The notes beneath the pieces were generated by a model, which made no database searches, was not told the origin of the DNA, and saw only the letters and a list, made by a program, of their open reading frames with translations. Shown piece by piece: positions 1 through 64,000 of a stretch of 64,000 nucleotides of DNA (position 1 is its first letter; every line of letters begins with the position of its first letter). The stretch is from an uncultured Bacilli bacterium (lineage in GTDB: Bacteria > Bacillota_I > Bacilli_A > RF39 > UBA660): positions 11,880 to 75,879 of the forward strand of contig CAKOIS010000002.1 of the NCBI GenBank assembly GCA_934087065.1, written 5' to 3'. A program made the translations under genes and the position numbers.

Positions 1-788
1 ACTTATTAAATAGTTTAAGTGTAAAAGAAGCTAAATTATCAGTGTTATTAGATAACTTATTAAATAGATTAAATGAAGAATATGGTATAACTTATGAAAA
101 AGCAAGAAATGACTTTGAACTAGATATAGACATAGAAGTAGCTAGAAATGAAATAAATGAGATAAAGAGAATTCTTAAAACTTTGGGAGAAGTAAACTTA
201 GCAAGTATAGACGAGTACGATAGAGTTAGTAAGAGATTTGAATTTTTGACTACTCAAAAAAGTGACTTAGAAAGTAGTGAGAAGAACTTACTAGAGATAA
301 TTAATAATATGGATGATATAATGATAGATAAGTTTGCAACTACATTTAAGAAAGTGAACACTGAATTTACTAAAGTATTTAAAGACTTATTTGGTGGAGG
401 AAATGCATATCTTGTTATGACAGATCCAACTAACGTGCTTGAAACTGGTATAGATATAATTGCAAACCCACCTGGAAAACGTCCAGGAAGCCTTAGTCTT
501 TTAAGTGGTGGAGAAAAAACTTTAACTGCAATAAGCTTGTTGTTTGCAATAATGAACTTAAAAGATGTTCCATTTGTTATACTAGACGAAGTAGAAAGTG
601 CGCTTGATGAAATCAACGTTGAAAAGTTTGGAGAATACATAAAACATTATAAAGGAAAAACACAACTTCTTGTAATAACACACAAAAAGAAAACTATGGA
701 ATTCTTAGACTTACTATATGGTATTACAATGCAAGAAAGTGGAGTAAGTAAATTAGTTAGTGTTAAATTAGAAGATATAAAAGAGTAA
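1..788 (+). CDS. smc: chromosome segregation protein SMC, C-terminal part (5' end of the gene lies outside the window)
   Basis: Frame open from the window start. ABC signature LSGGEKTLTAISLLFA and Walker B FVILDEVESALD are typical of the SMC C-terminal head. Confidence 0.8.
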   Translation, partial: LLNSLSVKEAKLSVLLDNLLNRLNEEYGITYEKARNDFELDIDIEVARNEINEIKRILKTLGEVNLASIDEYDRVSKRFEFLTTQKSDLESSEKNLLEIINNMDDIMIDKFATTFKKVNTEFTKVFKDLFGGGNAYLVMTDPTNVLETGIDIIANPPGKRPGSLSLLSGGEKTLTAISLLFAIMNLKDVPFVILDEVESALDEINVEKFGEYIKHYKGKTQLLVITHKKKTMEFLDLLYGITMQESGVSKLVSVKLEDIKE

Positions 789-857
789 ACACCTAAGTGG
801 TGTTCTTTTATTTGACTTATATTATAAAATAAACTATAATGATTAGGCAGGTGTATT

Positions 858-2711
858 ATGAATATAAAAGAAATAAAGAATGATAAATTTTTAAAGAAAA
901 TGAATGAAAGAGAGTTAACTCTTTTAGCGAGTGATATAAGAGAGTTTTTAATTAGTAACATATCTAAAACAGGTGGACATTTATCAAGTAATTTAGGTGT
1001 AGTAGAACTTACTATTATGTTACATAAAGTGTTTAATTTTAATAAAGATAAGCTTATATTTGATGTTTCTCACCAAAGTTATGTACACAAGATACTTTCT
1101 GGACGTGCTCTAAAGTTTGACACATTAAGAAAATTTAATGGCTTAAGTGGCTTTCAAAAAATATCTGAAGGAGACTCTTATGAAGCAGGACACTCTGGTA
1201 CAAGTTTAAGTGCAGGGCTAGGGCTTGCTTTATCAAGAGATATGAATAAAGAAAAATATAACGTAATTAGCGTTATAGGAGACGCATCTATTTCAAATGG
1301 ACTATGTTATGAAGCACTAAACCATATAGGTGAAGTTAAAACAAAATATATAATAATCTTAAATGATAATGAAATGAGTATAAATAAAAACGTAGGTGCA
1401 CTACATAACCACTTAGATAATATAAGAAGTAACAAACATTATGAAAGCACTAAAGATAAAACTAAAGGAGTGTTAAATAAAATTCCATTAATAGGTAAAC
1501 CACTAGTTAGAATCATTAAAAATGTTAAACTAAGTATTAAAAAACTTTACTTAAAAGAAGGTTTTATATTTGAAGAACTTGGGTTAGACTACTATGGGCC
1601 AATTAATGGACATGATTTTAACGAATTAGAAATGTACTTAAAAAGAGCTAAAGAAAGCACACATTCTGTTTTGCTTCACGTTATAACTGAAAAAGGAAAA
1701 GGGTATATTTATTCAGAAAAAGATACAACTGGTAAATGGCATGGAGTAGGACCTTTCAATAAAGAAACTGGTGTAATACTCTCTAGTGACACTAACCCAA
1801 CATGGAGTGAAGTAATATCAAATAACTTAATTAGACTTATGAAAAAGAATATTGTTGTAATAACTCCAGCAATGGAAAGTGGAAGTAAATTAACTAAATT
1901 TAAAAGTATGTTTCCTAAAAACTTTATAGATGTCGGTATAGCTGAAGAACACGCTTTAGTACTTGCTAATGCAATGAGTTTAAATAAGATAATTCCTTTT
2001 GTAAGTATATACTCAAGTTTCTTACAAAGAGGATACGACGAAGTATTACACGATATTGCTAGAATGAACTCTCACGTAATAATTGGAGTAGACAGATGTG
2101 GTTTAGTAGGACCTGATGGGTCAACACATCAAGGAGTGTTTGATGTAACATTCTTACTTCCTATCCCTAATCTTATTATAAGTGTACCAAAAGACTCAGT
2201 TGAAAGTGCGAATTTACTTAATACTGCTATTAAAACTAATAGTCCATTTGTAATAAGATACTCTAAAAAAAGAATAGAGTATAAAGAAGAAAAAATAACT
2301 AGTATACAAGTAGGTTCTTGGGAAAAAATAACTGATGGGTTAGATGCTACACTTATAACTTATGGAGACTTTGTAAATGAAAGTATTAGTGTTATTGATA
2401 AACTAAAAAGTGATGGGTACAACGTTTCTTTAGTAAACGCTAGATTCTTAAAACCAATAGACTTTCAAATGTTTAATGAAATAACTAAGAAAAATAAGCC
2501 TATATTTGTATATGAAGAAAGTATGCAAATAGGTAGTCTCGGGAGTTACTTAAGTAGTATAACTGATAAAGAAATAATTACTTATGCTATAAAAGATGAG
2601 TTTGTAAACGAAGGAACTAGAGAAGAATTACTAGAGTACTTAGGACTTGACACAGATACAATTTATAATAAAATGAAAGAGGTGATTACTAGTGCTAGAG
2701 TACGAAAATAA
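858..2711 (+). CDS. dxs: 1-deoxy-D-xylulose-5-phosphate synthase
   Basis: 617 aa. TPP-binding GDG/IGDASISNGLCYEALNH region and GHSGTSLSAGLG motif. RBS ggcaggtg upstream. Confidence 0.9.
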   Translation: MNIKEIKNDKFLKKMNERELTLLASDIREFLISNISKTGGHLSSNLGVVELTIMLHKVFNFNKDKLIFDVSHQSYVHKILSGRALKFDTLRKFNGLSGFQKISEGDSYEAGHSGTSLSAGLGLALSRDMNKEKYNVISVIGDASISNGLCYEALNHIGEVKTKYIIILNDNEMSINKNVGALHNHLDNIRSNKHYESTKDKTKGVLNKIPLIGKPLVRIIKNVKLSIKKLYLKEGFIFEELGLDYYGPINGHDFNELEMYLKRAKESTHSVLLHVITEKGKGYIYSEKDTTGKWHGVGPFNKETGVILSSDTNPTWSEVISNNLIRLMKKNIVVITPAMESGSKLTKFKSMFPKNFIDVGIAEEHALVLANAMSLNKIIPFVSIYSSFLQRGYDEVLHDIARMNSHVIIGVDRCGLVGPDGSTHQGVFDVTFLLPIPNLIISVPKDSVESANLLNTAIKTNSPFVIRYSKKRIEYKEEKITSIQVGSWEKITDGLDATLITYGDFVNESISVIDKLKSDGYNVSLVNARFLKPIDFQMFNEITKKNKPIFVYEESMQIGSLGSYLSSITDKEIITYAIKDEFVNEGTREELLEYLGLDTDTIYNKMKEVITSARVRK

Positions 2712-3327
2712 TCTATATAAAGAAGGCGTTACACTAGTCGCTGGTGTAGACGAAGTAGGACGTGGGCCTTTAATCGGTCCAGTAGTCGCATGTGCTTGTA
2801 TTCTTCCTGTAAACTTTTACCATAAAGACATCAAAGACAGTAAAAAGCTAAGTGAAAAGAAAAGAGAAGAAATGTACAAAATTATAAAAGAAAATGCTTT
2901 AGCTATAGGGCTTGGCATAGTAAGTGAGAAAGTAATAGATGAAATAAACATATATGAAGCAACAAAAATAGCTATGAAAGAAGCAATAGAAAATCTGAAT
3001 ATCACTCCTGAACATATATTAATAGACGCTATGAAACTCGAATTAAATATCCCGTCAACTTCAATAATAAAAGGGGACGCTAAAAGTGAGTCAATTGCAG
3101 CTGCTAGTATAATTGCTAAAGTAACAAGAGACCATATGCTAGATGAGATGGACAAAGAGTATCCAATGTATGACTTAAAAAATAATAAAGGATATGGTAC
3201 TAAAAAACATTTAGAAGCACTACAGACTTATGGCCCATGCAAATATCACCGAGTAAGTTATTCGCCTGTAAGAAATGCATTAAATGAAAAAAACACAAAA
3301 ACAATTGAAAATAAAGTAAATGTATAG
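2692..3327 (+). CDS. rnhB: ribonuclease HII
   Basis: VAGVDEVGRGPLIGPVVACA N-terminal motif and DSKKLS. Overlaps the dxs 3' end by 20 nt. Confidence 0.9.
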   Translation: MLEYENNLYKEGVTLVAGVDEVGRGPLIGPVVACACILPVNFYHKDIKDSKKLSEKKREEMYKIIKENALAIGLGIVSEKVIDEINIYEATKIAMKEAIENLNITPEHILIDAMKLELNIPSTSIIKGDAKSESIAAASIIAKVTRDHMLDEMDKEYPMYDLKNNKGYGTKKHLEALQTYGPCKYHRVSYSPVRNALNEKNTKTIENKVNV

Positions 3328-3350
3328 TAAAATGATTATGGAGGGTAAAC

Positions 3351-4322
3351 ATGAAAGAATTTTTTAAAACAAATGGAAAAGGAATAATTATAGGTTTAGT
3401 AGTAGGTGTACTAGTAATGTATATTTTCTGGCCTAAGAGAATTGCTAAGTTAGAAAATGGAGAAGAAGTATCAATTACTGTTAAAGATCAAACTATAACA
3501 GCAGACTCACTTTACAGTGGATTAAAACTAAAATATGGTGCTAGTGAAATAGTACAACAAGTAGATAAATTAATACTTGATAAGAAGTACGAATTAACAG
3601 AAAGTGATTTAGAAGAAATCAATAAATCAAAAGAAAATTACTATTCAACATATAAAAGCTATTATGGAATAACAAAAGAACAATTTTTAAAACAAAATAA
3701 CTTTGACTCAGAAGAAGACTTTGTAGAATACTTAAAATTAGAGTATAAAAGAAACCTTTTAGTAGAAGAATACTTAAAAGCAAAAGTAACAGACGAAGAT
3801 ATTAAAGAATATTACAAAGAAAACTATTTTGCCCCATTTAAAGTGGAACACATACTAGTTAAAACTTCTTCTAGTGTTACAAAAGATGAAGCTAAAGCTA
3901 CTGCAGAAAAAATACTAAAAGCACTTAAAGGTGGAAGTTCTTGGGAAGATGTTAAAACTAAATACAAAGATGATATAACAACAGAAAACTTTACAGTAGA
4001 GTTTGACTCTAGTTTAGAAGAAAATTTTGTAAAAGCTGCTAAAAAACTAAAAGATAATAAATATACTACAAGCTTAGTAGAAACATCTTATGGTTACCAT
4101 ATTATATTAAGAACAGAAACAAAAGAAAAAGAAAGTGTTTCTGACATAAAAGATAGAGTAATAACTAAAGTTGTATCTCAAGAAAAAAACAAAGATACTA
4201 ATTATTACCAAAAGACTTTAGTAATAATGAGAAAAGAAGCTGGAATGGAAATAAAAGATACAGAACTAAAAAAAGTATACGATAATTTTGTAAGTAGTTT
4301 AGAAACAACAAAAAGTGAGTAA
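3351..4322 (+). CDS. membrane-anchored PpiC/parvulin-type peptidyl-prolyl isomerase (PrsA-like foldase)
   Basis: N-terminal TM helix. Parvulin-like core (HILVK...SYGYHII). K/E-rich, similar to PrsA family proteins. Confidence 0.6.
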   Translation: MKEFFKTNGKGIIIGLVVGVLVMYIFWPKRIAKLENGEEVSITVKDQTITADSLYSGLKLKYGASEIVQQVDKLILDKKYELTESDLEEINKSKENYYSTYKSYYGITKEQFLKQNNFDSEEDFVEYLKLEYKRNLLVEEYLKAKVTDEDIKEYYKENYFAPFKVEHILVKTSSSVTKDEAKATAEKILKALKGGSSWEDVKTKYKDDITTENFTVEFDSSLEENFVKAAKKLKDNKYTTSLVETSYGYHIILRTETKEKESVSDIKDRVITKVVSQEKNKDTNYYQKTLVIMRKEAGMEIKDTELKKVYDNFVSSLETTKSE

Positions 4323-4359
4323 AATCTCACTTTTTATATTGACAATACCTACTAAAAAA

Positions 4360-4567
4360 TGATAACATTATCTTGTAATAGTGAGAGTAACAAAAATTCT
4401 CAAGTTTTAAAAAACAAAGGAGAGATACACATGAAAACAAAATACACTTTAAAACCTAGTATGGGGGGGGGTTATTTAACTAGCGTAAATAACTATAGTT
4501 TTCATGTGCAATTAAATGGATAGAATAATTCTACCCATTTTTTCGTGTGTAAGAAAAGAGGTAAGGT
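4360..4567 (+). promoter_or_regulatory. conserved leader, copy 1: palindrome gataacattatc, uORF (4431-4484) containing a G9 tract (4463-4471), and a hairpin plus T-run (about 4505-4535)
   Basis: About 80% nucleotide identity with the leaders at 23205-23405, 33855-34049 and 45105-45302. The G-tract length differs between copies. Confidence 0.6.
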
Positions 4568-4810
4568 ATGACAAATGAAGAATTAAAGAAAATTGTTGGA
4601 AGAAACGTAAAAAAGTATAGGCTTATATATAATGCGTACAACAAAGAAAAACTTACTCAGAAAGACTTAGCTGAAAAGATAGGTGCAAAGACACCTCTTA
4701 TAGGTGCTTTAGAAAGCGAGAACAACAACATGGGAATAAGTATATATAACTTATATATGATAAGTAAAGTACTAAATGTACCAATAGAAAAGTTTTTTGA
4801 GGAGGAATAA
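4568..4810 (+). CDS. XRE-family helix-turn-helix transcriptional regulator (80 aa)
   Basis: HTH_3-like segment LTQKDLAEKIGAKTPLIGALE. Lies between the conserved leader and paralog 1, and only in this copy. Confidence 0.55.
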   Translation: MTNEELKKIVGRNVKKYRLIYNAYNKEKLTQKDLAEKIGAKTPLIGALESENNNMGISIYNLYMISKVLNVPIEKFFEEE

Positions 4811-4815
4811 AGTAT

Positions 4816-7308
4816 ATGAAGAATAAAAAAGGAATGATATATGGAGTACTATTAATGACTTGTTTAGTAATAGGTTTATCTTATGGAGCATTTATATTTA
4901 GTACAGATAAATATAGAAGTAGTGAATTATTAATAAGTAAGTTAAACTATAGTATAGATATACAAGAAGACGGAAGTAATAAGTCTACAATTAATGGAAG
5001 TTCAGTAACAGTACCAGCTAGTACTAAAGTATATTTAAATATTACTTTAACAAGTGTAAATGAAATAGATAGTAAATATACTTTAGCATATAAAACTAGC
5101 ACAAACGCTAAAGTAGAGTACTCAGATAGAACACCATGGAACACACAAGGAGTAATAAAAGGAATAGACAGTAACACTTATTCAAAAAAGATAAGAGTAG
5201 TAATAGATAACACAAATATCTCAACACCATCTACAGTAAACTTTCAAGTATATGGTGGATACTCATTTAACTCATATGCAAATATAGAACTAACTGATGG
5301 ATATGTATCAGTAAGTGGACCATACACAGAAGTTGCAACAAACATAGGAAATAGACTAGTAGATATAATAGAAAGTGATACAAGTTGTTTAACAAGTAAT
5401 TCTAACACTTGCTTGTATGGTGGAGAGAACATTAAAAACTATGTACAATACCCAGAAGACAATGACAAAACAAAGAACTTATGGAGAATAATAGGAAGTT
5501 ATCAAATAGAAGATCAAACACTACCAAAACTAATAAGTCAAAGTACAAGTAGTACTAGTACTTCAACACTAACAACAGACTTAACAAGTTTCTATAACAC
5601 ATTAGAAGATAAAGAAGTATTAGTACAACAAACAAATAAATTTAATTGTTTTACTAATACTTGTGTAGAAAGCACTTACAACAATATTGGCTTACTAACA
5701 GACTATGAATATAATCAAATAGGTGGAGTAAACTCATACTTAGCAACTACAGAAAAATATTACATAAATAGTTCTAGCGGAATAAAAGAAGTAACATCAA
5801 GTGGGATAACAAACCCAAGTAATACAAGTGGACTAAAACCAACAATATACTTACAAACTGGAGTACAAGTAACAGGAAGTGGAACAGTGAGTGACCCATA
5901 CATCATAAGTCCAGCAAGTGATATAAATTTAGTTGCTTATACATTAAATGGACAAGCAACAGATAAAAATTATGCAGATTTACTTAAAACAAATGTAGTA
6001 GATAAAGTAACATGTAAAAACGGAACAACAGCAACATGGGACAATACAGATTTTTCAATAAAATTAAAGAATATACATACACCAGACTATTGTACAATTG
6101 ATTTTGGAGATGGATACAGTGTTAGTTTAACAGCAACAAATGGTACAGTAAGTCCATCAAATATAACTGTAGGATATAATGGAAGTGCAAGTTTTACTGT
6201 AACACCTAACAGTGGATATAAACTAGAACTTGAAACAAACACATGTGGCGGAACACTATCAGGAAGTACATATACAATAAGTAATGTAACAAGTGCAAAA
6301 AGTTGTAGTATAACATTCAAGTCTTCTACACAAACATTATATGCTAAACTGCTTGCTGATAAATCAACAGTATTAACAAGAACAGACTTTAGTAAAGTTT
6401 TAACAAATGACAATACAAACACATTATATACAGGAACAGAGAATGGAACAACAGTATATTATTTTGCAGGGAATGCAACAGATAATTGGGTAAAGTTTGG
6501 AAAGAATGCAACTAATCAAGACTTATACTGGAGAATAATAAGAACAAACTCAGATGGTGGAGTAAGACTACTATACCATGGAACAAGTACTACAGCAACA
6601 GATGCGGTTATAAACACAAGTACAGCATTTAATACAACATATAATAACCCAATGTATGTAGGATATATGTATGGAACAAGCGGTTCATTAGTAAATAATA
6701 GAACAAATACAAATAATAGTACAATAAAAGGAATAATAGATACATGGTATGAAAATAATCTAAAAACTAACTATACAAAATACTTAAGTACAACAGCAGT
6801 ATATTGCAATGATAGAAGTAACCCAGCAGGTGGATATAACACTGGAGGTACAACATTCTACTATGGTGGATATACACGATTAATAACAAATAAAACACCA
6901 ACATATGACTGTACAGACACTAACGATAAATTCACAGTAGACACAAGTACAGGAAACGGGAAACTAACATACCCAATAGCATTAATGACAGCAGACGAAG
7001 TAAGTTTTGCAGGTGGACTAGCGGGAACAAACGCACCAACATGGTATTATTATAATAGTGCAAAGGGTAGCTCAACAGGTGACACCAGGTGGTGGCTGTT
7101 GTCTCCTTACTATTGGAGTAGCGGCCACGCTTACGTGTTTCGCGTGTACGGTTCGTCCTACCCTGGCCGCTTGAACTACAACAACGTCAACTACACCGCT
7201 CTTGGTGTTCGTCCGGCAGTTTCTCTCAAATCTTGTATCAAGACAAGTGGAGGAGATGGCTCGGCAAACGCACCATACACAATAGAAGAAAGTACAAGTG
7301 GGTGCTAA
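4816..7308 (+). CDS. secreted/surface protein, paralog 1 (830 aa). N-terminal signal anchor and S/T-rich linker. The C-terminal half is homologous to paralogs 2-4 and ends in an adenine-depleted hypervariable domain (WWLLSP...GVRPAVSLKSC)
   Basis: RBS gaggagg. The C-terminal ~330 aa align with ORFs 23406, 34050 and 45303. Terminal CLec/DUF1566-like pattern (YW..S...AY.V.F.V.G....GVRP). Confidence 0.8.
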   Translation: MKNKKGMIYGVLLMTCLVIGLSYGAFIFSTDKYRSSELLISKLNYSIDIQEDGSNKSTINGSSVTVPASTKVYLNITLTSVNEIDSKYTLAYKTSTNAKVEYSDRTPWNTQGVIKGIDSNTYSKKIRVVIDNTNISTPSTVNFQVYGGYSFNSYANIELTDGYVSVSGPYTEVATNIGNRLVDIIESDTSCLTSNSNTCLYGGENIKNYVQYPEDNDKTKNLWRIIGSYQIEDQTLPKLISQSTSSTSTSTLTTDLTSFYNTLEDKEVLVQQTNKFNCFTNTCVESTYNNIGLLTDYEYNQIGGVNSYLATTEKYYINSSSGIKEVTSSGITNPSNTSGLKPTIYLQTGVQVTGSGTVSDPYIISPASDINLVAYTLNGQATDKNYADLLKTNVVDKVTCKNGTTATWDNTDFSIKLKNIHTPDYCTIDFGDGYSVSLTATNGTVSPSNITVGYNGSASFTVTPNSGYKLELETNTCGGTLSGSTYTISNVTSAKSCSITFKSSTQTLYAKLLADKSTVLTRTDFSKVLTNDNTNTLYTGTENGTTVYYFAGNATDNWVKFGKNATNQDLYWRIIRTNSDGGVRLLYHGTSTTATDAVINTSTAFNTTYNNPMYVGYMYGTSGSLVNNRTNTNNSTIKGIIDTWYENNLKTNYTKYLSTTAVYCNDRSNPAGGYNTGGTTFYYGGYTRLITNKTPTYDCTDTNDKFTVDTSTGNGKLTYPIALMTADEVSFAGGLAGTNAPTWYYYNSAKGSSTGDTRWWLLSPYYWSSGHAYVFRVYGSSYPGRLNYNNVNYTALGVRPAVSLKSCIKTSGGDGSANAPYTIEESTSGC
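7090..7227 (+). other. putative DGR variable region (VR) of paralog 1
   Basis: A-depleted, GC-rich stretch in an AT-rich gene. The codons that vary against paralogs 2-4 are NNC (tac, cac, cgc, aac, acc). Conserved scaffold codons lack A. A conserved 3' boundary (gtttctctcaaatcttgtgtcaagacaag) contains a small inverted repeat. Confidence 0.55.
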
Positions 7309-7427
7309 TGACCCCATTAACTTAACTGTGTCTAACGATTAATTTACTAATATAATTACTAATAAGTAATCTAAGAGTTAAATGATAGTTTATATAATAA
7401 GATATATGAGTAAAAAAGTCAACAAAA

Positions 7428-7468
7428 AATGAAATACTTTAGCAAAAAAGGCTGAAGTATTTTTTATG
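7428..7468. terminator. bidirectional hairpin between convergent genes (gaaatactt...aagtattttt)
   Basis: Inverted repeat flanked by an A-run and a T-run. Sits between the paralog 1 stop (7308) and the pilB stop (7493). Confidence 0.4.
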
Positions 7469-7492
7469 GTATACTAAATTAAAACAGTAGAA

Positions 7493-8845
7493 CTAAAACT
7501 CTACTGTTTCTACATTGCTTTGTATTTGATTATTTATTTGTTGTACTTGCTGTGTTACTTGTGGAGTAGGTTGCTGCTGTGGTGTTTCTTTTATACTGTG
7601 GGCTTTTTGTGCCATCTTTAGGTTTGCAACTAAGTTATCGTCTTTGTAAGCTGTCATATCATTTTCTAAGTCAACTATCTTTAGTATTTCTTCAAATGAT
7701 GTTTCTCCTTCAACAACTTTGTTTAACCCATCTTGTAATAGTGTAACAACTTCTCCAGTATAAACTAAATCTCTTAGAACGTGTTTAGGAGCATTATTAG
7801 TAATTGCGTCTTTTATTTTTTCATTCATTACTAGTACTTCTAGTATTGCAAGTCTTCCTCTATAACCATGGTTACATCTAGGACAGCCTTCTTTATTTGC
7901 AACATACATTTCATTTATATCTTTTCCTATAACTGTTTTAAATACTTGTTTTTCATATTCTGTAGTTTGTCTTTTAATCATACAGTTAGGACATAATTTT
8001 CTAGCAAGTCTTTGACTTATTATTCCTTCAAGTGAGCTACCAAGTAAGTATCTTTCTACATCCATATCAGTAAGTCTTTCAATAGTATTAAGTGAGTTAT
8101 TAGTGTGTAGTGTACTAAGAACTAAGTGTCCAGTAATTGAAGCACGTACGGCAATTCTAGCTGTTTCATCATCACGAATTTCTCCGATCATTATTATATT
8201 AGGGTCTTGTCTTAAAATACTTCTTAAAATAGTAGCAAATGTAAGACCAATTTCAGTTTGAGTTTGAACTTGGTTAATACCAGCAATATCCATTTCAACT
8301 GGGTCTTCAACTGTTATGATGTTAACTTCTTCAGTATTAAGCTTTTGAAGAATAGAGTACAAAGTAGTACTTTTACCAGTTCCAGTAGCACCAGTAACTA
8401 AGATAATTCCATTAGGTATTCTAATTAATTTATTAATCTTTTCCATCGCGTCTTTACTAAAGCCTAAGTTATCAAGTCCAGCTAAACTCATAGAGTAGTC
8501 TAGAATTCTTATAACTATTTTTTCTGCATTATTTGTAGGTAGTGTACTTACACGCAAATCAAGTAGTCTATCTCCAATTTTACTCTTAATCGCACCATCT
8601 TGAGGAAGACGCGTTTCCATTATATTCATACCGGCTATCATTTTGATACGACTTATCATATTTCTTTTATATTTACTAGGGACTATACTGTAATCACTTA
8701 ATATACCATCAATTCTAAAACGAATTTTCAAAGAGTCTTTAGATGGGTCAAAGTGAATATCACTTGCGCCCTTATTAACTGCGTCTATTATAATTTCATT
8801 TGCTATTTCAACAATAGGTAATTTTTCAAAATTAAATTCTTTCAT
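7493..8845 (-). CDS. pilB: type IV pilus assembly ATPase (PilB/GspE family)
   Basis: Walker A GATGTGKSTT. GspE-type Asp/His boxes. Tetracysteine C-x-x-C...C-x-x-C motif. 450 aa. Confidence 0.85.
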   Translation of the reverse strand: MKEFNFEKLPIVEIANEIIIDAVNKGASDIHFDPSKDSLKIRFRIDGILSDYSIVPSKYKRNMISRIKMIAGMNIMETRLPQDGAIKSKIGDRLLDLRVSTLPTNNAEKIVIRILDYSMSLAGLDNLGFSKDAMEKINKLIRIPNGIILVTGATGTGKSTTLYSILQKLNTEEVNIITVEDPVEMDIAGINQVQTQTEIGLTFATILRSILRQDPNIIMIGEIRDDETARIAVRASITGHLVLSTLHTNNSLNTIERLTDMDVERYLLGSSLEGIISQRLARKLCPNCMIKRQTTEYEKQVFKTVIGKDINEMYVANKEGCPRCNHGYRGRLAILEVLVMNEKIKDAITNNAPKHVLRDLVYTGEVVTLLQDGLNKVVEGETSFEEILKIVDLENDMTAYKDDNLVANLKMAQKAHSIKETPQQQPTPQVTQQVQQINNQIQSNVETVEF

Positions 8846-8965
8846 ATATAGCCCTCTCTATTCTAATAATTATTATACAATAAAACACTATATAAATACA
8901 AGTATTTTTTGAAAATTTTATGTAATGCAAAGTAAAATAAATTTAGAAAAACATCAAACAAAGAG

Positions 8966-8994
8966 TTGACAAACATATATACTTATGTTAAAAT
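8966..8994 (+). promoter_or_regulatory. sigma-A-type promoter (TTGACA-17-TAAAAT)
   Basis: Consensus -35 with 17-nt spacer. Upstream of the pilin gene at 9092. Confidence 0.5.
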
Positions 8995-9038
8995 TTGGTT
9001 GTAGCTAGGAGAAAATAAGCGTGATATGGATATTTGTG

Positions 9039-9067
9039 TTGACATCAATTTTTCTCTATAGTAAAAT
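9039..9067 (+). promoter_or_regulatory. second sigma-A-type promoter (TTGACA-17-TAAAAT)
   Basis: Same architecture, 25 nt upstream of the pilin start. Confidence 0.5.
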
Positions 9068-9091
9068 TAAGTATGTAAAGTAGGTGGAAAT

Positions 9092-9454
9092 ATGAAAAAT
9101 AAAGGTTTTACTTTAGTTGAAGTAATTGCAGTTATTGCTTTAATTGCAGCTTTGGTTTTACTAGTAGTCCCAAAACTAGCAGACATGGATACGAAAAGCA
9201 AAGAAAAGATGTATAATGCAAAAGTGACGGAAATTTTATCAGGTGCTTATAAGTATGGAACAGATAATATTGATAACTTAACAAATGAATGCTTAGATGT
9301 AACAGTTGGTACTTTACTAAAACTAGGATATGTTAAATCAGATGATAATTCTGGTTTCTATGTGACTAATCCTAAAAATAATGAGTCAATGAATAACTTA
9401 ATTATATGTGTTAAATATGAAAATGGGAAAGTAGTAACTAATGTTAGTAATTGA
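9092..9454 (+). CDS. type IV prepilin-like protein (class III signal, KGFTLVEV)
   Basis: N-terminus MKNKGFTLVEVIAVIALIA has a G-F-T-L-x-E prepilin peptidase site followed by a hydrophobic helix. 120 aa. Confidence 0.75.
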   Translation: MKNKGFTLVEVIAVIALIAALVLLVVPKLADMDTKSKEKMYNAKVTEILSGAYKYGTDNIDNLTNECLDVTVGTLLKLGYVKSDDNSGFYVTNPKNNESMNNLIICVKYENGKVVTNVSN

Positions 9455-10316
9455 TAACTTTTTAAGATATTTGAAAGAATATAAAAACTATAGCGATTTA
9501 ACCATAAAGAGTTATAGCATAGACTTAAGGGAGTTTAGTGAGTACGTAAAAAAAGATTTAACTAGTGTTACTAAGGAAGATATTAAAAAGTATTTAAATT
9601 ATTTATTTGTTAAAGAAGACAAAAATAAAACAGTAAGTAGGAAGATTAGTACTTTAAAAAGCTTTTATAAATTTTTAAAGGAAAACGATGTTATTACTAT
9701 TAACCCAGCATCAAATATAAAATATCCTAAAAAAGAAAAGTCTTTACCAAAGTTTATTCCTTATAATGAGTTAGAAAGTATGATTAATGTAAGTAAAGAA
9801 GGAAAGTTTGGGGTAAGAAATAACCTTATAATTGAGTTATTATATGCAACAGGTACTAGAGTTAGTGAACTTGTTAGTATTAAATTAAGTGATATTGATT
9901 ATGATAATAAAAGTATTAGGATATTAGGAAAAGGAAGCTATGAGAGAACTGTTTTTTATGGAGACTATGCATGCGAATTACTTGACATTTATATAAATGG
10001 TTTAAGAAAAGAACTATTAGGTGGTAAACAAAATGTCTACTTGTTACTTAATAAAAATGGTGATAATATAACTACTAGAGGTATAGCAAAGATAATAGAT
10101 AATATTATAAAGGAAACCTCTATTAAAGTAAAAGTTAGTCCACATACTTTAAGACATACTTTTGCAACACATTTACTTGATAATGGATGTGATTTAAGAA
10201 GTGTACAAGAACTTCTTGGACATAAGAATATCAATACAACAGAAGTGTATACTCATGTTACAAGTGAGAGGTTAAAGGATGTATATTTTAAAAGTCATCC
10301 AAGAGGGAGGTTATAA
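9441..10316 (+). CDS. tyrosine site-specific recombinase, XerC/XerD family
   Basis: C-terminal catalytic box HTLRHTFATHLL...LGHKNINTTEVYTHV with R-H-R-Y residues. 291 aa. Start overlaps the pilin gene by 14 nt. Confidence 0.8.
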   Translation: MLVIDNFLRYLKEYKNYSDLTIKSYSIDLREFSEYVKKDLTSVTKEDIKKYLNYLFVKEDKNKTVSRKISTLKSFYKFLKENDVITINPASNIKYPKKEKSLPKFIPYNELESMINVSKEGKFGVRNNLIIELLYATGTRVSELVSIKLSDIDYDNKSIRILGKGSYERTVFYGDYACELLDIYINGLRKELLGGKQNVYLLLNKNGDNITTRGIAKIIDNIIKETSIKVKVSPHTLRHTFATHLLDNGCDLRSVQELLGHKNINTTEVYTHVTSERLKDVYFKSHPRGRL

Positions 10317-10900
10317 TGAGTAAATTGTATTTTAGATATGGTGCGATGAACTGCGGGAAAACAACAAGTTTACTACAAGTTGCACATAATTATGAAGAAA
10401 GAGGAATGAAAGTGGTTTTAATTAAACCTAGCATTGATACTAAAGCAAATGATAGCGTATCAAGTAGAATTGGTGTAGAAAGAAAAGTTGATCATTTAGT
10501 AAGTCCAGAAGAAAACTTAAAAGGATACCTAAGCTTACTAGTTGGTAACACTAGCTGTGTACTAGTTGATGAAGCACAGTTCTTAAGTGAAAATCAAGTT
10601 GAAGAGTTATTTGTATTTAGTAAACTTACCAATATACCTGTTATATGTTTTGGTTTAAGGTGTGACTTTAGAACTAATCTATTTCCAGGAAGTAAAAGAC
10701 TATTTGAACTTGCTGATGAGATAGAAGAGTTGTATACAATATGTAGATGTGGTAGAAAAGCTAGATTTAATGCAAGAATAGTAAATGGGGAGTTTACTTT
10801 GGATGGAGACCAAGTTGCAATTGATGGAGACGTAGAATATGAAAGTTTATGTGGCAAATGCTATTTAACTAAAGTTAGAAAAATGAAAGGATGGAATTAA
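10316..10900 (+). CDS. tdk: thymidine kinase
   Basis: YGAMNCGKTTSLLQ P-loop. C-terminal zinc ribbon CRCG...CGKC. Confidence 0.9.
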   Translation: MSKLYFRYGAMNCGKTTSLLQVAHNYEERGMKVVLIKPSIDTKANDSVSSRIGVERKVDHLVSPEENLKGYLSLLVGNTSCVLVDEAQFLSENQVEELFVFSKLTNIPVICFGLRCDFRTNLFPGSKRLFELADEIEELYTICRCGRKARFNARIVNGEFTLDGDQVAIDGDVEYESLCGKCYLTKVRKMKGWN

Positions 10901-10903
10901 CTT

Positions 10904-13528
10904 ATGAAATATGTTTATTTATTTAGTGAAGGAAATAAAGATATGAAAAATTTACTTGGAGGAAAAGGAGCTAACTTAGCAGAAATGACTAAACTTGGTT
11001 TACCTGTTCCACAAGGTTTTACTATAACAACTGAAGCTTGTACAAAATATTATGAAGATGGAGAAGTTATCAGTAAAGAAATAGAAAGTGAAATACTAGA
11101 AAACATTAAAAAGATGGAAAGTATTACTGGAAAAAGTTTTGGTAGTACAACAAACCCACTTTTAGTTAGTGTTAGAAGTGGTGCAAGAGCAAGCATGCCT
11201 GGTATGATGGACACAATACTAAATTTAGGATTAAATGAAAGTGTTGTAGAAACTTTAGCAGAAAAAAGTGGAAACGCTAGATGGGCATGGGACTCTTATA
11301 GAAGATTTATTCAAATGTATTCTGATGTTGTAATGGAAGTTGGAAAGAAATACTTTGAAGTGTTAATAGATAAAATGAAAGAAAGTAAAGGTGTTAAACT
11401 AGATACTGAGTTAACTAGTGAAGATTTAAAAGAACTTGCTAATATGTTTAAAGCTGAATATAAAAGCAAAGTAGGAAGTGACTTCCCAACAGACCCAGTT
11501 GAGCAATTAATGGGTGCAGTAAAGGCAGTATTCCGTAGTTGGGATAACCCAAGAGCAAACGTTTATAGAAGAGATAATGATATACCATATTCTTGGGGAA
11601 CAGCTGTAAATGTTCAAATGATGGCATTTGGTAATATGGGTGAAACATCAGGGACTGGTGTTGCATTTACAAGAGACCCAGCAACTGGAGAAAAACATTT
11701 AATGGGAGAATTCTTAATGAATGCTCAAGGAGAAGACGTAGTAGCAGGAGTTCGTACACCTGAACCTATTAGTCACTTAAAAGATGTGATGCCTATAGTA
11801 TACGAAGAATTTGTTGGTATTTGTGAAAAACTAGAAAATCATTATCATGATATGCAAGATATGGAGTTTACTATAGAAGATAAACATTTATATATGTTAC
11901 AAACTAGAAATGGTAAAAGAACTGCTAAGGCTGCATTAAAAATCGCGTGTGATTTAGTAGATGAAGGAAAAATTACAGACAAAGAAGCTGTTTTAATGAT
12001 AGACCCAAGAAACTTAGATACATTACTTCACCCAACATTTGACCCAGCTGAGTTAAAGAATGCTACTGAAATAGGAAAAGGGTTAGCTGCATCTCCTGGG
12101 GCCGCTAGTGGAAAAGTTGTATTTACTGCAGGGGACGCTAAAAAAATGCATGAAAGTGGAGAAAAAGTAGTGCTTGTAAGACTAGAAACATCTCCTGAAG
12201 ATATAGAAGGAATGAAATCAAGTGAAGGAATTTTAACAGTACGAGGTGGAATGACTTCTCATGCTGCTGTAGTTGCTCGTGGAATGGGTTCATGCTGTGT
12301 AAGTGGATGCTCTAGTATTGTGATGGATGAAGAAAACAAAGTCTTCACATTAGGTGGTTATACTTTTCATGAAGGAGATGAAATTTCTATAGATGGTTCA
12401 ACTGGTAAAATTTATAAGGGACTTATTAATAAGGTAGATGCAACTATCACTGGAGAGTTTGGTCGTATCATGGCTTGGGCTGATAAATATAGACGTCTTG
12501 GTGTTAGAACTAATGCTGATACACCAAAAGATGCATTAAAAGCAAGAGAACTTGGTGCAGAAGGTATAGGACTATGCCGAACTGAACACATGTTCTTTGA
12601 AAAAGATAGAATAGCTGCAATTAGAGAAATGATAGTATCTGATACCGTGGAAGAAAGAAAGGCTGCTTTAGCTAAAATTGAACCAATGCAACAAAAAGAC
12701 TTTGAAGCACTTTATGAAGCAATGGAAGAATATAGTGTAACAATAAGATACTTAGACCCACCACTACATGAATTTGTGCCTACTACAGAAGAAGACATTA
12801 AATTACTTGCTGATACTCAAGGAAAGAGTGTTGAACAAGTTAAAAATATTATTGCTTCACTTCATGAATTTAACCCAATGATGGGACATCGTGGTTGTCG
12901 TCTTGCTGTTACTTTCCCTGAAATAGCAGAAATGCAAACTGAAGCTGTTATAAAAGCTGCAATTGAAGTTAGTAAGAGAACTGGTAAAATGGTAACTCCT
13001 GAAATAATGATACCTTTAGTTGGTGAAGTTAAAGAATTAAAATATGTTAAAAATATAGTAACTAAAACAGCTGATGAGATTATTAAGAATGAAGAAATAG
13101 ATATGACTTATCATGTTGGTACAATGATAGAAATTCCACGTGCTGCTTTAACTGCAGATGAAATAGCAAAAGAAGCTGACTTCTTCAGTTTTGGTACTAA
13201 CGATTTAACTCAAATGACATTTGGTTTTTCAAGAGATGACGCAGGTAAATTCTTAACTGACTATTATGATAAAAAGATATATGAGAATGATCCATTTGCT
13301 AAACTAGACCAAAAAGGTGTTGGAAAACTTGTTAAAATGGCTAGTACTTTAGGAAGGGAAGCAAATCCTAACATACATTTAGGAATATGTGGAGAGCATG
13401 GAGGAGATCCATCAAGCGTAGAGTTCTGTCATAATGTAGGACTAGATTACGTATCTTGCAGCCCTTACCGTGTTCCAATAGCAAGGCTTAGTGCTGCGCA
13501 AGCCGCAATCAATAACGGGGATAAATAA
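10904..13528 (+). CDS. ppdK: pyruvate, phosphate dikinase
   Basis: 874 aa. ATP-grasp N-terminal domain, phosphohistidine domain GGMTSHAAVVARGMG, PEP-utilising C-terminal TIM barrel. Confidence 0.9.
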   Translation: MKYVYLFSEGNKDMKNLLGGKGANLAEMTKLGLPVPQGFTITTEACTKYYEDGEVISKEIESEILENIKKMESITGKSFGSTTNPLLVSVRSGARASMPGMMDTILNLGLNESVVETLAEKSGNARWAWDSYRRFIQMYSDVVMEVGKKYFEVLIDKMKESKGVKLDTELTSEDLKELANMFKAEYKSKVGSDFPTDPVEQLMGAVKAVFRSWDNPRANVYRRDNDIPYSWGTAVNVQMMAFGNMGETSGTGVAFTRDPATGEKHLMGEFLMNAQGEDVVAGVRTPEPISHLKDVMPIVYEEFVGICEKLENHYHDMQDMEFTIEDKHLYMLQTRNGKRTAKAALKIACDLVDEGKITDKEAVLMIDPRNLDTLLHPTFDPAELKNATEIGKGLAASPGAASGKVVFTAGDAKKMHESGEKVVLVRLETSPEDIEGMKSSEGILTVRGGMTSHAAVVARGMGSCCVSGCSSIVMDEENKVFTLGGYTFHEGDEISIDGSTGKIYKGLINKVDATITGEFGRIMAWADKYRRLGVRTNADTPKDALKARELGAEGIGLCRTEHMFFEKDRIAAIREMIVSDTVEERKAALAKIEPMQQKDFEALYEAMEEYSVTIRYLDPPLHEFVPTTEEDIKLLADTQGKSVEQVKNIIASLHEFNPMMGHRGCRLAVTFPEIAEMQTEAVIKAAIEVSKRTGKMVTPEIMIPLVGEVKELKYVKNIVTKTADEIIKNEEIDMTYHVGTMIEIPRAALTADEIAKEADFFSFGTNDLTQMTFGFSRDDAGKFLTDYYDKKIYENDPFAKLDQKGVGKLVKMASTLGREANPNIHLGICGEHGGDPSSVEFCHNVGLDYVSCSPYRVPIARLSAAQAAINNGDK

Positions 13529-13546
13529 TTAATTAAAATTTATAAC

Positions 13547-13580
13547 CAAAAATCCTAGAAAAATCTAGGATTTTTTTGTT
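13547..13580 (+). terminator. rho-independent terminator (aaaaatcctag...ctaggattttttt)
   Basis: Perfect 11-bp stem followed by a T-run, 20 nt after the ppdK stop. Confidence 0.7.
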
Positions 13581-13719
13581 TTTGATATAAATTTATATTT
13601 AATTAATTTTTATATAAAATTAATATAAAATTTGAAAATTAGACTAAGATATTGATTAATGTCGCATATCCTTAGCTTTTTTTATACTTTTTTGCGACAG
13701 GAAAAAAGGAGGTGAGAGA

Positions 13720-14181
13720 GTGCGAAATCGAATATATTTAAGGCCTGAACTTTATGATTTATCACAAGGAACAAGAATTAAATTTGTAAGGATATTTAGA
13801 CATTTAACTCAAGATAATATTTCAGATGATTTAGGAATAACTGGAGAAAACAAAAGAAGAACTTTAACTAGATATGAAAAAGGAGATAGAAATCCAAGTA
13901 AATCTAGATTACAGGAATTATCTAAGATACTTTTAGTAAATGATAATTTAATTAAACAATATGAATTTAAATGTGTATCAGATATTTTGTATTTTCTTTT
14001 ATGGTTAGAAGAAATGTTTCCTAAAATTAGAATTGATTTAGGAACAAATGATGAAACAATTAATTTATTCTTTGACGAATGGAATAATATGAGAGATAAA
14101 AAACAAAAAATGATAATTAATTATGAAGAATATTTTGAATGGAAGATAAATTATAAAGTAAAGGAAGATAGTAATGAATGA
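13720..14181 (+). CDS. hypothetical protein with XRE-like HTH (GTG start)
   Basis: RBS aaggaggtgagag. HTH-like DNISDDLGITGENKRRTLTRYEKG. Sits in an AT-rich island. Confidence 0.4.
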   Translation: MRNRIYLRPELYDLSQGTRIKFVRIFRHLTQDNISDDLGITGENKRRTLTRYEKGDRNPSKSRLQELSKILLVNDNLIKQYEFKCVSDILYFLLWLEEMFPKIRIDLGTNDETINLFFDEWNNMRDKKQKMIINYEEYFEWKINYKVKEDSNE

Positions 14182-14431
14182 AATAATAAAAATTAAAATT
14201 AGTGAAATAGATGATTTTAAGAATCATCCATATAAAGTAGAGTTAGGCGATGAATTAAATGATTTAGTAGAAAGTATAAAATTAAATGGATTATTAGTAC
14301 CTATTGTAGTAAGAAGAAAAGAGAATGATAGATATGAATTGTTATCAGGTCATAGAAGAAAGAAAGTATATGAAATATTAGGGTTAGAAGAAATAGATGC
14401 AATTATTAAATTAATTTACAGTTTTAAATAA
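14174..14431 (+). pseudogene. ParB N-terminal (ParB/Srx) domain fragment, 85 aa, apparently truncated
   Basis: ParB-box-like GLLVPIVVRRKENDRYELLSGHRRKKV. Only ~85 aa where a full ParB is ~250-300 aa. Overlaps the previous ORF (ATGAATGA). Confidence 0.45.
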
Positions 14432-14575
14432 AAATTATTTTAACTATAATGTGTTAGAAACTAAAACTATTAATCACAAATGATTGAGGCAAGAGAAAAA
14501 TCTAGTCCTTTTAAATTTTATATTTATTAATTTATAAAAATATGGTATAATGTATTTGATGAGGAGGACAATAAT

Positions 14576-14842
14576 ATGAGTAAAAGATATGATGAATATA
14601 TAAATAAAGTTACAAATAAAATGAACAATAATTTTCTAGCTGAAGTAATACCAATGGTTCCAGATGTTGATCAAAAATTAGAAAGAGAAATTAGAGATAG
14701 AGCAATCATCGAATTGGTAAAAATGTCTATTAGCAAAGGAATGGAATTAACATATGGTGATATCTGTCTAATGATAGATGACGATCCTTCTGAAAAAGAA
14801 TATGAAAATATAAAAAATGAATTAACGCCTAGAACAAAGTAG
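14576..14842 (+). CDS. hypothetical protein (88 aa)
   Basis: RBS gaggagg. Upstream extended -10 promoter (tgGTATAAT) at about 14540-14553. Confidence 0.3.
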   Translation: MSKRYDEYINKVTNKMNNNFLAEVIPMVPDVDQKLEREIRDRAIIELVKMSISKGMELTYGDICLMIDDDPSEKEYENIKNELTPRTK

Positions 14843-15120
14843 TTTGAACTAATCAAATTGTATCTTTAAAATAATGATGGTATAATTATAATCATCATGT
14901 ATTAACGAGTAAGGTATCAAAACTTTTAAATAATATTTTTATAATGATTGGGATTTAATCTATTACCTTTATTGATTGCGGTATATACTATTGAAAGTTG
15001 GTAGTAGAAATCTATCCCCTATAAAGACGGTGGCACAAGCTGCTTTAAAAAGTGAATAGTTTATAGGCAATTAACTGTAATAAAAAAATAATTTCTGAAT
15101 AAAATATAAGTGTATGCTAT

Positions 15121-15149
15121 TTGACATTTTCTTAAAAATATAGTATACT
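15121..15149 (+). promoter_or_regulatory. sigma-A promoter TTGACA-17-TATACT driving the toxI-like repeats
   Basis: Consensus -35 TTGACA (15121-15126), 17-nt spacer, -10 TATACT (15144-15149). Confidence 0.6.
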
Positions 15150-15172
15150 TATAATGCACTGAGAAAGTGTGT

Positions 15173-15290
15173 AAATGTTTGCCGCTTATGGATGGCGCGG
15201 GTTATAAATGAGTCCAATCGCGAAATGTTAGTCGCTTCCGAGTGGTGCGAGTTATAAGTGATCTCGGTTGAAAATGTTTGAAAACTCCTA
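15173..15290 (+). ncRNA. putative type III antitoxin RNA (ToxI/antiQ-like): about 2.2 tandem ~50-nt repeats each starting AAATGTT
   Basis: Repeat 1 (15173-15222) and repeat 2 (15223-15272) match at 33 of 50 positions in register. A partial third repeat starts at 15273. The segment is GC-richer than its surroundings and lies between a promoter and a terminator directly upstream of the toxN-like CDS. Confidence 0.5.
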
Positions 15291-15312
15291 CATTTTGATG
15301 GAGTTTTCTTTT
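15281..15312 (+). terminator. rho-independent terminator/attenuator (aaaactcc...ggagttttcttttt)
   Basis: 8-bp stem plus a T-run, 35 nt upstream of the toxN start. Typical transcriptional attenuator of type III TA loci. Confidence 0.6.
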
Positions 15313-15346
15313 TCATTGTGATAAAATACTTTTAGGAGGCGATAAT

Positions 15347-15817
15347 ATGAAAGTACAAACCGGCTATATTTACCATATTAAAGACAAGTTTTTTGATGTT
15401 GTGAATGATGAAGGGCTAATGATAAATCATGAGAATTGTAAAACAAGACCAACATATTTTACTATTCGCGATAATGATATTTTATGGTTTATACCACTAA
15501 GTAGCAAAGTACAAAAATATCAGCCCATAATTGATAAAAAAATTAAAAAGTATGGAAGTTGTAAGTCTATATTAATAGGTCAAATTGCAAATAGAAAGTC
15601 AGCTATTTTACTACAAAATGCATTTCCAACTTTAGAAAAGTATATCGATCATGTACATACTATTAATGGTGCTCCCGTTAGAGTAGCTGATAATTTAAAA
15701 GATAAAATATTGGAAAACTTTAATTCTATGTTGGCTATGAAAAAAGAAGGTATTAATTTATTTTTTGCTGATATAGATACATTAAAACAAAAAATGTTGA
15801 ATGAGTTAAACGAATAA
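15347..15817 (+). CDS. toxN: type III toxin-antitoxin toxin, ToxN/AbiQ-family endoribonuclease
   Basis: 156 aa. The N-terminal YIYHIKDKFFDVVND and the TRPTYFTIRDNDILWFIPLSSKVQKY core resemble AbiQ/ToxN. The genomic context (promoter-repeats-terminator-CDS) is diagnostic. Confidence 0.65.
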   Translation: MKVQTGYIYHIKDKFFDVVNDEGLMINHENCKTRPTYFTIRDNDILWFIPLSSKVQKYQPIIDKKIKKYGSCKSILIGQIANRKSAILLQNAFPTLEKYIDHVHTINGAPVRVADNLKDKILENFNSMLAMKKEGINLFFADIDTLKQKMLNELNE

Positions 15818-15968
15818 CTAATTTAAAGAGAAATATTTAAAAATCAATTAAATTTTTCTCTTTTGTATTTATAAAAATACACTTAAAAATAAAGTTAAAA
15901 ATATTATAGAATTTCACTTGTAATATTTGCCCATTTAATATAAAATAGATTTATAGGAGGAATAGCTT

Positions 15969-17270
15969 ATGAATAAAGTAACACTTTTACCAGCAGACAT
16001 TTATCAAGTTATAAATAAGAGTTTACTAAGTGAAATGGATAAACTTGTTTTAAATATGCTTTATATGCCTATAATAGGAAATACTAGTGTTACTTTATAT
16101 AACATTTTATATAATGAATTAAAAGCTAACAATTATATCTCAAGTGAACTTACACATCACCACTTAATGACTAATTTAGGTGATACTTTAGAAAACATTA
16201 AAGAAGCAAGAATAAAACTAGAAGGAGTAGGTTTAATGAAAACTTACGTAAAAGAAGGAAATGTTAATTCATATGTTTATGAGTTATATAGTCCATTATC
16301 GGTAAGTGAGTTCTTTAACCATCCTATATTCAATATGGTGCTTTATAATAATGTTGGTAAAGAAGAATATTTAAGAATTAAATCTTATTTTAAATTGCCT
16401 ACTGTAAATTTAAGCAATTACACTGACATTACTAGTGCTTTTGATATGACTTTTAAAAGCAAAAATTATACAAGTTTTGAACTTAACTATGATAAAGAAC
16501 TTGTCAAAAAAGAAAAAAGACCACTTGAATATGAAATGATGTTTGACTTTGATGCGATGTTAAGTGGAATTCCAAAAAATCTTTTAAATGACAAAGCACT
16601 TATGAAAAGTTCTAAAGAACTTATTACAAACTTAGCTTTTCTATATAATTTAGACCCACTTACAATGGGGGATCTTGTTAAAATTAGTCTAAACGAAAAA
16701 GGTCTTATTGATAAAGAACTATTAAAAACAAATGTAAGAAAATACTATCAATTTAATAATGATGGCAGATTACCTAGCTTAATATTTAAATGCCAACCTG
16801 ATCATTTGAGAAGCCCAAGTGGAGATAATACTTTAAAAGGAAGAATTATTAAAGTATTTGAAACACTAAAACCTTATGACTTTTTAAAGAGCAAATATAA
16901 AGGTGTTAGACCAACTGAAAGAGATATGAAAATTCTTGAGATGCTTGTAGTTGACCTAAAACTTAACCCAGCAGTGGTAAATGTTTTAATTGATTATGTT
17001 TTAAAAACTCAAAATAATCGTTTAGTAAAAGCATATGTTGAAACAATTGCTGGTGAGTGGAAAAGAGCAAATATTGAAACAGCAAAAGAAGCAATGGAAT
17101 ACGCTGAAAAAGCACATAAGAGATTAAAAAAAATTAAAGAAACAAAAGTCTCACCTAAAGTGAAGAAAGAAGAAACAACACCAGACTGGTTTAATAAAAA
17201 TTTACAAAAAGAAGAAGTAAATGATGAAGCAAAAGAAGAAATAGAAAGTTTCTTAAAGGAGTATGTATGA
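15969..17270 (+). CDS. replication initiation and membrane attachment protein (DnaD-domain, B. subtilis DnaB-like)
   Basis: 433 aa. DnaB_2/DnaD-like domains. Translationally coupled to the downstream dnaI (ATGA overlap). Confidence 0.7.
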   Translation: MNKVTLLPADIYQVINKSLLSEMDKLVLNMLYMPIIGNTSVTLYNILYNELKANNYISSELTHHHLMTNLGDTLENIKEARIKLEGVGLMKTYVKEGNVNSYVYELYSPLSVSEFFNHPIFNMVLYNNVGKEEYLRIKSYFKLPTVNLSNYTDITSAFDMTFKSKNYTSFELNYDKELVKKEKRPLEYEMMFDFDAMLSGIPKNLLNDKALMKSSKELITNLAFLYNLDPLTMGDLVKISLNEKGLIDKELLKTNVRKYYQFNNDGRLPSLIFKCQPDHLRSPSGDNTLKGRIIKVFETLKPYDFLKSKYKGVRPTERDMKILEMLVVDLKLNPAVVNVLIDYVLKTQNNRLVKAYVETIAGEWKRANIETAKEAMEYAEKAHKRLKKIKETKVSPKVKKEETTPDWFNKNLQKEEVNDEAKEEIESFLKEYV

Positions 17271-18175
17271 GAAATGTAGAAAATTTAGTTTCAAGTAAAA
17301 AAGATTTAGCAGCAATTAATAGAAAAAATTTTAAATTATCTATGACAGACAATGATTTTGCAAATCTTGCATACAAGTTAGACTTAAGTGAAGACGTATT
17401 AATGAAATATACTACCAAACTAGAGCATACTGTTTGTGAACTTAAAAACTGTAAAAATTGTAAGGGCTTGAAGTTTTGCAAAAATGAAGTAAAAGGGTAT
17501 GTAAACTTTCCTTCAAAAAAAGATGAGGTACTTATATTTAGTTACACACCATGTAGGTTTAAAAAAGAATATGACAAATATAAAAGCAATACTGTATTTT
17601 ATGAAATGCCAACTAGTTTAATGAATGCGAGAATGAAAGATATTTATGTAGATGATAATGCTAGAGTAGAGCTCTTAAAGTACATCAAAAGTTTTATGAA
17701 GGAGTTTCCTAATAAAAAAGGAATATACTTAAGTGGTTCTTTTGGTAGTGGAAAAAGTTATATAATAAATGCCGTATTAAATGAGCTTAGTAGAAAAGGA
17801 TACACTTCAGTAAGTATTTACTATCCAACACTTCTAAAAAAGTTAAAAGACTCATTTAATAATAAAAATGAAAGTTTTGAGCAAATGTTTAACGAACTCC
17901 TTAACTCTGATTTGCTTTTAATAGACGATATTGGTGCAGAAAATAATACCCCTTGGGCAAGAGATGAAGTATTAGGTAGTTTATTACAAAGTAGAATGGA
18001 TAACAAAAAAATAACATTCTTTACTTCAAATTTTACACTTCAAGAATTAGAAAGTCATCTTAGTGAAACTTCTTCAAGCACAGATAAAATTAAAGCAAGA
18101 AGAATAATTGAAAGAATAAAAGAACTAACTGTGCCAATTAGTTTAATTGGTGAAGATAAGAGAAATAGGGAGTAG
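17267..18175 (+). CDS. dnaI: primosomal protein DnaI (helicase loader)
   Basis: N-terminal Cys-rich zinc module (CELKNCKNCKGLKFC). AAA+ Walker A LSGSFGSGKSY and Walker B LLLIDDIG. Confidence 0.8.
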   Translation: MRNVENLVSSKKDLAAINRKNFKLSMTDNDFANLAYKLDLSEDVLMKYTTKLEHTVCELKNCKNCKGLKFCKNEVKGYVNFPSKKDEVLIFSYTPCRFKKEYDKYKSNTVFYEMPTSLMNARMKDIYVDDNARVELLKYIKSFMKEFPNKKGIYLSGSFGSGKSYIINAVLNELSRKGYTSVSIYYPTLLKKLKDSFNNKNESFEQMFNELLNSDLLLIDDIGAENNTPWARDEVLGSLLQSRMDNKKITFFTSNFTLQELESHLSETSSSTDKIKARRIIERIKELTVPISLIGEDKRNRE

Positions 18176-18180
18176 TAGTT

Positions 18181-18378
18181 ATGAATGTAAAAGATATTGA
18201 TAACAAAATAAGTGAGTTAGTTAGGGAAAAACAACTATTAAATAAGAGTTTGAAAAGAACTAATGATATTAATGAAATAAAGGGTATAAAAAAGAGAATA
18301 ATTGAATTAAACGGTTTAATTAATATAGAAAAAAGTAAATATAATGAAGTAGAAAAAAGTTTGGAAGTAAATATTTGA
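18181..18378 (+). CDS. hypothetical coiled-coil protein (65 aa)
   Basis: ORF only. Tightly follows dnaI. Confidence 0.3.
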   Translation: MNVKDIDNKISELVREKQLLNKSLKRTNDINEIKGIKKRIIELNGLINIEKSKYNEVEKSLEVNI

Positions 18379-18547
18379 TATAATTAAAGTTACGTAATTA
18401 AGTAAAAATATCTATATATAAGAGGGGAAAAAGTGATAACCCTCTTTTTACTATTTAGTTAAATTGTGAAAACTTTAAAAATTGTTTTTTTGCTTGCAAA
18501 ATATACTTTTTTATTATAAAATATTAATAGAGAATAGAAGGGATAAT

Positions 18548-19441
18548 ATGGAAGTACTATGTATAGGTGAGTCTAGGGTAGACACAGTTATGTTTACAGA
18601 TGGTTTTATTAAAGAAAATACTAAAAATACTATAAAAGAAAAAATTGTGTGTCCTGGTGGATGTGCTTTAACTAGTAGCATATTACTTAGTAAATGGGGA
18701 CATGTTACTTACTTGTCTTCAATAGTTGGAAATGACGACAAATCTAAGTTAATAATTGATGCGTTAGATAATAACGAAGTAAATAGTGAGTATTTAATTA
18801 AAACAGACAAAGAAACATCTATATCATACATAGTAGTAAACAAGTATAATGCGAGTAGAACTGTATTAAATTCTATAGCAAAAGAAGAAAATGTAAAAGT
18901 AGACTTAAATATTAATCCTGATATAATTCTTATGGATGGTACAAACTATAATGTTGCAGCAATAGCTTGTAATAAATTTAAAGACAAAATAAAAGTACTA
19001 TCTGCAAGTGTAGTGAATGAAGAAACTACAAAACTATGTAAATTATCTGACTACATAATATGTGATAAAACATTTGCTGAAATTCTTGCAAGAGAAAGAA
19101 TAAATTACGATAAACCTGACACACTAAAAAGTGTACTAAATAAATTAGAAAGTATGTATAAAAGTAAAGTGATAATTACCCTTGGAGAAAAGGGCTCTCT
19201 TTACAAAATAGACGATAAAATCAAAGTAATGGGTGCTATTAAAGTAAAAGAGATAGACAAGTCTGGTGTAGGAGACATATATTTTGGGGCATTTGTTTAT
19301 GGTTTAGCTGAAAATCTAGATTTAGAAAAATGCTTAAAAATTGCTACAATAGCAGCAGGCTTATCTGTAAAGAAAGTGGGAGAGATATTTAGTATACCAG
19401 ATGTAAGAGAGGTACATAATATATATGGAAAGAACAAATAA
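18548..19441 (+). CDS. PfkB-family carbohydrate/nucleoside kinase (start moved to the internal ATG at 18548)
   Basis: N-terminal GGCALTSS motif and C-terminal DKSGVGDIYFGAFVYGL (PfkB signature 2). RBS gaaggga before 18548. Confidence 0.7.
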   Translation: MEVLCIGESRVDTVMFTDGFIKENTKNTIKEKIVCPGGCALTSSILLSKWGHVTYLSSIVGNDDKSKLIIDALDNNEVNSEYLIKTDKETSISYIVVNKYNASRTVLNSIAKEENVKVDLNINPDIILMDGTNYNVAAIACNKFKDKIKVLSASVVNEETTKLCKLSDYIICDKTFAEILARERINYDKPDTLKSVLNKLESMYKSKVIITLGEKGSLYKIDDKIKVMGAIKVKEIDKSGVGDIYFGAFVYGLAENLDLEKCLKIATIAAGLSVKKVGEIFSIPDVREVHNIYGKNK

Positions 19442-19694
19442 TCCATTTTATTACTATTATGAAAAAATAGATTTGCATGGCTTAGATGCATTAACAGCGT
19501 TAATAAAAGTAAATGAATTCATAAATGATAACATTAAACTAAAAAAATATGGTATAATAATTGTGCATGGTAAAGGAACAGGTGTTTTAAAGAAAGCTGT
19601 CCATGAATATTTAAGAAAAGATAAAAGAGTAGAAAAATATGAAATAGATATATATAATGATGGGGCTACCATTGTGAAGTTGAAGGAGGAATAA
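19425..19694 (+). CDS. Smr-domain protein (small MutS-related)
   Basis: IDLHGLDALTALIKV...IVHGKGTGVLKKAVHEYL Smr signature. Confidence 0.6.
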   Translation: MERTNNPFYYYYEKIDLHGLDALTALIKVNEFINDNIKLKKYGIIIVHGKGTGVLKKAVHEYLRKDKRVEKYEIDIYNDGATIVKLKEE

Positions 19695-19696
19695 AA

Positions 19697-20194
19697 ATGA
19701 AAAAGAAAGGATTTACACTAATTGAGGTTATTGCAGTAATTGCGCTTGTATCACTTTTACTACTTTTGGTAGTGCCAAATATAACTGAAAGTTATAAGAA
19801 AAGTCAAAAGAAAATATTCTATGATAACGTACTAGGTATATATAACACTGCTACACAGTCATTCTTATTAGAAGATACTAAAGTTAATAACTTTTGTCAT
19901 TCTGGTACTAAATTAAAAGCTGACTTAGGAGAAGATGTAGAATATAATGTTATATTAGACGACTTTGGGCAAGTTACTAGTTTAGCTGTAAGTAATGGAA
20001 GATTTTACTATTCTAAATCTAATTCAAGTGGAGTAAGTAGGTCAGACATTTCTATAGACGACATCCAAGAAAGCAAAATTAATATTAATTGTGACGGGAC
20101 AATAAGTTATCAAAATAACTGTATAATAACTGATTCAAATAGGTCTTGTCAAATATACGGTTTCACATTTTTTAGAAAAAATGCTACGATTTAG
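19697..20194 (+). CDS. type IV prepilin-like protein
   Basis: N-terminus MKKKGFTLIEVIAVIALVSLLLL with G-F-T-L-I-E. 165 aa. Cys pair near the C-terminus. Confidence 0.7.
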   Translation: MKKKGFTLIEVIAVIALVSLLLLLVVPNITESYKKSQKKIFYDNVLGIYNTATQSFLLEDTKVNNFCHSGTKLKADLGEDVEYNVILDDFGQVTSLAVSNGRFYYSKSNSSGVSRSDISIDDIQESKININCDGTISYQNNCIITDSNRSCQIYGFTFFRKNATI

Positions 20195-20242
20195 TAGCAT
20201 TTTTCTTTGTTTTATGGTATTATATTTCTGAGGTAACAAATT

Positions 20243-20731
20243 ATGAAAGAGAAAACAAATGATTTAAGCGAATTAAAAGGGTTAGGTAAGATAATATTAA
20301 TACTAGCGGGAGCATTCATTATAATGTATTTACTTACATTAGGCGCTACTAAACTAGGATGGTTTGATACAGGTTATACTAAACCTAATGTAGAAGATGC
20401 AGTAATTAGTTATGAAAAAATAATGGCAGGTAGTGTATTTGATAAGAAAGATGATAGTTACTATGTAGCTATTGCTAATTTTGAAAACACTAACAATATG
20501 TATTATCAGTCAATAGTAAGTTCTTATAAGAGTAAAGAAGAACATTTACCATTCTATGTAGTTGACTTGAGTGACGAGTTAAACAAAAGCATAATTGCTG
20601 ATACAAACAATACTAAAGCTACAAAGGCAAGTGAACTTAAAGTTAAAGACTTAACACTTATAAAAATAACTAATGGCAAAATAGAAAAATACATAACTGG
20701 TATAGAAAATATAGAGACAGAGCTAAAATAG
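20243..20731 (+). CDS. hypothetical membrane-anchored protein (162 aa)
   Basis: Single N-terminal TM. Follows the pilin gene and may be pilus-associated. Confidence 0.35.
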   Translation: MKEKTNDLSELKGLGKIILILAGAFIIMYLLTLGATKLGWFDTGYTKPNVEDAVISYEKIMAGSVFDKKDDSYYVAIANFENTNNMYYQSIVSSYKSKEEHLPFYVVDLSDELNKSIIADTNNTKATKASELKVKDLTLIKITNGKIEKYITGIENIETELK

Positions 20732-20747
20732 CAAGTCTCTTTTTTGT
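20713..20747 (+). terminator. rho-independent terminator (agagac...gtctcttttttg)
   Basis: Hairpin plus a T-run overlapping the end of the 20243 CDS. Confidence 0.5.
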
Positions 20748-20784
20748 ACGCAAATGAATAAAATAACTCACTAAAAAACCGAGG

Positions 20785-21516
20785 CTAGACAGTCTCGGTT
20801 TCAATATTAAAATTCTCTAAATACTTGTTATATGCTTTAACTTCATTAGTCTTACTGATAATCTTAAATTTATATTTAGGATTTTTTTCTTTCATAATAT
20901 TTTTTAAAATATAACTAGTGAAGTAGGGGTTTCTAATAAGAAGTGGTCCAAATACATAAGTAGCAAAGAAGTTTTTATAGTGTATTCCTTCAGTTTTAGA
21001 ATTAATAGAACTACCTGTACCACTAATAACTTTAAATAGAGGTTTATCAATATCGTTCATAATACCACATCTATTTTGAAAACCAATTATCTTTTCCTTA
21101 ATTAACTTAGTGCTAAAAGTAACACTACCTACAATTCTAAACGCTTCATGAACACTATTATAATTAAATACACCTAATGCATCATATTTAACACCATTAT
21201 CCACTATATATGAGCCAAATAACTCACTAGCATTACCTGTAATAATAAATGTTTTCCCACTTTCAATAGATGCTTTTATTTTATCCTTATACTTAATTAA
21301 ATCTTCTAAAACTAATAGTTCTGACTTTTCATCTCCTGAACCCATATAGTATATATCATAACTATTAAAATCTATTTTATCATTAATAGTCTTTAAACTA
21401 ACTTCACAAGTAATACCTTGATACTCACACATCTTTTCTATAGCTCTAATATTAGCATTCTCTCCATATAAATTCATTATATCATAATATAAATGACATA
21501 CTTTAATCTTACTCAT
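20785..21516 (-). CDS. gatD: lipid II isoglutaminyl synthase glutamine amidotransferase subunit GatD (CobQ/CobB-type GATase)
   Basis: 243 aa. N-terminus KVCHLYYDIMNLYGENANI is typical of GatD. Overlaps and is coupled with the upstream MurT. Confidence 0.7.
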   Translation of the reverse strand: MSKIKVCHLYYDIMNLYGENANIRAIEKMCEYQGITCEVSLKTINDKIDFNSYDIYYMGSGDEKSELLVLEDLIKYKDKIKASIESGKTFIITGNASELFGSYIVDNGVKYDALGVFNYNSVHEAFRIVGSVTFSTKLIKEKIIGFQNRCGIMNDIDKPLFKVISGTGSSINSKTEGIHYKNFFATYVFGPLLIRNPYFTSYILKNIMKEKNPKYKFKIISKTNEVKAYNKYLENFNIETETV

Positions 21517-22879
21517 TACTAATACCTTCTTTCTTTAAAATAGCTTTAAGTTCAATTTCTTTATCAAAACATACACAACTATAAATAGATCCTTTAGTTT
21601 TCTTTCTTAAAGTAGGTATTAATTCAGTATCTAAATCTTCTATTAAAATAATTTTACTCTTTGGTATACCTGTATAAGACATTCTTGTAAGCATATCATA
21701 CTTAAATCTTCCTACTAGTACTATTTTATCAATAGTCTTATTGTTTAACTCTTCAAAATCAATATCCCATATCCAACTTAAATCATTTTCAGAATATCTT
21801 CTACTAGAATTATCAAAACCAAGTACTACTGTTTTAATACCTTTTTCGTTAACTATAAAATCTAAACTCTGTTTATAACTTAAATTATTCTCGTTCTTAC
21901 TAGCAAGCATTTGCCACTTTCTACCGAAAAAGTTAAACACATTAAGTCTTTTAGGTTTAAATGTTTCATCATTAGTTACTTTTATTATGTCTTCATTACT
22001 TATTCCAAGAGTACTACATAAACTATATGCTGCAGTTACAAAATAAACTGAATACAAAAAGTTACTAGGCAAATGTACTTTATTCTTATTTATATAGATA
22101 TAACCCTTAGTAACATTTATGTTGTGGGCTAAAAAGTCAACATTACCTCTTTCAAAATCTCCTGTTGGACACTTGTAACACCCAATGTGTCCATATTGAT
22201 AAAATTTATACTTTAATTTACTATGGCATATTGGACAGTACTGAGCATCTATATTATTTAACTTAGTCTTAACACTATAATTATTTTTATCAAGTCCGTA
22301 AGTAGTAAGTTTACCTTTATGATTAATACTAAGTGACTTTACAAGTGGATCATCTGCATTAATAATCAAATGCACTTTATCTTTAACACTTTTAGAAATA
22401 ACACCCTTAATAAAGTCAGGATGTAAATTTCTAGGTGGTTGGTCTCTAGTAATATTGGTAACTACTAAATGAGTTAAATCAAAATTCTTTAGTGTACCTT
22501 CCATATATCTTTCATCCATTTCCATAAGAAGTACATCAGCATCTAGCTTGCCTTTTTTAGTATTATTAATTATTAAACTAGCAAGTCCATTTAAAACATT
22601 ACTACCATTTTTATTATAAACTACCTTATAACCGTTTTTACTAAGAATTCTAGCTACTAACTCAGTAGTACTTCCTTTACCACTTGAACCAGTTATCCCA
22701 ATAACATACTTAGGCATTTTAATTTTTTTTAAAACATTCTTATCTATCTTAAGAGCATAATACCCACCGATAACACTTCCATCATGTCCCATAAGCTTAC
22801 TCATTTTACTAACAAGCTTACAAGCTATTATTGATAAATTAAACATAAATATCACATCCTTATAAATATTATAAACCAA
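21509..22879 (-). CDS. murT: Mur ligase family protein MurT (lipid II isoglutaminyl synthase)
   Basis: GITGSSGKGSTT Mur ligase P-loop. C-terminal DUF1727-like Cys4 ribbon (CPICH...CYKC). Confidence 0.75.
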   Translation of the reverse strand: MVYNIYKDVIFMFNLSIIACKLVSKMSKLMGHDGSVIGGYYALKIDKNVLKKIKMPKYVIGITGSSGKGSTTELVARILSKNGYKVVYNKNGSNVLNGLASLIINNTKKGKLDADVLLMEMDERYMEGTLKNFDLTHLVVTNITRDQPPRNLHPDFIKGVISKSVKDKVHLIINADDPLVKSLSINHKGKLTTYGLDKNNYSVKTKLNNIDAQYCPICHSKLKYKFYQYGHIGCYKCPTGDFERGNVDFLAHNINVTKGYIYINKNKVHLPSNFLYSVYFVTAAYSLCSTLGISNEDIIKVTNDETFKPKRLNVFNFFGRKWQMLASKNENNLSYKQSLDFIVNEKGIKTVVLGFDNSSRRYSENDLSWIWDIDFEELNNKTIDKIVLVGRFKYDMLTRMSYTGIPKSKIILIEDLDTELIPTLRKKTKGSIYSCVCFDKEIELKAILKKEGISNE

Positions 22880-23002
22880 AAATATAAATAATAAAATATA
22901 CTTTAGTAAAAGAAGTGTAAAGAAAAATATATCTAGTTTTGTCGTATTTAATGAAATAAACTATTTTTAAGTTTATAATAAATATAGAAAAGAGGAAAAA
23001 CA

Positions 23003-23209
23003 ATGAATTTAACATATCAAAACAAAACTCTATATATAGATCTAGTAGGAGATGTGAACATAACAGAAGTAACAAAGAAAGTCACAAGTATTAGTGATAC
23101 ATACAAAATAAATAACTTAGTAGTTAATACAGATGAGGCATTCATTACTGACTACAAAAAAGCAAAACTAAAAAAAATAATAAGTAACACTCTTGACAAC
23201 CCTAATTAA
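23003..23209 (+). CDS. hypothetical small protein (68 aa)
   Basis: RBS agaggaaaa. No recognisable motif. Confidence 0.25.
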   Translation: MNLTYQNKTLYIDLVGDVNITEVTKKVTSISDTYKINNLVVNTDEAFITDYKKAKLKKIISNTLDNPN

Positions 23210-23405
23210 AAAATGATAAGATTATCTTGTAATAAAGATAGGAAGTGAAGCACATGGAAGTTAATTCTTTAGTACAAAACAAAGTACAAATTGGGGGGGG
23301 GTTATTTAAATAGTATAAATAACTATAGTTTTTCATGTGCAATTATATGGATAGAATAAGTCTACCCATTTTTTCGTGTCTTAAAAAGAAAGGAGTGCAT
23401 TAAAT
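23205..23405 (+). promoter_or_regulatory. conserved leader, copy 2: palindrome gataagattatc, uORF from ATG 23255, G10 tract 23293-23302, hairpin plus T-run about 23346-23372
   Basis: Homologous to the leaders at 4360, 33855 and 45105. Confidence 0.6.
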
Positions 23406-24905
23406 ATGCAAAGGAAACAATTAACACTTGTAATAGTAAGCTTACTAGTAGTAGTACTAAGTGTATCACTTGCTTACTTTACAGCACAAATAATAGGAAA
23501 GGGAAAAGATGTAAGTGTAACAAGCGCAAACCTACAAATAGTATTTACAGATAGTGATGGAGCTTTAACAGAAACTGATATAGAACCTGGCTGGACTAAA
23601 ACTAAAACATTTACTATTAAAAATGATACTAAGATAGAATACAAATATAATATAGTAATAAAAGACTTATTAAATACTTTTGTAACTAATGGATACTTAA
23701 AGTACAAGATAACTAGTACAAATAATGGATATAATATGACTGAGTTTAAAGATATTCCAAAGTCTAGTGCACCTAAAGATACAATATTAGCTTATAGTGT
23801 AGTAATACCTAATGGAGTAACACAAAGTTATACAATTGAATTTAAGTATGCAAACGATGAAAGTGTAGACCAAAGTGATGATATGGGTAAGAAACTAAGT
23901 GGAACACTATTTATAACTGAGGAAACAGAAGATCCAAACAAAACACTATATAATCAATTACTTGTAGACAAATCAAAAGTATTAACAAGAACAGACTTTA
24001 GTAAAGTTTTAATAGATAATAATACAAACACATTATATACTTCTACTGAAGATAGTAAAACAGTATATTATTTTGCAGGGAATGCAACAGATAACTGGGT
24101 AAAGTTTGGAAAGAATGCAAGTAATCAAGACTTGTACTGGAGAATAATAAGAACAAACTCAGATGGTAGTGTAAGACTTCTTTACCACGGAACAAGTACT
24201 ACAGCAACAGATGCATATATTGGTGAATCAGCATTTAATAATAGTAGTTATACTAATATAGCATATGTAAGTTATATGTACGGAAGTACAGGAAGTATAG
24301 CAAATGCTAGAACTAACCAAAAAAACTCTAGTACAATAAAAGACAAAATAGATAACTGGTATAAAATCAACTTAGAAGCAAAAGGTTATACAAAATACTT
24401 AAGTACAACAGCAGTATATTGTAATGATAGAACATATGCAGTATCTGGAGATACATACTTTGGAGCATACACAAGACTAATAACAAATAAAACACCAAGT
24501 TATGACTGTGCAACAACAGAAGACAAATTCACAGTAGACACAAGTACAGGTAACGGAAAACTAACATATCCAATAGCATTAATGACAGCAGACGAAGTAA
24601 GTTTTGCAGGTGGACGATATGGTACAAATGCACCAACATGGTATTATTATAATAGTGCAAATGGTAGTTCTACAGAATCAAATGCTTGGTGGTTGTTGTC
24701 TTCTCGCAATTGGAATGGCGGCGACGCTATTGTGTTCTTCGTGTATGGTTCGTCCGAACAACCTGGCAATTTGAGCAACAGTAGGGTTGACGGCACTTAC
24801 GGTGTGCGTCCAGCCTTATCACTAAAATCTTGTGTAAAATATGCAAGTGGAGATGGCTCAGCAAGTGACCCATACACAATAAAAGAAACTACAAATGGAT
24901 GCTAA
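23406..24905 (+). CDS. secreted/surface protein, paralog 2 (499 aa) with C-terminal A-depleted hypervariable domain
   Basis: N-terminal signal anchor MQRKQLTLVIVSLLVVVLSVSLA. First ~170 aa nearly identical to paralogs 3 and 4. C-terminus WWLLSS...GVRPALSLKSC. Confidence 0.85.
   Translation: MQRKQLTLVIVSLLVVVLSVSLAYFTAQIIGKGKDVSVTSANLQIVFTDSDGALTETDIEPGWTKTKTFTIKNDTKIEYKYNIVIKDLLNTFVTNGYLKYKITSTNNGYNMTEFKDIPKSSAPKDTILAYSVVIPNGVTQSYTIEFKYANDESVDQSDDMGKKLSGTLFITEETEDPNKTLYNQLLVDKSKVLTRTDFSKVLIDNNTNTLYTSTEDSKTVYYFAGNATDNWVKFGKNASNQDLYWRIIRTNSDGSVRLLYHGTSTTATDAYIGESAFNNSSYTNIAYVSYMYGSTGSIANARTNQKNSSTIKDKIDNWYKINLEAKGYTKYLSTTAVYCNDRTYAVSGDTYFGAYTRLITNKTPSYDCATTEDKFTVDTSTGNGKLTYPIALMTADEVSFAGGRYGTNAPTWYYYNSANGSSTESNAWWLLSSRNWNGGDAIVFFVYGSSEQPGNLSNSRVDGTYGVRPALSLKSCVKYASGDGSASDPYTIKETTNGC
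24687..24824 (+). other. putative DGR variable region (VR) of paralog 2
   Basis: A-depleted. Variable NNC/NNT codons (cgc, aat, ggc, gac, att, ttc, agc, aac, agt, gac, ggc, act, tac). One extra codon relative to copies 1 and 3. Confidence 0.5.
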
Positions 24906-24948
24906 CAATATATTAAAAATATGCCAAAATGGAATAAAATTTTGAAAA

Positions 24949-24986
24949 ATAAGTAATTTAATCTTTTTAAGTTACTTATTTTTTGA
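24949..24986 (+). terminator. rho-independent terminator (aaataagtaa...ttacttattttttg)
   Basis: 10-bp stem plus a T-run after paralog 2. Confidence 0.6.
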
Positions 24987-25014
24987 TACAATATACTTAT
25001 AAGGATGTGAGAAT

Positions 25015-27600
25015 ATGAAACGAGCAATTTTAATAGATGGTAATAACTTATTATTTAGAAGTTATTATGCAACAGCTTATAATGGTAATTTAATGAAGAA
25101 TAGTAAAGACTTTCCTACAAATGCTTTATTTGGTTTTGTTAATATGATTAATAAAATAATGTCTATAGAAAAGCCTGAATATATTATGGTAGCTTTTGAT
25201 AAAGGAAAGAACTTTAGACATGAAAAGTATACTGAATATAAAGCTGGAAGAATTGAAACACCTAATGACTTGAAAATTCAGTTTCCAATTGCCTATGATA
25301 TACTAGACGCGATGGGGATAACTGCAGTTGCAATTGACAACTATGAGGCTGACGATATAATTGGAACATTTGCTAAAATGGCTGATATAGATGACTTATA
25401 TGACGCGACTATTGTAAGCAGTGATAAAGACCTTTTGCAACTTATTAGCCATGATGTTAATGTAAAACTTCTTAAACAAAAAGATTATATCTTAATGGAC
25501 GAGAAAGTATTCTTTGATACATATGGCTTGGAACCTATAAGAATGATAGACATAAAAGCTCTTATGGGAGATGCATCAGACAATATTCCTGGAGTAAAAG
25601 GAATAGGTGAAAAAACAGCACTTAACTTATTACATGAGTATGACACAGTAGAAAACTTATACAATAACATTGATAATGTTAAAGGTAAAATTAAGGAAAA
25701 GTTAATTGAAGGAAAAGATAGTGCCTTTTTTAGTAAAGATATAGCAACTATTTATAAAGATGTTCCTCTTAATATGACATTTAATGATATTAAACTAAAA
25801 TCTAGAAATATGACTAAGTTAATGAGCATCTATAAAGATTTAGAGTTTTATAGTTTACTTAAAAAATTAGATACAGACATAATAGAAAACCCAAGAAATA
25901 CTAATGATGTTACTATTGTTAAAGATAAACTAGACATAGATAAAGATTTCTCATTCTATTTAGAAGTTTCTAATGATAATTATCATATGGCTGATTTTAT
26001 TGGTTTATCTATTTATGATGGTGAAAAGTGTTACTTTCTTGATGAAGAGGCAGTTATCTTAAACAAAGATATATTTACTCATGCAGTTAGTACTTATGAT
26101 TTAAAGAAAAGTATGTGCTTCTTAAGTAAATATGGAATAGTCTTAAATAATTGTAAATACGACACTATGATTAGTGTGTACTTGCTTAATTATAACACTA
26201 AAGAAGACATCTCATACATTGCTAATAGTTTGGGTTATGATATACCTTTTTATGATAGTATAATAAAAGACAATAACTTAGTAGTAGATGAAAGTACTCT
26301 TATAAATACTCTAGCTAGTAAAGCAAAGTTTATCTATGAAACAAAAGATAAATACATTGAAGAATTAACTACCGAAGGAATGCTTGAGTTATTTAACACT
26401 CTTGAAATGCCTTTAGTAGGCGTGCTTGCTAGGATGGAAATGAATGGTATTAGAGTAAGTGAAAGTGTAATTGATGAGTTAAAAGACGAGTTAGAGAGTA
26501 GAATATGTAACATTACTAAAGAAATATATAGTTATGCAGGATGTGAATTCAATATTCAAAGTGCTAAACAAACTGCAGAAATATTATTTGAAAAGTTAGA
26601 TTTACCACATGGTAAGAAAAAAGGAAGAAATGGTTATTCAACTGACAAAGATACTTTGATGAAGTATTATGATATGCATCCAATTATACCATGTTTACTA
26701 GAATATAGAAATTTAACTAAACTTACTAGTACATATACAGATAAACTAAAAAGTTATATCTTGGATGATGGTAAAATTCATACTATATTTAAACAAGCAA
26801 TCACTAGAACAGGTAGACTTTCTTCAGTTGAACCGAACTTACAAAATATTCCTATTAGAAGTGAAGAAGGTAGAAAAATTAGAGAAGCTTTTATTCCTGA
26901 AGAAGATAGTGTTATTTTAGACTGTGATTATTCGCAAATTGAGCTTAGATTAATGGCTCATATATCAAAAGATAAAAACTTAATAAATGCATTTTTAAGT
27001 AGTGAAGACATACATACTAAAGTTGCAAGTGACGTGTTTGGTGTTCCTATGAATGAAGTTACTAAAAATCAAAGAAGAACAGCAAAAGCTGTAATATTCG
27101 GTATAGTCTACGGAATAAGTGGTTTTGGGTTGGGAGAAAACCTTCATTTGAGCGCTACTGATGCTAAAAAGTATATTGATAAATACTTAGAGATGTATCC
27201 TGGAGTAAAAGAATACATGAATAACATAGTTGAAACAGCTAAGCAAACTGGTTATGTTAGAACTCTATTTAATAGAAAAAGAGTAATAGAAGAATTAAAA
27301 AACACAAACTATATAATAAGAAAAAGTGGAGAGAGAATAGCTTTAAATACGCCTTTACAAGGTACAGGTGCTGATATTATTAAAAAAGCTATGATAGAAA
27401 TAGATAAGGAACTTACAAAAAGAGACTTAAAAAGTAAAATGCTTATTCAAGTACATGATGAACTCGTGTTTACTGTACCAAAGAGTGAATTAAACATCAT
27501 GAAAGAACTTGTTACTAACATTATGGAAAATACATATACTTTAGAAGTACCATTAAAAGTTGAATGCGAAATGGGGGATAATTGGTATGAAGCAAAGTAG
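25015..27600 (+). CDS. polA: DNA polymerase I
   Basis: 861 aa. 5'-3' exonuclease N-terminal domain (GNNLLFRSYYA). Polymerase motifs A (DYSQIELR) and C (VHDEL). Confidence 0.9.
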   Translation: MKRAILIDGNNLLFRSYYATAYNGNLMKNSKDFPTNALFGFVNMINKIMSIEKPEYIMVAFDKGKNFRHEKYTEYKAGRIETPNDLKIQFPIAYDILDAMGITAVAIDNYEADDIIGTFAKMADIDDLYDATIVSSDKDLLQLISHDVNVKLLKQKDYILMDEKVFFDTYGLEPIRMIDIKALMGDASDNIPGVKGIGEKTALNLLHEYDTVENLYNNIDNVKGKIKEKLIEGKDSAFFSKDIATIYKDVPLNMTFNDIKLKSRNMTKLMSIYKDLEFYSLLKKLDTDIIENPRNTNDVTIVKDKLDIDKDFSFYLEVSNDNYHMADFIGLSIYDGEKCYFLDEEAVILNKDIFTHAVSTYDLKKSMCFLSKYGIVLNNCKYDTMISVYLLNYNTKEDISYIANSLGYDIPFYDSIIKDNNLVVDESTLINTLASKAKFIYETKDKYIEELTTEGMLELFNTLEMPLVGVLARMEMNGIRVSESVIDELKDELESRICNITKEIYSYAGCEFNIQSAKQTAEILFEKLDLPHGKKKGRNGYSTDKDTLMKYYDMHPIIPCLLEYRNLTKLTSTYTDKLKSYILDDGKIHTIFKQAITRTGRLSSVEPNLQNIPIRSEEGRKIREAFIPEEDSVILDCDYSQIELRLMAHISKDKNLINAFLSSEDIHTKVASDVFGVPMNEVTKNQRRTAKAVIFGIVYGISGFGLGENLHLSATDAKKYIDKYLEMYPGVKEYMNNIVETAKQTGYVRTLFNRKRVIEELKNTNYIIRKSGERIALNTPLQGTGADIIKKAMIEIDKELTKRDLKSKMLIQVHDELVFTVPKSELNIMKELVTNIMENTYTLEVPLKVECEMGDNWYEAK

Positions 27601-27605
27601 GGGAT

Positions 27606-28454
27606 TTGATGAATGTTTTAATTAAAAGTTTTCTTGTTAATTTATTTTTAACTATATTAAAATTACTAGGAAGTGTCGTGTCTAACTCTAAAACACTTCT
27701 AGCTGATAGTATTCACTGTATGAGTGATATGTCAACTGATTTAATAAGCATTATAGGTACTAAAATATCTAATAAAAAGCCAGACTTAAATCATCCGTAT
27801 GGACATGGTAAAATAGAATATTTAACTAGTATAATAATGAGTTTCTTTATAATAAGTTTAGGTATAAGTATTTTATTTAATTCATTTAATGGAAAAACTG
27901 TAGTACCTAATATGTATGCGATTATTGTATTACTAATAACTATAGTTGTAAAATATATATTAAGTTCTTATCTTTTTAAAAAGGGCAAACTACTTAATAG
28001 TAACATTATTAAAACAAATGCTATAGAAAGCAGATATGACACATATAATTCTATTTTAGCACTTATATTTATTATAATAACTATAATTGGAAGTGATAAT
28101 GATATACTAAAATACTTTGATAAAGTAGGTAGTGTAGTAATGAGTTTACTTACTATTAAAGTAGGAATAGAAGTACTATTAAAAAATACAAGTAGTATAC
28201 TAGGAGAAGTAGAAGAAGATAAGAGTATCTTATCAACTGTAGAAGATATTATTAAAAGTAAAGACTATAAAGTAAGAAGACTATCTTTACTTAAATATGG
28301 TTCATACTATGATGCTACTATAGATATATTATTAGATAAGAATATAACATTAGAAAATCTATATAATATAGAAAAGAAAATAAAAAGAGATCTAAAAAGA
28401 AGCGATATGTCTATTAGATATGTTACAGTAAACTTTAAACCAAAAAATAAATAA
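27606..28454 (+). CDS. cation diffusion facilitator family transporter
   Basis: HCMSDMSTDLISIIG...HPYGHGKIEYL CDF signature. Six predicted TM segments plus a cytoplasmic C-terminal domain. Confidence 0.7.
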   Translation: MMNVLIKSFLVNLFLTILKLLGSVVSNSKTLLADSIHCMSDMSTDLISIIGTKISNKKPDLNHPYGHGKIEYLTSIIMSFFIISLGISILFNSFNGKTVVPNMYAIIVLLITIVVKYILSSYLFKKGKLLNSNIIKTNAIESRYDTYNSILALIFIIITIIGSDNDILKYFDKVGSVVMSLLTIKVGIEVLLKNTSSILGEVEEDKSILSTVEDIIKSKDYKVRRLSLLKYGSYYDATIDILLDKNITLENLYNIEKKIKRDLKRSDMSIRYVTVNFKPKNK

Positions 28455-28473
28455 TGCACAGATATAATGTGCA

Positions 28474-29601
28474 TTATTTTGTTATTACATGACTAGTTAT
28501 TTCACTTTTAAATATAGATTTATCATTAACTATCAAACTATATAAATAACTTGCTTTTAATTCAGTATCCATAACATTCTTTTCAAACTTAGTATAAACG
28601 GGAATACTAATATTCTTTTTTATCTTTGAGTAGTACTTTTTTCCTTCACTAGATAAACCTAGTAACTTAATATAACTTAAATTTTTAGTGTTTTCCTTGT
28701 CTTTCTTAGTAAACCCTATAAATATATTAATAAGCATTCTATTTACTTTATTAATAGTAACTCTCTTATTACTTACATAACTTACTAATTCATCATAATT
28801 ATCACTCTTAAGAATAGCTTCATATATTCTTTTTTCTATACCTTCAGTTATTAAGTGATAATCATTTATTTTATCATACTCACTTATTACTTTATACTTA
28901 ATTAACAAGAACAACTTAGCATAGTCAATATTTCTAATATATTTCTTATTATATGGTATATACTTACTAATATTTATGTTACTTTTAAGTAATTCTCTTA
29001 TTTGATAAGCACTTATAATATCACTACTTATTATATTACTCTTAAAACTATTTGTTCTTTTAATAGGAACAACATTAATATTATAATTATTCTTTATTAT
29101 CTCTTTTATATAACTAACTGCTAAAATATCATTACTTTCTTTAATAGTGTAGCCAGTAATATCGTGTATGCTTTTTCCTAAACTAGTAGGGTAGTTATAA
29201 CCCTTATCTAAGTATTTCTTTACCAAACTATCAAACTCATTGTTATCTATTTGCACTTTGCTAATGGCTTTTAATTTATCTAAATTATTACTTTCACTTC
29301 CAAATACAAGAGTATCTATTTTAAAAGCACTGAGTATTTTTATAGCAGCATAACTAAATATATCACTAGACTGATTAGCATATATAAAAGGTATTTCTAA
29401 AACAATATCAATTCCATTCTCTAAACAAAGTTTAGTCTTAGTCCACTTATCTAAAACGCTTATTTCCCCACGCATAGTATAGTTAGCACTCATTGCAACT
29501 ACAATAATGCTATCTGGATACATTTCTTTAATTTTCTTAATTTGATAAATATGTCCATTATGTAGTGGGTTATACTCTGTAACAATTCCAATTACATTCA
29601 T
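28474..29601 (-). CDS. tmcAL: nucleotidyltransferase-superfamily protein, probably TmcAL (tRNA(Met) cytidine acetate ligase; YlbM/UPF0348 family)
   Basis: N-terminus GIVTEYNPLHNGHIYQI (HxGH-type). 375 aa. Confidence 0.6.
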   Translation of the reverse strand: MNVIGIVTEYNPLHNGHIYQIKKIKEMYPDSIIVVAMSANYTMRGEISVLDKWTKTKLCLENGIDIVLEIPFIYANQSSDIFSYAAIKILSAFKIDTLVFGSESNNLDKLKAISKVQIDNNEFDSLVKKYLDKGYNYPTSLGKSIHDITGYTIKESNDILAVSYIKEIIKNNYNINVVPIKRTNSFKSNIISSDIISAYQIRELLKSNINISKYIPYNKKYIRNIDYAKLFLLIKYKVISEYDKINDYHLITEGIEKRIYEAILKSDNYDELVSYVSNKRVTINKVNRMLINIFIGFTKKDKENTKNLSYIKLLGLSSEGKKYYSKIKKNISIPVYTKFEKNVMDTELKASYLYSLIVNDKSIFKSEITSHVITK

Positions 29602-29649
29602 TTTTCTTCACCAACAATATTTTACTAAAATAACACTCATTTTACAAGA

Positions 29650-31080
29650 TTAATTAAAACTTAATGTTCTAGGCTTCTTTAGTTCTATACTAAAGTCATC
29701 ACTTAGAACATCTTCAGTTAAAGTAATACTTTCTAATTCACCAGTCATAATAGGAATTAATAGTTTAGACTTAACTTCATTCATAATAGTAAGTAGTCCC
29801 CTTGCGCCTGTATCATTTTTAAGTGCAAGATAAACAACTTGATTAATAAACCCTTCTGTGTAGTCTATATCTACATCGTATAACTTACCAATTTGAATAA
29901 ATGACTTTAATGGACTAATATTCGAATTAAGTAAAATATCTAATAGAATATCTTTATTTAAATCATTTAACACTAGCTTTAAATTAAGCCTACCCATAAA
30001 TTCTCTATTCATACCAAATTCAATGTAATCTTTAGTATTTGATTTAACTATTTTAGTACTATTAAATCCAATTGAACTTTTGTTATCTTTAATTTTTGAG
30101 AATGCTCCTAAAAACACAAATGTAAGTAAACTTGTATCAAAAGAATATTCTTTTTTCCCAACGTTCACCTTAACACTAGTACCACTTATCCAAGTAAGCA
30201 ACTCTTGCATTAAACCTTTTCTAATTTCTAAAGTACTGTCCCCAAGTTTATCTATCTCGTCTAAACAAATAATACCTCTTTTAGCTCTAGATAAGTCTCC
30301 ACCTGTTTTTCTAATCAAATCAGCTAAAACTGTTTTTAAACTTTCTCCAACATATCCAACTGTACTATAGTTAGTCGCACTTCTTACAACTACAGGAATA
30401 TCTAAAATGCTAGATAACTCATTAACCATCAAAGTTTTACCTGTACCAGTACTACCATCAAGTAAAATATTAACTTTTTGAGTTCTAATTAAATCTATAT
30501 TTTCAGTTTCAACTATCTTTTGATTTAAGACTATATTAGGTACTAAACTCTCTAGTATTTTATCTTGTCCTTTAATCTTACACTCCATCTGTTCAATTAT
30601 ATCTAGTATATCAATTCTTTTATCAATGAAATTAGGATTCAAAACTTTTTCAAGTTCAGCCATTGCAGTATATATTTGAGTTCTATAATATTCCTTTATA
30701 ATTTCTGTTTTTCCCCCATTAAAATTCATACTATTAGTAGGGTGTTCAATGAAATTATTTTCTATCTTAATTTTATTGAAGTCTAAATTAGTGCAGTAAT
30801 TAACTAAACTTTCTAATTTCTCATCAATATTTGAAGTATAGTCTCCATTTATAATTTGAAATAACTTAGTATCAAATAACTTAATAGCATTAGTATTAAC
30901 TGTAGTTTCAAACTTAACATTAACCATTTTTAAATCAGACAAATTAGTATCCTTATATCTACCAGTTTTAATTACTTCGTCAACTGAAAAGAACACACTA
31001 TCTATGTCTAAATACAAATTCCTCGCGTCTAACTCACTTTCCTTAGCAATGAAAATAATTCCAAAATCTATCTTTGACAT
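29650..31080 (-). CDS. ClpX-like AAA+ ATPase lacking the N-terminal zinc-ribbon domain (476 aa)
   Basis: Walker A DGSTGTGKTL and Walker B ICLDEIDKL. The ATNYSTVGYVGESL and LTFVFLGAF blocks are colinear with ClpX/HslU. The N-terminal 190 aa have no recognisable motif. Confidence 0.6.
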   Translation of the reverse strand: MSKIDFGIIFIAKESELDARNLYLDIDSVFFSVDEVIKTGRYKDTNLSDLKMVNVKFETTVNTNAIKLFDTKLFQIINGDYTSNIDEKLESLVNYCTNLDFNKIKIENNFIEHPTNSMNFNGGKTEIIKEYYRTQIYTAMAELEKVLNPNFIDKRIDILDIIEQMECKIKGQDKILESLVPNIVLNQKIVETENIDLIRTQKVNILLDGSTGTGKTLMVNELSSILDIPVVVRSATNYSTVGYVGESLKTVLADLIRKTGGDLSRAKRGIICLDEIDKLGDSTLEIRKGLMQELLTWISGTSVKVNVGKKEYSFDTSLLTFVFLGAFSKIKDNKSSIGFNSTKIVKSNTKDYIEFGMNREFMGRLNLKLVLNDLNKDILLDILLNSNISPLKSFIQIGKLYDVDIDYTEGFINQVVYLALKNDTGARGLLTIMNEVKSKLLIPIMTGELESITLTEDVLSDDFSIELKKPRTLSFN

Positions 31081-31217
31081 AAAACCACTTCCTAAATGTC
31101 TTTTATTCTATCAAATATGATTTACAAAATCAAGAAAAAATCAAATTTTACTCTTTAAAAAAACTAATCTTTATGATATACTTAATTATAGTAGGAAAGG
31201 ACTAAAGAGGTGAAGGT

Positions 31218-33011
31218 ATGAAAAAGAATAAAAAGAACGTTCATAAAGTTTCATTATTTACTAATTTGTCCTATGTTCTTAAACAAATGGCAACTGAATT
31301 ATATAAAACAGCTAAGTTTGCTGGGTTAGGCTTATTTAAAGTTTTTGATTTTATAATGACTAACTTAATTACAATAGTAACATATATTTTCTATGCGATA
31401 TATTATATTAGTATGTATATTGGAAAATTTACTTATACTTTAGGTAAATTCATGTATTATAAAGTGTTTAAACCTATTGGTTTTGAAGTATATTATTTAT
31501 TTAAAGCAATGTACTTGGGTGCTTACAGGGTAGGTAAAATATTATTTTATGAAATTCCTTTATTTATATTTAACTCATTTAGTGACTTTTTTGACTTGAT
31601 AAGAAAAAAATTAAAACTATTAAAAGAAAGACTAATGTATTTCTTTAAACATACACCTAATACAGTTAAAAATTACTTCTTAGATAGATTTAACAATATT
31701 AGTATAGTAAAACACTATAGGAATAAGAAAGAAAGAGAATTAGAAGTTCTATTAATAGATAAGTTTGGTAAAGATGCTGAAAGGACCAGCAAAAAACAGA
31801 CTTATAAATACTTAGTAAGAAATGAAGAAGGTAAACTAATTACTGGATATTTTGCAGCTTTATCTAGGTTAGATGTGCATTCATACTTACTTGATGAAGG
31901 ATATGAAGTATACGAGATTAAAACAAACTGGTGGATAAATTTTGCACATGGAGAAAGTAAGTACTTAGAAAAGCAAATGAAAGCAAAAGACTTAATTTTC
32001 TGGTTAGCCCAGTTAAGTACTTATTTAAAAGCAGGAATACCACTTACTGATTCAGTTAAAATACTTGCTGAACAAGATAAAAGAAAAAAATATAAAAAGA
32101 TATATGACTCAGTTATATATGAGTTATCTATGGGTGAAGCATTTAGTGATGCTTTAAGAAAACAAGGAAGTGTGTTTCCACCTTTACTAATTAATATGAT
32201 TAAAGGTGCAGAACTAATAGGAGACTTAGAAAACACACTTGACGATATGAGTAAATACTATGAAGAAAGAGAATCAACTAGAAAACAATTAATAGGTTCA
32301 CTTGTATACCCAGCTGTAATACTAGTGTTCTCATTAGTTGTAGTAATATTTATGGTAGTATATATAATACCTCAATTTGAAGGAATATACTCAAGCTTAG
32401 GTGCAGAGTTAAACCCAATAGTATTATTCTTACTTAAATTTAGTGCATTCTTAAAAACTAATTATATGTTACTAATTGCAGGATTTATATTAGTAGTAGT
32501 ACTATTAACATTTATGTATAAAAAAGTTAAAGCTTTTAGAACACTAGTACAATATATAGCAATGCATCTACCATTAGTAGGGAAACTAATTATATATAAT
32601 GAAATGCACTTATTTGCAAAAACATTTAGTGTACTTAATAAAAATAATGTACTTTTAACTGATAGTATAGATATACTTAGTAAAATAACTAGTAATGAAT
32701 TTTATAAAATGATAATGTATGACACAATTAGTAACTTATTAAGAGGAGACAAAATAAGTTTATCATTTAAAGACAACTGGGCTGTTCCAACACTAGCTTA
32801 TTACATGATATCAACTGGTGAAGCAACAGGTGAATTAAGTGAAATGTTAGAAAAAGTAAGCGTTTATTATGAACAAGAACAAAGAAACTTGGGTAACTCA
32901 TTAAAAACGCTAATTGAACCAATACTTATGATTATATTAGCTGTTATAGTTGGTGGAATAATGATTTCTATAATCGTGCCAATGTATGATATAACAAAGA
33001 ACATCTTGTAG
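31218..33011 (+). CDS. pilC: type IV pilus inner-membrane platform protein (PilC/GspF family) with a ~190-aa N-terminal extension
   Basis: Two GspF-type domains. The canonical PilC N-terminus (TYKYLVRNEEGKLITGYFAALS) begins around aa 196. Strong RBS agaggtgaagg at 31218. Confidence 0.8.
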   Translation: MKKNKKNVHKVSLFTNLSYVLKQMATELYKTAKFAGLGLFKVFDFIMTNLITIVTYIFYAIYYISMYIGKFTYTLGKFMYYKVFKPIGFEVYYLFKAMYLGAYRVGKILFYEIPLFIFNSFSDFFDLIRKKLKLLKERLMYFFKHTPNTVKNYFLDRFNNISIVKHYRNKKERELEVLLIDKFGKDAERTSKKQTYKYLVRNEEGKLITGYFAALSRLDVHSYLLDEGYEVYEIKTNWWINFAHGESKYLEKQMKAKDLIFWLAQLSTYLKAGIPLTDSVKILAEQDKRKKYKKIYDSVIYELSMGEAFSDALRKQGSVFPPLLINMIKGAELIGDLENTLDDMSKYYEERESTRKQLIGSLVYPAVILVFSLVVVIFMVVYIIPQFEGIYSSLGAELNPIVLFLLKFSAFLKTNYMLLIAGFILVVVLLTFMYKKVKAFRTLVQYIAMHLPLVGKLIIYNEMHLFAKTFSVLNKNNVLLTDSIDILSKITSNEFYKMIMYDTISNLLRGDKISLSFKDNWAVPTLAYYMISTGEATGELSEMLEKVSVYYEQEQRNLGNSLKTLIEPILMIILAVIVGGIMISIIVPMYDITKNIL

Positions 33012-33022
33012 GGGGAAACAAA

Positions 33023-33760
33023 ATGATTTACGTATTTATATTTATAACTGGTGTATGCCTAGGAAGTTTTTATGCTTGTATAGGCTACAGAATTCCAAAC
33101 AAAATTAGTACAGTAAAACCTAGTAGTTTTTGTCCAAACTGTAAAAAAAGTTTAAAGTGGTATATGAATATACCACTTCTAAGCTATATATTTTTAAAAG
33201 GAAAATGCGCTTACTGTAAAGAAAAGATAAGTATAACTTACTTTCTAATAGAACTAACTACAGGAATACTTTTCTTAATAAGCTACATGATATTTGGATT
33301 AAACTATCAATTAATAGTAGTATTAACTCTAATAAGTGCCTTAATGGTTAGTTTAGTAACAGACTTAAAATATTACTACATTTCAGATAGAGTAATAGTA
33401 GTTTCTTCTATTTTAGTAGCGTTTACTTACTTAAAATTCTTAGGAGTTAACTCATTTTTAAGCCATATACTATCAGGCGCTTTGATGTTTATATTAATGT
33501 ATTTACTAAAAATAATAACTACAAAAATATTTAAAAAAGAGTCACTAGGTGACGGGGACATCAAACTAATGATACTTATTGGTTTAACACTAGGAGTGTT
33601 TAACTCGTTTATTTCTTTATTTATATCAAGCGTAACAGCGCTTATATATACAATACTATTTATAAAGAAGAAAGATGCACTTATCCCATTTGGACCTTTC
33701 CTTTTAATAGGTGCGATAGTTACATACATTCTAGTTTTTTATCAAATAACTATAATATAG
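33023..33760 (+). CDS. pilD: prepilin peptidase (A24 family)
   Basis: N-terminal CPNC...CAYC zinc-binding module. Catalytic-region motif GDGDIKLM. Polytopic membrane protein. Confidence 0.85.
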   Translation: MIYVFIFITGVCLGSFYACIGYRIPNKISTVKPSSFCPNCKKSLKWYMNIPLLSYIFLKGKCAYCKEKISITYFLIELTTGILFLISYMIFGLNYQLIVVLTLISALMVSLVTDLKYYYISDRVIVVSSILVAFTYLKFLGVNSFLSHILSGALMFILMYLLKIITTKIFKKESLGDGDIKLMILIGLTLGVFNSFISLFISSVTALIYTILFIKKKDALIPFGPFLLIGAIVTYILVFYQITII

Positions 33761-33854
33761 TCTCATTTCGTAAAAACTTGCAAATGCAGGAAAGTTCGGA
33801 ATGAGTTTTTATAAAATATGTAAAACATGTGAAAAAAACTTGAAATATAGTGCT

Positions 33855-34049
33855 TTTTTTGATAAGATTATCTTGTAATAAAGATAGGAAGTGAAGTACA
33901 TGAAAATTAACTCTTTAGTACAAAATAAAGTACAAAATGGGGGGGGGTTATTTAACTAGCATAAATAACTATAGTTTTTCATGTGCAATTAAATGGATAG
34001 AATAAGTCTATCCATTTTTCGTGTCTTAAAAAGAAAGGAGAGCATTAAT
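33855..34049 (+). promoter_or_regulatory. conserved leader, copy 3: palindrome gataagattatc, uORF from ATG 33900, G9 tract 33939-33947, perfect 11-bp hairpin plus T-run about 33991-34026
   Basis: Homologous to the other three leaders. The hairpin aaatggataga-ataag-tctatccattt is followed by tttcgtg. Confidence 0.6.
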
Positions 34050-35531
34050 ATGCAACGAAAACAATTAACACTTGTAATAGTAAGCTTACTTGTAGTAGTA
34101 CTAAGTGTATCACTAGCTTACTTTACAGCACAAATAATAGGAAAGGGGAAAACTGTAGACGTTAGTAGTGCTAACTTACAAATAGTATTTACAGATAGTG
34201 ATGGAGCTTTAACAGAAACTGATATAGAACCAGGCTGGAGTGCAACTAAAACATTTACTATTAAAAATGATACTAAGACAGAATACAAATATAATATAGT
34301 AATAAAAGACTTATTAAATACTTTTGTAACAGAAGGATATTTACAATACAAAATAACTAGTACAAACGATGGATATAATATGACTGAGTTTAAAGATATT
34401 CCAAAGTCTAGTATAGCAACAGATACAATACTAGCTTATAGTGTAGTAATACCTAATGGAGTAACACAAAGTTACACAATTGAATTTAAGTATGCAAACG
34501 ATGAAAGTGTAGACCAAAGTGATGATATGGGTAAGAAACTAAGTGGAACATTATTTATAACTGAAGGAACAGAAGATCCAAATAAAACACTATATAATCA
34601 ATTACTTGTAGACAAATCAACAGTATTAACAAGAACAGACTTTAGTAAAGTTTTAACAGATAATAATACAAACACATTATATACTTCTACTGAAGACAGT
34701 AAAACAGTATATTATTTTGCAGGGAATGCAACAGATAACTGGGTAAAGTTTGGAAAGAATGAAAGTAATCAAGATTTATACTGGAGAATAATAAGAACAA
34801 ACTCAGATGGTGGAGTAAGACTACTATATCATGGCACAAGTACTACAGCAACAGACGCATATATAGGAATATCAAAATTTAATACAGAATATAATGATCC
34901 AATGTATGTAGGATATATGTATGGAACAAGCGGATCACTAGTAAACAACAGAACAAATATAAGTGATAGTACAATAAAAACAACACTAGATAATTGGTAT
35001 AAAGATAATTTGAATACAAATTATGGAAAATACTTAAGTACAACAGCAGTATATTGTAACGATAGAAGTACATCAAATGATACATCCTTTGGAGCATTCA
35101 CAAGACTAAAAACAAATAAAACACCAAGTTATGACTGTGCAGCAACAGAAGACAAATTCACAGTAGATAATAGTACAGGCAACGGTAAACTAACATACCC
35201 AATAGCCTTAATGACAGCAGACGAAGTAAGTTTTGCAGGTGGACTATGGGCAACAAATGCTTCTACTTGGTATTATTATAATAGTGCAAACGGAAGCTCA
35301 ACAGGCTCAAACTGGTGGTGGTTGTTGTCTCCTCGCCTTTGGATTGGCGGCTACGCTAGCGTGTTCAACGTGAACGGTTCGTCCGGCCCTGGCCGCTTGT
35401 ACTTCGACGACGTCAACAACTCTTACGGTGTGCGTCCGTCAGTTTCTCTCAAATCTTGTGTCAAGACAAGTGGTGGAGATGGCTCAGCAAGCACACCATA
35501 CACAATAGAAGAAACTTCAAGTGGATGCTAA
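34050..35531 (+). CDS. secreted/surface protein, paralog 3 (493 aa; start moved from 33993 to the conserved MQRKQ ATG)
   Basis: RBS aaaggagag plus ATG 34050 is the position conserved in paralogs 2 and 4. C-terminus WWLLSP...GVRPSVSLKSC. Confidence 0.85.
   Translation: MQRKQLTLVIVSLLVVVLSVSLAYFTAQIIGKGKTVDVSSANLQIVFTDSDGALTETDIEPGWSATKTFTIKNDTKTEYKYNIVIKDLLNTFVTEGYLQYKITSTNDGYNMTEFKDIPKSSIATDTILAYSVVIPNGVTQSYTIEFKYANDESVDQSDDMGKKLSGTLFITEGTEDPNKTLYNQLLVDKSTVLTRTDFSKVLTDNNTNTLYTSTEDSKTVYYFAGNATDNWVKFGKNESNQDLYWRIIRTNSDGGVRLLYHGTSTTATDAYIGISKFNTEYNDPMYVGYMYGTSGSLVNNRTNISDSTIKTTLDNWYKDNLNTNYGKYLSTTAVYCNDRSTSNDTSFGAFTRLKTNKTPSYDCAATEDKFTVDNSTGNGKLTYPIALMTADEVSFAGGLWATNASTWYYYNSANGSSTGSNWWWLLSPRLWIGGYASVFNVNGSSGPGRLYFDDVNNSYGVRPSVSLKSCVKTSGGDGSASTPYTIEETSSGC
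35313..35450 (+). other. putative DGR variable region (VR) of paralog 3
   Basis: 17 A in about 138 nt within an AT-rich genome. All but one A lie in NNC codons (att, tac, agc, aac, aac, tac, gac, gac, aac, aac, tac). Scaffold codons (tgg tgg ttg ttg tct cct ... ggt tcg tcc ... cct ggc cgc ttg ... ggt gtg cgt ccg) are A-free. Confidence 0.55.
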
Positions 35532-35558
35532 TAGTATAAAATTAAATACTGAAAAGAA

Positions 35559-35590
35559 AGAGATAATTAAAAATATTATCTTTTTTCTAT
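35559..35590 (+). terminator. rho-independent terminator (agataat...attatcttttttc)
   Basis: Hairpin plus a T-run after paralog 3. Confidence 0.55.
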
Positions 35591-35670
35591 GTTTGGCTTT
35601 GCAAAAAGTAAAATCTTGTGATATGATTAAATGGTAAGAAAAGTAAAGACAGTGTATATATTTACACATT

Positions 35671-37590
35671 ATGTTAGGAAGTGAAAGAATGGCTTATGAT
35701 GATAAAAGCATAAAAATATTAGAAGGCTTGGAAGCAGTTAGAAAGCGTCCTGGTATGTATATAGGCTCTACTGATAAAAGAGGATTACATCATTTAGTTT
35801 GGGAAATTGTTGATAATGCAGTAGATGAAGCAATAAACGGATACGGTAATATAATTAAAGTGACTTTAACTAAAACTGGTAGTGTTATTGTTGAAGATGA
35901 AGGCCGTGGTGTACCATGTGGAATGCATGAAAGTGGAAAAAGTACACCTGAAGTAATTTATACAGTTTTACATGCTGGTGGTAAATTTGAAACTGATGGG
36001 TACAAAGTAAGTGGTGGCTTACATGGCGTTGGTGCAAGTGTTGTAAACGCATTATCCAAAAAGATGGTAGTTACTATTTGTAGAGATGGTAGTATAAGTG
36101 AAATTAGTTTTAAAAATGGTGGACACGTTGACGTGCCATTAAAGAAAATAGGTACAACTAGAAAAACTGGTACAAAGGTAGAATTTTGGCCTGACCCTGA
36201 AATATTTGATACAGTTAAATTTAGTTTTAGTACTATTGAAGAAAGAATGCAAGAAAGTGCATTTTTAATAAATGATTTAACAATTGAAATTAATGATGAA
36301 AATGAAGATAAACACGTGAACTTTCATTATGAAAATGGACTAGTTAGTTTTGTTGAATACATTAATGAAAATAAAACACCTTTACATAAAGTAATTGATA
36401 TGGAAGGGACTAAAAATGGAATAGAAGTTAAAATTGCAATGTGCTATACTGACTCATATAGTGAAAATATCATATCATTTGTAAATAATGTTAAAACAAT
36501 TGATGGAGGAACTCATGAAGTTGGTTTTAAAACAGCTGTTACTAAAGTGTTTAACGAGTATATTAAAAATAATAATTTATTAAAAGGAAAGAGTACTACT
36601 TTAGAAGGAAGTGATACTAGAGAAGGCTTAACTGCAGTAATAAGTGTTAATATTCCTGAAAATATGTTACAGTTTGAAGGACAAACTAAAGGGAAGTTGG
36701 GTACACCTCAAGCTAAAGCTGTAGTAGAAAGTATTGTTTATGAAAAATTAAGTTATTACTTAGAAGAAAATAAGAGTGTTGCTTCTTTAATAATGGATAA
36801 AGCACTTAAAAGTAAAGTTGCACGTGAAGCTGCTAGAAAAGCTAGAGAAGAAGCAAGAAGTGGTAAAACTAAAAGTGATAAAAATAAGATACTTAATGGT
36901 AAGCTTACTAAGGCTGCTGGAAAAGACCCAAGTAAGAATGAGTTATTCTTAGTAGAAGGAGACTCAGCTGGAGGTAGTGCTAAAACAGGAAGAAACCGTG
37001 AAACACAGGCTATTCTACCTTTAAGAGGTAAGGTTTTAAACTGTGAAAAAGCAAGTACTAATGATATAAATGGAAATGAAGAAATTAATCAAATTATTCA
37101 AACAATAGGTGCAGGTATTGGAAGTGATTTTGATCCTAAAGAAAGCAATTATGGTAAAGTTATAATTATGACCGATGCGGATGATGATGGGGCACATATT
37201 CAAATATTATTAATTACTTTCTTCTATAGATTTATGAAAGGTTTAATAGAAAATGGAATGCTATATATTGCGAATCCACCACTTTATAGTATTGAATACA
37301 ATAAAACAAAAGAGTATATTCAAACTGATGAAGAACTAGCTATTAAAAGAAAAGAAATTAAAGGTGCTTATAAAATAAACAGATTTAAGGGACTTGGTGA
37401 AATGGACGCTGAAGAGTTATTTGAGACAACTATGGATCCAAGACATAGAAGTTTAATAAAGGTTAATATAGAAGATGCGATGCTTGCTGAAAAAAGAGTA
37501 AGTGTGTTAATGGGAGATAAAGTTGAGCCTAGAAAAGACTGGATAAATGAGAATGTTGACTTTACTCTAGAAGATGATTTTAGGAGGTAA
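35671..37590 (+). CDS. type IIA topoisomerase ATPase subunit B (ParE or GyrB)
   Basis: LEGLEAVRKRPGMYIGS, GHKL ATPase, TOPRIM (EGDSAGGS) and PLRGK motifs. 639 aa. Confidence 0.85.
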   Translation: MLGSERMAYDDKSIKILEGLEAVRKRPGMYIGSTDKRGLHHLVWEIVDNAVDEAINGYGNIIKVTLTKTGSVIVEDEGRGVPCGMHESGKSTPEVIYTVLHAGGKFETDGYKVSGGLHGVGASVVNALSKKMVVTICRDGSISEISFKNGGHVDVPLKKIGTTRKTGTKVEFWPDPEIFDTVKFSFSTIEERMQESAFLINDLTIEINDENEDKHVNFHYENGLVSFVEYINENKTPLHKVIDMEGTKNGIEVKIAMCYTDSYSENIISFVNNVKTIDGGTHEVGFKTAVTKVFNEYIKNNNLLKGKSTTLEGSDTREGLTAVISVNIPENMLQFEGQTKGKLGTPQAKAVVESIVYEKLSYYLEENKSVASLIMDKALKSKVAREAARKAREEARSGKTKSDKNKILNGKLTKAAGKDPSKNELFLVEGDSAGGSAKTGRNRETQAILPLRGKVLNCEKASTNDINGNEEINQIIQTIGAGIGSDFDPKESNYGKVIIMTDADDDGAHIQILLITFFYRFMKGLIENGMLYIANPPLYSIEYNKTKEYIQTDEELAIKRKEIKGAYKINRFKGLGEMDAEELFETTMDPRHRSLIKVNIEDAMLAEKRVSVLMGDKVEPRKDWINENVDFTLEDDFRR

Positions 37591-37592
37591 TT

Positions 37593-40184
37593 ATGGCAAA
37601 AAAGAAAACTGAAGAAAATATTGTAGAAAAAATATATGATTACACTCTAGAAGAAATAATGGGAGATAGGTTTGGAAGATATGCAAAGAGTATTATACAA
37701 GACCGTGCTTTACCAGATGTTAGAGATGGCTTAAAGCCAGTTCAAAGAAGAATACTTTGGAGTATGTATGAAAGTCATAACACATATGATAAACCTTTTA
37801 GGAAAAGTGCTAAAGCAGTTGGAGATATCATGGGACATTATCACCCACATGGAGATAGTTCTATATATGATGCGTTAGTAAGGCTTAGTCAAAGATGGAA
37901 AATGCGTGAACCACTTGTAGAAATACACGGAAATAATGGTTCAATTGATGGAGATGGTCCAGCAGCAAGCCGTTATACTGAGGCAAGACTTTCTAAAATA
38001 GCAAATGTAATGCTATCAGATATAAATAAAGATGCTGTTAAAATGACGCTTAACTATAGTGATGAAGATTTAGAGCCTACTGTTTTACCAGCACACTTTC
38101 CAGCACTATTAGTTAATGGGTCTACTGGAATAAGTGCAGGTTATGCAACAAACATTCCACCACATAATTTATCTGAAGTAATAGATGCGACTATAAAAAG
38201 AATTGATAGTCCTAACTGCAGACTTGATACTATACTAGAAATAATAAAAGGACCTGACTTTCCAACAGGTGGAGTAGTTGAAGGTAAAGAAGGGCTTATT
38301 CAAGCATATACTACTGGTAAAGGGAAAGTAGTATTAAAAGCTAACTATGAAATTATAGAAGAAAAAGGTAAAAAACAAATTCTTATAAAAGAAATACCTT
38401 ATGAAGTGTTAAAAGAACAATTAAAGAAAAAGATAGAAGATATTAAGAGTGATAAAAAAATTGATGGTATAACTGATGTAATTGATGAGTCTGATAGAAC
38501 TAACATGGCTAGATTAGTAATTGAACTTAAAAAAGATACTGATGCTAACTTGATAATCAATTATTTACTAAAAAATACTGACTTACAAATAAACTATAAC
38601 TTTAATGTTGTTGCAATAGATAATAAAAGGCCTAAAACTTTAGGGCTTCTTGAAATATTAGATGCATTTATTCTTCATAAAGAAGAAGTTGTAATAAATA
38701 GAAGTAAGTTTGATTTAGAGCATTCTAAAAAAAGACTTCATATAGTAGAAGGCTTTATAAAAGCACTAGATATATTAGATGAAGTAATTAAAACTATTAG
38801 GAAAAGTAAGAATAAGGCTGATGCAATAGAAAACTTAGTTAAAGAGTATGATTTTACTACTGAACAGGCTACTGCTATTGTTATGATGCAGTTATATAAA
38901 CTTACTAATACTGATGTTACTGACTTACAAAATGAACATGCTAACTTACTTGAACTTATTAAATATTTAACAAGTGTAATAAATGATGAAAGTGTTCTAA
39001 AGGGAGTAATGAAAGATGAACTTAGGAGTATTAAAAAAGAGTTTGCAACTCCTAGAAGAACTATTATTAAAGATGAGATTACAGAAATTAAGATAGATGA
39101 GTTAAGTATGATACCTAAAGAAGACTTTATAGTAAGTGTAAGTAAAAGTGGATATATAAAGAAATTAAGTGTTAAAGTATATAATGCTAATAATGATAGT
39201 GAATACGTATTAAAAGAAAAAGATTATTTAATAGGTTTATACAAAATTAATAATATTGATACAATTATACTAATTACTAACTTAGGAAATTATTGTTATT
39301 TACCAGTAAGAGATATTACTGAATGTAAATATAAAGATATTGGTAAACATATAAGTAGTTATATTCCTTTATCTGAAGGAGAAACTATTATTGCAAGTTT
39401 TGGTATAAAGAATTTTGACTCAAGAACTATAACACTATTTAGTAAAGATGGTCTTGTAAAACAAACTGAATTATCTAATTTACCAGTTACAAGATACTCT
39501 AAACCTATGACTATATTTAAACTTAAAGATAATGATGAAGTGGTGAGTGCAAGTATAAATGATGGAGTGGTGTATATAGTTACAGAAAACGGGTTTGCTC
39601 TTAAGTTTAATAAAGAAGAAATACCTGTTGTTGGACTAAAAACGAGTGGAGTTAAAGGTATTAAACTAGTGAGTGATGCTGTAGTAAGTGCATTTGTAAC
39701 TAATGAGAACCACGAATACATTACTATATTTACTGATAAAAATACTGCTAAAAGAGTAAAACTTGAAGAAATAGATTATAGTAAGAGAAGTTTAAAAGGA
39801 GATAATATTTTACATAGTCCTAAATCAAAGAAATACAAAATAACTGAATGCTATGCAGGAAGTTCTAAAACTAATTATGGTCTTATAAGGGAAGAGACTG
39901 AAACAATTAAGTCAAGTGATATAAGCATAATGGATAAATCTAGTACGGGTAGTACAATATCTAAAAAAGACTTAACAGATGTGTTTAAAGAAGCAAGACT
40001 TAAAGTAATAGACGATGCACAACCAAGTACTGCTGAACATGAAGAAAACAGTAGTGGAGAAACGCCTAAAAAGGAAGAAAAAACTCAAGTAACAAAAGAA
40101 GAACCTAAAGAAGATAAAAAACAAGAAGAACAAGTTTATGAAACTTTAACAATGAGTGACTTCTTTGACGAATTCAAGATATAG
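37593..40184 (+). CDS. type IIA topoisomerase subunit A, probably ParC (topoisomerase IV); no GyrA box was found
   Basis: Catalytic Tyr region (AASRYTEARLS). The C-terminal beta-pinwheel lacks a QRGGKG-type GyrA box. Long K/E-rich C-terminal tail. Confidence 0.8.
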   Translation: MAKKKTEENIVEKIYDYTLEEIMGDRFGRYAKSIIQDRALPDVRDGLKPVQRRILWSMYESHNTYDKPFRKSAKAVGDIMGHYHPHGDSSIYDALVRLSQRWKMREPLVEIHGNNGSIDGDGPAASRYTEARLSKIANVMLSDINKDAVKMTLNYSDEDLEPTVLPAHFPALLVNGSTGISAGYATNIPPHNLSEVIDATIKRIDSPNCRLDTILEIIKGPDFPTGGVVEGKEGLIQAYTTGKGKVVLKANYEIIEEKGKKQILIKEIPYEVLKEQLKKKIEDIKSDKKIDGITDVIDESDRTNMARLVIELKKDTDANLIINYLLKNTDLQINYNFNVVAIDNKRPKTLGLLEILDAFILHKEEVVINRSKFDLEHSKKRLHIVEGFIKALDILDEVIKTIRKSKNKADAIENLVKEYDFTTEQATAIVMMQLYKLTNTDVTDLQNEHANLLELIKYLTSVINDESVLKGVMKDELRSIKKEFATPRRTIIKDEITEIKIDELSMIPKEDFIVSVSKSGYIKKLSVKVYNANNDSEYVLKEKDYLIGLYKINNIDTIILITNLGNYCYLPVRDITECKYKDIGKHISSYIPLSEGETIIASFGIKNFDSRTITLFSKDGLVKQTELSNLPVTRYSKPMTIFKLKDNDEVVSASINDGVVYIVTENGFALKFNKEEIPVVGLKTSGVKGIKLVSDAVVSAFVTNENHEYITIFTDKNTAKRVKLEEIDYSKRSLKGDNILHSPKSKKYKITECYAGSSKTNYGLIREETETIKSSDISIMDKSSTGSTISKKDLTDVFKEARLKVIDDAQPSTAEHEENSSGETPKKEEKTQVTKEEPKEDKKQEEQVYETLTMSDFFDEFKI

Positions 40185-40293
40185 TGCAAAATAAAGTACT
40201 TGATTTGATTAGCAAAATTTGTTATAATTAAATTGTCTTAAAGACATATAATATAATGGACAAACAAAAAGAGCAATACCTAGCTTTTGCCTG

Positions 40294-40551
40294 CTAGGTG
40301 TTCCTCAGTCCATATTGTGTTCTGAAGAACACCGTTTCATTAGTTGATACGGTGTTCGTTTTTGATTAAAAGTATTGGTTACTTTTAATCTCTGTGATTC
40401 GTATAGTGATCTAGCACAGTTATGATCACTACAAGTATAATTAAATACTCCATATTTGGGGTTAATTCCTTTCATATGACTCATACAGACCACCTCCATT
40501 CCTAAATTAATAGTAATTTTCGGACTGAGGAAAGACCACCTAACTACTAGG
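40294..40551. mobile_element. small (~260 bp) element bounded by ~18-20-bp imperfect inverted repeats (ctaggtg-ttcctcagtcc / ggactgaggaaagaccacctaactactag); possible MITE or IS remnant
   Basis: The terminal inverted repeats are visible directly. The interior has an atypical composition and a 64-aa minus-strand ORF with no clear function. It also shares the 19-mer gtatagtgatctagcacag with 40782-40800. Confidence 0.3.
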
Positions 40552-40867
40552 TATTACTCTGGTACTAATTATACCATATAGTAATAGGTTAAACAAGCAA
40601 ACAATGTGAAAATATTAAAAAATATTTTACAAAATATGGTTGACTAAGTGTGTAAACTTTGATACAATTAAGTTGTCATTAAGAAACAAAGTATTAATGA
40701 TAAAAAGTAGTATTAAGCATTGCAATGTTAGACGATATTGAATATTTACGTTTCTTTGCTAGAAACTACTTTCTGCTGTTTGTATAGTGATCTAGCACAG
40801 CTAGGTCATTTTTTATTTCATTTTAAGTCAAGAATTATATCTTTCCAAAAGATTTTCGCATTCACAC

Positions 40868-40896
40868 TTGCATTTCTAGGCATTTTATGGTAAAAT
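40868..40896 (+). promoter_or_regulatory. sigma-A promoter (TTGCAT-17-TAAAAT) plus ~100-nt leader upstream of rplU (possible L21 autoregulatory leader)
   Basis: Consensus spacing. A long 5' UTR precedes the L21 RBS aaaggaggt. Confidence 0.45.
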
Positions 40897-41004
40897 TTAT
40901 TTGTTTCTCAAGGCGTATTCACTTGAAAAACCGCTCAGAATAGGTTGTAAAAGGTTAAACCTTACCTCAATGGCGCGTCTTATTATTTAAAGGAGGTATG
41001 AAAA

Positions 41005-41307
41005 GTGAAAGCAATTATCGTTACTGGTGGAAAACAATATTTAGTTACAGAAGGAACTGTTTTATATGTTGAAAAACTTGATAATGAAGTTAATACAGAT
41101 GTTACTTTTAATGAAGTACTTTATGTTGATGGAAAAGTTGGAACACCTACAGTTAAAGGTGCAAGTGTTACTGCAACAGTTTTAAAGCATGGTAAACAAA
41201 AGAAGATTAGAGTATTTAAATATAAAAACAAAACTAAATCTTCAAGAGTAACTAAAGGACATAGACAACCATACACTAAAATAGAAATTAAGAAAATAGT
41301 TGGTTAA
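41005..41307 (+). CDS. rplU: 50S ribosomal protein L21
   Basis: [17 protein letters not shown]... is a canonical L21 N-terminus. GTG start with a strong RBS. Confidence 0.9.
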
Positions 41308-41614
41308 TATGATTAAAGTTAATATTAAACGAAAAGAAAATATAATAAAAGAAATAAAACTAACAGGACATGCAAAGTATGACGAATACGGCAAAGACAT
41401 TGTGTGTGCAGGAGTTAGTACGTCGCTTACTGTAACTATCAATGCTTGTTTATCTTTTGATAAAGAAAGTATTACTTATAACGAGAGTGACCCATTTATA
41501 TTAACTAATGTAAATGAAAGTGAAATAACTAATAAATTATTAGAAAACTTAGTTAGAACTCTTAAAGATATAGAAAGTGACTACAAGAAAAACATTACAA
41601 TTAAGGAGGAATAA
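41300..41614 (+). CDS. prp: ribosomal-processing cysteine protease Prp (YsxB family)
   Basis: Conserved position between rplU and rpmA. GHA...CAGVS catalytic His/Cys pattern. Confidence 0.7.
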
Positions 41615-41617
41615 ATA

Positions 41618-41905
41618 GTGAAATTTTTAAAATTAGATTTACAACTATTCGCATCCCACAAAGGTGTTGGTTCAACTAAAAACGGACGTGACTCTGCTGG
41701 TAGAAGACTTGGTGCTAAAGTTGCTGATGGACAATTTTGTACTGCAGGTTCTATTATTTATAGACAAAGAGGTACTAGAATTTATCCAGGTACTAACTGT
41801 GGAATGGGTAAAGACCACACATTATTCGCACTAGTTGATGGAGTAGTTAAATACGAAAGATTAGGAAGAGATAAGAAAAAAGCAAGTGTTTATGTTGTTG
41901 AATAA
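41618..41905 (+). CDS. rpmA: 50S ribosomal protein L27 (with Prp-cleaved N-terminal extension)
   Basis: The N-terminal extension [26 protein letters not shown] is the Prp cleavage motif typical of Firmicutes L27. Confidence 0.9.
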
Positions 41906-41942
41906 ACACTTTTCTTATGCTATAATTTATCTAGAGGTGCAT

Positions 41943-42347
41943 ATGGTGGAAAAATTATTTATATATAAATGTGAAAATGTAACAATGAAAAATGGCTTAG
42001 TAGCTGATTTTGTGTATGCCTATAATTTAACTAAAGATAAGTATATGTATTTATTAAATAGTGATTTAAAAGAATATAATGTAACATATTTAGATTGGTT
42101 AGTAAATGATTTCTATTATATATATGGACCAGTTATGCTTGAATTTACAGTTAAAAAGAATTATGTGGGAGAAGAACTTTTTAAAGAAGTTGCTACTCAT
42201 ATTAATGAAGTTGATAAAGAATACTTTCATATTATAAAAGAAAAACTCGGCGTACAACAAAGGTTTGAATGTGGTATAACTCATGAATATTTATTAGAAA
42301 TGATAGATGAGACTAATAGTCAAATTTTAAGATACATTAAAAAGTAA
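41943..42347 (+). CDS. hypothetical protein (start moved to the ATG at 41943, after a TATAAT at 41923)
   Basis: ORF with RBS gaggtg. No motif recognised. Confidence 0.35.
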   Translation: MVEKLFIYKCENVTMKNGLVADFVYAYNLTKDKYMYLLNSDLKEYNVTYLDWLVNDFYYIYGPVMLEFTVKKNYVGEELFKEVATHINEVDKEYFHIIKEKLGVQQRFECGITHEYLLEMIDETNSQILRYIKK

Positions 42348-42455
42348 TGTTTCTTTTTTTATTTTGTAAATTATTCCAAAACACGTTAAAAAACTTATGT
42401 AAATTAACTCTTTTTTCTTTTATGAAAATGTAGTATAATATTATCATTAAAGGAA

Positions 42456-42656
42456 GTGACTAGTATGACAGACAATAATAATGATAATAATAACAATTTT
42501 AATGACTTAGAATGGGTAGTTAGTGAAGAAATAAATAAATGTGATGGTTGTTCAGGAAGTTGCTTTTTAAGAGAACTTATAGAAGAACAAAGAAAAGGAC
42601 TAATTACAGAAGAAGAAATTGTAGAAAGATTAAAGGAGTACTATGGTGAAGAATGA
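42456..42656 (+). CDS. small acidic hypothetical protein (66 aa), overlapping and possibly partnered with the downstream Fic gene
   Basis: RBS aaaggaag. N/D-rich N-terminus. CDGCSGSC motif. The stop overlaps the Fic start by 14 nt. Confidence 0.35.
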   Translation: MTSMTDNNNDNNNNFNDLEWVVSEEINKCDGCSGSCFLRELIEEQRKGLITEEEIVERLKEYYGEE

Positions 42657-43293
42657 TCCGTATGTACAAAAGAATGGTGTTTTAAAAAATAAGCTAAATA
42701 TAAAGAATGAAGAAAAACTAAAACAAGCAGAAAGTGATATAGTAATAACTAGAATACATGAGTATTTTAGTAATATGTCGTTTTCAAGAACTAAAGAGTT
42801 TTATTTAGCTTTACATAAGCACTTATTTGGAGATATTTATCCTTTTGCAGGAGAAATAAGAACTATTAATATAGAAAAACAAGAAAGAGTACTTGCTTGG
42901 GATAGTGTTAAATATATTGATTGTGATAAAATAAATACTGAACTAGACGCAACATTTGAAATACTATCTCATACAGACTTTTTAAGTTTAGATATAGAAA
43001 TGCAAAAAGACTTTTTAACCTCTTTAATAAGTGACTTATGGGGAATACATGCTTTTAGAGAAGGAAATACTAGAACAGTGCTTGTTTTCTTAAGAGGATA
43101 CTTAAATAGTTATGGAATTAATTTTAATATAAATTTCTTTAAAAATAGTAATACTTATCAATATGCAAGAGATGCTTTAGTTGCTTCATACTTTGAAAGC
43201 GATATACTAGGCATTACTAGAAATTATACTTATTTAAGAAAACTTATTGGAGATATTATAGAAGAAGATTTGGAAAGGAAAAGAAATATATGA
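42643..43293 (+). CDS. Fic/Doc-family protein (216 aa)
   Basis: HAFREGNTRTVLVFL matches the Fic core HxFx(D/E)GN(G)R, with G->T at the second glycine. Size and layout are typical of small Fic proteins. Confidence 0.55.
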   Translation: MVKNDPYVQKNGVLKNKLNIKNEEKLKQAESDIVITRIHEYFSNMSFSRTKEFYLALHKHLFGDIYPFAGEIRTINIEKQERVLAWDSVKYIDCDKINTELDATFEILSHTDFLSLDIEMQKDFLTSLISDLWGIHAFREGNTRTVLVFLRGYLNSYGINFNINFFKNSNTYQYARDALVASYFESDILGITRNYTYLRKLIGDIIEEDLERKRNI

Positions 43294-44672
43294 AATTAGA
43301 TATTAAAGAATTACATGAAAAATATGAAAGTTTAATGGGAAAAGAAATAGAGTTAAATGGTTGGATAAAAAGTAATAGGGATCAATCATCTTTAGGATTT
43401 ATTGATTTAAATGATGGTACATCTTTTAAAGGAGTACAAGTGGTTTATACTCCTGAGTTAAAAGATTTTGATGATATTTGTAAATTACAAGTAGGTAGTA
43501 GTGTTAATGTTAAAGGTGTACTTGTTAAAAGTGAAGGAGCTAACCAAGAATACGAAGTAAAATTGGATGAAATTACTTTACTAGGTGGAGTTGATATAGA
43601 CTATCCATTACAAAGCAAAGGTAGGCCTACAAGAGAATTTTTAAGAGAAATTGCTTACTTAAGACCTAGAACAAACTTATTTAATGCAGTTTTTAGAGTA
43701 AGAAGTATAGCTGCGTTTGCAATACATAAATATTTTCAAGAAAGAGGATACGTTTACTTTCATGCACCACTTATAACAGCAAGTGACTGTGAAGGTGCTG
43801 GGGAAATGTTTCAAGTAACTACACTTGACTTAGACAGAGTAGCAAGTTCTGGTAAAGTAGACTACTCAAAAGACTTCTTTGGCAAGCAAGCTAATCTTAC
43901 AGTATCAGGTCAATTAGAAGCTGAAACTTTTGCAATGGCTTACAAGAAAGTTTACACTTTTGGGCCAACTTTCAGAGCAGAAAACTCAAACACTAAAACA
44001 CACGCTAATGAATTTTGGATGATAGAGCCTGAAATGGCATTCATGGACTTGCATGACGATATGGATGTGATGGAGGATATGCTAAAATACGTAGTTAAAT
44101 ACGTACTAGAAAACGCTAAAGATGAAATGGCTTTCTTTGATAAATTCGTTGAAAAAGGATTACTTGAAAAACTAAATAAATTAGTAAATAGTCATTTTAC
44201 AAGAATTACTCATGAAGAAGTAATAACTATTTTAAAACAAGCAGATGTTAAATGGGAGTTTACTCCTGAATATGGAGAAGATATAGCAAAAGAACATGAA
44301 AAATATATAACAGAATACTTTAATGGACCAGTATTTATTACTAATTGGCCTAAAGATATAAAAGCATTCTATATGAAACAAAATGATGATGGGAAAACTG
44401 TTGCAGCAGTTGATCTAGAAGTACCAGGTGCAGGAGAGTTAATGGGTGGAAGTCAAAGGGAAGAAGATTATACTAAACTACTTAACATAATGACTGAACT
44501 TGGTATGAAAGAAGAAGATATGAAGTGGTACTTAAATCTTAGAAGATTTGGTGGATGTGTTCACTCAGGATTTGGAATGGGATTTGAAAGACTACTAATA
44601 TATTTAACTGGTGTAGAAAACATTAGGGATGTTATACCATACCCTAGAACACCAGGAAACTGTGAATATTAA
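43290..44672 (+). CDS. asnS: asparagine--tRNA ligase
   Basis: Class II aaRS motifs. FRAENSNTKTHANEFWMIEPE is diagnostic of AsnRS. 460 aa. Confidence 0.9.
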   Translation: MKLDIKELHEKYESLMGKEIELNGWIKSNRDQSSLGFIDLNDGTSFKGVQVVYTPELKDFDDICKLQVGSSVNVKGVLVKSEGANQEYEVKLDEITLLGGVDIDYPLQSKGRPTREFLREIAYLRPRTNLFNAVFRVRSIAAFAIHKYFQERGYVYFHAPLITASDCEGAGEMFQVTTLDLDRVASSGKVDYSKDFFGKQANLTVSGQLEAETFAMAYKKVYTFGPTFRAENSNTKTHANEFWMIEPEMAFMDLHDDMDVMEDMLKYVVKYVLENAKDEMAFFDKFVEKGLLEKLNKLVNSHFTRITHEEVITILKQADVKWEFTPEYGEDIAKEHEKYITEYFNGPVFITNWPKDIKAFYMKQNDDGKTVAAVDLEVPGAGELMGGSQREEDYTKLLNIMTELGMKEEDMKWYLNLRRFGGCVHSGFGMGFERLLIYLTGVENIRDVIPYPRTPGNCEY

Positions 44673-44691
44673 TTAGAAAGGATGGGAGTTT

Positions 44692-45084
44692 ATGGAAATT
44701 ATAGAAACTAAAATACAAAAAATATACGTATCAAATAATTGTGTAACTTATGCTTTTATGGTAGACTGCAATAAAGGTTACGCTTTCAGTGTAGTAAACT
44801 ATTCAAGAGAATGTGACTTCATGTCAAATGCTTTTGGTGCATCAAAGAAATTAAAACTAGGTAAAACAGCATACATTACACTAACTAAAGATAACAAAAT
44901 ACTTAGTATATCAAACGAACTTGGTGAGACAATTATCACAACTTTAACTTACGATTATGCTTATGGTACAGTAGATACTAAGAACAGAGATTACATAATA
45001 AATGAACTTGGTACAACTATGGAAGAATATACTTTAGATGTAGCAAAAACTGTTAAAGGAAAAAGTTTAACAAAAACTATGTAA
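44692..45084 (+). CDS. hypothetical protein (130 aa)
   Basis: ORF with RBS ggatggga. No motif recognised. Confidence 0.35.
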   Translation: MEIIETKIQKIYVSNNCVTYAFMVDCNKGYAFSVVNYSRECDFMSNAFGASKKLKLGKTAYITLTKDNKILSISNELGETIITTLTYDYAYGTVDTKNRDYIINELGTTMEEYTLDVAKTVKGKSLTKTM

Positions 45085-45104
45085 AGGTACTTGAAAAGAG
45101 TATC

Positions 45105-45302
45105 TTTTTTTGATATCATTAATTATGTAATAAAGATAGGAAGTGAAGTACATGAAAATTAACTCTTTAGTACAAAATAAAGTACAATATGGGGGGGGTT
45201 ATTTAAATAGTATAAATAACTATAGTTTTTCATGTGCAATTAAATGGATAGAATAAGTCTATCCATTTTTTCGTGTCTTAAAAAGAAAGGAGAGCATTAA
45301 AT
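45105..45302 (+). promoter_or_regulatory. conserved leader, copy 4: uORF from ATG 45152, G8 tract 45191-45198, perfect hairpin plus T-run about 45239-45272
   Basis: Homologous to the other leaders. With 8 G the uORF stays in frame through the left arm of the hairpin and stops at the TAA in its loop. Confidence 0.6.
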
Positions 45303-46931
45303 ATGCAACGAAAACAATTAACACTTGTAATAGTAAGCTTACTTGTAGTAGTACTAACTGTATCACTAGCTTACTTTACCGTACAAATAATAGGAAAGGG
45401 GAAATCTGTAGACGTAACAAGTGCTAACTTACAAATAGTATTCACAGATAGTGATGGAGCTTTAACAGAAACTGATATAGAACCTGGCTGGACTAAAACT
45501 AAAACATTTACTATTAAAAATGATACTAAGATAGAATACAAATATAATATAGTAATAAAAGACTTATTAAATACTTTTGTAACTAATGGATACTTAAAGT
45601 ACAAGATAACTAGTACAAATAATGGATATAATATGACTGAGTTTAAAGATATTCCAAAGTCTAGTGCACCTAAAGATACAATATTAGCTTATAGTGTAGT
45701 AATACCTAATGGAGTAACACAAAGTTATACAATTGAATTTAAGTATGCAAACGATGAAAGTGTAGACCAAAGTGATGATATGGGTAAGAAACTAAGTGGA
45801 ACTCTTTATATAGAGAAAGGGACTTTACCAACGTTAAGTGAGAAACTTTTTGCTGATAACCCAACAATACAAACAAGAAGTTCATTTGATGCAGTATTTA
45901 CTGAAACAAACACAGGAACTTTATATAAAGCAACAGAAAGTATAGCAGGTAGTCCTGCAAAAGATGTGTATTACTTTGCAGGAGATGCAAAGAATAACTG
46001 GGTTAATTTTGGAAAATATCAAACAGATTATGTTGTCTATAGAGGTTATTCTGAAACAGGCAGTAAATACATAGATTATTTGACAATGGATGCATGTACT
46101 AGTGCCTCAAATTATAATATTAATTGTACTGAACAAATATATTGGAATAAGGGTAATGATATATACTGGAGAATAGTAAGAACAAACTACGATGGAAGTG
46201 TAAAACTTCTATATGCGGGAAATAGCCCTGATACAACAAGTGGATACATAGGAACAAGTGCATTCAATAGCACAAATAATGATTCAATGTATGTAGGATA
46301 TAAATATGGTACAAGTGGGACTCTAGCAAATAACAGATTAAATACAAATGATAGTACAATAAAAACTTTTATAGATAACTGGTATAGTAATAACTTAACA
46401 AGTTATACAAAATATATAAGTACAGAAGCAGTATATTGTAATGACAGAAAAGCACTAAGCTATAGTATAAGTAGTTCTTTTGATTACTATGTACAAACAA
46501 GACTAGGTGCAGGAAATCCAACATATGATTGTGAAGATAGTAGTGATGCATTTTCAGGAAGTAATAGTGAAGCAAAATTAACACACCCAATAGGACTAAT
46601 GACAGCAGATGAAATAACATATGCAGGTGGTAAAGATACTACAGGCTTAACAAGTCCATATGCATGGTATTATCTAAACAGTGCTGGGGAAAGTATAACC
46701 GGAACACAATGGTGGTGGTCCTTGTCACCTCGACTCTGGAATGGTGTCATTTCGTACGTTTGGTTCGTTTTTGGTTCTTCTATTCCGGGTGCCCTTTTGA
46801 GCACCGCCGATGTGAACTTTGAGAATGGTGTTCGCCCCGCCATTTCTCTCAAATCTTGTGTCAAGACAAGTGGTGGAGATGGTTCAGCTAGTAACCCATA
46901 CACAATACAAGAAACAGCAAGTGGTTGTTAA
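45303..46931 (+). CDS. secreted/surface protein, paralog 4 (542 aa), with a more divergent C-terminal half and an A-depleted hypervariable terminal domain
   Basis: The N-terminal 170 aa are nearly identical to paralogs 2 and 3. The C-terminal domain WWWSLSP...GVRPAISLKSC is related but more diverged. Confidence 0.85.
   Translation: MQRKQLTLVIVSLLVVVLTVSLAYFTVQIIGKGKSVDVTSANLQIVFTDSDGALTETDIEPGWTKTKTFTIKNDTKIEYKYNIVIKDLLNTFVTNGYLKYKITSTNNGYNMTEFKDIPKSSAPKDTILAYSVVIPNGVTQSYTIEFKYANDESVDQSDDMGKKLSGTLYIEKGTLPTLSEKLFADNPTIQTRSSFDAVFTETNTGTLYKATESIAGSPAKDVYYFAGDAKNNWVNFGKYQTDYVVYRGYSETGSKYIDYLTMDACTSASNYNINCTEQIYWNKGNDIYWRIVRTNYDGSVKLLYAGNSPDTTSGYIGTSAFNSTNNDSMYVGYKYGTSGTLANNRLNTNDSTIKTFIDNWYSNNLTSYTKYISTEAVYCNDRKALSYSISSSFDYYVQTRLGAGNPTYDCEDSSDAFSGSNSEAKLTHPIGLMTADEITYAGGKDTTGLTSPYAWYYLNSAGESITGTQWWWSLSPRLWNGVISYVWFVFGSSIPGALLSTADVNFENGVRPAISLKSCVKTSGGDGSASNPYTIQETASGC
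46710..46850 (+). other. putative DGR-type variable region (VR) of paralog 4, a divergent class
   Basis: About 12% A. The conserved 3' boundary tttctctcaaatcttgtgtcaagacaagtggtggagatgg is shared with copies 1 and 3. Confidence 0.45.
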
Positions 46932-46958
46932 GATACTTGAAAAAGTATCTTTTTTCTT
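46932..46958 (+). terminator. rho-independent terminator (agatactt gaaa aagtatcttttttc)
   Basis: 8-bp stem plus a T-run directly after the paralog 4 stop. Confidence 0.6.
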
Positions 46959-47004
46959 TGACAAAATTTCACGTAAATTTCACAAAATAATTAGCACTTA
47001 GGTA

Positions 47005-47033
47005 TTGACTTTGCTAATTATGCATAGTATAAT
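47005..47033 (+). promoter_or_regulatory. sigma-A promoter TTGACT-17-TATAAT of the hrcA operon
   Basis: Perfect -10 and a near-consensus -35 with 17-nt spacing. Confidence 0.65.
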
Positions 47034-47037
47034 ATTG

Positions 47038-47064
47038 TTAGCACTTGTAAAGAAAGAGTGCTAA
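47038..47064 (+). promoter_or_regulatory. CIRCE operator (TTAGCACTT-N9-GAGTGCTAA), the HrcA binding site
   Basis: Exact match to the CIRCE 9-N9-9 inverted repeat between the promoter and the hrcA RBS. A degenerate second half-site-like copy (ttagcactt...tttgctaa) lies at 46991-47017. Confidence 0.85.
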
Positions 47065-47074
47065 GGAGGTAAAT

Positions 47075-48082
47075 ATGTTAAGCGAAAGACAAGCATTACT
47101 TTTAAAAGAGATATGTAGTGAATATATAAAAACTGCTCATCCTATTGGAAGTAAGGCGTTAACTAAAAAGTTTAAGTGTTCTAGTGCAACATTAAGAAAT
47201 GACATGATGTTACTAGAAAGCATGGGATACTTAGAAAAGCAACATATTTCTTCTGGACGTATTCCTAGTGAAAAGGGATATCGTTATTATGTAGACCATT
47301 TAATGGAGCCTAAGAAAATAAGTGGAAGTGATATGTTAAAACTTCAAACAATATTTTCAAATAGGGAGTTAGACCTAAACGATGCAATAACAAAAAGTTT
47401 AGAGATAATTAGTGATATAACTAACTATACATCTGTAGTACTTGGTTCTGCTTCTAAAGAGAATAATCTAGAGAAAGTAGAAGTAATACCTATTACAGAT
47501 AATAGACTTATTGCAATAGTCGTAACTGATAAAGGACATGTTGAAAATAAGATAATTAACTTGGAAGAAAGCGTTGAAGCAAAAGAAGTTAGTAAAACAA
47601 GTGAGTTATTAAACAAGATGTTAAAGGGTACTCCAATAAGTGAAGTAAGTGCTAAATTAGAGTTTGAAATAAAGCCTATAATTGGTAACTACGTTAAGAA
47701 CTATGAAGTTTTATATAATGCGTTTTATGAAGCACTAAGTAATTTTCAAAATGAAAAAGATGTTCATTGGGAAGGTAAAAGCAATATATTAAAACAACCA
47801 GAATTTAGTACAGTTGATGATGTTAAAAATATCATTAGTAAATTTGAAAACAAAGAATTAGTAAGTAAAATTGAAGAAACTGATGATGAGGTTAAGGTAT
47901 ATATTGGTACAGAAACTTCACTAGATGATAACGTTACTGTTATTAAAACTAAGTATAAAGCACTTGGTAAAGTTGGAACTCTTGCAATAATCGGGCCTAA
48001 GAGAATGGACTATGAAAGAGTATTAAACTTACTTGAATATATAAAAAGTGAGATAGAAAAGAAAGGTGGCAGTAATGAATAA
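47075..48082 (+). CDS. hrcA: heat-inducible transcription repressor HrcA
   Basis: N-terminal winged helix (ERQALLLKEICSEYIKTAHPIGSKAL). 335 aa. First gene of the CIRCE-controlled operon. Confidence 0.85.
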   Translation: MLSERQALLLKEICSEYIKTAHPIGSKALTKKFKCSSATLRNDMMLLESMGYLEKQHISSGRIPSEKGYRYYVDHLMEPKKISGSDMLKLQTIFSNRELDLNDAITKSLEIISDITNYTSVVLGSASKENNLEKVEVIPITDNRLIAIVVTDKGHVENKIINLEESVEAKEVSKTSELLNKMLKGTPISEVSAKLEFEIKPIIGNYVKNYEVLYNAFYEALSNFQNEKDVHWEGKSNILKQPEFSTVDDVKNIISKFENKELVSKIEETDDEVKVYIGTETSLDDNVTVIKTKYKALGKVGTLAIIGPKRMDYERVLNLLEYIKSEIEKKGGSNE

Positions 48083-48587
48083 CGAGAGTAAAAAGAGTAA
48101 ACCTAAAAAAGAAAACAAAAATGAAAAACTGTATAATGAAATAAATGAACTTAAAGAAAAGGTTAGTTTATTAGAAGATAAAAACAAAAGAACTCAAGCA
48201 GAATTCATTAATTATATGACAAGAACTGATAAAGAAAAAGCAAGTCTCTTAAAATATGATGGAGAAAAGCTAATTAAAAAGATCTTAGATGTAACTGATG
48301 ACTTTGAACGAGCAATAATGATGGATGATAATGATTTATCTGATGAAGTGAGTAATTTCTTAAAAGGTTTTAAAATGATTTATACAAGACTTATTGGTTT
48401 ACTAGATGAAATGGAAGTAAAACCAATTGATGTTGAAGGTAAAGAGTTTGACCCTAGTATTTCTGAAGCAGTACTAACTGAACATGATGAAACTAAACCT
48501 GAAAATGTAGTTTTAGAAGTATTAAAGAAAGGATATACTTATAAGGATAAACTTGTAAGGCCAGCAATGGTAAAGGTAAATAAGTAA
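48066..48587 (+). CDS. grpE: nucleotide exchange factor GrpE
   Basis: Coiled-coil N-terminus. C-terminal GrpE core (KGFKMIYTRLIGLLDEMEVKPI...VLKKGYTYKDKLVRPAMVKV). Confidence 0.85.
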   Translation: MAVMNNESKKSKPKKENKNEKLYNEINELKEKVSLLEDKNKRTQAEFINYMTRTDKEKASLLKYDGEKLIKKILDVTDDFERAIMMDDNDLSDEVSNFLKGFKMIYTRLIGLLDEMEVKPIDVEGKEFDPSISEAVLTEHDETKPENVVLEVLKKGYTYKDKLVRPAMVKVNK

Positions 48588-48871
48588 TGGACAAAAAAGA
48601 CATTATGAGAACTCTGTTGTTTCCTGAGTTTGTTAAAAATTCTTGTTTAATAGAAGATATTAATAAAGATAATAATGATTTTGATAAGCTATATAGTAAT
48701 GCAAAATTAGATTTAATGGTGTATGTTGTATGCTTAGAAAATGATGGTAAAACAGATGAAGAAATAATAGAAGAAGTAACTAGTTATAATAAGAGTAAAC
48801 ATTTTAATGGTTTAGATGAAATAACTAGAACTAATTTAATTAAAAGTACATTAAAAACACTTAAGAGGTAG
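48587..48871 (+). CDS. hypothetical protein (94 aa) inserted in the heat-shock operon
   Basis: Start overlaps the grpE stop (TAATG). No recognised motif. Confidence 0.45.
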   Translation: MDKKDIMRTLLFPEFVKNSCLIEDINKDNNDFDKLYSNAKLDLMVYVVCLENDGKTDEEIIEEVTSYNKSKHFNGLDEITRTNLIKSTLKTLKR

Positions 48872-48874
48872 TTT

Positions 48875-49162
48875 ATGGATAATATTTATAAGTTTTTATT
48901 GTTTGGTGGTATGATTGGTCCTTATACAATGAGTATAGAAGAGTTATACTACTTAAATAAAGATGAAGTAAGAGACATGAGTATAGGGTTACTTCTTGAA
49001 ATGAGAGAACTTAAAAATAACGGATATACTATGGATGAAATACTTAAACTTATTGAAGAATGTTTTCCATTAAAAGACTTTAAAAGTGATGAAAGCGACT
49101 TTTTAAAGAAAGACGCGATAAAAAATTTAAAAATAATATATAGAAAAGAGAGGAATGATTAA
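48875..49162 (+). CDS. hypothetical protein (95 aa) inserted in the heat-shock operon
   Basis: Lies 3 nt after the previous ORF and 2 nt before dnaK, so it is translationally coupled. Confidence 0.45.
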
Positions 49163-49164
49163 TT

Positions 49165-50997
49165 ATGAGTAAAATTATAGGAATAGACCTTGGTACTACA
49201 AACTCATGTGTTGCAGTATTAGAAGGTGGTAAAGCAAGCGTTATTACAAACGCTGAAGGAGAAAGAACTACACCAAGTGTAGTAAGTTATAAGAATGGAG
49301 AAATTAAAGTAGGTACTGTTGCTAAAAACGAAGCTATTACTAGTAGTGACGTTGTAAGAAGTAACAAGAGATATATAGGAACAGACCATAAATTCCATGT
49401 AAATGGAAAAGATGTAACATCAGTAGAAGTAAGTGCCCAAATTCTTATGAAATTAAAGAAAGATGCTGAAGCTTATTTAAATGATAAAGTTACAAAAGCA
49501 GTTATTACTGTTCCAGCATACTTTAATGATGCACAAAGACAAGCTACAAAAGACGCTGGTAAAGTAGCAGGCTTAGAAGTAGAAAGAATAATAAACGAGC
49601 CTACAGCTGCTGCTATTGCTTATGGAATTGACAAACAAGACAAGAATCAAAAGATATTAGTATACGATTTAGGTGGAGGAACATTCGATGTATCTGTTCT
49701 AGAAATAGGTGATGGAGTGTATGAAGTACTTGCTACAGCTGGTAATAATAAACTAGGAGGAGACGATTTCGACCAAAGAGTAATTGATTACTTAGTAGAA
49801 GAATTCAAAAAAGCAAATGGAATAGATTTAAGTACAGATAAACTAGCTCTTCAAAGATTAAAAGATGCTGCAGAGAAAGCTAAGAAAGACTTAAGTAGTG
49901 CTGTTACAACTAATATTAGTTTACCATTTATTACACAAGGTGCTAATGGTCCACTACATTTAGATGTTACATTAACAAGAGCTAAATTTGAAGATTTAAT
50001 TAGAGATTTAGTAGAAAGTACAACTAAACAAGTAAAAGATGCTTTAAAAGAAGCTAACCTTAGTTCAAGTGACTTAGATAAAGTATTACTTGTAGGTGGT
50101 TCAACACGTATTCCATGTGTACAAGAACTTGTTAAACGTGAAACTGGTAAAGAACCAAGTAAAGAAGTTAATCCAGATGAAGTAGTTGCAATGGGTGCTG
50201 CTATACAAGGTGGAGTTTTAACTGGTGAAGTTGAAGACTTAGTACTACTTGATGTTACACCACTAAGTTTAGGTATTGAGACACTTGGTAATGTGATGAC
50301 TGTATTAATTCCAAGAAATACAACAATTCCAACAACAAAGAGTCAAGTATTTAGTACAGCCGTAGATAATCAACCTGCAGTAGATATTCATATCTTACAA
50401 GGTGAAAGACCAATGGCAGCTGATAATAAAACTCTTGGAAGATTCCAACTTTCAGATATCCCACCAGCACCAAGAGGTGTACCACAAATTGAAGTATCAT
50501 TTGATATAGATGCTAACGGAATAGTTAATGTTAAAGCAAAAGATTTAGGTACAAATAAAGAACAAAAGATAACTATTACTTCAAGTACTAACCTTACTGA
50601 AGAAGAAATAGATAAGATGATGAAAGAAGCTGAAGCAAATAAAGAAGCAGATGCTAAACGTAAAGAAGAAGCTGAAGTTAAAAATGAAACTGAACAAATG
50701 ATATTTACTGCTGAAAAAGCTATTAAAGATTTAGGGGATAAAGTAACTGAAAGTGAAAAAACTGAAATTAATGAGTTAATAGATGCTGCTAAGAAAGCTA
50801 TGGAAGGCTTAAACGTTGAAGAAATCAAAGCTGCAAAAGACAAACTTGCTGAAAAGGCTATGGCATTAAGTTCTAGAGTATATGAGGAAGCTGCTAAAGC
50901 ACAACAAGCACAAGCTGGAAATAATGCTGAACAAACAACTAGCGAAAATACAAGTAAAGACGACAATATAAAAGAAGCAAACTTTGAAGAAAAATAA
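49165..50997 (+). CDS. dnaK: molecular chaperone DnaK (Hsp70)
   Basis: [24 protein letters not shown] and [11 protein letters not shown] signatures. 610 aa. Confidence 0.95.
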
Positions 50998-51059
50998 TTA
51001 TTGAAAGTAGGCTAGTAAAATAACTAGTCTACTTATTCTTGAATAAAGAAGGAGTACGT

Positions 51060-52190
51060 ATGAATAAAAGAGATTACTATGAAGTATTAGGTGTTAGTAA
51101 AGATGCTTCAGCTGACGAAATTAAAAGTGCTTTTAGACGTCTTGCAAAAAAATACCATCCAGATGTATGTAAAGAAGAAGGTGGCGCTGAAAAGTTTAAA
51201 GAAGCACAAGAAGCTTATGCAGTATTAAGTAACCCTACAGAAAGAGCAAAATATGATAAATACGGCTTTAATGCATTTGATAACCCAGGAGCTAATGGAG
51301 GTCGTGGTGGATACGATTTTAGTGGTTTTGATTTTTCAGATATATTTGAAGATATGTTTGGAGGAAGAGACTTCTCTTCATTTAGCTGGGGAGACTTATT
51401 TGGTGGAAGCTCTAGAGCAGATAGACCATCACATGGTAGCGACTTACTTTATAGCATGAAAGTTGACTTTATGGAAGCAGCTCTTGGTACTAAAAAAGAC
51501 ATAACTTTAGATGTAGTTGAAAATTGTCCTGATTGTAACGGCATAGGTGGGTTTGATAAAACTACTTGTCCAGACTGTGGTGGTAAAGGAGTAGTAAACA
51601 AAACTCAAACTTCACTTTTCGGTCAAATCATGACAAGAGTGACATGTTCTACTTGTGGTGGTAAAGGATATACTTTCAAAACTAAATGTAAAGCATGTGG
51701 TGGTAAAGGAAGATACAAACAAAGAAAAACATATACTGTTGAAGTTCCAAAAGGCGTTGATACTGGAGACAGAGTTCGTATGAGTGGTAAAGGCGAGCCT
51801 GGTAAAAATGGCGGAGCTAATGGAGACTTATATATTGAGTTTACAGTTTCAGATAGTTCTCTATACAAAAGAGAAAAAGACGACTTATATATGGATGTAC
51901 CAGTTACTATTACTGAACTTGTTTTAGGCGGAAAGAAAACTATTAAAACACTTGACGGGGAAATAGAACTTAAAATACCATCAGGTAGTCAAACAGGAGA
52001 TGTGTTAAGAGCTAAAGGAAAAGGTATGACTAACGTAAGAACTGGCCGAGTAGGAGACTTATATTTAGTGCTTAACTTATATTTGCCAACTAAACTTACA
52101 AGAGAGCAAAAAGATTTATTTGAAGAATTAGCTAAAACAGATTTAACTAATAATGATGCTTTTAAAAAATTTGATAAAATGAATAGGTAA
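51060..52190 (+). CDS. dnaJ: molecular chaperone DnaJ (start moved to the ATG at 51060 after RBS aaggag)
   Basis: J-domain with HPD (KYHPDV). G/F-rich region. Four CxxCxGxG zinc-finger repeats. Confidence 0.9.
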
Positions 52191-52340
52191 ATTTTAATGT
52201 TTACCTATTTATTTTTAAGGTTGTGCATAAATGATTGAGTATAATTGTATTTATTTAGTTACCTAGTATAAACTTAGATAAATGTCAATACTTTTATTTA
52301 AGTTTTTTAATTGTTATAATAGTTAAGAAGGTGTATTAGT

Positions 52341-55300
52341 ATGGATAGTAAATTGGTGAGGTTTTTTAATAAGATTGGACTTAAAGAAGAAGAGTATTCT
52401 TGTTTTAGTGGTGCTAAACTAGAGAATGTTATAGTAGACAACAACGACCAAAGTTGGTCTTTATATATCAGTTTAGACAAAATGATAGATGTTAATACTT
52501 TTAATTTATTATGCACTAAAAGTGAAAACATTAAAGAAACTAGAAGAATATACTTCATTTTTAAACATGCTACAGATGAATATATTAACGATTACGTTAA
52601 TTACATATTTAAAATATATCAAGAAAAATGTCCTATGTTAAGTGGAGTATCAAATGAAGATATAACTATAAATGAAAACATAATAAATATTAAAGTAACG
52701 AGTAAAAGTGAAGAAGAAAAGATAAATACTATAAAACCTAAACTAATTGAATTCATGAGTAGGATGGGATACCTTAATTTGAAATTAGTGCCTATACTAG
52801 ACGAAGAAAAGCAAAAAGAAGTAACAGAAATGCTTAAGCAAAAAGACTATAAAATGGAAGAAGTGAACATTGGCAAAAAAGAAAGTACATTAATAATTGG
52901 TAACGAAATAAAAGGAAAACCGCTTGAACTTAAAAACATAATTGCTGAAATGAGTGACGTTGTAGTTGAAGTGTTTGTTTTTGGTGTAGAACTTAAGGAA
53001 ACTGCTAAAGGTTTCAACATAATTACATATAAAATAAGTGATTACTCTGATAGTTTGTTTGCAAAAATATTTACTAAAGATAAAGAAATTACTAAGACTT
53101 TAATGAAAAGGGTTACTGAAAGCTCTTGGTATAAAATGAGAGGTTATGTTAAAAATGATAGTTTTTCAGGAGAGTTAGTGTTTAATATAAGAGATATTGA
53201 AACGTTTGATAGAAATACTGTTAAAAGGGTAGATGAAGCAGAAGTTAAAAGAGTGGAGTTACACTGTCATACTACTATGAGTCAAATGGACGGTTTAATT
53301 GAGCCTAAGAAATTACTTAAAAAAGTAAGAAGTTTAGGTATGAGGGGTATTGGTATAACTGATAAAAATGGTATACAATGTTTTCCTAAAGTATATAAAG
53401 CTAAAGAAGACTTGGAAGTATATTTTGGTGTAGAACTTTTTGTAGTAGATGATGAAGTGTTAATAATAAATAAAGATAGTGATTATCCACTACTAGAGAG
53501 TACATACGTTGTATTTGATACAGAAACAACCGGTTTTAATGCTGCAGCTGGAGACCAAATGATAGAAATAGGTGCTGTTAAAATTAAAAATGGTGAAATT
53601 ATTGATAGATTTGATGAATTAATTAATCCTGGAATTAATTTAAGAAGTGAAATAGTTAATTTAACTAATATAACTGATGAGATGTTAAAGGATAAAGATA
53701 ATGAAGAAAATGTAACTAAGAGATTTAAAGAATGGATTAGTGACTTACCTATGGTCGCACAAAATGCTAGATTTGATATATCATTTATGGAAAGTGCTTA
53801 TAAAAAGTATAATTTAGGGGAATTTTCTAATGTAGTAATTGATACTATGGAAATAAGTAAAGCACAAAACCCTGATAGTGCAAAACATAATTTAACAGCA
53901 TTATCTAAAAGATATGGAGTACATTTTGATGAGTCAGGCCATCACCGTGCAGACTATGATGCTGAAGGGACAGCGTTAGTATTCTGGAAAATGATAGCTA
54001 ATTTAGGAAGTAACTATAAAACAATAAGTGATTTAAGAAATATGGTTGATCCAACTTTAGCTTTTAAAAATAATAGACCTTACCATTTAACTTGTTATGC
54101 AATTAATAATATAGGACTTAGAAATATGTTTCAAATAATAAGTTATGCTACAACTGAGTATTTCTATAAAACTCCTAGAACACCTAAAAGTTTGCTTAAT
54201 AAATTTAGAGATGGATTGATATTAGGTTCAGGGTGTGTGTTTGGTGAAGTATTTGAAGCAGCTAAGAGAAATACTGAAGAAGAGTTAATGGAAATTATGA
54301 AGTATTATGACTTTATAGAAATAAATCCACCTAGTATAATGGAATTTTTAGTTGAAAGTGGAGAAGTGTCTAGTAAGAGTGACTTGTATGCTTTAATTAA
54401 TAAGATTATAAGATGTGCTGATAAAATAGGAAAAATGGTTGTAGCAACGGGAGACGTGCATACACTTGACCCGGAAGACAATATATATAGAGAAATACTT
54501 GTTAGAACTAAACAAGCAGGAGGAGGATTACATCCCTTAAATAAACCTAGTATTAAAACTATACCTAATGCATACTTAATGACTACTAATGAAATGTTAA
54601 AAGAGTTTGACTTTTTACCTGAAGAAAAGGCTTATGAAATAGTAGTAACTAACTCTAATAAAGTTGCTGATATGTTTGGTACAGTAGAAATTGTCAAACC
54701 TGGACTTAACCCACCTAGAATGGAAAACTCAGTTCAAATAATAAAAGATACAGTTTATGGAAATGCTCATAGGTTGTATGGAAAAGAGCTTCCTGAGATA
54801 ATCGCAACAAGACTTGATAAAGAGCTTACCGGTATTATAAATGGTGGATACGATGTTATTTATTTGATCGCACAAAGACTAGTTGAAAACTCAAATGCAC
54901 ATGGTTATATAGTAGGATCTCGTGGTAGTGTAGGATCATCGTTGGTTGCAACATTCTGTGGTATTACTGAAGTTAATCCACTTCCTCCACATTATGTGTG
55001 TCCTAATTGTAAAAAGAGTTTATTTAATATAGACGGAGTTCCATTAGTAAACGACTATGACTCTGGTTTTGACCTTCCAGAAAGAACTTGCGAATGTGGT
55101 ACTCTTATGAAAAGACAAGGACAAAATATTCCATTTGAAACATTCTTAGGATTTAATGCTGATAAAACACCAGATATAGACCTTAACTTTAGTGGAGAAT
55201 ATCAAGCTGAAGCTCATAACTATACAAAAGTATTGTTTGGTGAAAAGAATGTATATCGTGCTGGAACGGTTTCAACTATTGCTGAAAAAACAGCATATGG

Positions 55301-56621
55301 TTTTGTTAAAGGGTATGCTGAAGACAAAGGTATTACTATGAGAAGATGTGAAATTGAACGTCTTGCAAAAGGTATTACAGGTATTAAAAGAACTAGTGGA
55401 CAACACCCTGGAGGAATTATTGTTATACCTGACTATAAAGATGTATTTGATTTTACACCATACCAATATCCTGCTGAAAATACAGAAGCAGCTTGGTTTA
55501 CAACACACTTTGAGTTCCATGATATTGAAGAAAACGTACTTAAACTAGATATACTTGGACACGATGATCCGACTGTATTAAAGTATTTAAGTGACGATGT
55601 TAAAATAGATATAAATGATATACCATTAGATGATAGAGGAGTAATAAGCTTGTTTAATAGTCCTGAAGCCTTAGGAGTTACTAGAGAACAAATTAAATGT
55701 TACTCTGGCACTCTTGGTGTACCAGAATTTGGTACAAACTTTGTAATAAACATGCTTCAAGAAATTAAGCCACAGAAGTTTGCAGACTTAATTAAGATAT
55801 CAGGATTATCTCATGGTACTGATGTTTGGAATGGTAATGCTAGAGACTTAATACTTGATGGAACTTGCGAATTTTCTAAAGTAATTGGGTGTCGTGATGA
55901 TATAATGAACTACTTTATATCTTGTGGAATTGATAAAGGCAAATCATTTAAAATGAGTGAGTTTATTCGTAAAGGTAAAGTAGGAAAAGAACCTGAAAAA
56001 TGGGTTGAATATAAGGCCCTTCTTAATGAGCATAAAGTACCAGAGTGGTATATCAAGTCTTGTGAAAAAATTAAGTACATGTTTCCTAAAGCTCATGCTG
56101 CTGCTTATGTTATCAATGGTATAAGAGTTGCTTGGTTTAAGTTGTATCATCCAATATATTACTATAGAGTCTACCTAAGTATTCGTGAGCATTCATTTGA
56201 TATAAATGCAATGAAAAATGGTTTAAACTCTGTAAAAGCACAAATAGAACTTTTAGAGAGCAAAGGATTTGATAGATCTAACAAAGAAGAAGATACATTA
56301 TCAAGTTTATATATGTGTAACGAAATGATAGAAAGAGGTTTCTATTTTACAAATATTAGTATTACTGAAAGTGATGCTTTGATGTTTAAAGTTACACCTG
56401 ATAAAAAAGGACTTATTCCACCATTTATAGCGCTTGATGGAATGGGAGATGTTGCTGCAAAGAAAATTGTTGAAGAAAGAAATAAAGGCGCTTTTGTAAG
56501 TATTGAAGATTTACAGATGAGAGGCAAAGTCAGTCAAGCATTAATTGATAAACTTAGGGGACTTGGTGCACTTGATGATATGCCTGAGAGCAGCCAATTA
56601 TCTCTTGACTTATTCATGTAG
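52341..56621 (+). CDS. polC: DNA polymerase III PolC-type (Gram-positive replicative polymerase)
   Basis: 1426 aa. PHP domain, DEDD 3'-5' exonuclease (YVVFDTETTG), and PolIII alpha core with its zinc module. Confidence 0.95.
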   Translation: MDSKLVRFFNKIGLKEEEYSCFSGAKLENVIVDNNDQSWSLYISLDKMIDVNTFNLLCTKSENIKETRRIYFIFKHATDEYINDYVNYIFKIYQEKCPMLSGVSNEDITINENIINIKVTSKSEEEKINTIKPKLIEFMSRMGYLNLKLVPILDEEKQKEVTEMLKQKDYKMEEVNIGKKESTLIIGNEIKGKPLELKNIIAEMSDVVVEVFVFGVELKETAKGFNIITYKISDYSDSLFAKIFTKDKEITKTLMKRVTESSWYKMRGYVKNDSFSGELVFNIRDIETFDRNTVKRVDEAEVKRVELHCHTTMSQMDGLIEPKKLLKKVRSLGMRGIGITDKNGIQCFPKVYKAKEDLEVYFGVELFVVDDEVLIINKDSDYPLLESTYVVFDTETTGFNAAAGDQMIEIGAVKIKNGEIIDRFDELINPGINLRSEIVNLTNITDEMLKDKDNEENVTKRFKEWISDLPMVAQNARFDISFMESAYKKYNLGEFSNVVIDTMEISKAQNPDSAKHNLTALSKRYGVHFDESGHHRADYDAEGTALVFWKMIANLGSNYKTISDLRNMVDPTLAFKNNRPYHLTCYAINNIGLRNMFQIISYATTEYFYKTPRTPKSLLNKFRDGLILGSGCVFGEVFEAAKRNTEEELMEIMKYYDFIEINPPSIMEFLVESGEVSSKSDLYALINKIIRCADKIGKMVVATGDVHTLDPEDNIYREILVRTKQAGGGLHPLNKPSIKTIPNAYLMTTNEMLKEFDFLPEEKAYEIVVTNSNKVADMFGTVEIVKPGLNPPRMENSVQIIKDTVYGNAHRLYGKELPEIIATRLDKELTGIINGGYDVIYLIAQRLVENSNAHGYIVGSRGSVGSSLVATFCGITEVNPLPPHYVCPNCKKSLFNIDGVPLVNDYDSGFDLPERTCECGTLMKRQGQNIPFETFLGFNADKTPDIDLNFSGEYQAEAHNYTKVLFGEKNVYRAGTVSTIAEKTAYGFVKGYAEDKGITMRRCEIERLAKGITGIKRTSGQHPGGIIVIPDYKDVFDFTPYQYPAENTEAAWFTTHFEFHDIEENVLKLDILGHDDPTVLKYLSDDVKIDINDIPLDDRGVISLFNSPEALGVTREQIKCYSGTLGVPEFGTNFVINMLQEIKPQKFADLIKISGLSHGTDVWNGNARDLILDGTCEFSKVIGCRDDIMNYFISCGIDKGKSFKMSEFIRKGKVGKEPEKWVEYKALLNEHKVPEWYIKSCEKIKYMFPKAHAAAYVINGIRVAWFKLYHPIYYYRVYLSIREHSFDINAMKNGLNSVKAQIELLESKGFDRSNKEEDTLSSLYMCNEMIERGFYFTNISITESDALMFKVTPDKKGLIPPFIALDGMGDVAAKKIVEERNKGAFVSIEDLQMRGKVSQALIDKLRGLGALDDMPESSQLSLDLFM

Positions 56622-56643
56622 TTTGTGCTACAATTCTTACATA

Positions 56644-56684
56644 AGAAGTGGTCCCGCCGTTAATCGGAGGGGTCACTTCTTTTA
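56644..56684 (+). terminator. GC-rich imperfect hairpin terminator after polC
   Basis: agaagtggtcccgccg ttaat cggaggggtcacttcttttaaa. Confidence 0.5.
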
Positions 56685-56794
56685 AATTGTATTTTTATAA
56701 TTAAAGTAAGGCACCTTATGAAAAAATTAAAAACATCACTATTGACAAACAAATGTGTTTGGTGTAAAATTATATATAGGTGGAGGTGAAGAGA

Positions 56795-57730
56795 ATGTTT
56801 TATATTCTATATGGAGAAAACGCAGTGATGTTAGATGACTTTATAGAAGAGTTAATGAAGAGTAAAGATATTTCTGATAAGATAGTATATGATTATAATG
56901 AAAGTAATATTAAAGATGTAATAGAAGAGTGTTCATATAATGATTTATTTGGTTCAAAGAAAATGGTAGTATTAGATAACTCCGTATTTTTAACAAGTAA
57001 AGGTAGTTTAGAAGATAAAGCATTTGATAGTTATATATCATCTCCAAATGAAAACACTGTACTAGTGTTTAAAGTGATATGTGAAAAGTTAGATGAAAGA
57101 AAGAAATTAGTAAAAGATTTAAAAAGTAAAAGTATAGTAAAAGAGTTTAAAGATTTAGATAAGACCAATATAAATGGGTATATAAATAGTTATTTTACAA
57201 ATTTAGGTTATAAAATTGAGTATAATGCAGTTAGTGAAATTATTAGTAGAATTGGAGAAACTAGAAGAGCATTATATAGTGAACTAGAAAAACTAGAACT
57301 ATATAAAATTAAAGATAAACACATAACTATAGAAGATGTTAAAAAGGTAGTTACTAAATATGAAGAAGATAATATTTTTAAATTAGTAGACGCAGTTATA
57401 CAAAGAGACAAAAAGCTTATATTTAATACGTATAAGAAATTAGTTGATGATAAAGAAGAACCAGCAGTAATAATAAGTTTGCTAGCTAACAATATCATGC
57501 TTATTCTAGAATGTTCTATTCTTACTAAAGAAGGAATGAGTAGTAAAGATATTGCTAGTAAACTAAAAGAACACCCTTATAGAGTTGGCCTAGCAATAAA
57601 TAATAGTTATAAGGTTAAAAAGGAAGAATTAATTGATAATCTAAACAAATTAGCAGAATTAGATTATCAAATAAAAACTGGTGAAGTAGATAGATTTAAA
57701 GGACTTGAAGCCTACTTCATAAATCTGTAG
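56795..57730 (+). CDS. holA: DNA polymerase III delta subunit (HolA-like); start moved to the ATG at 56795 after RBS ggaggtg
   Basis: N-terminus YILYGENAVMLDDFIEEL with the overall ~310-aa delta architecture. Positioned near polC. Confidence 0.55.
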   Translation: MFYILYGENAVMLDDFIEELMKSKDISDKIVYDYNESNIKDVIEECSYNDLFGSKKMVVLDNSVFLTSKGSLEDKAFDSYISSPNENTVLVFKVICEKLDERKKLVKDLKSKSIVKEFKDLDKTNINGYINSYFTNLGYKIEYNAVSEIISRIGETRRALYSELEKLELYKIKDKHITIEDVKKVVTKYEEDNIFKLVDAVIQRDKKLIFNTYKKLVDDKEEPAVIISLLANNIMLILECSILTKEGMSSKDIASKLKEHPYRVGLAINNSYKVKKEELIDNLNKLAELDYQIKTGEVDRFKGLEAYFINL

Positions 57731-57837
57731 TGTAGCTTAAAAAATACGAGTAAAAATTTTCATTAAAAAAACTTAAAAAAGGGTAGACAAAAGTTTAAAA
57801 ACTCATTATAATAATAAGCCATACGGAGGTGAAATAC

Positions 57838-60189
57838 ATGTCTAAAAGTAACTTACCAGTAATACTACTGAAGAACCTTGTATTATTCCCTCTTGGAGAC
57901 GCTAGAATTGAATTAAATAATAATATTACAAAGAAAATAATGGATATATCAAGAGAATATTTTGATAATAAAGTTTTAATTGTAACTCCACTTAATGATT
58001 TAGAAGAAGTGCCAGATACAAATGATTTGCCTAAAGTTGGAGTAGTAGCAAATATTGCTAGTAGAATTGATTTACCTAATGGTAACACTAGAATTGTTTT
58101 AAATGGTTTAAACAGGGTAAGAGTACTTAAATATATGTATTATTCTAGCAATAAAGATATATTAGAAAGTGAAGTGATTACTTTCCCTGAAGTTCAATAT
58201 AATGAAATAGAAGAAACAGCATTATTAAGAAAACTACTTGAAACTTTAGAAACTTTTATCTCAGTAAATCCATTTTTGTCTAATGCAGTTTTAAATAAAA
58301 TAAAAGGAATAAATGATTTAGATAAACTAACTGATATTGTATGTAACTTTGTTAACTTTAGCACTCAAAAAAAACTAAAACTCGTAGTTGAGCCTAATAG
58401 AATTAGCCGTGCTAAAAGATTAATTACAGAACTTAATGTAGAACTTGCTATATTGAAATTAGAAAATAAGATAGAAAATGATCTAAAAAGAGATTTAGAT
58501 GAAATGCAAAAAGAAATGCTTTTAAAAGAAAAGATTAAAATAATCAAAAAAGAACTTGGAGAAGTAGACAATAAATCTATTTATATTGATAAAGTAAATG
58601 AAGTGCTTAAAAATAGGCATATACCATTACATATCAAGGAAAAATTAAAAAGCGAAGTAAACAAGTATGAAAGTACACTAGAAACTAGTCCAGAACTAGG
58701 AGTAATTAAGTCATATATTGATTATTTATTAAGTATTCCTTTTGGTAAAATTACAAAAGATGAAACTGACTTAAATAAAGTGAGTGAAAGCTTAAATAAA
58801 ACTCACTATGGACTAGATGAAGTTAAAACAAGAATACTAGAATATGTAGCAGTTGAAACTAACAAAGAGAGTAATAATCCTATTATCTGTTTAGTTGGTC
58901 CACCAGGTGTTGGTAAAACAACTTTAGCAGAAAGTATTGCGAATAGTTTAAATAAAAAGTTTGTTAAAATAAGTTTAGGTGGACTAAACGATCCTGCTGA
59001 ACTTCTAGGTCACAGAAAAACCTATATAGGTAGTGCACCTGGTAAAATAATTGCATCTTTAATTAAGAGTAATGTAATGAACCCAGTTATATTATTAGAT
59101 GAAATTGATAAAATGAGTAAAGATTATAAAGGAGACCCAGTAAATGCTTTACTTGATATTTTAGATAGCAAGCAAAATAGAGATTTTATTGATAACTATA
59201 TTGAAGAAAAAATAGATTTATCTAATGTTACATGGATACTAACTGCAAATGACAGAACATCAATTCCTATGGTGCTTCAAGATAGATTAGATATAATTGA
59301 ATTAAATTCATACCTTGATTATGAAAAAATATCTATTGCAAAAGATTATCTAATTAATAACTCATTAAAGAAAAATGGAGTAAAGAGTAATATTACATTT
59401 ACCAATAAAGCTATACTTAAATTAATTCAAGATTACACTAAAGAAAGTGGTGTTCGTGAACTAGATAGACTTATTAATAGAATAATTAGAAAAGTTGTAA
59501 CTGAACACAAATTAAAAAACACAGAACTTACTGACTTAGTTATTACACCTAGTTTGGTAAGAGAATATATTGGTATTGAAAAATATTCAAGTAATGTGAA
59601 ACTTGGAACATCTACTATAGGATATGTAAAAGGATTAGCTTATACTCCATATGGTGGAGAGACTTTAGAAATAGAAGTTACTGGTTATGCTGGAAAAGAA
59701 TCGTTTTTTACTTCAGGACATCTTGGTGAAACTTTAAAAGAAAGTATCATGGTATCTTTGGGGTACATTAAATCTAATAAAGATTTGTTTAAAATAAATG
59801 ATGAAATGTTTAATAGTACTCTTCATATTAACTTTAGAGAGGGTGGTATTCCTAAAGAAGGCCCATCAGCTGGCGCGATTATAACGACTGCATTGCTAAG
59901 CTATTTGTTAAAAAAAGAAGTGCCTTCTACTATCAGTGCAAGTGGAGAAATTACTCTTTTAGGTGATATTCTTCCAGTTGGTGGTATAAGAGAAAAAAGT
60001 TTAGCTGCTATAAAAGATGGCATAACTAAAGTATACGTTTCAGTATTAAATAAAAGAGATGTTGAATATTTAGATAAAGAAATAAAAGATAAAATTAAAT
60101 TTGTTTTTGTTAAAAATTATATAGAAATTTATAATGATATTTTTGAAGGTGACAATAATGGTAGAAACAGAAAGAATGAAAATGATTAA
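57838..60189 (+). CDS. lon: ATP-dependent Lon protease (start moved to the ATG at 57838 after ggaggtg)
   Basis: LON N-terminal domain. AAA+ (GPPGVGKTT, ILLDEIDKM). C-terminal S16 protease with catalytic PKEGPSAG. Confidence 0.9.
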   Translation: MSKSNLPVILLKNLVLFPLGDARIELNNNITKKIMDISREYFDNKVLIVTPLNDLEEVPDTNDLPKVGVVANIASRIDLPNGNTRIVLNGLNRVRVLKYMYYSSNKDILESEVITFPEVQYNEIEETALLRKLLETLETFISVNPFLSNAVLNKIKGINDLDKLTDIVCNFVNFSTQKKLKLVVEPNRISRAKRLITELNVELAILKLENKIENDLKRDLDEMQKEMLLKEKIKIIKKELGEVDNKSIYIDKVNEVLKNRHIPLHIKEKLKSEVNKYESTLETSPELGVIKSYIDYLLSIPFGKITKDETDLNKVSESLNKTHYGLDEVKTRILEYVAVETNKESNNPIICLVGPPGVGKTTLAESIANSLNKKFVKISLGGLNDPAELLGHRKTYIGSAPGKIIASLIKSNVMNPVILLDEIDKMSKDYKGDPVNALLDILDSKQNRDFIDNYIEEKIDLSNVTWILTANDRTSIPMVLQDRLDIIELNSYLDYEKISIAKDYLINNSLKKNGVKSNITFTNKAILKLIQDYTKESGVRELDRLINRIIRKVVTEHKLKNTELTDLVITPSLVREYIGIEKYSSNVKLGTSTIGYVKGLAYTPYGGETLEIEVTGYAGKESFFTSGHLGETLKESIMVSLGYIKSNKDLFKINDEMFNSTLHINFREGGIPKEGPSAGAIITTALLSYLLKKEVPSTISASGEITLLGDILPVGGIREKSLAAIKDGITKVYVSVLNKRDVEYLDKEIKDKIKFVFVKNYIEIYNDIFEGDNNGRNRKNEND

Positions 60190-60388
60190 AAGTTTATATC
60201 AAGGTGAAATAAAAGAACTTTGCTATGATGAGATAAAAAGAGAAGACGGGATAACTCTTATTAATGTATATATTAAATTAGATGATGGGTTTGACACAAA
60301 ACTAAACTTGGGAATTATTGGTGTGTCAACTGAAGAAAAAAAGAAAGAGCTAGAAAGTCTTGGATATAAAAGAATACTTAAAAAATAG
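60158..60388 (+). CDS. hypothetical small protein overlapping the 3' end of lon
   Basis: ORF only. Start choice is uncertain (ATG 60134, 60158 or 60176). Confidence 0.25.
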   Translation: MVETERMKMIKSLYQGEIKELCYDEIKREDGITLINVYIKLDDGFDTKLNLGIIGVSTEEKKKELESLGYKRILKK

Positions 60389-60439
60389 TAATAAAATAAA
60401 CACTTCTTCATATTTATTAAATGAAAGGAGTGTTTTATT

Positions 60440-61135
60440 ATGAAAGAAACAATAGAATTTAAAAAAGACTGTATGTTAAAAACGTACGCATCAAGTATTA
60501 GTGATATCACTTTATCACACGACTACAAAATATTAGAAGACACTATAGAAGGATATTTTGATGTAGCAGGTTCATATAAAGCTACTATATCAAGCGTAGA
60601 AACTGAAGACTTCTTTTATACAATTCCATTTACTATTGCTTTATCAAGTTTAATTGACAAAGATAGTATTAACCTAAGCATACATGACTTTAGTTATGAA
60701 ACTGAAAAAGATGTATTACACTTAAAAATGGTACTAGATATGGAATATACTAAATTGCCAGAAGAAGTTAATAATGAAGAAACGGAGGAAAATGAAATGG
60801 AAGAAGTTAACGATGTAATAGATGATTACATTAATGAGAAAGACCTTCTTAGTCCAAAAGACTTTCACGATGAAGTAATGCTTGACAAAACAACTACTAT
60901 TAAAGAAACTAATAATGAAATAACAGATAATAATATGAAAACAATTTTTAATAATGTAACAGAAAAAGAATATTCTAAATTTAAAGTATACATTATGAGA
61001 GAAGAAGATACATTAGATAGTATTTTACTTAAGTATAACGTAAAAATGGATGAGATTACAGAATATAACGACGTAGAAAACATTCATGTTGGAGACAAGA
61101 TAATTATTCCTATTATTAAAAATGAAGAAAATTAA
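60440..61135 (+). CDS. LysM-domain protein (231 aa), possibly a SpoVID/SipL-like spore morphogenesis protein
   Basis: C-terminal LysM (YIMREEDTLDSILLKYNVKMDEITEYNDV...VGDKIIIP). Followed by a YsxE/CotS-like gene, as in B. subtilis spoVID-ysxE. Confidence 0.4.
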   Translation: MKETIEFKKDCMLKTYASSISDITLSHDYKILEDTIEGYFDVAGSYKATISSVETEDFFYTIPFTIALSSLIDKDSINLSIHDFSYETEKDVLHLKMVLDMEYTKLPEEVNNEETEENEMEEVNDVIDDYINEKDLLSPKDFHDEVMLDKTTTIKETNNEITDNNMKTIFNNVTEKEYSKFKVYIMREEDTLDSILLKYNVKMDEITEYNDVENIHVGDKIIIPIIKNEEN

Positions 61136-62003
61136 AAAAATAAAAATAATTGGAAAAGCTAAAATATATGAAACAGATGATGGTAAATATGTAGTTAAAA
61201 AAGAAAAGAAAGACTTAACTAACTTGTTTGATTATCTTAGTTCTAGGGGGATTACCACATTCGCAAATAGAACTAACACTACTGATAATCTTACAAGGTA
61301 CGAGTACGTTGAAAACTCTACTTTTACAAACGATGCTGACTATATAGAATTCATAAAAAATGTAGCTATACTACACTATAAAACTGCATACTTTAAAACA
61401 GAAAGTAGAAAAGTTTTTAAAGATATTTATAACAAACTAATAGATAAAGTTGACTATCTAAAAGATTACTATAATAAATTAATTGAAAAAATTGATAATG
61501 AACACTTTATGAGCCCATCTAGTTATTTAATTGCAAGAAATTATACTATAATAAGTTCCAATTTATATTTTATTGAAAGAGAATTAAATAGTTGGTATAA
61601 TTTAGTAAAAGATCAAACTAAAACTAGGGTATGTATAGTTAACAATAATCTTAAATTTGATAATTTTATAAAAGGGGATAAATTAATATTTACAAGTTGG
61701 GATAATTATTTGGTTGATACACCTATCATTGACATATATAAAATATATAGAAATGAATATAAAAGTACTGATATGACTACATTATTTAAAGAATATAATA
61801 GTGTATTTAAACTTAACAATGAAGAAATAAAACTATTTAATATAATGATAAGTTTTCCTATTAGTATAAACTTAGAATGTAGTGAGTACAATAAAGTAAG
61901 GTCAGTAAAAGAAATGCTAGACTATACTTATAGAACTAGTAAGTTTATATCTTCAGGAGTCTTTAAAGAGTTGATACACGAGAGCGCTGATCAAAATGAG
62001 TAA
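61122..62003 (+). CDS. CotS/YsxE-family (phosphotransferase-like) spore-coat-associated protein
   Basis: 293 aa. K/Y-rich with the general CotS family layout. Synteny with the upstream LysM protein. Confidence 0.4.
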   Translation: MKKIKKIKIIGKAKIYETDDGKYVVKKEKKDLTNLFDYLSSRGITTFANRTNTTDNLTRYEYVENSTFTNDADYIEFIKNVAILHYKTAYFKTESRKVFKDIYNKLIDKVDYLKDYYNKLIEKIDNEHFMSPSSYLIARNYTIISSNLYFIERELNSWYNLVKDQTKTRVCIVNNNLKFDNFIKGDKLIFTSWDNYLVDTPIIDIYKIYRNEYKSTDMTTLFKEYNSVFKLNNEEIKLFNIMISFPISINLECSEYNKVRSVKEMLDYTYRTSKFISSGVFKELIHESADQNE

Positions 62004-62247
62004 AAGAACGACATTGCTTCTTGATGGACTAATAAGAGAGAAAATAGCTTGCCAAAATATCAAGACAATATTAACTAATACCAAAAGAGTATTAAATAAA
62101 TGTCTATTATTTTTATAAAGATTTTTAATATCATTTAATTTATTCATACTATATATTATGATAAAAGAGACTATTTGTGAGTTTCTTTTATTTTTCTAGT
62201 GAAATATATTTATTTTTATGTTATACTTATAATAGGAGTGAGACAAT

Positions 62248-62412
62248 ATGAAAAAAGGGTTTGTATCAATGGCTACTGTGTATACATTTTTAATAGTATT
62301 CTTATTAATATTATCGTCTATATTATCTAAATATGTAATGAGAAATAGACTAATTAATAGTCTTAATGAAACAGTAAAAAATGAACTTAATGAGAGGTAT
62401 AACAGTGAATAA
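62248..62412 (+). CDS. small pseudopilin-like membrane protein (54 aa; not in the supplied ORF track)
   Basis: RBS ataggagtgag plus ATG. N-terminus MKKGFVSMATVYTFLIVFLL. First gene of a pseudopilin cluster. Confidence 0.3.
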   Translation: MKKGFVSMATVYTFLIVFLLILSSILSKYVMRNRLINSLNETVKNELNERYNSE

Positions 62413-62857
62413 GAATGGTTTTGTATTTATAGAAACAATAATAGTAATTGTCTTACTTAGTGTTGGTATTGCTAGTATGTACTCTTTAATGACTAATATA
62501 ACAACTGATATAAAATCAAGAAAATACTTTGATAATATAAGTGATTTATATAAAACTAATATTATAAGAGATAATGTAAGTAAAAATTTAACTGGTACAA
62601 CATACTTAGAGATTACAAAAGATAACTGTACTTCATACATGAGTAGTACATGTTATAGTTTACTTACTGACTTAGAAGTAGAAAGAGTAGTAGTTAACTT
62701 TGCAAGTTTAGATAACATAATAAATAGTGATACAACCATCCCTAACAGTATGAATGAATACCTAAAAACAATTAATACATATAAAACAAACAAATACATA
62801 ATAGTAAACTACAAATACAATAACAAAAACTATTATGCTTCCCTAGAGGTGAAATAA
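62381..62857 (+). CDS. prepilin-type pseudopilin (likely true start GTG 62405: VNKNGFVFIETIIVIVLL)
   Basis: G-F-V-F-I-E-T class III signal. RBS gagagg before the GTG. Confidence 0.6.
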   Translation: MNLMRGITVNKNGFVFIETIIVIVLLSVGIASMYSLMTNITTDIKSRKYFDNISDLYKTNIIRDNVSKNLTGTTYLEITKDNCTSYMSSTCYSLLTDLEVERVVVNFASLDNIINSDTTIPNSMNEYLKTINTYKTNKYIIVNYKYNNKNYYASLEVK

Positions 62858-63297
62858 TGAAAAAAAATGGATTTACCTTAGTTGAACTAACTATTAGTAT
62901 TGCTCTATTATCAGTAGTAATGGTCTTCTTACTAAACTTTCTAACACTTGTTAAAAAAGAAGATGTAGGAATAGAAGAAACTACAAGCATGGAAATAGAT
63001 AAAAGTGTAATTTCTAAAACTATTAATAGTGATATCTTAAAAGAAAACTATATAAGTACTCTGTCTTGTACAGATGTGTTATGTAGTGTAACCTTAAAAA
63101 GTGGGGCTAAAAGAACTATTACTATAGACGGTAATATCGTTAAATACACCGATACTACAAACAATAAAGTACTCATGTCTAGAAAGACTAACTTATCATA
63201 CACTTTAAAAAGTACTAGCTTAACCACTATTGATAAAATAACACTTGTCACAGAAAACTCAGAATACAATATAGAAATAATATCTAGTAAAATCTAG
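62857..63297 (+). CDS. prepilin-type pseudopilin
   Basis: N-terminus MKKNGFTLVELTISIALLSVV. Start overlaps the previous stop (TAATG). Confidence 0.65.
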   Translation: MKKNGFTLVELTISIALLSVVMVFLLNFLTLVKKEDVGIEETTSMEIDKSVISKTINSDILKENYISTLSCTDVLCSVTLKSGAKRTITIDGNIVKYTDTTNNKVLMSRKTNLSYTLKSTSLTTIDKITLVTENSEYNIEIISSKI

Positions 63298-64000
63298 ATA
63301 TTTTTAAATACAATAAAAGTTAAGAATACACTAATGAGTACTAATAGAGCCTTGTTTTTTATAAATATTTTGTAGTCTATCTTAGTGCCTGATAATATTC
63401 CAAACGCTTGCATTATCACTGACATTCCACTTGTGCTTAGCCCTAGAGCTAATAATGTATATTTATAAACTAAAGAAATATTAAGGATGCTTATGCTTTT
63501 AACACCAGTAGTTAGTTCTAAAAAACTATTTATAACTGCAAGAATAACTGGGTTTACTCTTAAATAATACTTAATAATATTTATAATTATACTAAAAACT
63601 ACTATTATTCCAAGTATAATTAAAAGAGTAGAAAAACTATTTTGTATACTTTTTTTTAAAAGAGTGAAAAAGTTTATAGTGTTATTTTTATTTATATAGT
63701 CTTTATCTTCTAGTTTTTTATAATTAATTAAATAAACTATGAAACTACTAAGATATATGATACCTAAAACAATAACAGGATACACCTTGCTTTTAAATAG
63801 CATTGCAACACTACCTATAACAAACATCGGGTTAGGGAAAAATGAAAAAGCTAAAACTCTTGACGTGTCACTCACACTAATGCTATTATTTTTAATCATG
63901 TCAGACAAATATTTCGCATTACTGGGTAGTCCACTTATCATACTAACTATCAAAAAGTTTATATACTTAAACTTAAAAATGCGCTTTAGATTATCAAAAT
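63294..64000 (-). CDS. polytopic membrane protein (N-terminus outside the window)
   Basis: The minus-strand frame remains open to the window end. The 63953 'start' in the ORF track is a TTG. Multiple predicted TM helices. Confidence 0.4.
   Translation of the reverse strand, partial: FDNLKRIFKFKYINFLIVSMISGLPSNAKYLSDMIKNNSISVSDTSRVLAFSFFPNPMFVIGSVAMLFKSKVYPVIVLGIIYLSSFIVYLINYKKLEDKDYINKNNTINFFTLLKKSIQNSFSTLLIILGIIVVFSIIINIIKYYLRVNPVILAVINSFLELTTGVKSISILNISLVYKYTLLALGLSTSGMSVIMQAFGILSGTKIDYKIFIKNKALLVLISVFLTFIVFKNI

Follow-up and report, generated by a model that had tools for sequence, protein, structure and literature searches.

Four G tracts in the window

The window, by which we mean the whole stretch of 64,000 nucleotides analysed here from an uncultured Bacilli bacterium, carries four copies of a leader, each upstream of a member of one protein family. 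Its GC content is 25-35%, mostly below 30%, and 28% overall. Four G runs of six or more are present in total, with none besides on either strand, and every one of the 15 hexamer matches of G or C in the 64 kb (1.56 expected) falls within these four tracts:

4463-4471, + strand: G9 tract of copy 1; nine G is the read-through length in this leader
23293-23301: G9 tract of copy 2
33939-33947: G9 tract of copy 3
45191-45198, + strand: G8 tract of copy 4, the putative hypermutable switch; eight G gives the long frame

The G8 tract of copy 4 lies where the initial annotation had placed it.

The leader of copy 4

The remaining features of copy 4 that bear on the gene downstream are as follows.

45091-45119, + strand: predicted sigma-70 promoter (TTGAAA, 17-nt spacer, TATCAT, TG extension)
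45138-45148, + strand: SD-like sequence of the uORF, AGGAAGTGAAG
45152-45256, + strand: long-frame uORF of 34 codons and a TAA (ATG 45152-45154, TAA 45254-45256)
45242-45271, + strand: predicted intrinsic terminator (AAATGGATAGA, loop ATAAG, TCTATCCATTT, T-run), its stem covarying across leaders
45303-46931, + strand: regulated gene for a 542-aa hypothetical protein, with SD GGAG at 45289-45292

The promoter was the best match in its region at 10 of 12 positions, by consensus match alone. Translation of the uORF ended in MKINSLVQNKVQYGGGYLNSINNYSFSCAIKWIE followed by the stop codon (ORF ending at 45256). The initial annotation had read this frame from ATG 45152 to a TAA in the loop of a hairpin that is followed by a T-run, and translation and coordinates confirmed both the frame and the T-run (45266-45271). 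In the core stem GGATAGA (45246-45252) pairs with TCTATCC (45258-45264) around a 5-nt loop, ATAAG (45253-45257), which encloses the TAA of the uORF. When extended, the stem comprises 11 pairs (45242-45268), AAATGGATAGA with TCTATCCATTT, and the hairpin had a folding energy of -11.8 kcal/mol. It was the single match in a terminator scan of 44900-45500, where 0.1 were expected. With G9 or with G7 (equivalent to G10), stops were found 9 and 5 nt past the tract, respectively.

A candidate internal promoter for the copy 4 gene (TTTTCA, 16-nt spacer, TAGAAT, 45227-45254) was rejected, as it matched at 9 of 12 positions, was frequent in shuffles and was unconserved in other lineages. An Rfam 15 search of the whole window gave no match to the leaders at the gathering threshold, and a permissive search of 45050-45330 returned sRNA matches of at most 25 bits, compared to cut-offs of 48-98 bits, with no credible family. 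In the third frame, an ATG in the terminator 5' arm opens a 20-codon ORF across the hairpin (45244-45299 in copy 4 and 4516-4578 in copy 1) that terminates near the SD or start of the main gene and has no SD of its own; this ORF is probably incidental. In the MFE folds of most leader types the G tract pairs with a CUCUUU pyrimidine run in the 5' part of the uORF (45167-45198 in copy 4), a pairing that may be trivial, given that G pairs with C as well as U.

The leaders of copies 1 to 3

The segment from the tract to the terminator is nearly identical in all four leaders, whereas copy 1 has no relation to copies 2-4 in the sequence preceding the tract. The features of these three leaders are

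4339-4368, + strand: predicted promoter of copy 1 (TTGACA, 18-nt spacer, TAACAT, TG extension)
4431-4523, + strand: long-frame uORF of copy 1, of 30 codons and a TAG, with ATG at 4431 and a strong SD, AAAGGAG
4514-4543, + strand: terminator-like hairpin of copy 1, with one A.C mismatch, -7.5 kcal/mol and a T-run
4568-7308, + strand: regulated genes of copy 1, an XRE-type HTH gene (4568-4810) and a gene for an 830-aa family member (4816-7308)
23254-23313, + strand: uORF of copy 2 in the short frame, MEVNSLVQNKVQIGGGLFK and stop, containing the G9 tract at 23293-23301
23345-23375, + strand: terminator-like hairpin of copy 2, with an A.C mismatch, -5.7 kcal/mol and a T-run
23406-24905: regulated gene of copy 2
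33900-33959, + strand: uORF of copy 3 in the short frame, MKINSLVQNKVQNGGGLFN and stop, containing the G9 tract at 33939-33947
33991-34022, + strand: terminator of copy 3, -11.8 kcal/mol, with a T-run
34050-35531: regulated gene of copy 3

The 5' part of the copy 1 uORF is unrelated to that of copies 2-4, yet it runs in frame into the tract. Its peptide, MKTKYTLKPSMGGGYLTSVNNYSFHVQLNG, ends at a TAG (4521-4523) within the 5' arm of the hairpin. In copies 2 and 3, both G9, the uORF stops at a TAG 12 nt past the tract. The long frame is thus found in two of the four copies of the window (1 and 4) and the short frame in the other two. The initial annotation had held that copy 4 alone has a uORF running into the hairpin; this proved too narrow, as copy 1, with G9 and a different upstream frame, does the same.

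The four leaders also differ in the strength of their signals. Copies 2-4 have a weaker SD (AGGAAGTGAAG) than copy 1, and the terminators of copies 1 and 2 are weak, each with an A.C mismatch; a simple terminator scan missed the hairpin of copy 1. Upstream of the tracts, at distances of 70-95 nt, there are promoter-like sites (consensus matches alone), and we therefore infer that the tracts are transcribed.

A 21-nt motif, TGATAA(G/C)ATTATCTTGTAATA, is common to copies 1-3 (4360-4380, 23214-23234 and 33860-33880), where it overlies the predicted -10 and start region. It includes the palindrome AAGAT-T-ATCTT and was matched three times, compared to 0.03 expected. The counterpart in copy 4 has diverged (45111-45132). 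The motif is a candidate operator that could serve, for example, the XRE protein controlled by copy 1.

The regulated proteins and their neighbourhood

Overall, identity among paralogs 2-4 is 69-70%; their first ~170 residues hardly differ, while their C-terminal halves diverge. The 830-aa protein of copy 1 has its C-terminal part in common with them. The near-identical 5' coding regions extend over 23406-23920, 34050-34560 and 45303-45810. This pattern suggests that leader and 5' coding region form a cassette that may have spread by gene conversion or recent duplication.

The family counts more than 6000 database proteins at E ≤1e-5, all annotated as hypothetical. Copies 1 and 2 scored 21.4 and 22.0 bits to DUF6273 (PF19789), compared to a gathering cut-off of 23.5, and copies 3 and 4 had no match; some close homologues have a precomputed PF19789 match. 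Searches of NCBIfam and of PDB sequences with the regulated proteins gave no match. The AlphaFold model of the 542-aa copy 4 protein (mean pLDDT 78.9) has an N-terminal hydrophobic helix (residues 3-30) followed by beta-rich, beta-sandwich-like domains. Foldseek matches were weak, the best plausible one being the TasA fibre 8aur_A (probability 0.96, TM 0.14/0.27), and no function was assigned on this basis. An 'AYF(T/S)' motif at the N-terminus of the copy 4 protein is, we take it, reminiscent of TasA-type signal peptides. The regulated proteins may be read as exported or surface-anchored, which would fit a phase-variable family.

The cassettes are scattered among housekeeping genes (polA, genes for DNA gyrase/topoisomerase IV-type subunits and hrcA). 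Small XRE-type HTH genes recur beside the family: the gene at 4568-4810 lies directly behind the copy 1 leader and ahead of the 830-aa paralog, and in contig L032 an XRE-type gene (2056-2286) sits between a paralog and the next leader and cassette. A ribosomal protein L21 leader (RF00559, 40919-40990, 37.9 bits compared to a gathering threshold of 36) lies upstream of rplU-like ORFs and is unrelated to the switch.

Tract length differs between assemblies

To compare tract lengths, exact matches to the downstream proteins were located in other assemblies and their leaders were read. With identical flanks, the copy 4 locus had G8 in the window and in L002 and G9 in L001, a Hadza assembly. The copy 2 locus, again with identical flanks, had G9 in the window and G8, which gives the long frame, in L003. 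At the copy 1 locus, flanks were identical and the tract was G9 in seven cases (the window and six further), G10 in three and G11 in one. Scanning metagenomes with the conserved leader core added 59 further loci with tracts of G5 to G10, all of them from human-gut metagenomes, and lengths varied across the 68 window-type leaders. Homopolymer lengths from short-read assemblies may be wrong or reflect mixed populations. Tract length genuinely differs between samples.

Many contigs of metagenomes and MAGs end in or beside leaders (L002, L026, L047, L056, L101, L102, L121, L132 and L138), and L002 starts exactly at the uORF ATG. Two reference contigs of UBA11492 are masked by N runs over most of the leader (~2211-2470 in L016 and ~2183-2388 in L082), which made both leaders unreadable; the N run in L016 begins directly 3' of a G tract and that in L082 finishes at one. 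Evidently, assemblies of these genomes break at the repeated cassette.

Conservation of the frames and the terminator

A genome scan with an alignment of the four paralogs identified 78 loci, from MAGs labelled uncultured Bacilli, Tenericutes or Bacillota (sources include UMGS1658, UBA11492, Clostridium sp. CAG:628, and Hadza, Nepal and rabbit MAGs). In many homologues a G8-G11 tract lies ~105 nt upstream of the start, within leader sequences substantially unlike those of the window. The layout of SD and uORF, G8-11 tract, terminator, and SD and gene precedes many paralogs of this very large family of hypothetical proteins in uncultured gut Bacilli; the window holds four such cassettes, and a single MAG yielded nine.

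We translated the 37 leaders with a readable uORF at the observed tract length and with one G fewer or more. These came from the window, other assemblies and reference MAGs of several species, and represent at least five clearly different sequence types. An SD and an ATG uORF were present in all four copies and in the 37 leaders. Exactly one frame in each (37/37) gave a peptide of 27-35 aa with its stop inside the terminator hairpin, and the remaining two frames stopped 1-15 nt past the tract, which is 21-40 nt before the hairpin (37/37). For a single leader taken alone this geometry recurs in 3-26% of shuffles, so that the argument rests on its conservation across leaders that are divergent but related (not independent) and not on the improbability of any one of them.

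The terminator stems vary by lineage yet pair (GGATAGA/TCTATCC, GAGATAGGG/CCCTATCTC, TTCATAGGC/GTCTATGAG and GCACACATAGA/TCTATGTGTGT). In a mixed alignment of 15 leaders RNAalifold found compensatory changes in four of the eight pairs, and a second set, of 11 leaders, had 99.6% of its cells paired, with none of 500 shuffles as good.

Alleles in which the tract has been lost show a bias in frame. Among locked window-type alleles, defined by a longest G run of six or fewer, 12 of 13 had the long frame. Among them are a deletion allele, MKKNTFINNYSFSCAIKWIE, present in eight contigs, and interrupted tracts (..NRGN.., ..MGEGY.. and ..MGDY..). In L049, from another lineage, GAGGGAGGG replaces the tract, again in the long frame. 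When only independent locked alleles are counted, L049 included, approximately six of seven are long (binomial p ~0.007 relative to an expectation of 1/3). Among leaders with intact tracts the long frame was neither clearly enriched nor depleted: 29 of 55 window-type leaders were long and 26 short, and in reference MAGs 4 of 21 were long and 17 short. Mixed frames are as expected for a switch.

A second helix, P1, in the leader

In addition to the terminator, the copy 4 leader has the potential to form a helix, designated P1, between the start of the uORF and the segment before the terminator:

45148-45158, + strand: 5' arm of P1, GTACATGAAAA (RNA form GUACAUGAAAA), which holds the uORF start codon
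45227-45237, + strand: 3' arm of P1, TTTTCATGTGC (RNA form UUUUCAUGUGC), immediately before the terminator, within the part of the uORF read in the long frame

The duplex energy of P1 in copy 4 was -13.8 kcal/mol, and 5 of 1000 shuffles were equally good. P1 was present in the MFE fold of all 13 leader types tested, with duplex energies of -11 to -15.4 kcal/mol that 0-18 of 1000 shuffles equalled. In a second super-type of leader the register is shifted (AAACUAUGR with YCAUAGUUU) and the helix is retained. RNAalifold recovered the terminator and not P1 from the mixed alignment of 15 leaders; because the pairing register differs between the two super-types, P1 was tested per sequence and within one super-type. 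In 11 sequences of that super-type it was 100% paired, with one compensatory pair (AUGG:CCAU compared to AUGA:UCAU). The conserved 'SFSCA' codons of the uORF coincide with the 3' arm of P1.

P1 and the terminator share no nucleotides and both form in the MFE folds; P1 is therefore not an antiterminator. We also sought an antiterminator in a pairing of the pre-terminator segment with a terminator arm, by eye and in MFE folds, and saw merely options of 4-6 bp, none of them convincing. P1 probably makes the switch sharper: it may shut the start of the uORF once no ribosome is translating through the 3' arm, or it may pause the polymerase just before the terminator until a long-frame ribosome arrives.

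A proposed phase-variable attenuator

In our view the four leaders are likely to be phase-variable attenuators of transcription, mediated by the ribosome. The promoter would give a leader RNA of ~150 nt with an SD and short uORF, a G8-G11 tract ~13 codons into it and, ~45-55 nt beyond the tract, a terminator; the structural gene, with its SD and start, would follow ~35 nt past the terminator. Slipped-strand mispairing in replication would add or remove one G and so change the frame of the uORF. In the short frames the ribosome would be released 21-40 nt before the hairpin, which could then form and terminate transcription (OFF), or, with a weak hairpin, leave it leaky rather than fully OFF. 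A ribosome in the long frame would stop within the terminator, in its 5' arm or its loop, and cover the RNA of the stem, allowing the polymerase to read into the gene (ON).

The sequences show the anatomy of the leaders, the length polymorphism, the conservation with covariation and the bias of locked alleles; we infer the transcription start sites, termination itself, the direction of the switch and the role of P1. That the long frame is ON fits the bias among locked alleles, because a gene locked OFF would decay. In some Firmicutes transcription-translation coupling is thought to be loose, which would oppose occlusion by a ribosome unless a pause helps.

In the state captured in the window, copies 1 and 4 are predicted to be ON and copies 2 and 3 to be OFF. 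The initial annotation had proposed that a ribosome in the long frame prevents the hairpin and that, were the hairpin a terminator, copy 4 would be the only paralog expressed. The former is well supported by comparison, through the conserved geometry and the locked alleles, and by an experimental analogue in Streptococcus gallolyticus described below. The latter did not survive, as copy 1 shares the long frame and the window is only part of the genome.

Other explanations must be weighed against this one. The uORF could be a phase-variable gene for a functional peptide of ~30-35 aa, the hairpin its own terminator and the large gene independent of the tract. The long-frame peptides do have a loose motif in common across lineages (..LLLTNS..SF.C.L..), gene callers annotate a 34-aa ORF in some contigs, and the long frame of the locked alleles would also fit selection on a peptide. 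However, a 1-nt deletion in copy 1 gives the C-terminus SFHVQLNG compared to SFSCAIKWIE and the stop still falls in the hairpin, so that it is the position of the stop, not the peptide sequence, that is conserved. The conservation of 'SFSCA' can be explained at the RNA level through the 3' arm of P1, and only ~35 nt, with no conserved promoter, separate the T-run from the SD of the main gene. We consider this explanation unlikely. More doubtful still is a switch of the opposite polarity, in which translation in the long frame would favour termination by melting an antiterminator, as in trp-type systems, and the short frames would be ON. Classical trp-type attenuators do terminate upon full translation of the leader peptide, and the short frames of 17 of the 21 tract-bearing leaders from reference MAGs would agree with such a polarity. 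It is opposed by the position of the long-frame stop in the stem or loop of the terminator, where a terminating ribosome covers the stem, by the absence of any role for P1 as antiterminator and of any other alternative pairing found with a terminator arm, and by the locked long-frame alleles, which would be permanently off. In addition, the analogue has the long frame ON by experiment (PMC3894217).

It is highly improbable, in our judgement, that the tract acts at the DNA level by altering promoter geometry (the spacer or the phasing of an activator site) with the uORF incidental. Poly-G/C tracts in promoters are a well-known device of phase variation, and repeat tracts change promoter geometry in Bordetella fim, Mycoplasma vlp and Treponema tpr; weak promoter-like matches also occur inside the leader. 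The best promoter matches nevertheless lie 70-95 nt upstream of the tract, and no -35 or -10 hexamers are conserved around it across lineages. Such a mechanism would have no use for a three-base periodicity, for the immediate double stops past the tract, for an SD and uORF in two unrelated upstream contexts or for a long-frame bias in locked alleles. We give the least credence to the view that the difference between G8 and G9 in the window is an assembly or sequencing error of no biological meaning. Homopolymers are error-prone and contigs often break at these leaders, but independent assemblies of different samples with identical flanks gave both G8 and G9 for copy 4 and G9, G10 and G11 for copy 1. 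Furthermore, the tracts are the sole G/C runs of six or more in 64 kb of 28% GC DNA, and they occupy the same position in a conserved architecture in many species.

The attenuator and P1 can be combined in a broader proposal that is possible and that we hold tentatively, in which P1 would make the leader a self-reinforcing, pause-synchronised device and dozens of such independent switches per genome would give an uncultured gut lineage with a reduced genome combinatorial surface variation of the Mycoplasma kind. At P1, just ahead of the terminator, the polymerase would pause, and the helix would shut the start site of the uORF. Only a ribosome in the long frame would melt P1, which would free the polymerase with the ribosome behind it and reopen the start codon. 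Some of the switches would drive XRE regulators adjoining family members, and these might act on the shared promoter motif.

Implications

The switch most likely toggles surface-protein genes ON and OFF in an uncultured gut bacterium. Its distribution suggests that abundant uncultured Bacilli of the human gut, which databases label Tenericutes or Mycoplasmatota MAGs, may vary their surface stochastically; such variation bears on immune evasion, phage resistance and the interpretation of metagenomes at the strain level. Tract length in metagenomic reads could serve as a barcode of the expression state of each paralog, and the leaders account for the fragmentation of these genomes at the leader sites in assemblies. 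The leaders would be the second, evolutionarily independent case of phase variation through a leader peptide and terminator, the first such switch to use a homopolymer and the first to occur as a portable cassette before a whole multigene family.

Comparison with known systems

Occlusion of a terminator by a ribosome has precedents in E. coli. In pyrBI and rph-pyrE an upstream ORF is translated up to or into the terminator and a close ribosome blocks the hairpin; Jensen (1993) is said to have found that the rph-1 frameshift, which stops translation early, lowers pyrE expression. The leaders described here would likewise depend on ribosome occlusion, and an early stop would lower downstream expression. 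Unlike them, pyrBI and rph-pyrE sense UTP through polymerase pausing, and rph-1 is a mutation of laboratory strains, not a programmed reversible switch. Attenuators of the trp and his type likewise have a leader peptide and a terminator, together with a helix upstream in which the coding region of the leader takes part. In contrast to those, no regulatory codons were noted in our leaders, no antiterminator pairing was found, and full translation is predicted to prevent termination.

Homopolymers in ORFs or promoters underlie phase variation in Neisseria, Campylobacter, Haemophilus, Bordetella fim, Treponema tpr and Mycoplasma vlp. The switch proposed here resembles these in the slippage of poly-G, in the stochastic and reversible ON/OFF expression of surface-protein genes and in multigene families with independent switches. 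It would differ in that the tract lies outside both the regulated ORF and the promoter and acts through a separate uORF and terminator, so that the regulated protein is never truncated. In Clostridioides difficile, cwpV varies in phase by a site-specific DNA inversion that alters RNA folding of the 5' leader. Like cwpV, the switch proposed here would use an intrinsic terminator ahead of a gene for a surface protein, in its 5' leader, but the cwpV switch involves no repeat and no ribosome.

The closest counterpart is pil1 (and pil3) of Streptococcus gallolyticus, in which GCAGA repeats in the ORF of a leader peptide change its frame (Danne 2014, PMC3894217). A leader peptide that stops at least 28-39 nt before the terminator hairpin gives low expression and piliation and one that stops within or after the hairpin gives high expression and piliation; ribosome-mediated anti-termination was confirmed there with start-codon, triple-stop and terminator-deletion mutants (PMC3894217). 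Beyond Danne 2014, our literature search found neither a homopolymer/uORF version nor a multicopy cassette, nor phase variation in RF39-like or these gut Bacilli.

Both systems have a hypermutable repeat in a leader-peptide ORF, an intrinsic terminator and genes for surface structures downstream, and the short- and long-frame stop distances found here fall on the same sides of the boundary. Both also belong to Gram-positive, gut-associated bacteria. They differ in several respects. Our leaders have a G homopolymer that changes in 1-nt steps instead of the GCAGA pentamer, and contain neither GCAGA nor other sequence similarity to the pilus leaders. Here a single frame of the three is long, compared to both out-of-frame classes in pil1. 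The cassettes occur in many copies per genome before a large paralogous family, compared to one or two pilus operons, and a helix like P1, between uORF start and pre-terminator segment, is unmentioned for pil1 and pil3 in the parts of PMC3894217 consulted. The pilus switch is established there by experiment, whereas the attenuator described here is predicted by computation from sequence. We regard the relation between the two as one of analogy, not of common descent. By that analogy the principle is already known from one streptococcal pilus system, and what would be new here is its multicopy use with a homopolymer and the extra helix.

What the first reader, a model, noticed from the sequence alone, without database searches (positions are those of the whole stretch)
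46710..46850. Divergent VR-like block in paralog 4, with an almost identical 3' boundary
Copy 4's terminal block is also A-poor (about 12% A) but uses a partly different scaffold (tcc, tca, cga, gtc, tcg, ttt-rich codons). Its whole C-terminal half is more diverged. Yet the ~45 nt downstream (tttctctcaaatcttgtgtcaagacaagtggtggagatgg) are nearly identical to copies 1 and 3. Keeping a noncoding-like boundary identical when the coding sequence has drifted suggests selection on the nucleotide element itself (a homing/recognition site), or a second TR class.
Basis: partly seen in the sequence, partly recalled or inferred. Interest (0 to 1): 0.7.

Follow-up and report, generated by a model that had tools for sequence, protein, structure and literature searches.

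The report
Frozen DGR variable repeat, second template class
The A-poor block ending the fourth surface-protein gene is a variable repeat of a diversity-generating retroelement, written from a different template class than its sister genes; it shares their 3' homing boundary but looks frozen, and no template or reverse transcriptase lies within reach, so it is a decaying member of a known system.

Summary
Window 46710-46850 has 11% A and 51% G+C, against 40% A in the window. The following 40 nt (46843-46882) match copy 3 at 40/40 and copy 1 at 38/40. The boundary is coding sequence, not "noncoding-like".

The block is a DGR variable repeat (VR). Relatives in gut metagenomes carry full cassettes: target, spacer, TR, MutS-like gene, Avd, RT. 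Copies 1 and 3 fit that "class 1" TR, with 3-6 non-adenine mismatches out of 88. Copy 4 does not fit it (27-31 of 88). It fits a second TR class, "TRx", found in other relatives, better (12 of 88, with 22 of 34 adenine positions changed).

All TR classes end at ...CGYCC..CA(A)TTTCTC(T). The other 33 nt are target-only coding flank. This flank occurs in discrete types that are shuffled among paralogs by recombination.

I found no TR, RT or cassette spacer in the window or 10 kb either side. VR4 is invariant in 7 strains and 14 cluster members, whereas copy-1 orthologs are re-randomised at adenine positions. Best reading: an orphan or static VR of a second TR class.

Novelty is a new member of a known kind.

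The parts
45303..46931 (+). Copy 4: gene for a 542-aa surface protein with an N-terminal hydrophobic anchor and a C-terminal VR. It belongs to a distinct, widespread 'copy-4-like' subfamily that carries an insertion at about aa 241-285.
   Evidence: ORF list. Paralog alignment. 5045 homologs, with subfamily members at 63-74% identity. No Pfam or NCBIfam hit.
46713..46849 (+). VR4: a DGR variable-repeat homolog with the TRx-class scaffold, from TGGTGGTCC to ATTTCTCT. It is 11-12% A.
   Evidence: Against TRx (L122): 22 of 34 adenine positions differ, 12 of 88 non-adenine positions differ, and there is one extra codon. Against TR1: 27-31 of 88. Against TR2: 27 of 91. Composition.
46827..46849 (+). 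IMH-like 3' end of TR-VR homology: G+C-rich GGTGTTCGCCCCGCC followed by ATTTCTCT. TR and VR diverge immediately after it.
   Evidence: TR1, TR2, TRx and TR125 all end ...GGTGTKCGYCC(N)GYCA(A)TTTCTC(T). The function is inferred from the BPP-1 IMH (PMC3240598, PMC5758913).
46843..46882 (+). Seven nt are TR-templated (TTTCTCT). The other 33 nt are target-only coding flank of 'type A', encoding LKSCVKTSGGDG.
   Evidence: 40/40 with copy 3 and 38/40 with copy 1. The type A flank occurs in 46 of 104 VR instances from metagenomes. It also occurs in a copy-4-like gene of another species, L126, with 2 differences in 43 nt.
46883..46931 (+). Mosaic C-terminal tail (SASNPYTIQETASGC*). It has been replaced by recombination in other strains.
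   Evidence: Strains L029, L058, L093 and L110 are identical through 46882, then differ at about 13 sites. Their last 36 nt equal the tail of the window's copy 1. Cluster members show 3 tail variants.
45104..45800 (+). 5' region homogenised with copies 2 and 3: 90-100% identical, including about 200 nt upstream of the ATG.
   Evidence: Sliding identity profile. Roughly 320 nt are in windows of 100% identity with copy 2, followed by an abrupt drop to about 40% at 45800.
7090..7259 (+). VR1 plus boundary of copy 1 (gene 4816-7308). Class-1 VR.
   Evidence: 16 of 34 adenine and 6 of 88 non-adenine mismatches to TR1. Syntenic orthologs differ at 17-25 adenine positions.
24684..24860 (+). VR2 of copy 2 (gene 23406-24905). 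Class-1 scaffold, partly decayed. Its boundary lacks TTTCTCT (CTTATCACTAAAATCTTGTGTAAAATATGC).
   Evidence: 10-15 non-adenine mismatches to TR1. Flank listed.
35316..35482 (+). VR3 plus boundary of copy 3 (gene 33993-35531). A clean class-1 VR.
   Evidence: 19-21 adenine mismatches and 1-3 non-adenine mismatches to TR1.

Best explanation
Window 46713-46849 is a variable repeat (VR) of a diversity-generating retroelement, at the C-terminus of one of four paralogous surface proteins.

How DGRs work (established knowledge from BPP-1; inferred here): an RT with Avd copies a template repeat (TR) RNA into cDNA and misincorporates opposite TR adenines. The cDNA then replaces the VR. Its 3' limit is set by an IMH element at the VR end.

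Shown here:
(i) Relatives carry complete cassettes: target, spacer, TR, MutS-like gene, Avd, RT.
(ii) Copies 1 and 3 are clean products of the class-1 TR.
(iii) Copy 4 was written from a different TR lineage, TRx, whose T-ending and C-ending, A-free scaffold codons it still carries.
(iv) All TR classes share the same 3' end. The G+C-rich segment plus TTTCTCT (46827-46849) is therefore the common IMH-like homing boundary. This is why a differently scaffolded VR ends in the same sequence.
(v) The 33 nt beyond it are target-only coding sequence. They exist in a few nucleotide 'types' that are exchanged among paralogs by short-tract recombination. Copy 4 also has a converted 5' third and a strain-variable tail.

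Inferred: in this genome VR4 is now an orphan. Its cognate TR and cassette are absent or lost, as has demonstrably happened in relatives. The block is frozen but still far from compositional equilibrium.
For: The system is a DGR. TR sequences with AAC at every variable codon sit about 438 nt downstream of VRs in L047, L082, L087 and L107. The RT has IGNYSSQ and YMDD motifs (PF00078), and there are an Avd-like gene and a MutS_I-like (MSL) gene. L121 has a VR with 0 of 97 non-A and 24 of 33 A mismatches to its own TR2.

Class assignment of VR4. See the mismatch table and the alignments. TRx sits behind the conserved TR-upstream spacer (GGTAT..ATATAGGRAATRA) and, in L123, downstream of a copy-4-like gene.

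Not at compositional equilibrium. A at third codon positions is 2 of 44, against 45% elsewhere; GC3 is 55%, against 15%.

Static. VR4 is identical in L001, L002, L029, L058, L093 and L110, whose flanks are 96-99.98% identical, apart from one substitution at 46732. Protein residues 470-526 are invariant in 13 of the 14 aligned cluster members, with one G496S and one G526D change in a single member. By contrast, syntenic copy-1 orthologs with 92-96% identical flanks differ at 17-25 of 37 adenine positions and only 4-9 non-A positions.

No cassette nearby. No TR, RT motif or spacer core is present in the window or in 10 kb beyond each end.

Cassette loss is recurrent in relatives. L126 keeps the spacer but lacks everything from TR to RT. 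In L077/L086/L106, L079/L111, L102 and L122-L124, a TR 5' part is fused to a VR-type 3' part plus a target tail, with no RT behind it. UBA11492 has 3 VRs and no TR.

Recombination at the boundary.
Against: The TRx I found is not a cognate of VR4 (12 non-A mismatches plus a codon insertion). It comes from a relative whose polA is only 79% identical. VR4's own template has therefore not been seen.

My one metagenome scan used a pattern (GGTTCKTCY...) that TRx itself (GGTTCTGAC) does not match. It would have caught a TR faithful to VR4's own scaffold, but not one that keeps GAC at that codon. Absence of such a TR from the window's species is therefore only partly tested.

Only about 84 kb of the genome was inspected, and DGR targets can lie more than 100 kb from the RT (PMC5758913).

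In strains about 99.6% identical, VR1 is also unchanged. Invariance over short divergence is therefore weak evidence. The C-terminal half of copy 4 is unusually uniform among strains (99.6%), so the VR4 comparison samples little evolutionary time at that locus.

The IMH function of 46827-46849 rests on analogy only.
Confidence: 0.6

Rival explanations
1. VR4 is still a live target. A TRx-type template and an RT lie elsewhere in this genome and act in trans through the shared IMH-like boundary. Diversification is simply rare or strongly selected against.
For: The boundary (46827-46849) is intact and identical to that of TR-proximal, evidently functional VRs. The block is far from compositional equilibrium, so it was written recently in evolutionary terms. 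Remote targets more than 100 kb from the RT are known (PMC5758913). VR1 and VR3 in the same window are nearly clean class-1 products. The metagenome pattern could not detect TRx.
Against: There are no adenine-position differences among 7 strains and 14 cluster members, while copy-1 orthologs at similar flank divergence are fully re-randomised. No TR, RT or spacer lies in about 84 kb. No ORF carrying a TRx-like peptide joined to a VKTSGGDG tail turned up in the 5.8-billion-protein search. Cassette deletion is common in the clade.
Confidence: 0.22
2. VR4 is a decayed class-1 VR that drifted in place after losing DGR targeting. Its 3' boundary was later restored by gene conversion from copy 3 or copy 1.
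For: Gene conversion among the paralogs is evident (5' 700 nt; tail mosaic). A class-1 paralog, L085, carries GGTGTTCGCCCGGCCATTTCTCTCAAATCTTGTGTCAAGACAAGTGGTGGAGATGG, one nt away from copy 4 over 57 nt. The hrcA-upstream paralog of sister lineage L081 has a class-1-like, decaying VR.
Against: VR4 is much closer to TRx (12 of 88) than to TR1 (27-31 of 88). Its scaffold codons recur at the nucleotide level in copy-4-like genes of other species, L118 and L126. Drift in a genome with 45% A at third positions should have raised A3 above 2 of 44. The L081 gene lacks the subfamily insertion, so it is not a true ortholog of the copy-4 C-terminal half.
Confidence: 0.08
3. The block is not retroelement-related. 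It is A-poor only because of the amino-acid and codon requirements of this domain, and the boundary identity reflects protein-level constraint.
For: The boundary encodes the most conserved peptide of the family (GVRPAISLKSC). No TR or RT lies in the window.
Against: Homologous blocks in relatives pair with TRs that differ only at adenines. The same peptide is encoded with other codons where the TR 3' end is absent: ATAAGTTTGAAA, CTATCACTAAAATCA. Third-position A is depleted tenfold.
Confidence: 0.02

Closest known systems
Bordetella phage BPP-1 DGR (mtd VR, IMH/IMH*, avd-TR-brt)
   Same: [quoted passage not shown] TR-VR differences fall at TR adenines, mostly in AAC codons. There is a fixed 3' limit: a G+C-rich stretch followed by a conserved segment, after which TR and VR diverge. 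An Avd-like gene and an RT with the (I/L)GxxxSQ motif are present in relatives (PMC3240598, PMC5758913).
   Different: There is no G+C-rich hairpin or cruciform with a GRNA loop downstream (fold z about 0). The element is chromosomal, not phage-borne, and no hit was found in IMG/VR. There are several paralogous remote targets. For copy 4, no cognate TR is at hand and the non-adenine mismatches are far beyond anything accepted for an active VR. In TRx loci the TR keeps a flank identical to the VR flank.
Treponema denticola-type cellular DGRs with multiple remote targets (TvpA family), Lineage-4-like
   Same: A single chromosomal retroelement family serves several dispersed paralogous surface-protein genes, each with a C-terminal VR. 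Indels in multiples of 3 and some non-A differences occur (PMC5758913).
   Different: Here the paralogs in one genome carry VRs of two different template classes. Cassettes are frequently deleted in the clade, which leaves orphan VRs.
MSL (MutS-like)-containing DGR cassettes, architecture D of Wu et al. 2018 (e.g. the Legionella DGR)
   Same: The cassettes of the relatives encode a small MutS_I-like protein plus Avd between the TR and the RT.
   Different: An extra 118-aa gene of unknown function lies between the MSL and Avd genes in L107, L042, L059 and L084. The host is an AT-rich gut Bacillota/'Tenericutes' lineage. None of this is in the window itself.
DUF6273 / C-type-lectin-like DGR target domains (e.g. 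gut-phage 'tentaclins')
   Same: Copy 1 and a relative's target give sub-threshold DUF6273 hits over the VR. Several TR-like peptides carry precomputed PF19789. DUF6273 is reported as C-lectin-like and DGR-diversified (PMC10743442).
   Different: Copy 4 itself has no Pfam hit. My models did not recover a C-lectin match.

Membership tests
DGR variable repeat (active target) | A TR exists whose differences from the VR are confined, or nearly so, to TR adenines. | tested here: not met
   For VR4 the best TR found (TRx, L122) has 12 of 88 non-A mismatches plus a 3-nt indel. TR1 gives 27-31 of 88 and TR2 gives 27 of 91. The maximum reported for accepted targets is 11 (PMC5758913). VR3 (1-3 of 88) and VR1 (4-6 of 88) do meet the criterion against TR1 from relatives.
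DGR variable repeat (active target) | A DGR-clade reverse transcriptase, with (I/L/V)GxxxSQ and YxDD motifs, is in the same genome. | tested here: not met
   There is no RT motif or tblastn hit in the 64-kb window. No RVT_1 gene lies in the 10 kb beyond either end. The rest of the genome could not be read. An RT is present in relatives (L107 2246-3361).
DGR variable repeat (active target) | An IMH-like element at the VR 3' end: a G+C-rich segment, then a sequence shared with the TR, then TR-VR divergence. | tested here: met
   46827-46849 (GGTGTTCGCCCCGCCATTTCTCT) matches the 3' ends of TR1b and TRx. TRs continue AGRGTTTRAAC or ATAGTTCAGG, whereas VRs continue CAAATCTTGT. Function was not tested.
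DGR variable repeat (active target) | Hypervariability between strains or reads at TR-adenine positions, with the scaffold conserved. | tested here: not met
   VR4 shows 0 adenine-position differences in 7 strains, and the protein is invariant in 13 of 14 cluster members. The positive control is copy-1 orthologs, with 17-25 adenine differences against 4-9 non-A differences. Read-level variation was not testable.
DGR variable repeat (active target) | A G+C-rich inverted repeat (hairpin or cruciform) downstream of the IMH. | tested here: not met
   DNA folds of five flank types give z between -1.1 and +0.75 and no conserved stem. This feature is present in only 34% of DGRs (PMC5758913), so it is not decisive.
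DGR variable protein | The VR lies at the C-terminus within a C-type-lectin or DUF6273-like fold. | tested here: inconclusive
   [not shown]
DGR cassette (in relatives only) | An Avd accessory gene next to the TR and RT. | tested here: inconclusive
   The 114-aa protein hits bAvd PF22296 (E 2.9e-6, 28 bits, cutoff 40) and NCBIfam DivGenRetAVD (E 5.6e-7, 30 bits, cutoff 80). Both are below their cutoffs. Position and size fit.

The most novel reading that the evidence does not exclude
In this gut lineage the DGR behaves as a recombining network rather than a fixed TR-VR pair. Several TR classes share one IMH-like end, so they could be serviced interchangeably by related RTs. New TR classes would arise by TR-VR exchange, as in the mosaic TR of L108. 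TR-by-VR recombination would excise the RT cassette and strand 'orphan' VRs and TRs. On this reading, copy 4's block is the footprint of a second, now-lost template in a genome that still holds class-1 targets.
Probability: 0.3. Interest if true: 0.55.

Novelty: new member of a known kind. Interest (0 to 1): 0.4.

Why it matters
The finding shows how to read an A-poor, G+C-rich island at a gene's 3' end in an AT-rich genome. Such an island is a DGR footprint even when no template or RT is nearby.

One genome can hold targets written from different template classes that share the same homing boundary. For annotation, copy 4 should be called a DGR-type variable protein with an inactive or orphan VR, not a live hypervariable locus.

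For DGR biology, the relatives offer natural material on three questions: how templates diversify, how cassettes are lost (TR-by-VR deletion), and which nucleotides at the VR end are kept across template classes. The sequence GGTGTKCGYCC..CATTTCTCT-CAAATCTTGT is a concrete IMH candidate to mutate.

Tried and rejected
1. TR or RT inside the window. Sensitive self-BLAST of all four VRs, a six-frame YxDD scan, tblastn with cassette proteins and a spacer-core pattern all found nothing.

2. Hairpin or cruciform in the boundary. The small TCTTG-TGT-CAAGA stem is not conserved in TR-proximal VRs, and fold z-scores are about 0. Rejected.

3. My first model was that VR4 is a fossil class-1 VR, with the hrcA-upstream gene of L081 as an ortholog showing shared derived states. 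I withdrew it after finding that copy 4 belongs to a separate subfamily that L081's gene does not, and that TRx fits better.

4. The scaffold-pattern scan of genome contigs returned mostly chance hits in G+C-rich genomes, plus one related MAG, UBA11492, which has VRs only. The viral-contig scan gave 0 hits.

5. The metagenome scan found TR1 and VR4 copies but could not see TRx, because TRx has GAC where the pattern demanded TCY.

6. Walking out of the window by 10 kb on each side found housekeeping genes only.

8. Rfam on the cassette spacers found no family.

9. Codon-run statistics alone are only moderately significant: 12 of 13 identical codons against a 63% background. I therefore did not rest the case on them.
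Full report
WHAT IS AT THE COORDINATES

The window is a chromosomal stretch of an AT-rich gut bacterium (29% G+C, 40% A). It contains polA, gyrB/gyrA-like genes, an L21 operon, and hrcA-grpE-dnaK-dnaJ. A Hadza gut-metagenome contig is 99.3% identical over 21.6 kb.

Four paralogous + strand genes encode surface proteins with an N-terminal hydrophobic anchor:
- copy 1: 4816-7308
- copy 2: 23406-24905
- copy 3: 33993-35531
- copy 4: 45303-46931

Each gene ends with a block of about 135 nt that is A-poor and G+C-rich. For copy 4, 46710-46850 is 11.3% A and 51% G+C, against 41.7% A in the rest of the gene. Third codon positions are A in 2 of 44 codons, against 45% elsewhere.

The 40-mer at 46843-46882 is identical to copy 3 and differs at 2 nt from copy 1. 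No shuffle gave a match. It is by far the longest exact match between copy 4's 3' half and any paralog: 40 nt against 18. The observation therefore stands. The one correction is that the boundary is coding sequence (SLKSCVKTSGGDG), about 50 nt before the stop codon.

IT IS A DGR SYSTEM, BUT THE MACHINERY IS NOT IN THE WINDOW

Copies 1 and 3 share all scaffold bases and differ at the first two positions of NNC codons. That is the signature of adenine mutagenesis from an AAC-rich template. No template or RT is in the window.

A scaffold pattern that hits all four blocks was scanned against public collections. In gut metagenomes it returned 91 loci. Among them is the predicted template, GGTTCGTCCAACCCTGGCAACTTGAACAACAACAACGTCAACAACACTAACGGTGTGCGTCC. 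It lies about 438 nt downstream of a VR in L047, L082, L087 and L107.

L107 shows the complete cassette:
- target
- structured spacer
- TR
- MutS_I-like gene
- 118-aa gene
- Avd-like gene
- 371-aa RT with IGNYSSQ and YMDD motifs

The MutS-like accessory gene is the known 'MSL' class, architecture D (PMC5758913).

Against this class-1 TR, VR3 has about 20 adenine mismatches and 1-3 non-adenine mismatches. VR1 has 16 and 4-6. VR2 has 15 and 8-15. Syntenic copy-1 orthologs next to the T2SS ATPase, with flanks 92-96% identical, differ from each other at 17-25 of 37 adenine positions but at only 4-9 other positions. The retroelement has therefore been active on this gene family in the species complex.

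COPY 4 BELONGS TO ANOTHER TEMPLATE CLASS

VR4 has 27-31 of 88 non-adenine mismatches to TR1. I first read this as in-situ decay, using the hrcA-upstream gene of a sister lineage (L081) as an intermediate. That reading was wrong.

A protein search showed that copy 4 belongs to a separate, widespread subfamily, marked by an insertion at about aa 241-285. L081's gene lacks this insertion. Members of this subfamily from other species carry VR4's peculiar codons at the nucleotide level: TGG TGG TCC TTG TCR CCT, and TCG .AC GTT TGG (L118, L126).

An RT that is 67% identical to the class-1 RT, on a 1.25-Mb contig (L121), has its own TR2. Its adjacent VR has 0 of 97 non-adenine and 24 of 33 adenine mismatches. 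Several TR classes therefore exist.

A profile of TR-like peptides, used as a query, retrieved called ORFs that are TRs. Their DNA (L122-L124) gives 'TRx':

TGG TGG TCT TTG TCG CCT ATG AAC TGG AAT GGC AAC AAT TCG AAC GTT TGG AAC GTT AAT GGT TCT GAC AAC CCG GGC AAC CTT AAC AAC AAC AAT GTG AAC AAT TCG AAC GGT GTT CGC CC

VR4 differs from TRx at 22 of 34 adenine positions but at only 12 of 88 other positions, plus one extra codon. TRx sits behind the same conserved TR-upstream spacer core (GGTAT-N-ATATAGGRAATRA). In L123 it lies downstream of a copy-4-like gene.

The TRx I found is nevertheless not VR4's cognate template. It comes from a relative whose polA is only 79% identical.

THE BOUNDARY

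TR1, TR2, TRx and TR125 (a fourth class, from a bovine sample) all end ...GGTGTKCGYCC(N)GYCA(A)TTTCTC(T). After that, functional TRs continue into the Sp region (AGRGTTTRAAC... or ATAGTTCAGG...), whereas VRs continue CAAATCTTGT....

By analogy with BPP-1, the IMH is a segment of about 34 bp at the VR end that starts G+C-rich and marks the 3' limit of mutagenesis (PMC5758913, PMC3240598). On that basis, 46827-46849 plus some following bases is the IMH-like element. Sharing it across template classes explains why a differently scaffolded VR ends the same way.

The remaining 33 nt (46850-46882) are never part of a functional TR. Across 104 VR instances they occur in discrete nucleotide types:
- type A, VKTSGGDG: 46 instances
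- type B, IKYSTGNG: 20 instances
- type C: 9 instances
- types lacking TTTCTCT: 28 instances

These types are spread mosaically over paralog subfamilies and species. One example is type A on a copy-4-like gene of another species, with 2 differences in 43 nt.

Recombination at this point is directly visible. Four conspecific strains are identical to the window through 46882. They then carry a different tail whose last 36 nt equal the window's copy-1 tail. Copy 4's first approximately 700 nt are 90-100% identical to copies 2 and 3, then identity drops abruptly.

In sister lineage L081, two paralogs share a different flank (type D) at 38 of 39 nt. This is concerted evolution within genomes, not conservation of a single sequence.

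No hairpin is predicted in any flank type. Given identical amino acids, codon identity between copies 3 and 4 is 63% in the gene body and 12 of 13 in the boundary. That is suggestive but not decisive on its own.

My reading is that the first about 23 nt of the 57-nt island (46826-46882) are retroelement-templated and probably functional. The identity of the rest is best explained by short-tract exchange among paralogs, acting on the most conserved coding segment. A contribution from IMH-type selection on CAAATCTTGT, which all TR-proximal VRs share, is possible.

IS VR4 ACTIVE?

VR4 is unchanged in L001, L002, L029, L058, L093 and L110, apart from one substitution at 46732. Protein residues 470-526 are invariant in 13 of the 14 aligned cluster members, with one G496S and one G526D change in a single member.

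No TR, RT or spacer core lies in the window or in 10 kb beyond each end.

Cassette loss is common in the clade:
- L126 retains the spacer but has lost everything from TR to RT.
- L077/L086/L106, L079/L111, L102 and L122-L124 have a TR 5' part fused to a VR-type 3' part and a target tail, with no RT behind. L122 runs straight into polA. This is what TR-by-VR recombination would leave.
- MAG UBA11492 has three VRs and no TR.

I therefore favour an orphan, frozen VR (confidence about 0.6).

There are caveats:
- The metagenome pattern could not detect TRx.
- Only about 84 kb of the genome was seen.
- VR1 is also unchanged among strains 99.6% identical.
- The copy-4 C-terminal half is unusually uniform among strains.
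- The block's strong compositional disequilibrium means it was written not long ago on an evolutionary scale.

A live trans-acting TRx elsewhere in the genome remains possible (about 0.2).

COMPARISON AND VERDICT

This is a DGR of the cellular, multi-target, MSL+Avd type. It is the same in kind as the Treponema and Legionella systems and works like BPP-1.

As an active target, VR4 fails three defining tests: no cognate TR, no RT at hand, and no hypervariability. It passes the IMH-like boundary test. It should therefore be filed as a DGR-derived (orphan or static) VR, not as a live one.

The C-lectin fold could not be confirmed.

Novelty is a new member of a known kind. The by-products in relatives are the more interesting leads: multiple template classes sharing one boundary, mosaic TRs, and TR-VR deletion products.

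Noticed in passing
L077, L086, L106, L079, L111, L102, L122-L124 (e.g. L123:432-777; L122:99-430): Related genomes contain 'spacer + TR 5' part fused to VR-type 3' part + target coding tail', with no accessory genes or RT behind. L122 runs directly into polA. This looks like deletion of the RT cassette by recombination between the TR and a downstream VR. In L123/L124 the TR keeps a flank 33/34 identical to VR4's boundary.
   Followed up: partly
L126:1820-2080: A copy-4-like gene of another species is followed by the conserved VR-to-TR spacer, but the TR, accessory genes and RT are missing and ffh follows. This is a second kind of cassette loss.
   Followed up: partly
L108 (minus strand, about 11140 downwards): A TR with a normal Sp region behind it is a mosaic: a copy-4-like 5' scaffold (TGGTGGTCCTTGTCGCCT), then non-A-rich codons, then a TR125-like middle. 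This suggests TRs are remodelled by exchange with VRs or with other TRs.
   Followed up: no
window 45104-45800 (also 23228-23915, 33822-34549): The first approximately 500 nt of copies 2, 3 and 4 plus about 200 nt upstream are 90-100% identical, with roughly 320 nt in windows of 100% identity between copies 2 and 4. Identity then drops abruptly. An 11-bp-stem hairpin followed by a T-run sits at 45242-45268, just upstream of the ATG.
   Followed up: partly
window 47038-47064 and 46991-47017: A perfect CIRCE operator (TTAGCACTT-N9-GAGTGCTAA) and an imperfect second copy overlap a near-consensus promoter (TTGACT-17-TATAAT, 47005-47033) upstream of hrcA-grpE-dnaK-dnaJ.
   Followed up: no
window 7493-8845 (-), 9092-9454, 62857-63297; proteins P0154, P0197: A T2SSE-type ATPase and small N_methyl (pilin-like) genes lie near the paralogs. 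Some homologs of the VR proteins start with a true prepilin signal (KKGFTLIEIIVV). L115 has T2SSF and a prepilin peptidase immediately upstream. The VR proteins may be pseudopilus-associated adhesins.
   Followed up: no
[not shown]
   Followed up: no
L047:820 (minus strand), RT gene 1064-3: The RT of this otherwise complete class-1 cassette has an in-frame TAA where relatives have Asp (SENMS*KQVNHL against SEKMSDKIVNHL). It is either a pseudogene or an assembly error.
   Followed up: no
L115-L117 and proteins P0156, P0157, P0198, P0199: A further VR group (WWLLSP..W.G.YA.SWFV..SDSPG.L..NYVGDSN.VRPVISIKSC) varies between close relatives only by NNC-accessible residues. Its boundary is GTTATAAGCATAAAATCTTGT, without TTTCTCT. 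This implies yet another template class with a different 3' end.
   Followed up: no
window 40919-40990; 42643-43293: An L21 leader (RF00559, 37.9 bits) precedes rplU, a Prp peptidase gene and rpmA. A Fic-domain gene sits between that operon and an asparaginyl/aspartyl-type class II tRNA synthetase gene.
   Followed up: no
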